Assembly (NCBI RefSeq): GCF_009914755.1
Contig: NC_060943.1
Direction: 5' to 3' (one strand)
Length of the DNA stretch: 64,000 nucleotides
Origin: the human T2T-CHM13v2.0 reference genome, Homo sapiens
The notes beneath the pieces are model-generated. The model did not search any database and was not told where the DNA came from. It saw only the letters and a program-made list of their open reading frames with translations. Position numbers and translations under genes: made by a program. Each line of letters starts with the position of its first letter. Position 1 is the first letter of the stretch. Shown here in pieces: positions 1 to 64,000 of the stretch.

Positions 1-25
1 ATTCACGTTTGGCTGCAAAGATGAG

Positions 26-441
26 TGATATAGTTTGGATCTGTGTCCCTGCCCAGATTTCCTGTCAAATGGTAATCCCCAGTGTTGGAGGTGGGACCTG
101 ATGGGAGGTGATTGGATCATGGGGGCAGATTCCCCTGTGGTGCCGTTCTTGTGATGGTGAGTTCTCATGAGATCTGGTTGTGTAAAAGTGTGTGGCACCT
201 CCCCCTCTCTCTCTTCCTTCTGCTCTGGTCATGTGAAGTGCCTGCTCCCACTTTGCCTTCCGCAATCATTCTAAGTTTCCTGAGGCCTACTCAGGAGCTG
301 AGCAGATGCCAGCATCATACTTCCTGTACAGCATGCAGAACTGTGGCCAATTAAACCTCTTTTCTTCATAAATTACCCAATATCAGGTATTTACCCAATA
401 TCAGGTATTTCTTCATAGCAGTGCAAGAATGGACCAATACA
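26..441 (+). mobile_element. MaLR solo LTR (MST family)
   Basis: Starts TGATATAGTTTGGATCTGTGTCC and ends GGACCAATACA; 5-bp TSD-like ATGAG (21-25)/ATGAA (442-446); internal 18-bp tandem duplication TTACCCAATATCAGGTAT at about 373-408. Confidence 0.85.
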
Positions 442-454
442 ATGAATGTGTTAA

Positions 455-799
<345 letters not shown>

Positions 800-959
800 T
801 AGTTATTTCTATCTTTCATGTACTTGACATCTTGACTTAATTTTGTTAGTATCTTTTGTCATAGTGGTTTATCTTTACACATAATTGTGACTGTAGTAAG
901 TATTACATCTATATTTTTATTTCATGGGCCAAATTACTATAAATACATACTTAAATAAG

Positions 960-2930
960 ATATAAATACACTGATTACCACATAATCCCAGAAGAAAGAT
1001 TGTCCAAGATGAAATTGCATTTATTGACCCAAGAATGGTTCACAATTTATGATGGAGAGAGATTTTCCTCAAGCAAGGAACAAGATTCAAATACCAGCTG
1101 TTGAAATAATTGCACAATATTGTGAGCTAAGCTATAGAATCTGAAATGTAAGACATAAAACATTGGCCAGGCGTGGTGGCTCAAGCCTGTAATCCCAGCA
1201 CTTTGGGAGGCCAAGGTGGGTGGATCACAAGGTCAGGAGATCGAGACCATCCTGGCTAACACGGTGAAACCCCCTCTCTACTAAAAATACAAAAAATTAT
1301 CTGGGTATGGTGGCACATGCCTGTAGTCCCAGCTATTCACAAGGCCGAGGTGGGAGAATCACTTGAATCTGGGAGGCAGAGTTTGCAATAAGCCAAGATT
1401 GTGCCACTGCACTCCAGCCTGGGCAACAGAGTGAGACTCCATCTCAAAAAATAAATAAGTAAAAAAAAAAAAAATTTTAGCGTACAGACTAAATTATTGA
1501 TTTTAGATAATATAATTATTTGTTCATTAATGGATGGCTATTAACAGCAACTTTATTATAATTAATGTAATAATTGAAATATACTCAAAAGATGTAAAAT
1601 TGTACCTGGAAGATACGGAAATGTGTTCATTAAGTAAATTGATATAGTTAGATTTGTAGTGAGTTCAGAGTTAACACTGGAATTTAAAAAACAGGTTTGT
1701 TGAGATCTAATTTATATCCATAAAATTGTTTCATTTTAAGTATATAATTCATTGACTTTTAATACACTTGCTATAAGTTGTGAAACCATCCCCACATTCA
1801 AATCTTAGAACATTTCTATCAGCTGCCCCCGAAAAGATATTTTTTAACAAAAAAAAAGAAAAATATCACATGATATATTTGAATGTGTAAACTGCCGAAG
1901 TTATATTGGTATGAAAGCCACACTGGTGACATTAACGTTTTCTAAAATGTTTCTTTTGTGAACTCCGGAGGGAAGTTACTCTCACTGTAGTCACCAGACA
2001 ATAGAGATGTCCTGTTTAAATGCAATTATTGTCTCCGTTTAGCACATGGTAAGGCCAGCATTGGAGAAAAGACGCATATTCTAGCCACGTTCACCCAGAC
2101 ACATAGTTTCTGTAATAATGAGATCACTGTATTCCATTTTTAACGTCATTGTATGCATAGAGGTTTTACAATAATTACTCTATTATCCTGAAAATAATAT
2201 CAGGGACTCTTGTATGGCAGCTAAATCAGAGTTTAAAACCACAGAAAAGTTTAATCTCACATTGAATGCTACATAGATAAAATATCAATAGTCACCATCA
2301 GGGATTGGTGTGGGGGATAGGACCTCTAGTCTGTCTCCACAGACTCAGTCTGTATCTCAGAAATTATTTCTCCTACTTTTGTATCTTTGCCACAGGAATA
2401 GTTTCTACTCCAGAGGAATCTCCTTTTTCAGATGTGAGCACTCACAGAGACCCAGCATACTCCTGTTTCCCTTACATACAGACTCTGCCTCACATACTAA
2501 AATAGAAAATACTCATCTGATTTCTTCTTACTGCCAGGACTTTGGGCTTAGTATGATGTCCTAGTGTGTGTAGGGGGAGGGAGCCAGCCAGTCTCTGAGT
2601 TATGAGTTTGTCATTTGAGATACCATCTTTTCATAGAACTACAATGGTCAATTCACCATGAGTGCATGCTTGCTTCTGAAAAACTTTTCATTACCAATTA
2701 TCAGAAACAACTTCAAGTTCCTAATGAACATCACCAAAGAGATATTTGGAGTGTTATGTAGAGGCCGTTCTATTTCCAAGATCCGTGAAGACAGACTGTG
2801 GCTCTTATGGAGGAAGCAGAAAATGCTGAGGTCTGAACACCTGATGGACAGTAATGCTGAAAATCTTTGTATTTGCCTATTGGGTTTGTGGATCTGCTTC
2901 AGTGAAATGTTCTTAAATATCTTTACCTTT
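960..2930 (-). other. Diverged paralogue of the VN1R4 upstream region (putative V1R non-coding exon/promoter block without its coding exon in this window)
   Basis: Colinear similarity to about 51800-54800 once the SVA is removed, e.g. 2807-2836 vs 54679-54708 (26/30 identical) and 2302-2324 vs 52777-52798; minus-strand donor GTGAGT at 2445 in the position equivalent to GTAAGT at 54300. Confidence 0.65.
1165..1473 (+). mobile_element. Alu
   Basis: GGCCAGGCGTGGTGGCTC start, A-rich linker, A tail. Confidence 0.95.
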
Positions 2931-2936
2931 TTCTAA

Positions 2937-3255
2937 TTCATTTTTAATAGACTTTTTAAACAGCAGTTTTAGGTTTACAACAAAATTAAGTGGAAGGTAG
3001 AGATTTCCCATATACACTGTACCCCCACGCAAGGACAGCCTCCCCCATTATTAACAACCCACCAGAGTGGTACATTTGTTACAATCAATGAACCTCCATT
3101 GACGTATCATTATCACCCAAAGTTCATGTTTACATTAAGGTTCACTTTTGTGTTGTATAGTCTGAGTCTGGACAAATGTATGAAGCCATGTATTCACCAT
3201 CATGGTATCATATAAGGTACTTTTACTGTCCTCAAAATCCTCTGTGCTCCACCTA
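2937..3255 (-). mobile_element. Old L1 (L1MC-like) 3' fragment
   Basis: Antisense match to L1MC 3' UTR motifs; similar sequence in sense at 24060-24500. Confidence 0.7.
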
Positions 3256-3929
3256 GATTGTCTTCCTTCTTTCAGTTCTATCACTTGTTTCACACGTTTT
3301 GCAGCTCTCTGTCCTATATTGTCAATTATTCCCAATTAATTATCACCCTCCTATGAAATTATACAACTCTGCCCTTTGATATCAGGCATGGCCCTTGACT
3401 TGAGGCAACGCTTCAAGTCAAGGATTGAAATTCCTTGCCCAATTTATGATAGGCTTGGCTTTGTGAATTCCTTGGCCAATTTGGTGTGAGTAGAGATGAC
3501 ATGTTTCAATTTTTAAAAATATTTTTTTTTAAATAAGAAACTATCAATAAGTTGGAGAAACTGTCAACTTATTTGTTGATTGTCCGTGTCAATTTTCTCT
3601 AATTAATTTATAATCATTTAGACTATTTTCAGCTCCTTAAAAAATTGTTTCTCATGGGTATGTCCTTTGGTTGATATAAGCCACCTTCCTCAAGTAGGTC
3701 AGTGTCATTCTTGTAGCTTTTTTCTTTATTCTTAGGCTTATTGCAGGAATGATATAAAATTCTTTGCTCAGAGAAAATAACTAAAACTCCCCCAAAGGCA
3801 GTTGACTCACCAGAGTTCTCGAATGACTTGGAAATCGGTAAAATGCAGATTCCCAGGCCGCATCAAGCCCAGCTGAATTCATCTGGACAGTGTTTTTGTT
3901 TTCAACAGTTTTACTGAGATGCAGTTGAT

Positions 3930-4413
3930 ACATAGTTATGCACCGCATAACAATATTTTGGTCAATAAAGGACTGCATATATAATGGTGGTCCCATTAGA
4001 ATACTGTATTTTTACCATACCATTTCCATGTTTGGACATGTTTAGATACACAAATACCATGGTGTTACAATTGCCTATGATAACATGCTGTCCCCATTTG
4101 TAGCCTAGGATCAACAGTCTATATGGTGAAACCCTGTCTCTACTAAAAATACAAAAATTAGTCGGGCATGGTGGTGTGTGCCTGTAGTCCCAGCTGCTCA
4201 GGAGGCTGAGGCAGGAGAATCGAACCATGGAAGTGGAGGTTGCAGTGAGCCGAGTCTATTGTAAATTATTGTAAAAAGTCTATATGGTTTAGCCTAGGTG
4301 TGTAGTAGGCGATCCCATGTAGCTTTGTGTAAGTACACCCTATGACGTTAGCACAATGATGAAATCAACAAATTTCTCAGCACACATCCTCATCATTAGG
4401 TGACCCATGACTG
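3930..4413. mobile_element. Tigger3/MER7-like DNA transposon interrupted by an internal Alu fragment (4123-4253)
   Basis: Termini resembling CAGTCATGCGCCGCATAAC ... CATGACTG; internal tail-less Alu piece. Confidence 0.7.
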
Positions 4414-5104
4414 TGCTATAAAAGGCTGCACATATTGAGGGTGAGGTCAGCTTGGGGCCCCACTTGCTCAGGGGGCAGGCTCTACCCAGACAGCTGGCAC
4501 CCCTCAGCTATATGCATCCATCCTTAGGCAGGGAAAACTCAAGAGTCATCTCTACTCCCTGCTGTGCGCAACCCTTTGAGTACCTGGTTCTGCCAAGAAA
4601 GCTACAAAATTGTGCGGCTCCAGGGCAGCAACTCGTGGATCATGCTCCCGAGGCCTGGTGAGAGAAACTTGCCTGTTCGAATTTAAATGGAAGCTAGAAG
4701 AGGCTTCATTTGCTTCTTCTAACCCTCTCTTTTCTCTGCTACTAATATGGTATGTCCTGATAGAGACTGAATCTTACCCTGAATCCCAGCATCGCATTGT
4801 GGAACTAAGTGCTGAATAATAATAGTTCTGAGGAAGAAATAAACGTTTGTTCTTGCAAGCCTCTGAGAATTCAAAGATATTTGCTACCACATTACAACTT
4901 CCAGAAAGCTGAAAGTACACTTTCAATGACCTGTTTTTTCTTTACTCACCTTAACCTTCCAAATCCACAGTTACAGATAGTAGCTCATTATCTCCACTAC
5001 TTGTACGAACTTTGAAATCTGCATTTGAGAATTTTCTTCATATGATTACTTTCTTCCTTTCCGTTTTATATGTTTTACTTCCATTAGAATAACCATTTAT
5101 TTTA

Positions 5105-5420
<316 letters not shown>

Positions 5421-5704
5421 TCATCTAGAAATATATTACCTTTTATTATGTGACCACCCTCAATGAACTATTTGTTCTCTCACTTATAACTTTACCCAAT
5501 TGGTTTATCATCATCAGATATTTGTAAATATCTTCAAGAAACTTGCCCTCTTTCACCCTGCCTCCTTCACCTTACTAATCATCAGAATCAGACATGCTCA
5601 GTTACTGACTATGGTCCCCTTACAATCAGGAAGTTCACATTGATGACAAAACAAAAACAAAAAGAAAACCCCAAGCAAACAAACAAATTAAAAAAAACCT
5701 CTAG

Positions 5705-7194
5705 CTCTACTAAAAATACAAAAAATAGCCCTCTCCCTCTCCCTCTTTCTCCCTCTCCCTCTCCCCACGGTCTCCCTCTCCCTCTCTTTCCACGGTCTCC
5801 CTCTGATGCCGAGCTGAAGCTGGACGGTACTGCTGCCATCTCAGCTCACTGCAACCTCCCTGCCTGATTCTCCTGCCTCAGCCTGCCCAGTGCCTGCGAT
5901 TGCAGGCGCGCGCCGCCACGCCTGACTGGTTTTCGTATTTTTTTGGTGGAGACGGGGTTTCGCTGCGTTGGCCGGGCTGGTCTCCAGCTCCTAGCCGCGA
6001 GTGATCCGCCAGCCTCCGCCTCCCGAGGTGCCGGGATTGCAGACGGAGTCTGGTTCACTCAGTGCTCAATGGTGCCCAGGCTGGAGTGCAGTGGCGTGAT
6101 CTCGGCTCGCTACAACATCCACCTCCCAGCCGCCTGCCTTGGCCTCCCAAAGTGCCGAGACTGCAGCCTCTGCCCGGCCACCACCCCGTCTGGGAAGTGA
6201 GGAGCGTCTCTGCCTGGCCGCCCATCGTCTGGGACATGACGAGCCCCTCTGCCTGGCTGCCCAGTCTGGAAAGTGAGGAGCGTCTCTGCCCAGCCACCCA
6301 TCGTCTGAGATGTGGGGAGCGCCTCTGCCCCGCCGCCCCATCTGGGATGTGAGGAGCACCTCTACCCGGCCGCGACCCCGTCTGGGAGGTGAGGAGCGTC
6401 TCTGCCCGGCCGCCCCGTCTGAGAAGTGAGGAGCCCCTCTGCCTGGCAGCCGCCCTGTCTGAGAAGTGAGGAGCCCCTCCGCCCGGCAGCCAACCTGTCT
6501 GGGAAGTGAGGAGCGTCTCCGCCTGGCAGCCACCTCGTCCGGGAAGGAGGTGGGGGGGTCAGCCCCCCGCCTGGCCAGCCGCCCTGTCCGGGAGGTGAGG
6601 GGCGCCTCTGCCCGGCCGCCCCTACTGGGAAGTGAGGAGCCCCTCTGCCCGGCCACCACCCCGTCTGGGAGGTGTACCCAACAGCTCATTGAGAACGGGC
6701 CATGATGACAATGGCGGTTTTGTGGAATAGAAAGCGGGGAAAGGTGGGGAAAAGATTGAGAAATCGGATGGTTGCCGTGTCTGTGTAGAAAGAAGTAGAC
6801 ATGGGAGACTTTTCATTTTGTTCTGTACTGAGAAAAATTCTTATCCTGTTGATCTGGAACCTTACCCCCAACCCTGTGCTCTCTGAAACATGTGCTGTGT
6901 CCACTCAGGGTTAAATGGATTAAGGGCGGTGCAAGGTGTGCTTTGTTAAACAGATGCTTGAAGGCAGCATGCTCCTTAAGAGTCATCACCACTCCCTAAT
7001 CTCAAGTACCCAGGGACACAAACACTGCGGAAGGCCGCAGGGTCCTCTGCCTAGGAAAACCAGAGACCTTTGTTCACTTGTTTATCTGCTGACCTTCCCT
7101 CCACTATTGTCCTATGACCCTGCCAAATCCCCCTCTGCGAGGAACACCCAAGAATGATCAATAAAAAAAATAAAAATAAAAATAAAAAAATAAA
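5705..7194 (+). mobile_element. SVA retrotransposon, full length, with a 24-bp 5' extension
   Basis: (CCCTCT)n from 5729, antisense Alu-like domain, GC-rich VNTR (about 6170-6670), SINE-R, AATAAA plus A tail; TSD AAAAAAAACCTCTAG at 5690-5704 and 7195-7209. Confidence 0.97.
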
Positions 7195-7432
7195 AAAAAA
7201 AACCTCTAGGCTTAGGGGCTTTGTGTTAAATGCGAGTTACAATAAAATTGCCGATGTTCATCCAAGGGTGCTGTTTCCCAATGTGTCATACGGCAACAGA
7301 AAATGTCTTCCAACTGGGGTGTTTAGACCACTTCCTTTTAAAGTGATTATTATATGGTTAAACTATCTTGGTATTGATTTTATGTTTTTGCCTTTGTTCT
7401 TTCTTCTCTTTTCTTTCGTTGCCTTGGGTTTT

Positions 7433-8426
<994 letters not shown>

Positions 8427-8771
8427 TTAAGTGGCTCTCTTTCAATTCCTTTTTTGGCTTTAGTGTTAACGATAACCAAATTTTTAGCATTTGCTTTAGC
8501 GGGGTTATACTATACAGCTTATCACAGCCTACCTTCCAGTGATTCCATACGACTTCATGTAGAGCATCAGATCCTTACCCATGTATACTTTCATTTCACA
8601 ACTGTTGGTGTGTGTGCTGTCATTATCATACATCTAACTTTTAGATAACCTACAAGCGGCTCCAGGGCAGCAACTCATGGATCATGCTCCCGAGGCAGAT
8701 TGTTATTTTCTAAACAGTTACATTTTAAAGAGATTTAAACGGAAGAAATACGTTTAAAAATTACCCATGTG

Positions 8772-9097
<326 letters not shown>

Positions 9098-9186
9098 AAA
9101 AATTACCCATGTGGTTACTATTTCTGGCACTCCTCATTCTTTTGTGTAGATCATGTGTTACGAAACACAAGTCAAATATGAATTAC

Positions 9187-9902
<716 letters not shown>

Positions 9903-10072
9903 TCACCATCTGTTTTTAAATAATGTTTACTTGGAACATGGCCAAACCCACGTGTAGGTACTATTGATCCATTAAAGGCAGAGTAGGGTATTTGCAACCG
10001 TATAGCCTGCAAAGAATAAAATACCACTTGGCCCTTTAAAGTTTGTCGATTTCTCATGTAGAGTCATATTCT

Positions 10073-10392
<320 letters not shown>

Positions 10393-10568
10393 TGAATTAC
10401 AATAAAGTTGGGGCAATAAAGCGTACAGTCAGTTTTGTAATCCAGTGTAAGGGGAACACAAGGTTTCTCCTAATTGGAAAAGAATAACTGGTAGGTCTTT
10501 TCCCTTATACCAGGGAAAACATAGGAAATACGTGATTGTGTTGCTATTTGATTTGAAACTACAGTAAT

Positions 10569-10885
10569 GGCTGGGCGCAGTGGCTCAGGCCTGTAATCCT
10601 GGCACTTTGGGAGGCCGAGGCGGGTGGATCACCTGAGGTCAGGAGTTCGAGACCAGCCCAACCAACATGGGGAAACCCCATTTCTACTAAAAATACAAAA
10701 AATTAGCCGGGCGTGGTGGTGCATGCCTGTAACCACAGCTACTCAGAGAATTGCTTGAACCTGGGAGGCGGAGGTTGCGGTGAGCCAAAATCGCACCACT
10801 GCACTCCAGCATGGGCAACAAGAGCGAAACTCCATCTCAAAAAAAAAAAAAAAAAAAAAGAAAAAAAGAAAAAAAAAGAAAGAAA
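10569..10885 (+). mobile_element. Alu with a short internal deletion
   Basis: Right arm lacks GGGAGGCTGAGGCAG; long A/GAAA tail; TSD GAAACTAC(A/G)GTA. Confidence 0.9.
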
Positions 10886-12440
10886 GAAACTACGGTATTT
10901 TATGTGAAAATAATTTTTGATGACATTGACAGTAAAGATAAAAACTGGGGCTTAAAAACTCCACTAATTTTACTTGACATGCATTCATAAGAGGAAGTAG
11001 CAACATACCCCTAAGTGGCCCCAGGGGTAGATGGCAGAGGTGTGTATCCTAACAAGTCTTTGCAGAACTGGTATCATCAAATCTCTCAGACAGTTTTGAC
11101 AAATGGTATTTACTATCTTTTCATTAACTCATTACCTCACCCTACCCCCACGTCTCCCCAGCAGCTGAGAGGCTCCTGTAAATAAATTTGTCTGTGCATT
11201 CCACAAATAGGTCATCATGATTCTGGATCCACACTTGTATCTTAACCCCTCTAGGAAAAGAATTGTTACAAGAATCAACGTGCAAAAATATAAACAGTTT
11301 ATATAGGTGTTTTGACTTTTAGGTCCCCCGAAATAAAAAAATTGTGAACCATAAGAAGTCTCAAATTTTAAATGTCTCCAACAGATATGATCACACACCT
11401 CACCAAGCCACGCGCTGATTGTGGATATTCCTCAATCATTATAAACATGTTCCCATCCTGACAATTTTCTCCATTTCCTCTGCCCAATTATTTTTCCCCA
11501 TTTGTATCTATATGACAGAGTCCAATTACTGATTTTGCTCAAATATCATCTTATCCTATGGGTATTTCCTGAACAGTTTAAATTAGGACATCCTGTCACT
11601 CTGTCACTACATGTACACTTTGTTGAACTTATCCTCCTATTATAATTATTGCTGACTTACCCGTATAGAACATAAGATACTTGAGAGCAGGGAACTGGTT
11701 CAGTTTCTTGCTAGATCATCAATGATTAGAATAATCCCTGAGAGCAGGGACTCTGTGCATTTGTATTGAATGAATGAATGAACGAATGAACGAATGCATT
11801 TTTTTCGATGCAAAGAAGAAAGTTACTGCAATGCATAGGCTCGTAGATTAGCAGGTCATAATTCTACTTTTATTCCCACATTTTGTATCTCAGGCAACAT
11901 GAACTAAATAGATCCACCTCAGCAGTGGAAAAAGGTTTTCATGAAGTTTTTCTAAGCCATGAAAATGGAAGATTCACTCTCAAATGCTGCATTCTATTCC
12001 CAGTGAAAAATAACAATCTTATCTGTCAGGTAGAAAAATTTTTGTAACGACAATCTGAAAAACAGGGACTAAAAAACAAGTAGGAAGTTTATCTTTCTCA
12101 CATAATAGCAAGTCCGGAGGCTGCAGTTTGGGATGTGGCAGATCCTCTTGAGAAGTCCATTCTGCCTACTCTACCTCCATCAGCACTCAGCCTTCCTTCT
12201 CCTTGAGGAGAATGCAGATGGCTGGTGTATGACTGAGAAGGGTATAGGATAAGGGGCAAAACCATTTTCATTTTGAGGCTTTGTCTTGTTTACCTGAAAA
12301 CAATATTTCCATATTTTTTTCCCAAAGAATATTAATTCTGTTAAATGGCTACTGTAATTTTAATGAAGAACGGGGATTTTCAAATTTCATATTCACACAT
12401 CAAAAACAGAGGAAGAGAAAGAAACAATTAAGTTAGAAAG

Positions 12441-12750
12441 CCAGGAACAGTGGCTCATGCCTGTAATCCCAGCACTTTGGGAGGCTGAGGTTGGAGGATC
12501 GTTTGAGCTTGAGCACAGGAGTTCAAGACCAGCCTGAGCAACACAGTGAGACCTCATCTCTACAAAAAAATTAAAAAGTTAGCCAGGTGTAGTGGCAACA
12601 CCTGTGGTCCCAGGTACTCGGGAGGCTGAGGTGGGAGGATCATTTGAGCCCAGGAGGTTGAGGCTACAACAAGCTGTGATCACACTACTGCACTGCAGCC
12701 TGGGCTGGACAGAGGGACACCCTTTCTCAAACAACAGCAACAACAAAACC
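12441..12750 (+). mobile_element. Alu (AluJ-like)
   Basis: GAGGATC..TTGAGCCCAGGAG diagnostic right arm. Confidence 0.85.
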
Positions 12751-13586
12751 CACAAACATGTTGCAGACCAAATACCTGTTACCAATTATATTAATGACAA
12801 CGTGGTCACCATAATTTTGGGAAGAGCCAGATTACATTAACTGACTTTGTTCTTTATCCTGAGAGTCTAATATTATATATAGCCTATCGCCTGTCTTTTG
12901 GGTGTTCAAAAAGAAAGACAAAAATTATTAAACGTCCTTACTGTTTTTTTTTAACTTACAGATTTACTTCTATTGAGCTCTATTTGTATCTAAATAAAAA
13001 TATTTCTCCAAGTTTTAATATATTCTAATTCCACTATCAAGGTAGGAAAATGAATTTGAGATTTAAAAAAAATTCATGCCCTCTTACCTTAAAGTGAGAG
13101 AGGTAAACACTTCCAAATGTATTTTCATATTAGACTATAACCGAAAGGTAATCTGTTATATCATAACTTGGGGATTTTCAGAGGGAGCCTATATTTCCAA
13201 TGAAGCATTAAAGACCTTCACAGGATTTCCTTGCATATATAGAATATACTCAATTGAGGGTGAACATTTAAAATGTTTAAGGCTATATTTGTTCCAAAAA
13301 ATGAATAATCCCATCTTGTTTTAGTTTTCAATTTGTTTAGTTTCCCTTTTTATTCGTTGCTTTTCCACATGTAAAATATTTTTGTCTCTAAAGTCAAAAT
13401 TATATTACAAATATATGAAAATCCCTATTCTGTTTTGCCTTCTCAAACTTTTTATTTTCTTAAATAGGTTTCTTGATAGGTATTAATTTCAGATTTTTTT
13501 TATCACAAAGAGAATACCATATATGATATTCTATACCTTGTTTTTTAGGTATGGTGGTGATCACTCCAATATGACTTTCCTCATTC

Positions 13587-13891
13587 TTTTTTTTTCTTTT
13601 TTTTTTTTTGAGATGGAGTCTCACTCCGTTGCCCAGGCTGGAGTGCAGTGGCGCGATCTCGGCTCATGCAACCTCTGCCTCCCGGGTTCAAGCGATTCTC
13701 CTGCCTCAGCCACCAGAGTAGCTGGGATTACAGGCATGCGCCACCATGCCCAGCTAATTTTTCTATTTTTAGTAGAGACGGGATTTCACCATGTTGGTCA
13801 GGTTGGTCTCGAACTCCTGACCTTGTTGTGATCTGCCCACCTCTGCCTCCCAAAGTGCTGGGATTACAGGCATGAGCCACCGCGCCCAGCC
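13587..13891 (-). mobile_element. Alu
   Basis: Antisense dimer; TSD TGACTTTCCTCATTCTTT. Confidence 0.95.
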
Positions 13892-14508
13892 CTGACTTTC
13901 CTCATTCTTTTAACAGCTTCACATACATAGCCAACATTCCCCTAATTTCTCAGCCACCTTGCCTCAAGTTAAAACCATGAGACCGGTTTTGCCAAACAGG
14001 GTGTAAGTGTAATGTATCACTTTCAGGCCAAACCACTTAAAACTAAGTGTGACCTTCTTGCTTGTTTCCTTTGCAATAATCAGAGGCCCATTTTTGAGAT
14101 AGAGAAACCATAATATGGAAGCCCCTCCATCTCTGAGTTACCACATAAGCATCAGTTGCCCTACAGGGTCAACTATCCCAGTGGTGCAATTGACAGAAAA
14201 GACTCATTTTATACAGTAAGCTTCCAGGATTTAACAAAAAAGGTTTTGTATCTCCGGGCACCACAGGACATGCCATTCCTTACAAGACTTTTAAAAGCAA
14301 AGCCTAGACAGCTTTAGCAATACCCTCTTTCTTGACAAACTGTTAGAGATCTAGGCCTGAAGGGCAAGGAAAGGACAATAAAGTCTGTCTTTCTACATCA
14401 TTTGCTTCTCAGTGATGCTCATCAAATTGCTATCAATCACTGTGTCATGTTTCCACTGCCAATTTTTTTAGATATTCACAATACAGCCCCCAAACCCCAA
14501 CCTATCCT

Positions 14509-14899
14509 GTGTCTTAGTCCATTTTTTGTTGCTGTAACAGAAAACCTGACCTGGGTAATTTATATGTATGTATATAATTTATGTATGTGTATATATATAA
14601 TTTATTTCTTCCAGCTCTGGAGGCTGGGAAGTCCAAGGCTGAGCGGCTACATGTGGTGAGGGCCTTCTTGCTGCATCATAACAGAAGTCATCACATGGTG
14701 AGAAGGAGGAAGCATGCCAGCTCAGCTCTCTTTTCCTCTTCTTATAAGGCTACTAATCCCAACATAGGGAGCCACCCCCATAACTTCATCTATCCCTAAT
14801 TACCTCCCAAAGGCTCCCACCTCTAAATACCATCAACATATGGATTTGAGGATTCAATTTCCAACATGAACTTTTGGGGAATACATTTGAACATGGCAC
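14509..14899 (-). mobile_element. MaLR LTR (MST family)
   Basis: TGTCTTAGTCCATTTT..GCTGTAACAGAA start on +, ends near GAACATGGCA. Confidence 0.75.
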
Positions 14900-15163
14900 C
14901 CAGTCACCATTTCCTAAAAGAATAATACTGCAGGTACCCAAAACAACTGAACAAAGACATTAGGCACCATTTGCATTCCCTCTCAAAGTTTCTAAAACCA
15001 TCTCCAGTTTTGAGGTCAATATGTCTCAGCTACTTTTCTATACTGCAATGTCCTTTGTCCACTTAACAGTACCACCACTGCAATCTGGTGCTCAGAACTG
15101 TTTTCCAGAAGGCGTTTCCTGTATGGTTCTTGCTAAACTTTGCCAATGAGAAAAACCTGAATG

Positions 15164-15386
15164 GGCCAGGCGCAGTGGCTCACAACTGTAATCCCAGCAC
15201 TATGGGAGGCTGAAGTGGGTGGACTGCTTGAGGTCAGGAGTTCAAAACCAGCCTGGGCAACATGGCGAAAACCTGTCTCTACCAAAAATACAAAAATTAG
15301 CCCGTCTCTTAACCCGGTCTCAAAATAAATAGATAATAAATTAAAAATAAAAAAAAATTTAAAATGCTGTTAAAAAAAAAAAAAAG
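15164..15386 (+). mobile_element. Alu left monomer plus non-Alu tail, inserted as one unit
   Basis: Left arm ending AAAATTAGCC, then CGTCTCTTAACCCGGTCTC and an A-rich tail; TSD GAAAA(A)CCTGAATGG. Confidence 0.8.
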
Positions 15387-15550
15387 GAAAACCTGAATGG
15401 AATAGGAAAGGCAGAAGTGAAGCACTAAGCCATTAATCTCAGATGAATACTGCACAGACCTCACCATCTCTAATCCCAATCAAGCAGCCAGAAGCAGTAA
15501 CTTCTAAGACATCTCCATGAGCTCTGGTTTCTCACTGAAGCTGCCAGTGA

Positions 15551-15918
<368 letters not shown>

Positions 15919-15976
15919 AAAAATTCTTAACATATAACTATTCTTATTCTTGAAGTAATTGTATACGTTTTCCTAA

Positions 15977-16330
<354 letters not shown>

Positions 16331-16339
16331 TTGCCAACT

Positions 16340-18055
<1,716 letters not shown>

Positions 18056-19396
18056 AGCTGAAAATTTAAACCACAGATGAGTATTCACTCCAGCCCCACC
18101 AGATAAACATCATAACACCCCAAGTCAATCATCTTTCACTGCCTTCTCTAGCCATTTTTTAACCAGCTTGGGAAGTCTACCCTGTTCTCTCCAGAAAGCC
18201 TTTTGTAATAAACATTCTTATAATACTTTGATGTAGAGTACCACCAATCCTGAAATCTAAACCAAACTTTGCACGGGGTTCCCTCCTGTTCCAGTGGAGT
18301 GGCGACAAGTGCAAATCAGTAAAAAAAAATGTTTTGGGGGTAAATACATGAGGTTTCTAGTTTCTTTAAAAAAAAAATCCATTGCTTATGTTCATTATTA
18401 AGGGGAAACTCATGAACACTGATTTTTTTCAAATTATTTCACGGAGTGCTCCAAGTACAAAAAAAGAAGTTGTGTTATTATTTCAGAAATTTCATTTACT
18501 AATAATTTTCATATGCTTACATTTGTTATTTTCCTCTCATGTAAAAGGCATGCAGAAATAAAGTTATGTAGAAAAAAAGGCATGTAGAAATATAACTGCA
18601 CAGTGCATATTCATGAACAGGAAGACAGGTTTCAGGGGGTCTGATATTGTCCCACTATGGCATGGCATTTTCATTATAGCCATAGAAGTCATCTAGGGCA
18701 GAGTGTGGAGAAAATATTTCAAGTGCAAATTATGAATATATACTTCTTAAATTGTATACTGTTTGAACATAACATGGATAGAAATTGTTATAGATGACAT
18801 TCAACCTTGAGAGTCTAATGATGTATTATAGTGTTTGATATTAAGTGTCCCAATGAGGTGGGATATGCTTGGGTTGACGGAAGGCACACGATTCATTCAG
18901 GGTTACTAAAAATGATTATATTTTACTAATTAAGACATAAGAAGTATAATATATTCTAAATAAAATGGTATCAAATGCAATCTCAGGGGCCAAATGTGAA
19001 TCCCCTATAAGAACACTACTCTGGTTCTTTTGATGGAACTGTCCTCTATGGTAACCATTCTCTCTTCAGTTTCCAAAAATAAGACCTATCTATGTTCAAT
19101 AATCTGTGATATGCAACAGTAACTACCTTTCAAGAGAGGGTGACTATCATTCCCCCTCCATTTCTTTCTACCACATATGCAGTCTCTAGTAACCGACCAT
19201 TTCACTTCCATGAAAATCTCTCAATGTCCCACCCTACTCTTCTTGTTTCATGGTCATCTTGTACTGTAACCAATCTCTCCTATAATCGACAAAGGTCCCC
19301 AGTCACATCAACAATTCTAAGGGGTCCTGACCACATAAAGCATATATGTTAGACAATAGTTTTACCTCTCTTCTGGCACAAACCCCCATGCTCTTA

Positions 19397-19804
<408 letters not shown>

Positions 19805-20130
19805 TTACATCCATTCCTTGAGACAATCATGATAAATGAAAAGCATGCCATGAAGATTTAACAGCAACAGATTTCATACTTTTAAAAATATGAAATAACT
19901 GAATAAAAAATTTTTAACACTGAAGTTACATCTTTCCACAGATGTCCTTGCTCCTCTGACACACACCATGAGTTTGTGACTTTTTAAAATTGTCTGTGAA
20001 TTTAACATCAATCACTTAATCTTCAAGAAGGAAAAAAGACTTAGTTCCCTCTAGCCTGAATTTTTGTATGACAAAATGCTTGCATATAAGGATGAATTTC
20101 CATTGAGAAATTTAAAATAATTTACCACCT

Positions 20131-20486
20131 TCACTTGTAATGCTTCTCTCCAATATGAATGGTGTATCCTGAAGTCAGAACATTGCTTAAAGGACTTGCC
20201 ACATTTGTATGGTTTCCATTCTGAATGTCTTCTGTTATAACCATAATAGGGTAAATATTTTTATAAAGCTGTTCACATTCATTATATTTGTAAGGCTTCT
20301 CTACAGTAAGAATTCTATGATGTTCCACAAGGCTTGAACTTTGGATAAGCCTTGCCATACATGTTATCTTTGTGTGGTTTATCTCAAAGATGTATATTCT
20401 GGTATCAAGTGAGACATAAGCCATAGCTAAAGGCTTTACCACATTTTCGTTTTATATGGTTTCTTTTCACAATGGAGCCCCTGATG
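20131..20486 (-). other. Decayed C2H2 finger repeats downstream of the ZNF677 stop
   Basis: Remnants such as [24 protein letters not shown] and HIGEKHYK. Confidence 0.8.
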
Positions 20487-22072
20487 CTAGGTACAGCTTG
20501 AATACTTAATTTTTGTCTCATTATATTTGATATGTTTTTCTCTATTATAACTTTTTTGATGATCTCCAAGGTTTGAACTTTGGAATAAAGCATTACCATG
20601 TATATTATGTTTACAATGTTTCTTTTCAATGTGTATTTTCTGGTGTCTAGTGAGGTTTGCAAATTGGGTAAAAGCTTTGCCACATTCAGTACATTTGTAA
20701 GGTTTCTCTCCAGTATGGATTTTCTTATGCTGAGTAAGATTTGAACGTTCAGTAAAGGCTTTGCCACATTCAGTACATTTGTAAGGTTTCTCTCCAGTAT
20801 GAGTTCTCTGATGACCCCAAAGGTGTGAACGTTTGATAAAAGCTTTATCACATTTATTACATTTGTAAGGTTTTTCTCCAGTGTGAATTCTCTGATGTTC
20901 CACAAGACTTGAACTTTGGATAAAAGCCCTGCCACACACATTACATTTGTGTGGTTTCTCTCCAGGATGTATATTCTGATGCCTAGTGAGATGTGAGCAC
21001 TGCTTAAAAGCTTTGCCACACTCATTACATATGTAAGGCTTCTCTCCAGTATGGATTCTCTTATGTTGGGTAAGGCTTGAACGCTCAGCAAAGGCTTTGT
21101 CACATTCATTACATTTGTAAGGTTTCTCTCCAGTATGAATTCTTTCATGACCCCAAAGGTGTGAACGCTGGATAAATGCCTTACCACATTCATTACATTT
21201 GTAAGGTTTCTCTCCAGTATGCATCCTCTGATGACTTGCAAGATTTGAATTTTGACTACAGACCTTGCCACATATATTACATTGATATGGTTTCTCTCCT
21301 GTATGGACTCTCTGATGCCTAGTGAGGTTTGAACACTGGTTAAAGGCTTTGCCACACTCGTTACATTTGTAAGGTCTCTGTCCAGAGTGAATTCTCTGAT
21401 GATTAGTGAGGTTCGAACTTTTGCTAAAAGCCTTTCCACAGTCATTACATTTGTATGATTTTTCTCTAATGTGTGTTCTCCCATACTGTGTATGTAATAA
21501 AGGGTATTTCAAAATCTTCCTATATTTATTACAAATGTTTTTGACACAAGGAGGAAGTGGTGAAACTGAGGAACTATTGATAGACTTCTCAACTGGATTA
21601 CATTCATACATTTTCTCCCCAGTTTGAAATCTCTGTAGTTCAGCCAGCTGTGCCTGTAAGCTTAATCCAATTTTATTTTCAAAACACTTCACGTATTTGT
21701 TTCCGGCATACCTTATGTTATTTTTCAGTTTTAACAAATTCCTTATAAATGGCTTGTCATGGATGAAATACTGGTGTGCACTATCTCTTATAGAAACACT
21801 CTGCTTTAAAGAGAAATGTATTGAGGATTTATTATGTTGTTGATCTTTTCTGTGAGTGAGATTTTTGTTACAGGTCAAAGGCATTCCTTTGTAATTTTTT
21901 ACATCATAGTCCCACAGGCTGTCAAACTTAGGCATATTTTCCCAGACTTCCTTGAGGTCAAAATTGTTGATGCCATGGCTTTCCTTTCTTTCTAATATCA
22001 CCAGATGGTATAATTCCTCTTTATTATTTTCCTTTGGTGATAATCCCTTGCTTGTAAATCCAACAGAAATAT
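20487..22072 (-). CDS. ZNF677: KRAB zinc finger protein, last coding exon (spacer, 10 intact C2H2 fingers and degenerate fingers)
   Basis: Acceptor TCTTTCAG|ATATTTC at 22073/22072; ten CxxC-x12-HxxxH fingers with TGEKPY-type linkers; exon lengths 15+154+1586 = 1755 nt = 584 aa + stop. Confidence 0.95.
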
Positions 22073-23759
22073 CTGAAAGATATTAAAAAAACCACAGGCT
22101 TTCCATCAAATAGAGTTGCAAGGTAAATATTTTATTAAAATACATATTACAAGAAAGCTAAGATTTACAATGAACAGAGTTATGAAGCTTCTCAACTGTC
22201 TTTAAACGTTTAACAACACAAAGGGACTAGCTGTCCTCAATAAAGTAACACAGTAACAAAACATGTAACAAATTATTTTAAGCACAGTTTAAAACACCCT
22301 ATAGCTAAAACACTCATACTATGTAAATCCACATAAACTCTGAAAGAAGAGGTATTTTTCCACCACCACTCCAAGGAACACGTAAATTGGCATAGCTATA
22401 TGGTAGTCTCATATATGAAGATAAACAAATAGTAATGCATTATTTAGTACATAATTATTACACACAAAAGGTAAGGCACAGCTCAAGCTTATCTAATAAA
22501 AAATATTTAAAAATGACAATTCATAATTGCAAACAAAACACTGAAAGAAAAAATTCGGAAGAATTTAATAAAATTTTGAATATTTACAAATTGCAAATGT
22601 GAGTACTTGTTATAAAACTACTTACACCCATGTAGAATGTGCATTTTGCAGCATTAACAATTTGTGCATGGTGGTTCTATTGCATAATATATACTGAAAA
22701 ACCATCATCTGTAAATCATTACAAAAATAAATAAAACACTTTAGTAACCTGTGAAAATCTAACAGGCAAGTTAATGAACAACCACAATTACACAAAATTG
22801 TCAGTGAAATTCTAAAGAATTACTGCTTATGAACTACAGAAAAAACAGAAGGGACACACAATAGGAAAAATAATATGTTGAGAATCACTAAATTTTGAAA
22901 TATCAGCTTCAGGTAAATGCACATTACTATAAAGATGAAGAATTAGGAGGGGAGTCTGAAATAATTTCATGCCTGCAGTTATATGACAGCAGTATATAGA
23001 GAAACTCCCTGACTAGGAAATGTCATCTAGTTTTCCAGTTCTATGGCCAAAAAATACATATAATGAAAGCTGTGTGCTTTAACATTTTATTATGTAGAGT
23101 CAGAGAAATGTTGATATGAAAAAAAAAATTACAAAAAAGAAAATATGTAAGATATAATGAAGGCAAAGGTCAATCTCATAAGAAACATGACAGACACTTG
23201 ACATATCTTATTCATAAAGGTAACTTTTCAAAGCATACTAAATGCTATGCAAGTTACTAAGGTCTCTAACAGCACTAATTGATGTAAATCCTCTTGAGGT
23301 AAATTATCGCACCTTTTCATACCAAAACAAAGGGCTGAAGAGGTTTACATATCTATCCCTAACTCACAGAGAAAGCACATCTGAAAGCCAGAATCTGAAC
23401 CTGTGTGTGCGGGCTAAGATGCCATGTTCACAGCATTAAGCACCACTGGCCACCCAGGGCAGCACGGATTATAAATCACAGCAAATACGAGGAGTGTAGG
23501 AAGAAATGTTTCAAGGCAGATTATGGGACCTGAGCTGTGTCACCTATAGTGTGACAGCACCACTGCTCTCAGATAGCATTTAAGTCACCTTATCTTGTAC
23601 AAGTTGTTTAGACAGTGACCAGATCATGTTGCTGTCCTGAGTAAGCTGTCCTGTGTATAAGCAGGAGTCATTCTTTACACAGTGTGTGCAATGAAGGGAT
23701 GTTATTCTGTGCTAAAAAGAAATGAGCTGTCAAGCTATAAAAAGACATGGAAGAAATTT

Positions 23760-24060
23760 ATTTTATTTATCTATTTTTTGAGATGGAGTCTCGCTCTGTT
23801 GCCCAGGCTGGAGTGCAGTGGCATGGTCTCGGCTCATCACAACCTCTGCCTCCCAGGTTCACGCCATTCTCCTGCCTCAGCCTCCTGAGTAGCTGGAACT
23901 ACAGGTGCCCGCCACCACGCCCGGCTTATTTTCTGTATTTTTAGTAGAGACGGGGTTTCACCATGTTAGCCAGGATCGTCTTGATCTCCTGACCTCGTGA
24001 TCCGCCGGCCTCGGCCTCCCAAAGTGCTGGGATTACAGGCGTGAGCCACCACGCCCAGCC
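23760..24060 (-). mobile_element. Alu inserted in an L1MC fragment (about 23680-24510, +)
   Basis: Antisense Alu; L1 3' motifs continue on both sides. Confidence 0.85.
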
Positions 24061-25436
24061 CTAGAAATTGAAATGCATATTATTAAGTGAAAGAAGCCAA
24101 TCTGAAAAGGCCATATACTATATGGTTCCAACTATATGACATTCTGAAAAAGGCAAATCTATGGAGACAGTAAAGAGATCAGTGGTTGCCAGGTGCTGGG
24201 GGGAGGGAGAGATGAACAGACAGAGCACAGATTTTTTAGGGCAGTGTAATTATTCTGTAAGATACTATTATGGAGGATATATGTCTATTATATATTTGCC
24301 CAAACCCAAAGCATATACATAGAGTGAACCCCAACATCGACTATGGACTTTGGGTGATAATGATGTGTCAATGTAGGTTTATCAATTTTAACAAATGTAC
24401 CACTGTGATGGGGGATGGTGATAATGGGGGAAGACGCTGTGCACGTGTGGGGGAAGAGTATACAGGAAATCTAGTTTGCTGTGAACATAAAATTGCTAAA
24501 AAATAGAAAGTCTATTTTTAAAAAGTATAAGCTAAGAGTTGATATAAAGTTACAGGAAACAGAAGTAAAAGGAATAACTAATACTATCCTTTAACAAAGT
24601 TTTGGAGGTTATATATGTTTTGAGGAAACTAATACTCAGACATAAATACTCAAGGAAGAAATCTTCTGGTAAAACATATAAAACATCATGAAAGTATATG
24701 AAGCAGAAAAAAATATATATAATAAAACAATATTCATTCATCTCATGGCCCCACACACTGTAGATATAAAACAAAAAACACTAAGAGTATCATGAAAACA
24801 TGTAACTGCTGATTAAATACATACAAGTTCATTTATACCAATGACATTGGCAAAATGAAAGTGTCAGTGGCTTAACCAAATTATACTGAACTTTAAAAAT
24901 GTATGCCTAATTCAACTTTGTAAGCTCCCTCAATAAAGGCATAAAAATCATACTGAAGAAAAATGTACAACTGCACGTATGGGATGAATAATGTGGTATG
25001 AGCAACAGTTTGGTCAACATGTTCGCAGATATGAGGTTGAGAACTTGGAGAATGCTCTTCCCAGGAGAAACTCCTACACCTTGTACTGCTGGCTCCAAGA
25101 GGATGATCAGCATATATCTAACCAGCGTTGTCACACTGCCCTTGGGAGACACTGGAAACTCCACAGAAACCAGAAGGTCAGAAGCACTTATCCCTCCGGC
25201 TGTCCTGATTCTCTCTCAGCATACTGGGACATGCAGGCTACTCTACTCAGTGGCTTCAAGAGGCACCTCTATGTAGCAGAATGATACTGTGACAGATTAA
25301 TTAATGTTCTCTTTCAAGAATGTTCTGTCACCAAGGAAACCTCTTCCATGGGAGAGTCCACCAAAAGTTGTCCATCGCCTATTGGTGGGTTATCACAGCA
25401 GAAAGAGAGGAAATTTCAGACTCTAGGAATGTGTAC

Positions 25437-25735
25437 TTTTCTTTTTCTTTTTTTTTTTTCGAGATGGAGTTTCGCTCTTGTTGCCCAGGCTGGAGTGATC
25501 TCGGCTCACCACAACCTCTGCCTCTCGGGTTCAAGCAACTCTCCTGCCTCAGCCTCCCGAGCAGCTGGTATTACAGGCATGCGCCAACACACCCGGCTAA
25601 TTTTTGTATTTTTAGTAGAGACGGGGTTTTTCCATGTTAGTCAGGCTGGTCTCGAACTCCCGACCTCAGGTGATCTGCCCACCTCGGCCTCCCAAAGTGC
25701 TGGGATTATAGGCGTGAGGCACCACGCCCATCCGG
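25437..25735 (-). mobile_element. Alu
   Basis: Antisense dimer; TSD GGAATGTGTA. Confidence 0.9.
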
Positions 25736-26637
25736 AATGTGTATTTCAAAAGCAACTTTCAGAGGCAAATCTTAGAAGAATATGGAATCAGGAAGACTAA
25801 GGTCTCCCTAAGTTCCCGGATAGAGTAGAAAGCTAGAAAAGGGAGAGAAATAAAAGGTACGGGAGTAAAATAAAAGGGTCGGATTTTGTAGGATTCTAAG
25901 GAAGAGGCAGTGTGCTCTGTCCACAGGCTGCAAGGTGAGAACCTAAAAGAATGAGATATATTCCCATTTTGGAATGGCAATCAAAAAGAGGATCTCTCTG
26001 TCAAGTCTTTACATTAATGCTGAGTAACAATCTCAAAAGCCTGCCCATTCCCCTTTAGACACATGTGGCAAAAGCAGAACTGAAGGAATGGCCAAGGGGC
26101 TTGAACAAGTAGAGAGACCGACAGTCTTTCAAATTTCAGGGAACCCCAGATACATTTTGGGGGAGCCACTGTTTTCCCATTTTCCTGAAAAGTTCTTGCA
26201 GGTATAAGAAATAGGAATAGAAATTGAATAGGTTCTGGAGCCAGGGCTACAAAGGCCCCAGCTCTGATCTGTATAGACTGAAAACCACACATCAGATGAA
26301 ATTATATACACAAAAAGAGAGTCCTTAAAAACAGCCATTTCGGTCCCTCTCAAAACCAAGAGACCAAAATGGTCAGAGGGGCCAAACAGTATTGTAGGTC
26401 ATGATGGCACCTTTGCTTTTGTGTCTGTATGAGTTGGGGCATCACGGGAGAGTGGGAGTTCAACCTTTTACACATTTGAATAACAGTATGTTGGGGGACA
26501 GTAGGAGGGGGCGTGGACCTTGCTTTGAGAGCTCATAAGAAATAAACTTTTGTTTTCCCACTGATCTTTCCCATTTGCAGAGTTTCCCAAACAATACTCA
26601 ATGGAGTAGCTTACTCTGTGGCCATCTGAGCGCTTAT

Positions 26638-26755
26638 TTGTGCTCACATTCCGACCTACCTGATTTTTTCCCTATTTTCACTTCACTTTCCATAGTCTAG
26701 GACTCTTTCCTGTGCTCCAAAATGAACATAATATTCAGCTCAGGAAAGATTTCAA
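26638..26755 (-). pseudogene. Fossil KRAB-B exon in a ZNF677 intron
   Basis: Acceptor CTTTATAAG|; phase-1 translation (V)EIFPELNIMFILEHRKES*TMESEVKIGKK resembles KRAB-B (PDLxxISxLEQxKEPW) with TAG at 26699-26697 where W is expected; donor position reads ATAAG. Confidence 0.75.
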
Positions 26756-27209
26756 CTTATAAAGAAAAAAAGGAACATGGTATGCTGTGCTTTTCCTGGA
26801 TGCATTCCCAGCCCTTTGTTCAGCTACGAAGAGAGGACATTACACACGGGTCTGCAAACTATTTCCCAAAACAATTTCATAAATTAGCCAATGGACTGCC
26901 TTCTTCTGAATGCTTAGCGATTATTTTAAATATGCAGACTCTGAAAAAACTACTGAATCAAAGGCACAGGGATAAAACCATGATACCAGACACTTTAAAA
27001 CGTTTTCCATAAGGTTTTGTAAGTACTGATATTCTGGAACCACCACTTGTCAAACCTGATTATGCGCAGAACTTCTGAAGAAAGGGGAAGTTTAAAGTCT
27101 ATATGCTACATTATGAAGCCTTTCCACTCTCAATCAAAAAGTTTCAATCTCCCCTTTTAGAACAGGGATCGGATTCAGACAAGCACATCAGGGCCTCCCA
27201 AGAGACTCA

Positions 27210-27416
<207 letters not shown>

Positions 27417-27579
27417 TCACCAAGTGGACACAGGAAAATTTCTTATTTTCACACAAAATGGCAGAAAAGAGGTGTACATATTCACTGATTTATGTGAGTT
27501 AATGCAAGCAACTTATATATCCCTAATTTTATTTTTTTTAAACTGAGATGAAATTACATAACATAAAATTAGCTATTTG

Positions 27580-27880
27580 AGGCTGGGTGCAGTGGCTCAC
27601 ACCTGTAATTTCAGCACCTTGAGAGGCTGAGGTGGGAGGACTGCTTGAGCTCAGGAGTTTGAAACAGTCTGGACAATGAAGTGAGACTCCACCTCTACTA
27701 AAAAATTTAAAAAATTAGCTGGGCACACTGGAATGGGCCTGTAGTCCCAGCTACTCAGAAGGCTGAGGTGGGAGGATCACTTGCACCTGGGAGGTGGAGA
27801 CTGCAGTGGGCAGTGATCATGTCACTGCACCCCAGTCAGGGAGACAGAGCAAGACTTCACCTCAAAATAAAACAAATAAA
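27580..27880 (+). mobile_element. Alu (AluJ-like)
   Basis: Diverged dimer; TSD resembling AAATTAGC(T/C)ATTT. Confidence 0.85.
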
Positions 27881-28029
27881 TTAGCCATTTTAAAGTACAA
27901 TTCAGTGGCATTTAGTACATTCACAAAGTTATACACCACCACCTCTGTCTAGTTCAAAAACATTTTTATCAACTCCAAAAGAAATGCCGTACCCATTAAG
28001 CAGTCACTCCCCATGTGACTTTAACATGA

Positions 28030-30550
<2,521 letters not shown>

Positions 30551-30569
30551 TTAAAATTCATTTAAAACT

Positions 30570-32790
30570 GAATTTTTCAGTTTTCCTTTTATTGATTTCC
30601 AATTTCACTCGATTGTGGTGTGAGAATAGTTTTATAAGTTGTAGCTTTTTAAAATGTATTGAGACTTGTTCTGTGGCCTGACATGTGGTCCATCCTGGAG
30701 AATATGCTATGTGCACTAGACAAGAGTGCAGATTCTGTTTTTGCTGGGTGCAGTTTTCTTTCCGTGCTTGTTTGGTGTAGTTTACAGCAGCAGTGTCCAA
30801 CCTTTTGGCTTCCCTGGGCCACACTGGAAGAGGAAGAATTGTTTTGGGCCACACATAAAATACTCTAACACTAATGACAGCTGATGACCTTAAAAAAAAA
30901 AAAAATCACAAAAAAATCTCATGTTTTAAGAAAGTTTAAAAATTTGTGTTGTGTCACATTCAAAGCCATCCTGAGCCACATGCAGTCTGTGGTCCGTGGG
31001 TTAGATAATCTTGGTTTAAAGTGTTGCTCAAGCCCTTTATTTCCTTACTAATCTTCTGTCTGGCTGTTCTATCCATTATTAAACAGAGAGCATAGAATTC
31101 TCCAACTATTATAGCAGGACTGTATCTCCTTGTAATTTTTGTTCCAAAATATTTGGGGTGTTGATATTTGATCCATATTTTTTATAGCAGTTACATGTTC
31201 TTGATGGATTAACCCCAATATTTACTGTCCTTCAACATCTCTGGTATCAATTTTTGACTTAAAGTTTATTTGGTCTGCTATCTATGTAGCTATCCAGCTA
31301 GGTTTAATATTTGCATGAAATACCTTTTTACATCCTTTTATTATACTTTCCAGGCTATTTGTGTTTAGCTCTAAAGGAAGTCTTTTATAAACATTATATA
31401 GTGAAATCATAGTTTTAAAAAATTATTCCTCCAATAAGTGCCTTTTAAAGGAGAATTTAATCCACTTACATTTAAAGTAACTACTGATAAAAGAACCACT
31501 TTTACCATTTTGCTACTTGTTTTTCACATGCCTATCTTTTTTGTTTTGTAATTATTCCCTTACTTGCTTCTTTGTGTGTATAAGTTTGTGTGTGTATATC
31601 ATTTCGGTTCCCTTCTTTACATTTTTGTTATTTTCTTAACGGTTGCCCTGGGAATTAAAATTTCCATCAGAAGCTGATAATAATTAAGTTTCAATCGATG
31701 CTAAGTTGGCTTCAATTGCATAACAACTTCTGTTTCTATATAGCTCTGGCTGGTTCTCTTTATAATGTCAAAAATTACTTCTCTATGCATTTTATAGCCA
31801 GTAACAGATTTACAATTACTGTTTTATACATTTTTAAATCATATAGAAAAAAAGTTTTTAAAAAACCAGTAATATTGGCTTTTGTATTTGTACCTACGTA
31901 GGTGTTTTACCTGTATTAATTTGTTTTTATGGCTTTAAGGTACTGCTGGTGTCCTTTTACTTCAGCCTAAAAGACTTTGCTTAACATTTCATGCAGGGTA
32001 AGTCCACTAATGCAAACTCCCTCAGCTCTTGTTTATCTGGGGATCTCAATTTCACTGTCAATTCTGAAGGATAATTTGCCTGATACTGAATTCCTGCTGG
32101 ATAGTTCTTTCATTTCAAACTTTGAATATGTCATTCCACTAATGTCTAGCCTCCATAGTTTCTGATGAGAATTTGGCTCTTAATCTTTTTGAGGATCACT
32201 GTACATGACAAATTATTTCTATGTTGCTACTATCATGATTCTCTTTTCCTTCCACAGTTTGATTAAGTGTCTTGCTGTGGATCTCTATAAGTTTATCACA
32301 ATTAAAGTTCACTGAGTTTCCTAGGTATACAGATTCATGTTCTTTATATATTTGGGAGGTTTCAGTTCTTATTTCTTCAACTATTCTTTCTGCCTTTTGC
32401 TTTCTCCTTTTCTTGGAAAATTCTTATTAAGCATACATACATATGCTTCATGGTGTCCCAAAGCTTTCTTATATTGTATTTTTCTTCCCTTTCTTCTGCT
32501 CAGATTAAATAATTTCAATTAACCTAAAGTTTAGGTTAGCTGATTCTGTATTCTGTCACTCTACTCTTGAAACTTTATAGTTGAAATTTTCACGTTATAC
32601 TTTTCAGCTCCAAAACTTCTATTTCACTTCTTTTTAATAATTTCTATGTTTTTACTGATATTCGTTGAAACACTGTTGTCCTACTTTCCTTTAGTTCTTT
32701 GTCCACCGTTTACTTCAGCTCTCTAAGCATGGTTAAGATAGCTGATTTAAAGTATTTTTTAGTAAGTGTAATGTCTGAGCTTCCTCAGAA
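30570..32790 (-). mobile_element. Old L1 fragment (antisense) containing a MER30-like element (about 30789-31013)
   Basis: EN-domain remnant (HSIFSRMDHMSGHRTSLNTF in ORF 30649..30852); GTGTCCAACCTTTTGGCTTCCCTGGGCCACA MER30 motif. Confidence 0.75.
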
Positions 32791-33350
32791 GCATCATTAA
32801 GCCAGTAATCATGCTTCAAATTGCCCAACCTGGAGGAATCCTCACACAGCTGTAGTACAGTTGGCCTGCTCAGAGGCAGCCAATGCGGATTCTTTATAAC
32901 GGAGAAAAACTGTAAACAACCAATGTGTCTTCAGTAAGACAATGCTCCAATGAGAAAGTAAAAACTCAAGTTGTCTCTGTTTACCAGCAAAAAACCAAAA
33001 CAAAGACATACAGTATACAAATATACAATTTTGCAAAACAGAATATCACAACAAAATATTCACTAAACATTTTCTAAAATTAAATTATGATTTTTACGAC
33101 TTCTCTTCCATTGAAAAGAATGAACAGTAGTTCCTGATGGAGATAGTGGGTGATGGTGGACTGGACAACATAATGTTTTACTTTTTAGTCCCTAAGCATC
33201 ACTGCATGACATTTTATCATAAAAAATATATATATCATGTGATGTTTACTACAAAAGAAATGTAGTATTTAATAAGTAGTGTAATCAGAATTTGGCTCCT
33301 GCCTCTCTGATGACAGAAAGTTCTGCTCACAGGTCTTAGCTATATTATAG

Positions 33351-34330
<980 letters not shown>

Positions 34331-35040
34331 TACATTACAGACATTTTTATCTAAACACCCACTGCATGAGAATTCCCAAATGAACAGGAGAGTCTTCATG
34401 AGATGGATGCACTGTGAAGAATTTAAAGAACCTCCTGCTGTTAAGACAACTATGTTGATTTAATATTTTAAAACCAATCATGAAAAAAGACTACCTTCTC
34501 CATCCCCAATGTCTACTTCTGAACTTCCCATTCTATTTCAAATTAATATTTTAGAGCCAGAAACACACTGATTCAATTGTTTAGCTACAAATGTATTATA
34601 AACTCAAGCTAAGCAAGTTTCCCCCATCAGTCTTCTTTTTCAAAGTTTTCCAGGTATTTGTGCACATTAATATATCACTTCCATATGCAGCTTCTTTAAT
34701 CCTGGTTTATAAAGAGATGAAAGGGTATCCAAATGAAGTCTCTAAACAGTCACTACCACCCAACCTCACTGACACCATGGAGCCTGCCCCCCATACCCAA
34801 TCCATGCCTAGGCATAAAACCCTTTCCAGAACAATCATCTAAACGGAGCCTTTTCCAAAGTTCCGTGTTACCGGGTCACAGTGAGATGGAATCTATGTGG
34901 AGATGGAATTGAGGGAAAGCCCTGGGTGTGAATATACATATTAGTCAGGACACTTCAGAGTCAGATAAAATTAGCAAGTCCAAAATACGGCATTTCAGGA
35001 AGGAGAGGACAAAACAGTGAACCAAGAATATAACTTTTAC

Positions 35041-35055
35041 CTGAGAAAGAGCCAT
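35041..35055 (-). CDS. ZNF677: First coding segment MALSQ (exon 35041-35110)
   Basis: CATACAG|ACTGAC...GGGAATGGCTCTTTCTCAG|GTAAAA; purine-rich leader typical of this KRAB-ZNF clade; phase 0 into the KRAB-A exon. Confidence 0.9.
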
Positions 35056-36326
35056 TCCCTCCTCTTCTTTCTTTCCTCTTCCTCTGAGTTTCTTTCTCAG
35101 GTAAGTCAGTCTGTATGTCAAAAATATGTTGTTTAATGCTTAAAATCAACACACCCCCTGCCTCTACCACACACACACAGGAAGAGGCTTGATATAGAAA
35201 AAAGATGGTCCTTAGCTTCCAATTGCAACAAGAGTGAAAATAAACTCATGAAAAAAATTAACTCCTAAACAGAGACTAAGGAGTTATTCCACCTATGTCT
35301 TCAAAAAGTTCTCCCTTCTTGCTGAAACCCACACATTCTGCATCAATTGCATTGTCCTTTGTCCACCTGACACTCAGCCAAGAAAAACTGTTGTGTCCAA
35401 GTTCATGGCCAGTATCCAATGACTGTCAGTCAATGCAGGATATAAAAGCCTAAAATTGGAACAGGTGAAGAGCCACCATAGCTCCACGAATCCCTGCTGT
35501 AGCCATACTAAGTAGTTTAGACTTTTGTCCCACAGGCAGGGGGAAAGCATAAAAAGATATAACGCCAGGAGATGACATAATAAAACTTAAGACTTACTTC
35601 TGATGTAGAGATAGGGAGAAAGAATAAAAAGCTGAGAGAGAAGCAGCTCTCCTATCTCTAACCCTATGCCCCGACCCCTTTCCTAGTAGTTTCCATCATT
35701 TTTGGAGGTCTCAGAGTCATTTAAGACTAACTGTAACTGGGCACCCTCTCTCAAAAAATTGCCACATGCAGACACATGCTCAATCCTGAAAATCATTTCA
35801 GGGATCCCATCGGCTCAGATTCAGAATTTCTGGTATACCCATCATCTCCACGTTACAGGTGGGCACACTGAGCCTCAGAGAGAGGAGATATTTCACCAAG
35901 TTACCTGGAAAAGGTCTGAGTTGAGTGAGCAGAACTCAGTTGTAAATGAATGTTGAAATGGTGGCCTGGATAGGGCAGTAGCAAAGGTTTGTCCTTATTT
36001 CCAGATCACCATTCACATTCCTGAGTAGAAACTTCTATTTCATGGGTTTAATTGATCCCAAGGATTTAACTCTTTTCCAGAAAAATATTCAAAAACATGA
36101 AATTACAAATAGCTATTACTCTTGGAAAGCATGAAAGGGGGTCAGCTGTGGAGATTAGTGCTGAGTAATCTCTTCATTATGAACAGACGGGCTCTGTTGG
36201 AACAAAATTCCACACCAATCCAGGCCATTCTTCAACATCTTGCAGAGAAAGGACAAAGGGGACCTGGAGGAACATCTACTTAGTGGGAGGCTTTTAGATG
36301 ACATAAGGGAGTAAAGAAACTGAATA

Positions 36327-36782
36327 CAGCTGAGCCTTGAGCAACACCAGTAGTGATGGGGTGCTAATCGCCCCCCACCTCCAGTCAAAAATCCAGGTAT
36401 AACTTTTGATTTCCCAAAAACTTAACTACTGATAACCCATTGTTAACCAGAAGTCTACTGAAAACATAAACAGTTGATTAACACATATTTTGTATGTTAC
36501 ATGTATTATATACTGTATTCTTATAAAAAAGTAAGCTAGAGAAAAGATAATGTGATTAAGAAAATCATAAAGAAGGGAAAATATATTTACCATTCATTAA
36601 GAAGAAGTGGATCATCACAGTTCATCTTCCTCGCATCCTCCCCGAGGTCATATTGTGTGGGCTGCAGTGGAAAAGGAAGAGAAGAGGTTCATTTTGCTGT
36701 GTCAGGAGTGGCAGGGGTAGAAGAAAATCCCCTGTATAGTTGTACCTGCTTAGCTCAAACTGGTGTTGTTCAAGGTCAACTG
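36327..36782. mobile_element. Tigger2a/MER28-like DNA transposon
   Basis: Terminal inverted repeats CAGCTGAGCCTTGAGCAACAC / GTGTTGTTCAAGGTCAACTG; TA target duplication on both sides. Confidence 0.85.
36591..36661 (-). other. ZNF677: Predicted 71-nt 5' UTR exon exonised from the Tigger element
   Basis: Acceptor TCTTCTCTTCCTTTTCCACTGCAG| and donor ATG|GTAAAT. Confidence 0.65.
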
Positions 36783-36914
36783 TATTAAACTAACTGGTTA
36801 AACCAGATTTTAAGTGGTAAAAGATTATCAACACCTTAGAGTGAAACACTGTGAAATCAAGTACCAGACATAAAAGAATAGTTCCAATATATGATAAAAA
36901 GTAGAAAGCATTTA

Positions 36915-37310
<396 letters not shown>

Positions 37311-38069
37311 TTACATTTAAGACAAGTTGAATACACGTCAAATTTAGAAAATGACACAAGCCACACACAAAAAAGGAGGGAATAATATTGTTAATGTCTG
37401 TTTGCAAAAGCAGCATACGGTGTCACAGTTTCTTCCCATTTCTTGACTCTCCTCAAGATCAGAGAAAGGGAAGAGGGTGAGCTGGAATTAACTGAGCTAA
37501 GTCAGTTAACCCTCTGGCTGAATAAGGGTTGCTTCTGATGTAATAATTAGAAAACGCAGAAGCCTCACACCGTAGTTTTGCAATTTTCATGCTCTTCTGC
37601 ACAAACAATGAAGCAAATTTTAAATTAATTATAGAGCCATACATCAGTACTTCACAACTTAATGTTCCATATTAAATCAATCCACACTCACATGGATTTG
37701 GGTGCCCCCCCCTTTCTCCACCATTATGTGATTTTTTTCCCCCTCTCTATAAATGTTTCTCTTCCACCTTCTGTTTCTTTCCTTTTCTTTTTCCCATTTC
37801 GGCGTTTTCCTGTCCCTTTCTGCTCATTTGGCTTCCCTTCCTCTCCTTCTCTGACAGAGTGTTTGGCCCCATCCTGGTAGCATCCTTTTTTTCAGTCCCT
37901 GCTATTGTTTCTGATGGCTCTCTAATTTCGCGCATTTCTCCCTCTTTATCCTCCATTTCTGCTTCCCCTCTGTTCTCCCTGGAGAAGGGCGAAGGGTGTG
38001 TATCCACCCCGAGTGAGGGCTTTACCAGGGGGAGGGAAGAGGGAGTCAGAGAAGAGTTTTAAGCAGAGA

Positions 38070-38830
38070 AACGACGCGGTGGGCGGTCGGTGTCCACACT
38101 GACCTAAAGCAAAAAGGTCGGGGCCAGTACCCACTTCAGAACGATTTTAATCCGAAATGGACGCAGATCTCTAGACCCTCTCGGAGCGACGGGACTGAGA
38201 ACGTCTTAGGGCCACGCCGCGAGAGGAATGAGCAGGTTCGGGGTTTTAACCTACAGGGCGACCCCAAAACCCGACAGCGGAGCGTGGGAACCTGTGGCCC
38301 GCGAGGCGCAGGCTTGAACCCGAAAGACGGAGACTCACCCGAGAGCGCCAGTAGCCCCGCGAGATCCGCTTCCGGGTCGGCAGGAACCTGCGCGTACGCG
38401 AGTGCACTGGGGCGGCGCAAGGGGCAAGGGCAGGGGCAGGGCGCGGACAACTGTGGGGATGGGCGGGCAAATGGCGGGGATGGGCGGGGACAATGGCGGG
38501 ATGGGCGGGGACAATGGCGGGATGGGCGGGGCCTAGGGGTCGGACTGCCGGACCTCTCCTCGGCGCGTCCCAGCGACTTTTTTAGGCCTGTTTGTCGCCC
38601 AGCAGTACTCGATTCTTCACTTTTGGATTCCCTTGAATCTCTATGGTGTCCTTTGGAGCCTAGCTAAGTAAAAAATTAGAGACCTGTGGGCCCCTTATAT
38701 TGGAATCGGAGCTTAAGATGGGAAAGGTTTGCTTGAAAACGTTTCTGCGAGCGATGGAGGCGCGTCCTGCGACGAGGCGGGAGGAGCGCTGGGACCTGGT
38801 GGATGGGAGAGGGCGACGGTATAAGGAAGC
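38070..38830 (-). promoter_or_regulatory. ZNF677: CpG-island promoter and non-coding exon 1 (3' end at 38339)
   Basis: High CpG density; donor TCGG|GTGAGT at 38339/38338; ETS-like CTTCCGG (38369-38375), GCGCGTACGCG and several GGGCGGG boxes. Confidence 0.88.
38445..38531. repeat. About 21-bp promoter minisatellite (GGGATGGGCGGGGACAATGGC), about 4 units
   Basis: Direct inspection. Confidence 0.9.
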
Positions 38831-39261
38831 TCTTGGATCCAGGAACTTCTGAAATCCGGACGATTAAAATTTGTATTTAATTAAGCGAAAGCTGGAGTTG
38901 TCTGCGTAGGTGATGGAAACTGGAATGAGATGCATTTTTGTGCCTGTGCGGAGTGTACAATTTTATATTGACTTTCACTGGAACGTAATTTTTATTTCCG
39001 CTCCCCAGTCACCCAGGAGGCAGAGATGCACCATGGGCTGAGTTCCAGAGAATTTATGGGGTCAGACCCTGGGCGGTGGGGGGTGGAAGGCTGAGGCTTG
39101 GCTTTAAAAGAACGCAAAGTTCTGCTTGTATCGATCTAAATTTATTTTCCTTTATTATCCTAATGCACATTTCTTGAGATAAATTACAAATCCAAGTGCT
39201 GGATTTATTGGAGTTGGTATGTTGTGTTTTGCCTAAGTTATTAATTACTAATATACTATCG

Positions 39262-39563
39262 TTATTATTATTTTTATTATTATTTTGAGATGGAGTCTCT
39301 GTTTCCCAGGCTGGATTGTAATGGCGCGATCTCGGCTCACGGCAACCTACGCCTCCTGGGTCAAGCGATTTTCCTGCCTCAGCCTCCCGAGTACCTGGGA
39401 CTACAGGCGTGTGCCACCATGCCTGGCTAATTTTTGCATTTTTAGTAGAGACGGGGTTTCACCACGTTAGCCAGGTTGGTCTGGGACCCCTGAGCTCATG
39501 TGATCCGCCCACCTGGGCCTCACGAAGTGCTGGGGTTATAGGCGTGAGCCACCGCTCCTGGCC
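39262..39563 (-). mobile_element. Alu
   Basis: Antisense dimer with (TTA)n tail. Confidence 0.9.
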
Positions 39564-39926
39564 TTTAGTCTGTAAAGTCTTTATTCTCAGTTATTTGGAA
39601 GAGTATTTTTAACATAATATGTGCTTGGCAATTCTCCTGGCCAACTGAATTGATTTCTCTTGGGCCCAGAGAGGAAACTTATTGACTGGAGGCTCCCCAA
39701 GAGAAGATGAGCCCATATGGGGGTATCTGAGTAAACCAAGGTCTATCCACTGTCTCTTTGGGTCTCTGTTTTTGTAACTGGGAATTACATCTGATAACAG
39801 GTGAAGGGTGAAAAAAAAATGAGAGTGCATTTTAGCATAAAAATACATATATGTTATTTACATATAAACATACACATATAAAAATTCTATTTATTTTACA
39901 TATAAAAATACATATATGTATTTAAA

Positions 39927-40071
39927 TTTTTTTTTTTTGAGACGGAGTCTCACCCGTACAGACGGGGTTTCACCGTATTAGCTACGATGTCTCGATCTTT
40001 TGACCTTGTGACCCACCCATCTTGGCCTCCCAAAGTGCTGGGATTACAGGTGTGAGCCACAGCGCCCAGCC
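39927..40071 (-). mobile_element. Internally deleted Alu
   Basis: Tail and the end of the right arm joined directly to the left arm at about 39955. Confidence 0.8.
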
Positions 40072-41062
40072 TCTTTCTCTTTTCAATGTATTAAATGCAC
40101 AAGATTCCATACTTTCAAATTCCATTTTGCAGAATTATTATATTTTCATAGGTTTCCCAAATCAAATATTAATTCAAGTTTCAGTTAGTTGTTTTAAAAT
40201 AATAAATATATAGTTACATAATCTTTAAAATGATTCGTTTTCTAGCCTAAAATGCTTTATCACCTTTTATGTTTCATGTCTCATATTTTAGTGCACACTC
40301 TACCTAATGTTGTACATTAATTTCCGTGATGGGTGCCGTAGTATTTTTAGTCTTTGCAGACAGTGAAATGAGTGTTTCTGCTGGTATCTTAACATCTACT
40401 CACATTAAATACATTGGGTCATATGAAATTATTTAGTGCCTATTATAACTTATCAAGACCTATGAATATTCACTCATAAGTTATATTGATATGTAGAATA
40501 AATACTTTGACAAAAATAGGAAATTATCAAACCAAATTTATAAAGTGAACATGACAAATATTTATACATATGTAGGTGTGCGTGTATGTATGTGTGTGTG
40601 TATATGTATATATATGTGTGTATAGATATATAAAGGACACAACTAGGCAACTATTATAGCGTAGTAGTGAACACCAATGTTACTGCAACCAGGCTACTCA
40701 CGTTCAAATCTTCACTCTTCTGGTATTTAAATGAGTCACCTAATCTCCTTGTGCTTAAACTCTTTTAGAGTTGGTGAAAGGAGAATAATATGAATTCCTA
40801 CCTCATGGAGTTGTGAATATTAAATGTCAGAATAGGTACAGCATTTATAAAAGTCACTCATACATTGTAGGTGCTGTAAAAAGAAATACACGAAATGGGA
40901 AATTTGTTAACAATATATCTCTCTATATATTTCACTTTTAATATTCAGGGGGAAGAAATCGTCATAAGTGAAAGGTTATTTTCCATGAAAATGTGGCCCA
41001 CAACTCGTGTTGCCATGCAGAACCTTCTGCTTACTCAATATTGAGTGCTGGAAAATGACAGA

Positions 41063-41103
41063 ATGGCCTCTGTGGATCTGAAAATTGGAATGATCTTCCT
41101 ATT
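41063..41103 (+). pseudogene. VN1R2: Stranded ancestral 5' coding end of VN1R2 (MASVDLKIGMIFL)
   Basis: CAGAATGGCCTC start context is identical to VN1R4; upstream acceptor CCATGCAG| at 41020 is shared with VN1R4; in frame with 42161 onward once the LTR is removed. Confidence 0.9.
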
Positions 41104-42160
41104 TGTGGGCAGCAAGCCACCCAGCTGCCGAGGCAAGAGACCGAGGGCACGAGCTGTTCCAGCATAATAAAATATATAAAACAACAAGAGTTATATTAGA
41201 TCTAGATCATAGACATGATTATATATGAATATCATTAATCATTAGTTGGTAGCAATTACTCTTTATTCCAATATTATAATAATCCTCGCTCTATAATCAT
41301 AACCTAGGAAAAGCCAGGCCATACAGAGATAGGAGCTGAGGAGACATAGTGAAAAGTGACCAGAAGACAAGAGCGCGAGCCTTCTGTTACGCCCAGACAG
41401 GGCCACCAGAGGGCTCCTTGGTCTAGGGGTAACGCCAGCGTGTGGGAAGACGCCCGTTGCCAAGTGGACCGTGGTCTAGCGGTAGCGTTAGTGTCAGGGA
41501 AAAACACCCGCTATTTAGCAGACCGGGAAAGGGAGTCTCCCTTTCCCTGGGGGAGTTTAGAGAAGACTCTACTCCTCCACCTCTTGTGGAGGGCCTGACT
41601 CAGGCCCACCTGCAGTTATCCAGAGGCCTGTCTCCCTGTGATGCTGTGCTTCAGTGGTCACGCTCCTGGTCTGCCTTCATGTTCCATCTTGTACACCTGG
41701 CTCTGCCTTCTAGATAGCAGTAGCAAAATTAGTGAAAGTACTAAAAGTCTCTGATATGCAAAAATAATGGCATAAGCTGTCTCTCTCTCTCCCTCTCTCT
41801 CTCTCTGCCTTGGCTGCCAGGCAGGGAAGGGCCCCCTGTCCAGTGGACACGTGACCCATGTGACCTTACCTATCATTGGAGATGACTCACACTCTTTACC
41901 CTACCCCTTTTGCTTTGTATCCAATAAATATCAGCGCAGCCTGGCATTTGGGGCCACTACCAGTCTCCTGCTTTGTATCCAATAAATATCAGCGCAGCCT
42001 GGCATTCGGGGCCACTACCGGTCTCCGCGTCTTGGTGGTAGTGGTCCCCCAGACACAGCTGTCTTTTCTTTCATCTCTTTGTCTTGTGTCTTTATTTCTA
42101 CACTCTCTTGTCTCTGCACACGGAGAGAAACCCACCAAACCTGTGGGGCTGGACCCTACA
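41104..42160 (+). mobile_element. Solo ERVK-class LTR (LTR13-like), 1057 bp
   Basis: TGTGGGCAGCAAGCCACCCAG...GGCTGGACCCTACA (TG..CA); TSD CTATT at 41099-41103 and 42161-42165; AATAAA twice. Confidence 0.92.
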
Positions 42161-43069
42161 CTATTCCAGGTAGTTGTTGGAATCCTGGGGAATTTTTCAC
42201 TCTTATATTATTATATGTTCCTTTACTTTAGGGGATACAAGCCAAGATCCACAGATTTGATTCTCAGGCACCTGACTGTAGCTGACTCCTTGGTTATCCT
42301 ATCTAAAAGAATCCCAGAGACCATGGCAACTTTTGGGTTGAAACATTTTGACAATTATTTTGGATGCAAATTTCTTTTGTATGCACACAGGGTAGGCAGG
42401 GGTGTGTCCATTGGAAGCACCTGCCTCTTGAGTGTCTTCCAGGTGATCACCATCAACCCTAGGAACTCCAGGTGGGCAGAGATGAAAGTAAAAGCCCCGA
42501 CATACATTGGTCTCTCCAATATCCTGTGCTGGGCCTTCCACATGCTGGTAAATGCCATTTTTCCTATTTATACAACTGGCAAATGGAGCAACAACAACAT
42601 CACAAAGAAAGGAGATTTGGGATATTGTTCTGCCCCACTTAGTGATGAAGTCACAAAGTCAGTATATGCAGCATTGACATCCTTCCATGATGTTTTGTGT
42701 CTGGGGCTCATGCTCTGGGCCAGCAGCTCCATCGTTTTGGTCTTGTACAGGCACAAACAGCAGGTACAACACATCTGTAGGAACAATCTCTACCCCAACT
42801 CTTCTCCTGGGAACAGAGCCATCCAAAGCATCCTTGCATTGGTGAGCACCTTTGCATTATGTTACGCCCTTTCCTTCATCACCTACGTTTATTTAGCTCT
42901 CTTCGATAATTCCAGTTGGTGGCTAGTGAACACTGCTGCACTAATCATTGCCTGTTTTCCAACTATTAGCCCTTTTGTTCTCATGTGCCGTGACCCCAGC
43001 AGATCCAGGCTCTGCAGTATCTGCTGCAGAAGAAATAGACGATTCTTTCATGATTTCAGGAAAATGTGA
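41882..43069 (+). CDS. VN1R2: Vomeronasal type-1 receptor 2 (395 aa from the first ATG; first 93 codons LTR-derived)
   Basis: Intronless 7TM ORF with V1R motifs GILGNFSLL, HRVGRGVSIGSTCLLSVFQVITINP, LYRHKQQVQHI, FPTISPFVLM. Confidence 0.93.
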   Translation: MTHTLYPTPFALYPINISAAWHLGPLPVSCFVSNKYQRSLAFGATTGLRVLVVVVPQTQLSFLSSLCLVSLFLHSLVSAHGEKPTKPVGLDPTLFQVVVGILGNFSLLYYYMFLYFRGYKPRSTDLILRHLTVADSLVILSKRIPETMATFGLKHFDNYFGCKFLLYAHRVGRGVSIGSTCLLSVFQVITINPRNSRWAEMKVKAPTYIGLSNILCWAFHMLVNAIFPIYTTGKWSNNNITKKGDLGYCSAPLSDEVTKSVYAALTSFHDVLCLGLMLWASSSIVLVLYRHKQQVQHICRNNLYPNSSPGNRAIQSILALVSTFALCYALSFITYVYLALFDNSSWWLVNTAALIIACFPTISPFVLMCRDPSRSRLCSICCRRNRRFFHDFRKM

Positions 43070-43672
43070 ATTGGCTGTCTTGGTTTATGTTCGGCCACTG
43101 ATGCACTCAGACCTCAAGGGATCTTAAGAATGATTATCAGCCAATTTCACTGCAGAGAGAGGGGTGAATAAGACAGAGACTTATCCAATGTGAAATACTA
43201 AATAATAATAGCCATAGTAAATGAAATCTTATGTAATTAACATGTGAGTACTTATATAGTTGTATTTTTTATTAATGATTGCAGTGAAGAACTTCAGATT
43301 CCATAAAATAGTCCTGAAATAATGTATAGATACTGAAAACATCTTTAAATGTGTGATGTCCAATCTGAGATATTAAATTTTCCTAAGACGTACTAGAGCT
43401 TGGAATTGTATAAATGGGCATAGCAGTTGCCTAAATGGGCATAGCATGTGGGTGGTTGTTATGGTTTGGATATTTGACCTCTTGAAATCTCATTTTGAAA
43501 TTGTGCCTTACATCCCATAAAAAAACTGTGGACATTTGAAATATGATGATGTTTATTGAGAAAGATTAGTATATTAAAATATTTCCAGGTAAACATTTGA
43601 AGAATGATCCATAAGAGACAAAAAGGAATATAGGGAGCTGTGTCAGCTCACTTTTACAAAGGGTGCAGATGG

Positions 43673-43963
<291 letters not shown>

Positions 43964-44226
43964 AGGGTGCACATAGGAGACAACAAGTAAATAGAGATTT
44001 GGCAGGTGGGAAAGAAATTGAATGGATTTTTGAGATATTCAAAAGGTAGATTGTTCTGGGTAAGCCTTGATAGAGCTGGCTATAGTGGCAAGAAGTAGGT
44101 TTCAGGATGGACTTTTTCATTTCCAACTTGAGACAAGTTTTTGGAATAAACTTCCTCAGCCTTGGAGCAGCAGATGAATACAATTTGGAGCCAAAATACA
44201 TGAATTTGTTTTGTTTAATGCAGAAC

Positions 44227-44948
<722 letters not shown>

Positions 44949-44969
44949 TTATAAACGGTTATAATTTTT

Positions 44970-45800
44970 TAAATTAAACATTTTATTGTAGAATAATTGT
45001 AGATCTGGAGAAAATTTGCAAGTATAACACAGAGAGTTCTGAAATATCCGTCACCCAGTGTCCCTCATGTAAACATGTTGCCATGAAACATTTGTCAAGA
45101 CTAGGAAATGAACGTTGGTTCATTCCTCTTAACTGACTTTATTTATATTTCACCGGTTTTAACACAGTCTTTCTTCTCTTTCAGGGTCCAGTCCAGGACA
45201 TCACATTACGTTTAGTCATCTTGCCTCCCCAGCCCGTTTTGCTCTGTGTTTTTGTTTTTCATGATCTTGACAACTTTGAAGAGCATTGTTTTACTTTTAG
45301 AATGTCGCTAAAATTGAATTTGTCTGTTGTTTATCTCATGGATAGACTAGTTTTATGGGTTTTGGGGAAGAAGACCACACTTGTCACATCATATACTGTC
45401 AGAAGTCTAAGGAAATTTGGATGAGTTATCTCTGGTGATGTTAATCTTGATCAGTTAGTTAAGATAGTGTTTGTCAAGTTTCTTCACTATATGGTTACTG
45501 TGTTTTCCTTTCCACACTCTAATCTTTGGAAGGGAGTTTCTAAGCCCATCACACACACTTAAAGTGAGTATGTGTGTTTGTGTGAAAGGGGCATTGAATT
45601 AACCTTCACCTGCTGGGAGGTATCCACATAGATTATTTGCCATCCTTCTGTAAGGAAGATATGTCTTTTCTCCTTCATTTATTTGTTTGTTCAATTATTT
45701 ATTCATATCAACATGAACTCATTGATATTTATATTTTGTTATATAATTCAATGCTAAGGAATTAATTTTGTTACTTAAGTTTTTACAGCTTTGGTCACTG
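44970..45800 (-). mobile_element. Old L1 (L1MC/ME-like) fragment
   Basis: Antisense L1M 3' UTR motifs. Confidence 0.6.
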
Positions 45801-45805
45801 GAAGT

Positions 45806-46450
<645 letters not shown>

Positions 46451-46517
46451 ACAAACCACATAATAGAAAATAAAATTGCAAAGTAAACTAATAAAGTCTT
46501 CAAAAAAGAGGTTATCA

Positions 46518-47268
46518 CTCAAAGTCTTCTCTTCTAGCTATCTTGAAATATACATGACATTGTGATTTGCTATAGTCATCTCACTGTGTAGTAGAAACTA
46601 TTCTTCTTGTCTAATTAACTTTGTACCAATTGATGAACATCTCCCAGCAGCAGTCCCCCACCCCTTCCCTCCTGGGCCTCTGGTAACCACTATTCTACCC
46701 TCTACTTCTATGAAATCAACTTTTTTAGATTTCACATGAGTGAGATCATGCAGTATTTGTCTTTCTATGTCTGGCTTATTTCAGTAACATAATGTCCTCC
46801 AAGTTCATGCATGTTGCCACAAATGACAGGATTTTATTTTGTTTTATGGCTGAATAGTATTTCATTGTGTATATATACCACATTTCTTTATTTGTTCATC
46901 TTTGTATGAGCATTTAGGTTGATTTCATATCTGGACTATTGTGAATAGTGCTGCAATAAACATGGGAGTGTAGATATCTCTTTGACATACTGATTTCATT
47001 TCCTTTGCACGTATATCCAGTAAGAAGATTGCTGGATTACATGGTAGTTCTATTTTTAATTTTTTGAAGAATCTCCAAACTGCTTTCCATAATGGCTTCA
47101 CTAATTTGCATTCCTAACACTACAAAGAAATGATAAATGTTTAAAGCAATTAACATGGTAATTACCAGCATATGATTATTATACAATGTATACATGTATT
47201 GAAACATCACATAATACCCCATAAATATGTACTATTATTATGTGTCAATTACAAATTAAAAATTAGTG
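46518..47268. mobile_element. 5'-inverted (twin-primed) L1MA-like insertion
   Basis: Antisense segment 46518 to about 47117, then a sense 3' end; TSD AAAAAAGAGGTTATCA / AAAAAAGGGGTTACCA. Confidence 0.75.
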
Positions 47269-47284
47269 AAAAAAGGGGTTACCA

Positions 47285-48095
47285 AATGTCTAATAAACAA
47301 AGAAAATATGCTCAATTGCCTTAGTATTCAGGGAAATAAACATAAAACCGCTAACTAGTACTCAAATACACTAACCAGAAGGCTAAAATGAAAATGACAG
47401 AATATACCAAGGGTTGACCATGACGTGAATAAACTAATGATCTCACACTGCTGAGGGTTGTGAAAATTGGTGTAAACCTGTTGGAAAACTATTTGTCAGT
47501 GTCTGAAACAGCTTAACAGACACAAAATTATGTTAAGTAGAACTTAACAATTCTACTACTGTATATATACATATCTCTCTCAAATAAACTCATACGTGTG
47601 TCACCAAACCACAAGAGATATATATATATATATATCTCAAATAAATTCATACATGTGTCACCAAAACACAAGTTCTAGAATGTATATACCAGCATTATTC
47701 ATAATAGCCCCAAACTGAAAACTACTCACATGTACATCGAGAACGGAATGATTAAGTTAATAGATATTTACACAATGGAATTCTATGCAGCAATGCTAGT
47801 GAATGATCCATAACCACCTGCAAAAATACAGACATATTCACAAACAACATATACAATACAAGATGCCAGATACAGAATAGGTTATTTTGTATGATTCCAC
47901 TTACAGGAAGTGCAAAACACATCAAAGTGATCGATGCTATGAGATGTCTGAATAGTGCTGAATCCTTGGGAGTCATGACAGGAAGGAGTGCATGGGGACA
48001 CCTTGGGTTCCAGGAATAGCCTGTTTTTTCATCTAGAAGATGCATAGGAGATGCGTTCAGGTTTTAAAATTTCATAGAGCTGTGCACATTTACAC
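47285..48095 (+). mobile_element. Old L1ME-like 3' fragment
   Basis: GCATTATTCATAATAGCCCCAAACTG and TGTATGATTCCACTTA motifs. Confidence 0.65.
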
Positions 48096-49219
48096 AGCTG
48101 GGAGATGGTACATAGGTTACAATTTAGAGAACTGGGAGATGGTAAATAGGTTAGGGTTTTAATGTGCCAATATTGCCAAGGTGAAAGTTAAAGGTCTTAC
48201 ATAACTTTATGATTATTTTATAGAAGTAATTTCAAAATGTAAAACGAAGATAGTGAGTACAAAACCTTCTAAACAAAAGTGCAAAATGTAGAATTGCTTT
48301 AAAAATGTTTTAAAAACACAGAAGTTAAAATAGAAAGAATAAGAAAATAGGGAAAGTGTAAAGAACACAGAATAAATTGGTAAACATAATCCTGAATATA
48401 TCCATTATTACATTAAACTGAAACAGACAAATAATTTTTGTTATAGTAACATTGTTTGACTATAATTAATTGAATATTTTAGACAGATACATAAAACATT
48501 ACGAAAAATATACAATAACGAAAAATACATTCTATGTAATTTTAACCAATTAAACAACTAGCATGGCTATGTAAATATCACATGAAATAGACTTCATAGT
48601 TGGTTTAACTTGTCACTATTATAATTAATATTTTTCTGCATTTCTTAATGTAAACATTTCTAATATTCCTTGGTAGATAGCAAACATAATGCCACTTACT
48701 ATAAACATACACACAGGTATGTTCCATCTTGCTTTGTGATCTAATGTGCAGTACATAATCCTAAGTGCCTCATACAAGTTAAAAATGTTTCCTTATTTTC
48801 GTTCATGAAGTTCAATACGTTAAGTCAAACGAATTCTTTTGTTCGATGAACTATTGAATCTTTAATACTTTGCATCAGCTTCATAATGAAAATAAAGACT
48901 CAGTATGTTAGATTGTTTCTTATAATTGGGGCATAAGCATTTTGCTCCTTTGGAAGTCTACCTGTCATAATCTCCACACGAACACAGTGGATTCATACTT
49001 TCTCCCTCAATATAGCCATTTCTCTGCTATTTCAAGTAAATTTGAAGGAAATGAATGTCTGTGCTCACTTGCTCACCTTAGAGGTAGGAAAACGCAACCC
49101 CCAAATCTCTTTCTTTCCAACATGGCCAACTGGCATCTTCACATGATAAAGAAAAAGAGTCTACCATCTACTCATCTAGATCCTCAAATCTATGCAGTCT
49201 CACAGAGTGTGTGTGGTTT

Positions 49220-49542
49220 TCTGTTGTTGTTATTGTTGTTGTTTGTTTGTTTGCTTTGAGGCCGGGTCTCACTCCCTTAGCCCAGGCTGGAGTGCAGTGG
49301 CGCGATCTCGGCTCACTGCAAGCTCTACTTCCTGGGCTTCAAGTGATTCTTCCATCTCAGCCTCCCAAGTACCTGGGTCTACAGGCATGTGCTACCATGC
49401 CTAGGTAATTTTTTTCATATTTTTAGTAGAGATGAGGTTCCGACACGTTGCCCAGGATGGTCTCGAACTGCTGGGCTCAAGCCATCCTCCCGCCTTGGCC
49501 TCCCAGAATGCTGGGACTACAGGCATGAGCCAGCACGCCCAG
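49220..49542 (-). mobile_element. Alu (AluJ-like)
   Basis: Antisense dimer with (TTG)n/(TTTG)n tail. Confidence 0.88.
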
Positions 49543-50253
49543 TCAGCATCTGCTTTTTAATAGTCAGCATTCACATGATGTTTTTAATTTTGGCATAAAT
49601 ATATTTTTTTGTCTCATTCTTGATCAGTGTAACCATTTCTACATGAAAATGATTTAAATATACTGATTTCCCTCCATATAGTTATATTTTAAATTACTAT
49701 TATCTGTCTGAGGATGTAACGTACAGATTTTATAACTTGGGACCCAAATCTGGAATTAACCAAAACCTCGCCTCCAAGCAACCTCATTACTTCAGGAGAA
49801 CATTTTTTTCTTCACTTTCCTGAATGGTCATATCACACACTGCTACTTGTCATGTAACTTTTTCAACAATCTCACGCTTACTTAATTTCTGCATAGATTT
49901 ATTATATCAGATCGAAGGTTGCACACTCAAAGAGATCCCCATCATTGCCAGATTGATTCAGGACCTAATTTTTTTAATTGCGTAGACCTTTAATGACTCT
50001 ACTGCAGGCCTTAATAAAACTTTGATAATATGAATATTTACATAATAATTGCATCATATTTCATTTACAATTGTTCTTACTAGTTATTGTTTATCATTGG
50101 GGTGGAAGTTCACCCTGTCTTGTTCATCACCTTCTCATAATTGGGAGAGGTTCATAATTAAGATTACATTGCGGCACAGAAGAGTAAGTCATCAATTGAA
50201 CCATGAGCAAATATATACAATGTACATGTTTATGATGAGGTTAGGAGATCTTG

Positions 50254-51159
50254 TCATCTTTTCCAGGCAAAACAAAACCTGTATACACTGGGGTCACAGC
50301 TCATGAGAACAAAGGGGCTGAGAGTTGGGAAACATACACTCATTAAGGCTGAAGTGTTCACCAGTAAACTATTGGGATTATCCAAAAGAGCCATACAAAC
50401 TTGGAAAAGGCAGGAGAGAGTGTAAGAAGACACAAAGGTGCTCACCAGGATGAGGATGCTCTGCGTAGCTCTGTTCTCTGGGGAGGCTCTGGGGGAGAGA
50501 TCGCTCCTATCAATGTGCTGGACCCGCTGCTTGTGCCTGTGCAGTATGCAAACCATGGAGCTGCTGACCCAGAGCATGAGCCCCAGACACAACACATCAG
50601 GGAATGATAACAACATTGCACGCAGTGTCTGTGCGATTTTGTTGTTGCCTCCCCCAGAACAGTATCCCAAATCCTCGTTCACTGTGATGTTTGTGTAGTT
50701 CCATTTGCCAGTCACATACATGGGAAAGATGATGTTTACCAACATGCACACGATCCAGCACAGGAGAACAGAAAAGCCAACATGCTTGGGGGCTTTCTCT
50801 TTAAGTTTTGCCCACCTGGATTTCCTGGAGCTGACCGTGATCACCTGGAAGACACTCAAGAGGCAGGTGGTGCCAATGGACACTCCCCTGCCCACTCTAT
50901 GGAGATAGAAAACAAGTTTGCACCCAAGAGCATTGAGAAAATATCTAACCCCAAAAGCTGCCATTGTCTGGGGGACTCCTTTACAGCGGAGAGCTAAGAA
51001 GTTGGCTACAATCAGGTGCTTAACAATCAAATCTGTGGACCTTAACCTGCACCCAGTGCAGTAAAAGGAGAGATAATGGAGAAGAACAGAGAAGCTCCCC
51101 AGGACTCCCACCACGGTCTGTGATAAGATCATTCCCACTGCCACATACCGGGAGGCCAT
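50254..51159 (-). CDS. VN1R4: Vomeronasal type-1 receptor 4 (301 aa)
   Basis: First ATG at 51159 (MASRYVAVGMILSQ); intact 7TM V1R ORF with HRVGRGVSIGTTCLLSVFQVITV and FPTLSPFVLM; acceptor TTCCATGCAG| at 51209/51208. Confidence 0.94.
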   Translation of the reverse strand: MASRYVAVGMILSQTVVGVLGSFSVLLHYLSFYCTGCRLRSTDLIVKHLIVANFLALRCKGVPQTMAAFGVRYFLNALGCKLVFYLHRVGRGVSIGTTCLLSVFQVITVSSRKSRWAKLKEKAPKHVGFSVLLCWIVCMLVNIIFPMYVTGKWNYTNITVNEDLGYCSGGGNNKIAQTLRAMLLSFPDVLCLGLMLWVSSSMVCILHRHKQRVQHIDRSDLSPRASPENRATQSILILVSTFVSSYTLSCLFQVCMALLDNPNSLLVNTSALMSVCFPTLSPFVLMSCDPSVYRFCFAWKR

Positions 51160-51618
51160 TCTGCCACTGATGTCTGTCACTGATGTTTGTCTTCAGGGCT
51201 GGGAGGTCCTGCATGGAAATAGGAGGCATGAGCTACGTTTATAGTGTCACCTGCAACCCAGCATTCTCCACCTCCCATTGCTCTGCCCTTAGAAATACTT
51301 AAAGTCACTCTTCTCTTAAGAGGCTTTTGAGAGTTGAATGCGTAACCTTTAAAGAGCACTTCCCATGTGGGAATCACTGCTGTGCAGATCATACGTGCGG
51401 CAACTTCTTTATTCACAAACCTATGAGGCAGGCATTACTATTACTTTCATTGTAAATATGAGAAGGACATACACACAGAGAGGTGAAGTGGCTGGCAACA
51501 TTTCCACCCTACTTACAGGCAAAATGCGAACTTGAACCTGCCTGGTTTTATTGCAAAGACAGTGCATTTAGCCGTTATAGTTGACTAACAAAGCTAGATA
51601 GCTGTGTTCTTTGAATAA

Positions 51619-51619
<1 letters not shown>

Positions 51620-51661
<42 letters not shown>

Positions 51662-51668
51662 ACACACA
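51620..51668. repeat. (CA)n microsatellite
   Basis: About 24 units with one interruption. Confidence 0.95.
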
Positions 51669-52877
51669 CCCCTTTGTTTTTATTCCTTGTCATTATATTT
51701 CAGTCTTGTAGTAGGTTACTGTATGTTGTAATGATTTTACATTATGTGTAAAAATGTATTCTATTTGTCAATATCCAAATAAATAAAGGTTTAGAGATCT
51801 TAAAAAATGTAGATGCAGGGATTACAGTTTGATACTATAGAAACCTGCACCATGACAAGTTGGATTTAATGACTGCAAGCATGGATCAATATTAGAATGG
51901 AAAGAGAGTAAAAAACATTGTGAGCATTTGCTTTTGTGCCACGGACAAAGGCATAAAGGCACCTACCACAATCATGTCTTACCCAAAACAATAGGACATG
52001 AAACAACAATATGGGATAAAATAGTGTAAGGTAATAACCAAATTCTTACAAATGTTAGATGACATATCTAGATCTATTAATAACTGAGTTAAATAAATTA
52101 TTATCCTTAGGACAATATTTGCATAACTAAATTAAAATGTGACAAACGTGAAAATTGGAAACTCTAGTGGGTGTATATTATATATACTTTGTAAACGGAA
52201 ATTAGAGAGTTTGGGTGATGTTAGAATCTATCTGAAGCAGAGAACACATCAGAGGACACATTTGAGTCTGATAGCTGCTCTCTTTAGCTCATTATTATAA
52301 AGTTACCTTTTCCTTAAATGCTGCCTCCTTAACATCAAGAGGAAAGACAGTCTCACCATAATCAACAGACTATGGCAGTTTTCAGTAGAGACACAATTAA
52401 TGCTCCCATTAAGCCCTGCACACTCTCAGAATTAGAGAAAACATTTTCGTTCCAGCAACTACTAATTAGATACACTGTTTGTGTAAGGAATTACATGACT
52501 CCTGTAGAGTCAATCTATTCATTACAAGTATGGTGATATTATAGTCATTTCCTCAGCAATCCTGAAATTTTAGTGTATAATTCCTGTTGGGTAGGCGGAA
52601 CAGCAGATTGATTTTAGTACCACAGTCCTTAAGAATGCAACCAGCTTTCATTATTACGACAGATTGATTTAAGAATGTTAGTCCTTAAGAACATAGTCAG
52701 GTTTCACTGTTATTTGGTGAAAAACCAACAGTGCGGGTCAGTGTGGATTCTCCTAAATCACATCAGGACCGCCCAAGGATTGGTGTGGGGCTAGGACCCC
52801 ATTTCTCTTTAGTAGCTCAGCTCATGGCTCACAACCATTCCTCTTTTCTTGGTGACTTGGGGGTTAGACTAGTTTTC

Positions 52878-54251
52878 TTTTTTTTTTTTTTTTATTGATC
52901 ATTCTTGGGTGTTTCTCGCAGAGGGGGATTTGGCAGGGTCATAGGACAATGGTGGAGGTAAGGTCAGCAGATAAACAAGTGAACAAAGGTCTCTGGTTTT
53001 CCTAGGCAGAGGACCCTGCGGCCTTCCGCAGTGTTTGTGTCCCTGGGTACTTGAGATTAGGGAGTGGTGATGACTCTTAAGGAGCATGCTGCCTTCAAGC
53101 ATCTGTTTAACAAAGCACACCTTGCACCACCCTTAATCCATTTAACCCTGAGTGGACACAGCACATGTTTCAGAGAGCACAGGGTTGGGGGTAAGGTCAC
53201 AGATCAACAGGATCCCAAGGCAGAAGAATTTTTCTTAGTACAGAACAAAATGAAAAGTCTCCCATGTCTACCTCTTTCTACACAGACACGGCAACCATCC
53301 GATTTCTCAATCTTTTCCCCCACGCTTCCCCCCTTTCTATTCCACAAAACCGCCATTGTCATCCTGGCCCGTTCTCAATGAGCTGTTGGGCACACCTCCC
53401 AGACGGGGTGGTGGCCGGGCAGAGGGGCTCCTCACTTCCCAGTAGGGGCGGCCGGGCAGAGGCGCCCCTCACCTTCTGGACGGGGTGGCTGCCGGGCGGA
53501 GGGGCTCCTCTCTTCTCAGACGGGGCGGCCGGGCAGAGGCGCTCCTCACTTCCCAGATGGGGCGGCGGGGCAGAGACGCTCCCCACATCCCAGACGATGG
53601 GCGGCCGGGCAGAGACGCTCCTCACTTCCTAGATGTGATGGCGGCCGGGAAGACACGCTCCTCACTTCCCAGACTGGGCAGCCAGGCAGAGGGGCTCCTC
53701 ACGTCCCAGACGATGGGCGGCCAGGCAGAGACGCTCCTCACTTCCCAGACGGGGTGGCGGCCGGGCAGAGGCTGCAATCTCGGCTCTTTGGGAGGCCAAG
53801 GCAGGCGGCTGGGAGGTGGAGGTTGTAGCGAGCCGAGATCACGCCACTGCACTCCAGCCTGGGCACCATTGAGCACTGAGTAAACGCGACTCCGTCTGCA
53901 ATCCCGGCACCTCGGGAGGCCGAGGCTGGCGGATCACTCGCGGCTAGGAGCTGGAGACCAGCCCGGCCATCACAGCGAAACCCCGTCTCCACCAAAAAAA
54001 TATGAAAACCAGTCAGGCGTGGCGGCGCGCACCTGCAATTGCAGGCACTCGGCAGGCTGAGGCAGGAGAATCAGGCAGGGAGGTTGCAGTGAGCCGAGAT
54101 GGCAGCAGTACAGTCCAGCTTCGGCTCGGCATCAGAGGGAGACCGTGGAAAGAGAGGGAGAGGGAGACCGTGGGGAGAGGGAGACCATGGGGAGAGGGAG
54201 AGGGAGAGGGAGAGGGAGAGGGAGAGGGAGAGGGAGAGGGAGAGGGAGAGG
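52878..54251 (-). mobile_element. SVA retrotransposon, full length, short VNTR
   Basis: Poly-T, SINE-R, VNTR, Alu-like domain, (GGGAGA)n; TSD GACTAGTTTTC at 52867-52877 and 54252-54262. Confidence 0.97.
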
Positions 54252-54300
54252 GACTAGTTTTCAATCTAGAACAATTTCTTATTATAATAGGATAACTTAC

Positions 54301-54800
54301 CCTGGCTCCTGGGAGGCACCCTTCCCTACAGACTGAAACAGAAACTTTCTCCCCAGCTCCATCTTGCTGCTAGGACGGTGGGCTCAGTGCGAAGGTTGCC
54401 ACAGCCAGGATCATGTGGGAGGGAAGCAGCCAGACCCTGAGATATGGGTTTGTGGTTCTGTGACCTCACCTCCCCTCAGAACTGCAATTATCTTTTCACC
54501 TGCAGTGGCAACGACAGTGCAGCCTTGGGGAGCTGAGAACGTTTCAGAACAACTTTTCTTCCCAATTGCTAATCACCAAAAGCAATGACAAGTTTCTGGC
54601 CAGCATCTCTTCAGAGACTATGAGGAGTGTTTGGGAGAGGCTCTTTCGTCTCCATTCCCTGGAGAGACACAGTCTTACATGGAGGGAGCAGGAAACGCTG
54701 AGTTCTGACCTGTGGCACACTCACAGTGAGGGACGAGTGTCCCCGGATACTCTGCTTTGCTGGGAGGTTCTGCCCCAAAGCGAGCTCTTTCCTAATCTTC
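54301..54800 (-). promoter_or_regulatory. Putative VN1R4 non-coding first exon and promoter region
   Basis: Strong donor CAGG|GTAAGT at 54301/54300; best-conserved part of the block shared with 2445-2930. Confidence 0.5.
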
Positions 54801-55239
54801 ATGCCACTCAGCTGCAGCATCATTAGATTATGTGCAGAGAAGTGAACCCAGACAGAGTGCCTGAGAAGGATTTTCAAAGGGATACAAGTAAAAGGACAAA
54901 CAGGATGCCAACGGCTCAATGCCAATTAATTTGGAATCTAGATGATGTGGATCAGGTGGCTAAAAAGTCACGCTTTGATCAATCCTGGGAAGCAAATACT
55001 GCTTACTAGATTCAAGAGCATTGGATGGTTGCCACAGTCCTCTACATTTGTATGTGTGTGTGTGTTTCTGAATGTTCAGTAATGATCACTGATTGCTCTT
55101 GTAATAAATTAAGAAATATAAAATGTGAATTCAAGTTAATCTTTTGGGTTTTCCTACAAACAAATGTTATTCAGGCCCTCCATTCAATGCATCTCAGTTT
55201 CCATGTCAGGGATCAGAGCCATAAGGTGAACAACCCCTA

Positions 55240-55515
55240 CCGTACACACAGACGTATATTCACACATAGATGTACACACACAGGTGCAAACACATGCATA
55301 CGTGCACAGCAGCACAAATCAAAGGAACATCACATACATATACACAGCTAGACACTCGCCCTCACATACATATTCCACCACAGGCTCACACCCACCCACA
55401 CACCCATCACAAACCCACACTCATATTCAAATACACTCACTATGCCCAGCACTCACACAGACTCACACAGTCCCACTGACCTTTAAACACCACACTCGCA
55501 GCGTCAGCACACGCA
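55240..55515. repeat. CA-rich low-complexity tract
   Basis: Degenerate (CA)n. Confidence 0.8.
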
Positions 55516-57374
55516 TTTGTATCTTGACACCAGGTTCCTATCTGGAGAATAGCGGCGGTCATGGCTCTATTGTGATTCAGCCTGTATACTTCTTTCCACT
55601 TTGCACCACTCATGATGATGACGTCACCATGTGCAATGTATAAAATGATGTGCACGTTGCTACTTTGGTCCAAGGCGTTAAGTAGAAAAGTTGGAGTACT
55701 GGGGTCGATATTGCATGGGTGTGTGACAGAGGGTCTGATATTGCGTGGGTGTGTGACAGAGTGTGACATTGCACAGGTTTGTGACATAGGGTAAATCTGG
55801 GGGCTCATGGAAAGGACGCTATTGAGGCAGAGCACCTGTAAATGTAGATTGACGGTGAACAGGAGACAGAGCACAGAGGCTTAAAAGGGACAAGGAGGTT
55901 AATTTCCAGACAGTGGAAGATGCCGTAGGTTTTAAGGGTGCACAGGGGAAAAGCGTGCAAGGAGCTAAGCATATGGGGGATACTAGGTGCTGTGAGGACA
56001 AGGGGTGCCAGAGTCATGGAATGAAAGGAGACGATGGGGAGGTAGAGATAATGAGGGAAAGTGGGTAAACAGCAGGACAGGGTTCAAGACACCGGCGACT
56101 TGATGTCAATGGAAGGTTAAAGAAAATGAGGGGAAGGGAAGTAACAGGTGGGGTGCACAGGTCCTGGGAGTGGTCAGTGACCCAAAGTGGAGACGGGGAT
56201 GGGAATGGTGGAAGGAACTACGTATATGTCGTAGGCCTGGGAGGAAAATGAGAGCAGGGTGATGAGAGGAACTGGAAGGGTCATGGGAATGAGCAGCCAA
56301 TGGGTTTGGGGGAAGAGGGCAGGGACTAGAGAGTTCTGGGAGAAGGGTTGGAGGGCTGGGGAAGCTGAGGACATCGGGAGGTTGATTGCTGGGACATTTG
56401 AAGGAGAAGGGCATGGAGATTATGGAATATGGGCTGAGATCATTGGAATGTGGATTGATTTAGGGCTTAGGAGAAGGAGGACATGGAAGGTGGAGAGTGT
56501 GGGGGCAGTGGGAGGTGGGGAGGGCTTGCCTGACTTCCCCACAATGGATGATACAGAGGTGCTGGAGGCATGGAGGCCAAGAAGGGCATGAGATAGCGGT
56601 GGGGTCCAACGTAGAAGTCTAAAGCTGTCAGGAGGATGGGGGAGTGGATTGATGTGGAGGCCCGGGTGGTGACTAAGGGTCATAATGGTGGTGAGAGGGA
56701 GGCCACAGGGGAGATGAAGGAGGAGGGAGGAACTACATGGAGGTTGGGGTCGTGGAAGGCACTGGGGAAGATTGGAGGTCACTAATTCATTCTCCATTCA
56801 TCATCTCTCTCATTTACAGTGGACTCACAACTGAGTCATGGATAGACTCTAGTTCCAGTTCGTGAAGAGCAAATTATGATTCTGTAAAACACCCCCGAGA
56901 ATGCTTAAAAGTTAACATGCAGTAGAGGGCCACAGGGAGCATCTGGGATGTGCAACATGCCACAGCATTTTCTCTTCTCCTTCAGGACACCAGGTACAGA
57001 ATGTGACTGCAGTGGGTCCGGCAGGAGAGGCTGTTTCCTGGCACCTGGTGCTCAGTGATAGAAGGAGGTGTCAGAAGGCCCCTTCCTGCTTCTGTGGATG
57101 TCTTGAGTTTATTTTGTGTCCCAAATTCAAAAGTATGAGCTTCTTTTATTTATTGTGGTATTTCCAAAATATGGCACATGCATATTAATAGCATATAGTA
57201 ATATGCCATTAAAATATAGCATATTAAGAAAATAAAATACAGAATTCAACATTTGAGCACTCTTTCCTTTTGCTTTTCTGTCACTGGAAACCATCACAAG
57301 AGGTGAAGAGTGGTAATCATTTTGTTGATACATTGAGAATATTTTTTCAATAATATTTTATCATCAAAAAATGC

Positions 57375-57895
57375 ATTGGCTGGTTCTCCAACCCCTGGTG
57401 TTATCGTGTGGTTATGTTAAGTTCCACGTAGGCAAAAGAGACTTTGTGGTATAATTAACAATCAGCTGAAATGAACCCGGGAGATTATCCTGGATGATCT
57501 AGGCGAGTCTAATGTAATCAGCTGAGCTCTTAAAGCAGACAAAGAAGTTAGAGACACCACCAAAGAGGAAGTCATGGCTTGGAGGGAAGAGGGGGATTTC
57601 ACAGGCTGTTGCTGGCTCTGAAGACGATAGGCAGGTGGAAATCATGAGAAGAAAAGGGGATTTGTCAGCCACCTAAATGATCGTAGAAGCAGAGATTCTC
57701 CCCTGTGGAAGCAGATTCTCTCCCAAGCTTGCAGAGAAAAGCCCAGGCAGCTGACCCCGGGATTCAGACCTTGTGAGACCCTGAGCGGAGGACACAGCCA
57801 AGCACTGTGGGCTTCTGACCTACGGGGAAAAAATAAATGGGTGCTGTTGTAAGGCGCTGAATTTGTGTAATGGTGGAGTCATGGGAAACTGATAA
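57375..57895 (+). mobile_element. MaLR LTR (MLT1-like)
   Basis: GGGAGATTATCCTGGATGATCT, GACCTTGTGAGACCCTGAGC, AATAAATGGGTGCTG motifs. Confidence 0.75.
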
Positions 57896-58019
57896 GTACA
57901 GGATCCAATTTAATGACAAAATGTTTAAACAGTTAAATAAAATGAGCTATAAATACCGCAGCAAAGATACAAGGCTGATCCCAGGCATAACAATTGTTAC
58001 CAGTTTGAGATGTATCCTC

Positions 58020-58280
58020 CTTTATATATTGATAGCTCTATAAATACATCTCTCTCTATATATAGAGAGAGAGATACATGTATGAAGATCTTATATATAG
58101 ACAGATATAGATCTATATCTTCATATCTATATCTAAATGTAGAGTTACAGAGACATAGATCTATAGAGATAGACATAGATACAAATATAGATAAATATGT
58201 AGACACACATATATGTTTGCATAGATGGACATATACATAGATAGGTCTATTTGTATATATACATACACATATACATTATA
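58020..58280. repeat. TA/GATA-rich low-complexity tract
   Basis: Degenerate (TA)n/(TAGA)n. Confidence 0.8.
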
Positions 58281-58979
58281 AGGCATTTTGTCTTCCTTCA
58301 AAATTCATATAAATATATGTTCATGTTGGAGTCACTGTTCGTGTTGCTTCACCCAGTCAGTGATGAGTGTGGAAGATGTTTCTATACCTCCTTCTCGGAA
58401 ACACCGCATCCTATTTCCTGGCACGTATGCATGAAGCATGTCACTGAATCGCTCCTGTTTACCCCTGTACAGAGTCGCATGTGCTTGTCTGTCTCCTGCT
58501 GTGAAATGCTGCAGGGAGTGTAGGTGGCTGAAAAAACAATACTTTTATCCTGTAATTGATAATGCTGAACGTGAGATTTTATTTTTGCATGGGGTCAGAC
58601 AGTCTGTAGTATATGATTGTGGGAGGAAGAAGTGGGTAAAGAAATCAATAATATTTTATCATTGAAAAGAATGCGTGAATATGCACTATTACTGTTTGTC
58701 AATTTAAAAATAAATTAATTAAATATAAACAGTAGGCACCCCAAAACTTTTTGAATCTATTACACATATGCAATAAAAAGAATGCAGTATGATTAGAAAC
58801 ATCGTTTTCTAAGAAAAAAACTATTTTTTCCATCATCGAAAGTACTCAACCTAAGATTTTATTTTTGCATGGGGTCGAAAGGTACATAGTACATGCTTGA
58901 GGGTGGAAGAATTGGGTACAGAAGTCAGCTACAGGTAGTTTTTTGTTTTAAAAGGGTATGCGACTTTTTAAAACATAAA

Positions 58980-59228
58980 CTTAATTGACAAATAACAACT
59001 GTACATATTTACGGAGTACATTGTGATGCTTTGATATATGTATATGTTGTGGAATGATGAAGTCAATCAGTTTTATACCCATTATTGACATAGCTATCAC
59101 TTTTTTGGCAAGAACATTTGAAATTCACTCTCTTAGTAATTGTGTATATTTACAGTATGCATTATTATGAACTACAGTCATCATCCGGTGCCATAGATCT
59201 TAAAAAATTATTCCTCCTTTCTCACTGT
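58980..59228 (-). mobile_element. L1MA-like 3' end fragment
   Basis: TTAATTGACAAATAACAACTGTACATATTTA antisense 3' terminus. Confidence 0.7.
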
Positions 59229-59787
59229 GCATGAATTTTTAAGATAAATGCAGTGGAGGTCAAAGGATTAATGCAAGCAAAGATGTTTCAGGGAAGAAGT
59301 TTTAGCAGTTCTGCTTCATAAAAATGGTAATTTAACCTGTTTCAGTTTTCTGGACAATATGAGCATTTGGATTTTTTGAAAGCAAGTGAATTTCTTATTG
59401 ATGGCAAAACAAAACAAAACCATGATGTTTTCAGAGAGAGAACACAGCAATTGACCCAGGACAGGACATTTACCTGAGAACATGCCTTTCCTATCTCCTA
59501 ATCCTTCTCTTGCTCTTCCTTATTCCCAGAGCTTCTTCCTCAGATGAGATTATCTTGAGAAATCCCACGTGAATTTTGAAAATATGCCTTTTTAACTTCG
59601 TTTTCTCTTCCCCACACCACCACTGCACCCACGGGCAGAAGGAACTTGAAATGGAGAAAGGGCAACCTCTGCCTCTGTCCTTTGTCACAGGAGAGGTTCA
59701 GGAAGCCTGTGGGTGACAAACCCACCTGAATAGGCCAGACAGACCCCACACCCTGATATCTCTGTGAGAATTCTTGGGAACACTCCT

Positions 59788-60205
59788 TTATCAGGTCCTT
59801 CCTTGCATTGCTGTAAAGAAATACATGAGGCTCGGTCATATTAAAGAAAAGAGAATGAACATGCTCATGGTTCTGCAGGCTGTACGGGAAATATTGCAGC
59901 ATCTTTCTCTAGGGAGGCCTCAGGAAGCTTTTACTCATGGTGGAAGGCAAAGAGGGATTAGGCATTTCACATGGCAAAAGCAGGGACAAGAGAGTGTGGA
60001 GGCAGGTGCTGGACACTGTTAAATGACCAGATCTCATGAGAACTCACTTACTCTGGAAAGGACACAACCACAGGGGAGGAGGCTAAACCATTCATGAGAA
60101 AACCGCCCCCACGATCCAATCATCTCCCACCAGGCCCCAGGTCAAACACTGGGGATGACATTTCAATAGGAGATTTGGGCGGGGACACACATCCAAACTA
60201 TATCA
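59788..60205 (-). mobile_element. MaLR LTR (MST family)
   Basis: CTTGCATTGCTGTAAAGAAATAC ... ACATCCAAACTATATCA; same family as 26-441 in opposite orientation. Confidence 0.85.
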
Positions 60206-61987
60206 ACTCCCATCTCGTCTCTGCAGAGAGGCAAGTCTTCACTCCAGCCCTAATCCCCAAATGCTGCCCAGACCTCAGGATCTTTAAATCCTGGTGAGTT
60301 GCTGAGCTCCTGTCCACACCCTGGAGCTGTGCCTGCCTTCCTGTTCCCATCAGAGCCACTGACTCTTTCCAGGAGCTGTCCCTGGAACTGAGAGTTGGCT
60401 TCTTGCAGTTCTCCCCATCTGACATGGGCTTTTAAAAATTCCATGGATACATGGAGAGTTTGGGTGACCCATCCCCCATAGCCACACTGCATACTCTAGT
60501 CCATTCCTGGACTCACAGTGAGCCAGACTGTTCTTAGACCTCACTCATCCTTGGTCCCACAAGGGCCAGAATCTCCAGTCCTGGTTTCCACTGAGCTCCC
60601 TGCCATGGGAGACTGAGCTGCTCATCCCCTTTCGAGATACAGAATGAAACAGCCTGGGCTTATGTATGAACATTTTAAACATGCAGAAAATAGTGTATGT
60701 TGTTCAAAATATATAGTTCTAGGTTAAGTTAAACAAATTATGGGACGGGCAAACAGCAAATTATATTATTTGTTTCAGATGTACACATGTGTGATAAAAT
60801 GAAAGTGCTAGCAACAGAATAACTAAGAAATGGAGAAAGAGGGAGAGGTGATTAGATCAGATGTGATTGCATCATGATTAGGTTAGCCAGGGGGAGTGAC
60901 TGTGGGGCTCTGGGGCAGTATAAATGCCAGCAGGAGAATGGATCTTCCCCTCAGTGTTCTTTGCTGTCTTCATCGCAGAAGCCCCACTGTGAGGAGTAGA
61001 GTCTGCAGAGGGTCCACTTACCTGAGCGACTGCTAGAGGGAAGGAAGACAACAGGTTGGTACATTACAATTTTGGGACTTGGTTTATTCCCACAGGAGAA
61101 ATAGAAGAGTGAGAAAACTCTGTAGTGGGTGGTTTTAGATGTCGAGGTAAAGATTACTTAATTGCTTAATAGTGTTTCTTAAGACAGAGCCTGACTCAAA
61201 AAACGTTTCAGAAATTGTAATGATCGAAAAAATATATATTAAGAAAAACAAAAAGAAGAAAAACAAAAAACAAAACGAAAAAAATTAAAAACAAAATTTT
61301 AATGATCATATAAAGATCAACGTTTGCAAGGAATGCTCACCCAGCACCCTGAATTGTGTGGGTGCTGGATGAGCAGTTATGGAGACCTGGTGCCTTTGAC
61401 GGAGGGCTTTTAAATAAGAGATTTCTTCACTTATCTTTTGTATCGGTATACTCATTGACGTTTGCTAGGAGCTGGTAAAAATTCAGGGCCCTGAGCCTCT
61501 ATACCTAGATTAAGCCAAGCAAGACTTAGGCTGTGAGCACCCAATCTATAATGGTGGTATAAAGAATGGTTCTACTTAAATACGTAGTTAAAAATGTTTC
61601 TTTACCTCTCAATTTTGGCGATTTGGATTTTGAAGAGGAAAGCACACTTTATTCTAGATTTTCGAATGTGTTTGTCCCCAATGTAGCATTCCCTGATCTT
61701 TTTTTTTTTTTATTTTCATGGCGGTATTGTCTTCTCTTTTTCCTAATATGATCTATGCAGATAAATTTTATTATCTTTCTATGGGCACCCATGGTAATGT
61801 ATCCTACTACTGCTTTCAAATAAAGAACACGTTTTCCTGTTGTATTCTATTTATTTTTTCATCTGCTCCAACTTATTGTTTGATTTGCCATTTCCATCTT
61901 TTCATTTTTGCAATCTCATGTTTTTCTGTCTCTAAGCTGTCTCCATGGACCTGAGCACTTCCCCTAAATTTTATCTTTTTTCAATCA

Positions 61988-62546
61988 TGTTGTGGCAAAA
62001 AAAAGATGCCCGACTGAGACCCCAGGAGAGGGTTCTTTGTTCTCACACAGGAAGGAATTCCAGGCGAGTTGCAGAGAACAGTGAGAAGAGAGAGTTTACT
62101 GAAAGCTACTGCATTACACAGTAGGGCGACCTCAGAATGTGACCGGAAAATGCACCGTCTTTTTTTTTCCTTTTAAGTTGTTCTGATATAGAGTCTTTTC
62201 CATGTGAAGATTTAACTAAGCTGTGTCTACATGCGGTGGGCTGATAGCATGACAATGTTTAGTATCCTGTTGATTTAAAGAAAACTCTCCTTGACATTCC
62301 AGTGTGTAGCTTAGGAAAGCATAGCTATCATTATGTTGAAGGCATCTATTGCTTTGGATATTGGGCATCTGGACATTTTGCTTTCATAGGAGTCTGTCTT
62401 GCAAGCATTGCTAAGCTGCTTCCTCAGCCACAGACATCTTAGAACCAGGGTGGTGACTGGCCAGGACTGTGCCTTGCTAGTTTCAAGAAGGAGTTGATTT
62501 CTAAATGGTGTTGCCCTCACTCTCCTATGTTCCTGTTTCCCTAGCA
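61988..62546 (-). mobile_element. ERV solo LTR (possibly LTR47-like)
   Basis: TG..CA termini; minus strand begins TGCTAGGGAAACAGGAACATAGGAGAG; subfamily uncertain. Confidence 0.6.
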
Positions 62547-63582
62547 CTGTGGTCATTTAGACAAAGACATTTCCCCTGAACCCAGGTTTTGCTTTGCTCA
62601 TCAGTTTGGACATGAAAGGGCTTTACCTGTATTTTCTTTGCACTTTCTGATTTCCACTTGAATATCTTGTTTGAACTTAAGGACTTTGATTGCAGAAATT
62701 TCAGAGACTGTGCTTCATAGTTTAAAACATTCTTACAATTTATAAAATGTAGGTATATCTAATTTTGACAAACAGGGACTACAGATTGATAAGATATCCA
62801 GTTTTCTAATATATTAAATTTTCTTTGAGGCCAATTCCACGATCAATTTTTCCAGATGTTTGATGGTATACTATGAGGGTCTCTAGAGGAGGGACCTGCA
62901 TTGCATACATATCAAACACGCTAAGTCCAGTGAACAATTCTTTTAATGGATCACCTGCTTTTCTCATTCACATTGGTGTCATGTCACTGGCAGAGGAAGG
63001 ATGCGTCCGTGTAGTTTGAATGACAGGATGTGTGAGTTTACTCCTAGGGACACGGTGGGCACAGCAGAGAGATGGGGCTGACTGCATCCTGTGCCTGGGA
63101 GAGTCCAGGGATAGGAAGGAATCAGCGTCTCATTTTCTACCCTCCACAGGGAAAGAGAATCCCTCGGGCAGGACCAGCAGTGATGGACCCCAACACTCTC
63201 TCCATGGAACAGGGGAAGCAGTTCTTAAAGCAGTGCGGGATCCCACAAAGAGATGTGAGTACAGGAGCTGCGGGGTCACCTGGGAGGCAGGTGGAATGGG
63301 TGGAGTCCAAGTCGAGGGGGAAGGCTGAAGCAGGCTCCCCGTCCATGACCGGCTCATATTCAGAGTTTCACACCCTCCATACACGGGCACTGACCCATTA
63401 AAATCGATATGTAATTCCTCAAAGGGACATGGGAAAATGACACCACCACTGCCCCTTAGTTCCCACCTGGGAACAGCAGCACTTCCCAATACCCTGGGCT
63501 TTCACTCTTGGCGCCATTTGAAGGTCATCAGCCAACTCCTCACCAGCTCTGGAGTAAAGAACTGTGAGATTGCCTTTGCATC

Positions 63583-63873
63583 CTCATAGCTTAGCTCCCA
63601 CACATGAGTGAGAACATAAGGTGTTTGGTTTTGCATTCGTGACTTATTCACAGAGAATAATAGTCTCCAATCCCATCCAGGTTGCTGTGAAGGCCATTAA
63701 TTTCTTCCTTTTTATGGCTGAGTAGTATTCCATCGTGTGTGTGTATATATATAACAGTTCCTTTATCCACCGGTTGATTGATGGGCATTTGGGCTGGTTC
63801 CATATTTTTGCAATTGCGAATTGTGCTGCTGTAAACACGCGTGTACAAGTATCTTTTTCACATAATGACTTCT
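63583..63873 (-). mobile_element. L1PA/PB 3' fragment
   Basis: ORF2 C-terminal remnant KDTCTRVFTAAQFAIAKIWNQPKCPS. Confidence 0.85.
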
Positions 63874-64000
63874 TTAAAAAAAAGAAAAGAAAAAAAAAAC
63901 CAAAACACCAAAATGTGAGCCTGCCCAGCATTCCCTTTAAAATCTCAGGAAGATGGGAGTTCCTCCTCTCCTCTGCCAAGGCTTCCTCCTGCCTGCAGAA

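What the first reader, a model, noticed from the sequence alone, without database searches (positions are those of the whole stretch)
41063..43069. VN1R2 is an LTR-interrupted gene: the real start is stranded 1 kb upstream and the N-terminus is retroviral
Seen: a TG..CA LTR (41104-42160) with a perfect CTATT duplication sits inside a V1R coding sequence. Removing it and one TSD copy gives an uninterrupted 314-aa receptor starting MASVDLKIGMIFLFQVVVGILGNF. This aligns with neighbouring VN1R4 (MASRYVAVGMILSQTVVGVLGSF) and shares its CAGAATGGCCTC start context and upstream CCATGCAG acceptor. Unspliced, the ancestral ATG now reads 34 codons and stops at TAA 41165. The 395-aa ORF takes its first 93 codons from the LTR 3' end. 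Known: V1Rs are about 300-aa 7TM receptors with short N-termini, and most human copies are pseudogenes. Inference: this apparently intact V1R is either an ERV-receptor chimera or a disrupted gene that only looks intact. I cannot tell whether this has been described.
Basis: partly seen in the sequence, partly recalled or inferred. Interest (0 to 1): 0.85.

Follow-up and report, generated by a model that had tools for sequence, protein, structure and literature searches.

The report
Retrovirus-split pheromone receptor only looks intact
A retroviral remnant cuts the human pheromone-receptor gene VN1R2 just after its start codon, and a 58-base duplication inside that remnant puts a substitute start in frame, so one of the few 'intact' human receptors of this family is likely a decaying relic rather than a working gene.

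Summary
Confirmed and extended. A 1,057-bp sense solo LTR with a CTATT target-site duplication splits VN1R2 at codon 14. It is LTR13 (HERV-K HML-4). The 13 stranded codons match the N-termini of LTR-free orthologue models (snub-nosed monkey 12/13, tarsier 13/13), while all four ape proteins carry LTR-derived N-termini, so the insertion dates to the ape ancestor. New here: the 395-aa ORF depends on a 58-bp tandem duplication of the LTR's poly(A) module (41911-42026). It is absent from 36 of 36 other human copies, and the homologous ATG frame closes by codon 34 in 29 of 29 tested. Bonobo shares it; orangutan and gibbon models lack it. The receptor body diverges at about the neutral rate, the outer end of TM1 is replaced by polar LTR residues, and two AATAAA signals lie inside the ORF. 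Best reading: a relic that regained an ORF by chance (0.72). A working, testis-expressed chimera is not excluded (0.15). The LTR13 overlap was tabulated in a 2007 supplement. I found no account of the stranded start or the duplication, but key V1R papers were not available.

The parts
41013..41020 (+). Ancestral splice-acceptor candidate CCATGCAG, 42 nt before the stranded ATG (49 nt in VN1R4)
   Evidence: use as an acceptor is inferred
41063..41103 (+). Stranded ancestral start: 13 codons (MASVDLKIGMIFL) plus 2 nt
   Evidence: 13/13 to tarsier P0013 and 12/13 to Rhinopithecus P0004 and lemur P0009
41099..41103 (+). Left target-site duplication CTATT
41104..42160 (+). Solo LTR13 (ERVK, HML-4), sense to the gene, 1,057 bp
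41165..41167 (+). TAA in the LTR that ends the ancestral frame after 34 codons
41795..41820 (+). LTR pyrimidine tract and CAG|G acceptor candidate, 61 nt before the substitute ATG; the RefSeq 5' end (41798) lies in this tract
   Evidence: top score on my ad hoc scale among + strand AG sites of the window; present in 30 of 30 copies; use not shown
41858..41863 (+). Start-stop uORF ATG-TGA, 24 nt before the substitute ATG
   Evidence: ACG in 16 of 22 readable other copies
41882..42160 (+). 93 LTR-derived codons, starting at an LTR ATG
   Evidence: no Pfam family; ATG present in 28 of 29 other copies
41911..41968 (+). 58-bp unit 1 (AATAAA at 41923); two CpG transitions relative to unit 2
41969..42026 (+). 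58-bp unit 2 (AATAAA at 41981). The extra 58 nt shift the ATG frame past the stop found in other copies and into the receptor frame
42008..42048 (+). Predicted R-region hairpin of the HML-4 poly(A) module, intact
   Evidence: fold z -3.15; module described in PMC2664473 passages
42059..42115 (+). Hydrophobic LTR-derived stretch (residues 60-78), a possible extra helix
   Evidence: KD 1.85; helix 57-79 at pLDDT about 55; a similar stretch in 28 of 28 other copies
42161..42165 (+). Right target-site duplication CTATT
42161..43069 (+). V1R 7TM body, open, 302 codons plus stop
   Evidence: PF03402 E 3e-93, residues 95-378, profile 9-290; seven helices, residues 92-368

Best explanation
VN1R2 is a V1R gene cut at codon 14 by a sense LTR13, whose 395-codon frame depends on a 58-bp duplication inside the LTR, and it is likely a neutrally decaying relic that makes little or no working receptor. 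Steps: (1, shown) the LTR strands the ancestral start, whose frame stops after 34 codons. (2, inferred from protein models) The insertion came after the Old World monkey split and before the gibbon split; ape orthologues then had no in-frame start ahead of TM1. (3, shown for human copies; date inferred) After the orangutan split and before the human-Pan split, the poly(A) module duplicated; 58 nt is one more than a multiple of three, so an LTR ATG skips its stop and runs into the body. (4, inferred) The body stayed open by chance. (5, inferred) RNA comes mainly from the LTR or splices into it, as in testis, and is exposed to cleavage at the LTR's own poly(A) module inside the ORF; any protein would have a disordered 56-residue head, an accidental hydrophobic helix and a damaged outer end of TM1.
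For: Empty-site N-terminus in Rhinopithecus, tarsier, lemur, loris, colugo and seal models; LTR N-terminus in bonobo, orangutan and gibbon. 82 of 104 non-catarrhine V1Rs have Met exactly 21 residues before the TM1 Gly, as the empty-site frame does. One 58-nt unit in 36 of 36 distinct other copies; the ATG frame is open to the LTR end in 0 of 29. The orangutan model (labelled LOW QUALITY) has 72 N-terminal residues and jumps frame where the human duplication sits; the gibbon model has 67 and skips the position of the family's stop. Body differences from human are 11/302, 26/298, 18/289 and 45/302, against neutral simulations of 7.8, 18.9, 24.1 and 36.6; all fall inside the 95% ranges (divergence values recalled). 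Ape changes at conserved columns: 7 of 46, with 22% of columns conserved (deficit p 0.17), versus 6 of 112 in strepsirrhines (p 2e-7). Human differs at 8 of 67 conserved columns, against a mean of 3.3; 2 of 104 other rows reach 8. Neutral survival of the body since insertion is 0.04-0.25, among about 116 human V1R loci (PMC4264469 Table 1). The six residues before L94 have KD 0.3 versus a mean of 2.18; 1 of 89 rows is as low. HML-4 LTRs polyadenylate 69 or 84 nt after AATAAA through an R hairpin (PMC2664473 passage), which is predicted intact here. Ten AUGs lie between the ancestral acceptor and 41882.
Against: The selection tests are weak. Ape versus strepsirrhine Fisher p is 0.055; the human-bonobo (1 of 11) and orangutan-gibbon (3 of 29, p 0.07) pairs show some avoidance of conserved columns; gibbon differences lie below the neutral mean. 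No dN/dS was possible without orthologous DNA. The 395-aa frame is open in both human and bonobo. A secondary statement says all five VN1R1-5 are expressed in olfactory epithelium and respond in cell culture (PMC5416707 passage citing Shirokova 2008; primary paper not seen). VN1R2 RNA is listed as testis-specific in germ-cell data (PMC7436996 passage). The model keeps seven helices, with TM1 at 92-116. Four of the eight conserved-column departures are shared with Rhinopithecus, so they predate the LTR.
Confidence: 0.72

Rival explanations
1. Death and resurrection: the duplication revived a working chimeric receptor in the human-Pan (perhaps African ape) ancestor. The LTR would supply the promoter or the 41820 acceptor and the start codon. 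Residues 60-78 would act as a signal anchor or cleavable signal, leaving a 14-residue outer head like the ancestral 12, and the receptor would act in testis or olfactory epithelium.
For: Open 395-aa frame in human and bonobo. Strong acceptor candidate 61 nt before the ATG, which would skip 9 of the 10 upstream AUGs. Hydrophobic helix 57-79 and seven body helices predicted. Testis germ-cell listing. Reported cell-culture responses of VN1R1-5 (secondary). Precedents: IRGM and GTAp63.
Against: The hydrophobic stretch (28 of 28 copies) and the acceptor (30 of 30) are generic LTR13 features, not adaptations. Two AATAAA signals with an intact hairpin lie in the ORF. G143R, E310G and V325A at conserved columns are shared by human and bonobo but not by orangutan, gibbon or Rhinopithecus. 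There is no detectable constraint. Residues 9-58 have pLDDT under 50. TRPC2 is a human pseudogene (passage).
Confidence: 0.15
2. The locus matters only as RNA or DNA. The sense LTR13, 2.7 kb from the ZNF677 CpG-island promoter and head-to-head with it, would terminate or drive divergent transcription. The duplication would strengthen its poly(A) signal, and the ORF is incidental.
For: CpG island at 38000-39000. The duplicated unit is exactly the AATAAA module. Premature polyadenylation is predicted to be prominent for sense HERV-K elements (PMC1794541 passage).
Against: No transcript or chromatin data were available. In the full fold the first unit takes the hairpin's 3' arm and loops out the second signal (z -1.99), so a gain in strength is not evident.
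Confidence: 0.09
3. The LTR is spliced out as an intron, from GT at 41105 to AG at 42169, which would rejoin the ancestral start in frame with the body, one residue short.
For: Both sites exist and both are phase 0. The acceptor scores 2.7, within the 1.7-5.1 range of 11 ZNF677 acceptors.
Against: The donor TTT|GTGGGC scores -3.3, against 1.2-5.7 for 8 ZNF677 donors, and 40% of all GT sites in the window score as well (frequency matrix recalled). RefSeq shows one exon. The stronger acceptor at 41820 and the poly(A) module compete.
Confidence: 0.04

Closest known systems
VN1R2 (NM_173856) x LTR13 row in Piriyapongsa et al. 2007, PMC2008291 supplement 2, row 1556 (row and part 12 seen; code legend not seen)
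   Same: Same gene and element: exon 1/1, LTR13, ERVK, +/+, partial overlap. The overlap from exon start to LTR end is 279 nt, matching the 93 codons.
   Different: It is one table row among 1,395 associations. It lists a 354-bp LTR piece and says nothing of the TSD, the stranded start, the dating or the duplication.
IRGM death and resurrection (PMC2644816, abstract seen)
   Same: A retroelement breaks an ORF, and a later event in apes restores an ORF together with an ERV that changes transcription start and splicing.
   Different: There an Alu breaks the gene and a separate ERV drives it. Here one LTR both breaks the gene and supplies 93 codons, and the frame comes from a tandem duplication inside the LTR. 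No function is shown.
GTAp63 (PMC6746776, passages seen)
   Same: An ape LTR supplies the start and an N-terminal extension of a host protein, expressed in testis.
   Different: The ERV9 LTR lies upstream and adds a spliced exon to a gene that stays intact, and function is shown. Here the LTR sits inside the coding exon and replaces the native N-terminus.
HML-4 / LTR13 poly(A) LTRs (PMC5142424 and PMC2664473 passages; Baust 2000 title only)
   Same: About 1-kb TG..CA LTR with AATAAA, an R hairpin and a T-rich tract, able to polyadenylate cellular transcripts.
   Different: This copy has the signal module twice, and it lies inside an annotated ORF.
VN1R4 and other V1Rs (PF03402)
   Same: Single coding exon, 7TM body, shared 5' context.
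   Different: VN1R2 lacks profile positions 1-8 in frame; the three other stop-free human loci match from position 2.

Membership tests
Solo LTR of an ERV | TG..CA termini with a target-site duplication and no internal sequence | tested here: met
   5- or 6-bp TSD in 22 of 29 other copies
Solo LTR of an ERV | Dispersed copies, some flanking proviral internal sequence | tested here: met
   39 other loci; env fragments upstream of L004; TCTGGCG follows the LTR in 5 of 8 pattern hits (reading this as a primer-binding site is recalled)
LTR13 / HERV-K(HML-4) | Match to the Repbase/Dfam LTR13 model | not testable with these tools
   No repeat library is held. The label comes from PMC2008291 supplement 2, and LTR13 = HML-4 from PMC5142424
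LTR13 / HERV-K(HML-4) | AATAAA followed by an R hairpin and a T-rich tract | tested here: met
   (fold predicted only)
V1R family (PF03402) | Profile match above the cut-off, 7TM fold | tested here: met
   312.6 bits against a cut-off of 25; seven helices; best structural hits TAS2R14 and class A GPCRs
Intact V1R | Native start and short N-terminus in frame with TM1 | tested here: not met
   native frame stops at codon 35; 102 residues before the TM1 Gly, against 21 in 74 of 104 rows
Intact V1R | Purifying selection on the coding sequence | tested here: inconclusive
   no deficit detected, low power, proteins only
Intact V1R | Surface expression and ligand response | not testable with these tools
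   secondary statement only
LTR-exonized N-terminus (GTAp63 type) | LTR supplies the start codon and in-frame codons | tested here: met
LTR-exonized N-terminus (GTAp63 type) | Chimeric protein is made and functions | not testable with these tools
   no translation or proteomic data
Resurrected gene (IRGM type) | ORF closed in outgroups and reopened in a later lineage | tested here: met
   orangutan and gibbon models versus human and bonobo and human copies; protein models only, gorilla not seen
Resurrected gene (IRGM type) | Function or selection after reopening | tested here: inconclusive

The most novel reading that the evidence does not exclude
VN1R2 is a GPCR that died in the ape ancestor and was resurrected in the human-chimpanzee lineage by a 58-bp slip inside the very LTR that killed it. 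The LTR's U3 supplies the acceptor or promoter and the start codon, and its CT-rich U5 is read as an eighth, signal-anchor helix that delivers the 7TM body to the membrane of male germ cells.
Probability: 0.12. Interest if true: 0.82.

Novelty: new variant of a known kind. Interest (0 to 1): 0.5.

Why it matters
VN1R2 is counted among the four or five 'intact' human vomeronasal type-1 receptors and sits in GPCR lists and expression panels as a 395-aa protein. A quarter of that protein is LTR13 sequence, and the true start lies 1.1 kb upstream. Counts of intact human V1Rs, ORF-survival arguments, and cell-culture results for VN1R2 all need that correction. The locus also gives a dated two-step test of gene death and rebirth: insertion in apes, then a frame-restoring duplication in Homo and Pan. 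If the chimera works, it would be a receptor with a retroviral membrane-targeting head.

Tried and rejected
Splice-out rescue: in frame, but the donor is very weak; kept at 0.04. The hydrophobic U5 stretch as an adaptation: rejected as generic, being present in 28 of 28 copies and in unrelated LTR-derived ORFs (9 of 34 hits read). A search of shorter proteins with residues 1-110 found no truncated gorilla or other V1R chimera among the 9 read. AlphaFold could not decide whether helix 57-79 packs on the bundle (pTM 0.49). The idea that the Rhinopithecus model splices over an LTR: no register of the 5-bp repeat gives GT..AG ends (read), so an empty site is preferred. The Colobus and aye-aye models start at LFQ and are uninformative; P0014 and P0022 lack TM1. 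Rows left out of the 109-row alignment A2: 12 of the 120 listed hits (P0005, P0006, P0020, P0025, P0026, P0037, P0056, P0058, P0060, P0080, P0085, P0092: chimeric, gappy or fused). Literature searches found no text on an LTR in VN1R2. One search listed 34 of 35 papers naming it; I read passages of 5 and titles or abstract starts of the rest. PMC2203978 supplements had 0 hits. PMC4632377 mentions VN1R2 and LTR in unrelated places. PMC3566163 and PMC13090377 passages name only VN1R1 as detected. PMC11436766 names VN1R2 only in a list I could not interpret. PMC8267617 reports brain expression without VN1R2 values. Young 2010 and Zhang & Webb 2003 are not held; Rodriguez & Mombaerts 2002, Mundy & Cook 2003 and Shirokova 2008 were not seen. 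Any of them, or their supplements, may already note the LTR.

Full report
Observation. An ATG at 41063 opens 13 codons, MASVDLKIGMIFL. CTATT at 41099-41103 is followed by a 1,057-bp TGTG..TACA element and a second CTATT at 42161-42165. Unspliced, the frame from 41063 ends at TAA 41165 after 34 codons. Across the empty site the frame is 314 codons without a stop, and it aligns with VN1R4 from residue 1 (58% over 297 columns); the annotated 395-aa ORF aligns only from residue 85. The 5' flank aligns with that of VN1R4 well above shuffles (116 against a maximum of 76 in 300). The ORF from 41882 takes 279 nt, or 93 codons, from the element.

The element. A search of the genome gave 613 candidates; 40 were scored, and 39 other loci matched at 86-92%. 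The 29 fetched copies are 993-1,011 bp (one is 1,316 bp) and 91-93% identical to this one. Sixteen have perfect 6-bp target duplications, six have 5-bp ones and seven have none. One copy follows HERV-K env fragments, and five of eight pattern hits are followed by TCTGGCG, a primer-binding-site-like start (label recalled). PMC2008291 supplement 2, row 1556, lists NM_173856 exon 1/1 overlapping LTR13, ERVK, +/+, and PMC5142424 equates LTR13 with HML-4. So this is a sense solo LTR13.

Empty site and date. The stranded 13 residues match tarsier P0013 at 13/13 and Rhinopithecus P0004 and lemur P0009 at 12/13. In those proteins they run straight into the body; P0004 reads MASVDLKIGMNFLFQVVVGILGNF. 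Of 104 non-catarrhine V1Rs, 82 have Met exactly 21 residues before the TM1 Gly, as the empty-site frame does. Bonobo, orangutan and gibbon proteins all begin with LTR-derived MTHT and end that part with PVGLDPT. The insertion therefore falls between the Old World monkey and gibbon splits (roughly 28-18 million years ago, recalled). This rests on database protein models; orthologous DNA could not be fetched.

The LTR has a 58-bp tandem duplication, 41911-41968 and 41969-42026. Each unit holds an AATAAA, and the two differ at two CpG sites. All 36 distinct other copies examined have one unit (29; 7 more, whose eighth locus repeats L007). The homologous ATG is present in 28 of 29 copies, but its frame stops at codon 14-15 in 14 and at codon 33-34 in 15, and is open to the LTR end in none. 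The extra 58 nt move the frame before that stop and into the receptor frame. Bonobo has the full 93 residues. The orangutan model has 72, is labelled LOW QUALITY, and changes frame at the site of the duplication. The gibbon model has 67 and omits the position of the family's stop. The ORF was therefore closed in early apes and reopened after the orangutan split and before the human-Pan split. Gorilla was not seen: the 395-aa cluster has 14 members that I could not list.

Is the body maintained? Differences from human over the body are 11/302 (bonobo), 26/298 (orangutan), 18/289 (gibbon) and 45/302 (Rhinopithecus). Neutral simulations with recalled genome divergences give means of 7.8, 18.9, 24.1 and 36.6, and all four observations lie in the 95% ranges. 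Among apes, 7 of 46 changes hit columns at least 90% conserved (22% of columns; deficit p 0.17); among four strepsirrhine relatives 6 of 112 do (p 2e-7); Fisher p is 0.055. Human departs at 8 of 67 conserved columns, against a mean of 3.3. Four of these are shared with Rhinopithecus, N135D is shared by the four apes, and G143R, E310G and V325A are limited to human and bonobo. Against this reading, two pairs show some avoidance of conserved columns (1 of 11; 3 of 29, p 0.07), and power is low. A neutral body would have stayed open since the insertion with probability 0.04-0.25, unremarkable among about 116 human V1R loci. Four human loci give a stop-free, near-full PF03402 match; this one starts at profile position 9, the other three at 2.

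RNA. A transcript entering at the ancestral acceptor (41020) meets ten AUGs before 41882. The 395-aa product thus needs a start inside the LTR, as RefSeq's 5' end at 41798 implies, or splicing to the LTR's pyrimidine-tract acceptor at 41820. That site tops my ad hoc score (5.8, against 1.7-5.1 for 11 ZNF677 acceptors) and is present in 30 of 30 copies. Either way the RNA must pass two AATAAA signals. HML-4 RNAs are cleaved 69 or 84 nt after AATAAA with the help of an R hairpin (PMC2664473 passage), and that hairpin is predicted here (z -3.15). Cleavage would fall near 42055-42070, before any receptor codon. Signals close to a start site can be ignored (general knowledge), so full-length RNA is possible. 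VN1R2 is listed as testis-specific through germ-cell data. Removal of the LTR as an intron would be in frame, but the donor scores -3.3 against 1.2-5.7 for eight ZNF677 donors.

Protein. AlphaFold2 with 109 rows gives mean pLDDT 63: residues 1-56 without structure, a weak helix at 57-79, and seven helices from 92 to 368. The best structural hits are TAS2R14 and class A GPCRs. The six residues before L94 are VGLDPT, KD 0.3 against a mean of 2.18 in 89 relatives, so the outer turns of TM1 are replaced by polar residues. Residues 60-78 are hydrophobic (KD 1.85) and might act as a signal anchor, but 28 of 28 other copies encode such a stretch in some frame, so it is a by-product of the CT-rich U5.

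Mechanism and rivals. Best (0.72): a relic, broken in the ape ancestor and given a long ORF by a chance duplication. The anatomy is shown, the dates are inferred from protein models, and the lack of function is inferred. Rivals: a resurrected working chimera (0.15), supported by the shared human-bonobo ORF, the testis RNA and a secondary report that VN1R1-5 respond in cell culture; a purely regulatory role beside ZNF677 (0.09); splice-out rescue (0.04).

Comparison and novelty. It works like LTR exonization (GTAp63) and like IRGM's death and rebirth. It differs in that one LTR both breaks the coding exon and replaces the N-terminus, with the frame supplied by a duplication of its poly(A) module. 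It is a V1R by profile and fold, and it fails the test of a native start in frame. The LTR13 overlap is in print as a table row. Seven searches found no account of the stranded start or the duplication, but the main primary V1R papers were not available. Verdict: real, a new variant of a known kind, interest 0.5.

Noticed in passing
window 42418-42450 and VN1R4 50837-50869: VN1R2 and VN1R4 (tail-to-tail, about 7 kb apart) share an exact 33-nt stretch, and a 25-nt one at 42695. Two unnamed database proteins are reciprocal VN1R4/VN1R2 chimeras joined there (P0005, 8 members; P0085, 13 members). These are probably assembly-graph artefacts; a real inversion or gene conversion is not excluded.
   Followed up: partly
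window 38000-39000 to 41104: The locus is head-to-head with the ZNF677 CpG-island promoter (5' end 38378). Donor-like sites at 39801 and 40050 could feed the acceptors at 40948, 41020 or 41820.
   Followed up: partly
G000:C19:56268835-56269714 and C19:56439643-56440522 (L005): Two more copies of this LTR lie about 67 kb before and 101 kb after it; 9 of the 40 scored copies are on contig 19.
   Followed up: no
G000 V1R survey: Only four loci give a stop-free, near-full PF03402 match among 138 matches (134 of 248 candidates scored): C19:56346266, C19:60552504, this one and C1:246689337. C16:31934216-31934963 is split into two frames. Their names VN1R1, VN1R5 and VN1R3 are my recall by position.
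   Followed up: partly
P0004 (Rhinopithecus), P0020 (Colobus): The monkey orthologue models are also decaying although P0004 has no LTR: W198G, W217P and P193T at conserved columns in P0004, and large gaps in P0020. The LTR likely entered a gene already under relaxed selection.
   Followed up: partly
L008 (G000:C19:20066273-20070142): One LTR copy is 1,316 bp, with about 310 extra bases in its 3' end.
   Followed up: no
window 41104-42160: NCBI's soft mask covers only 41627-41937 of the LTR (annotation given with the finding), so most of the LTR-derived coding part is unmasked.
   Followed up: no
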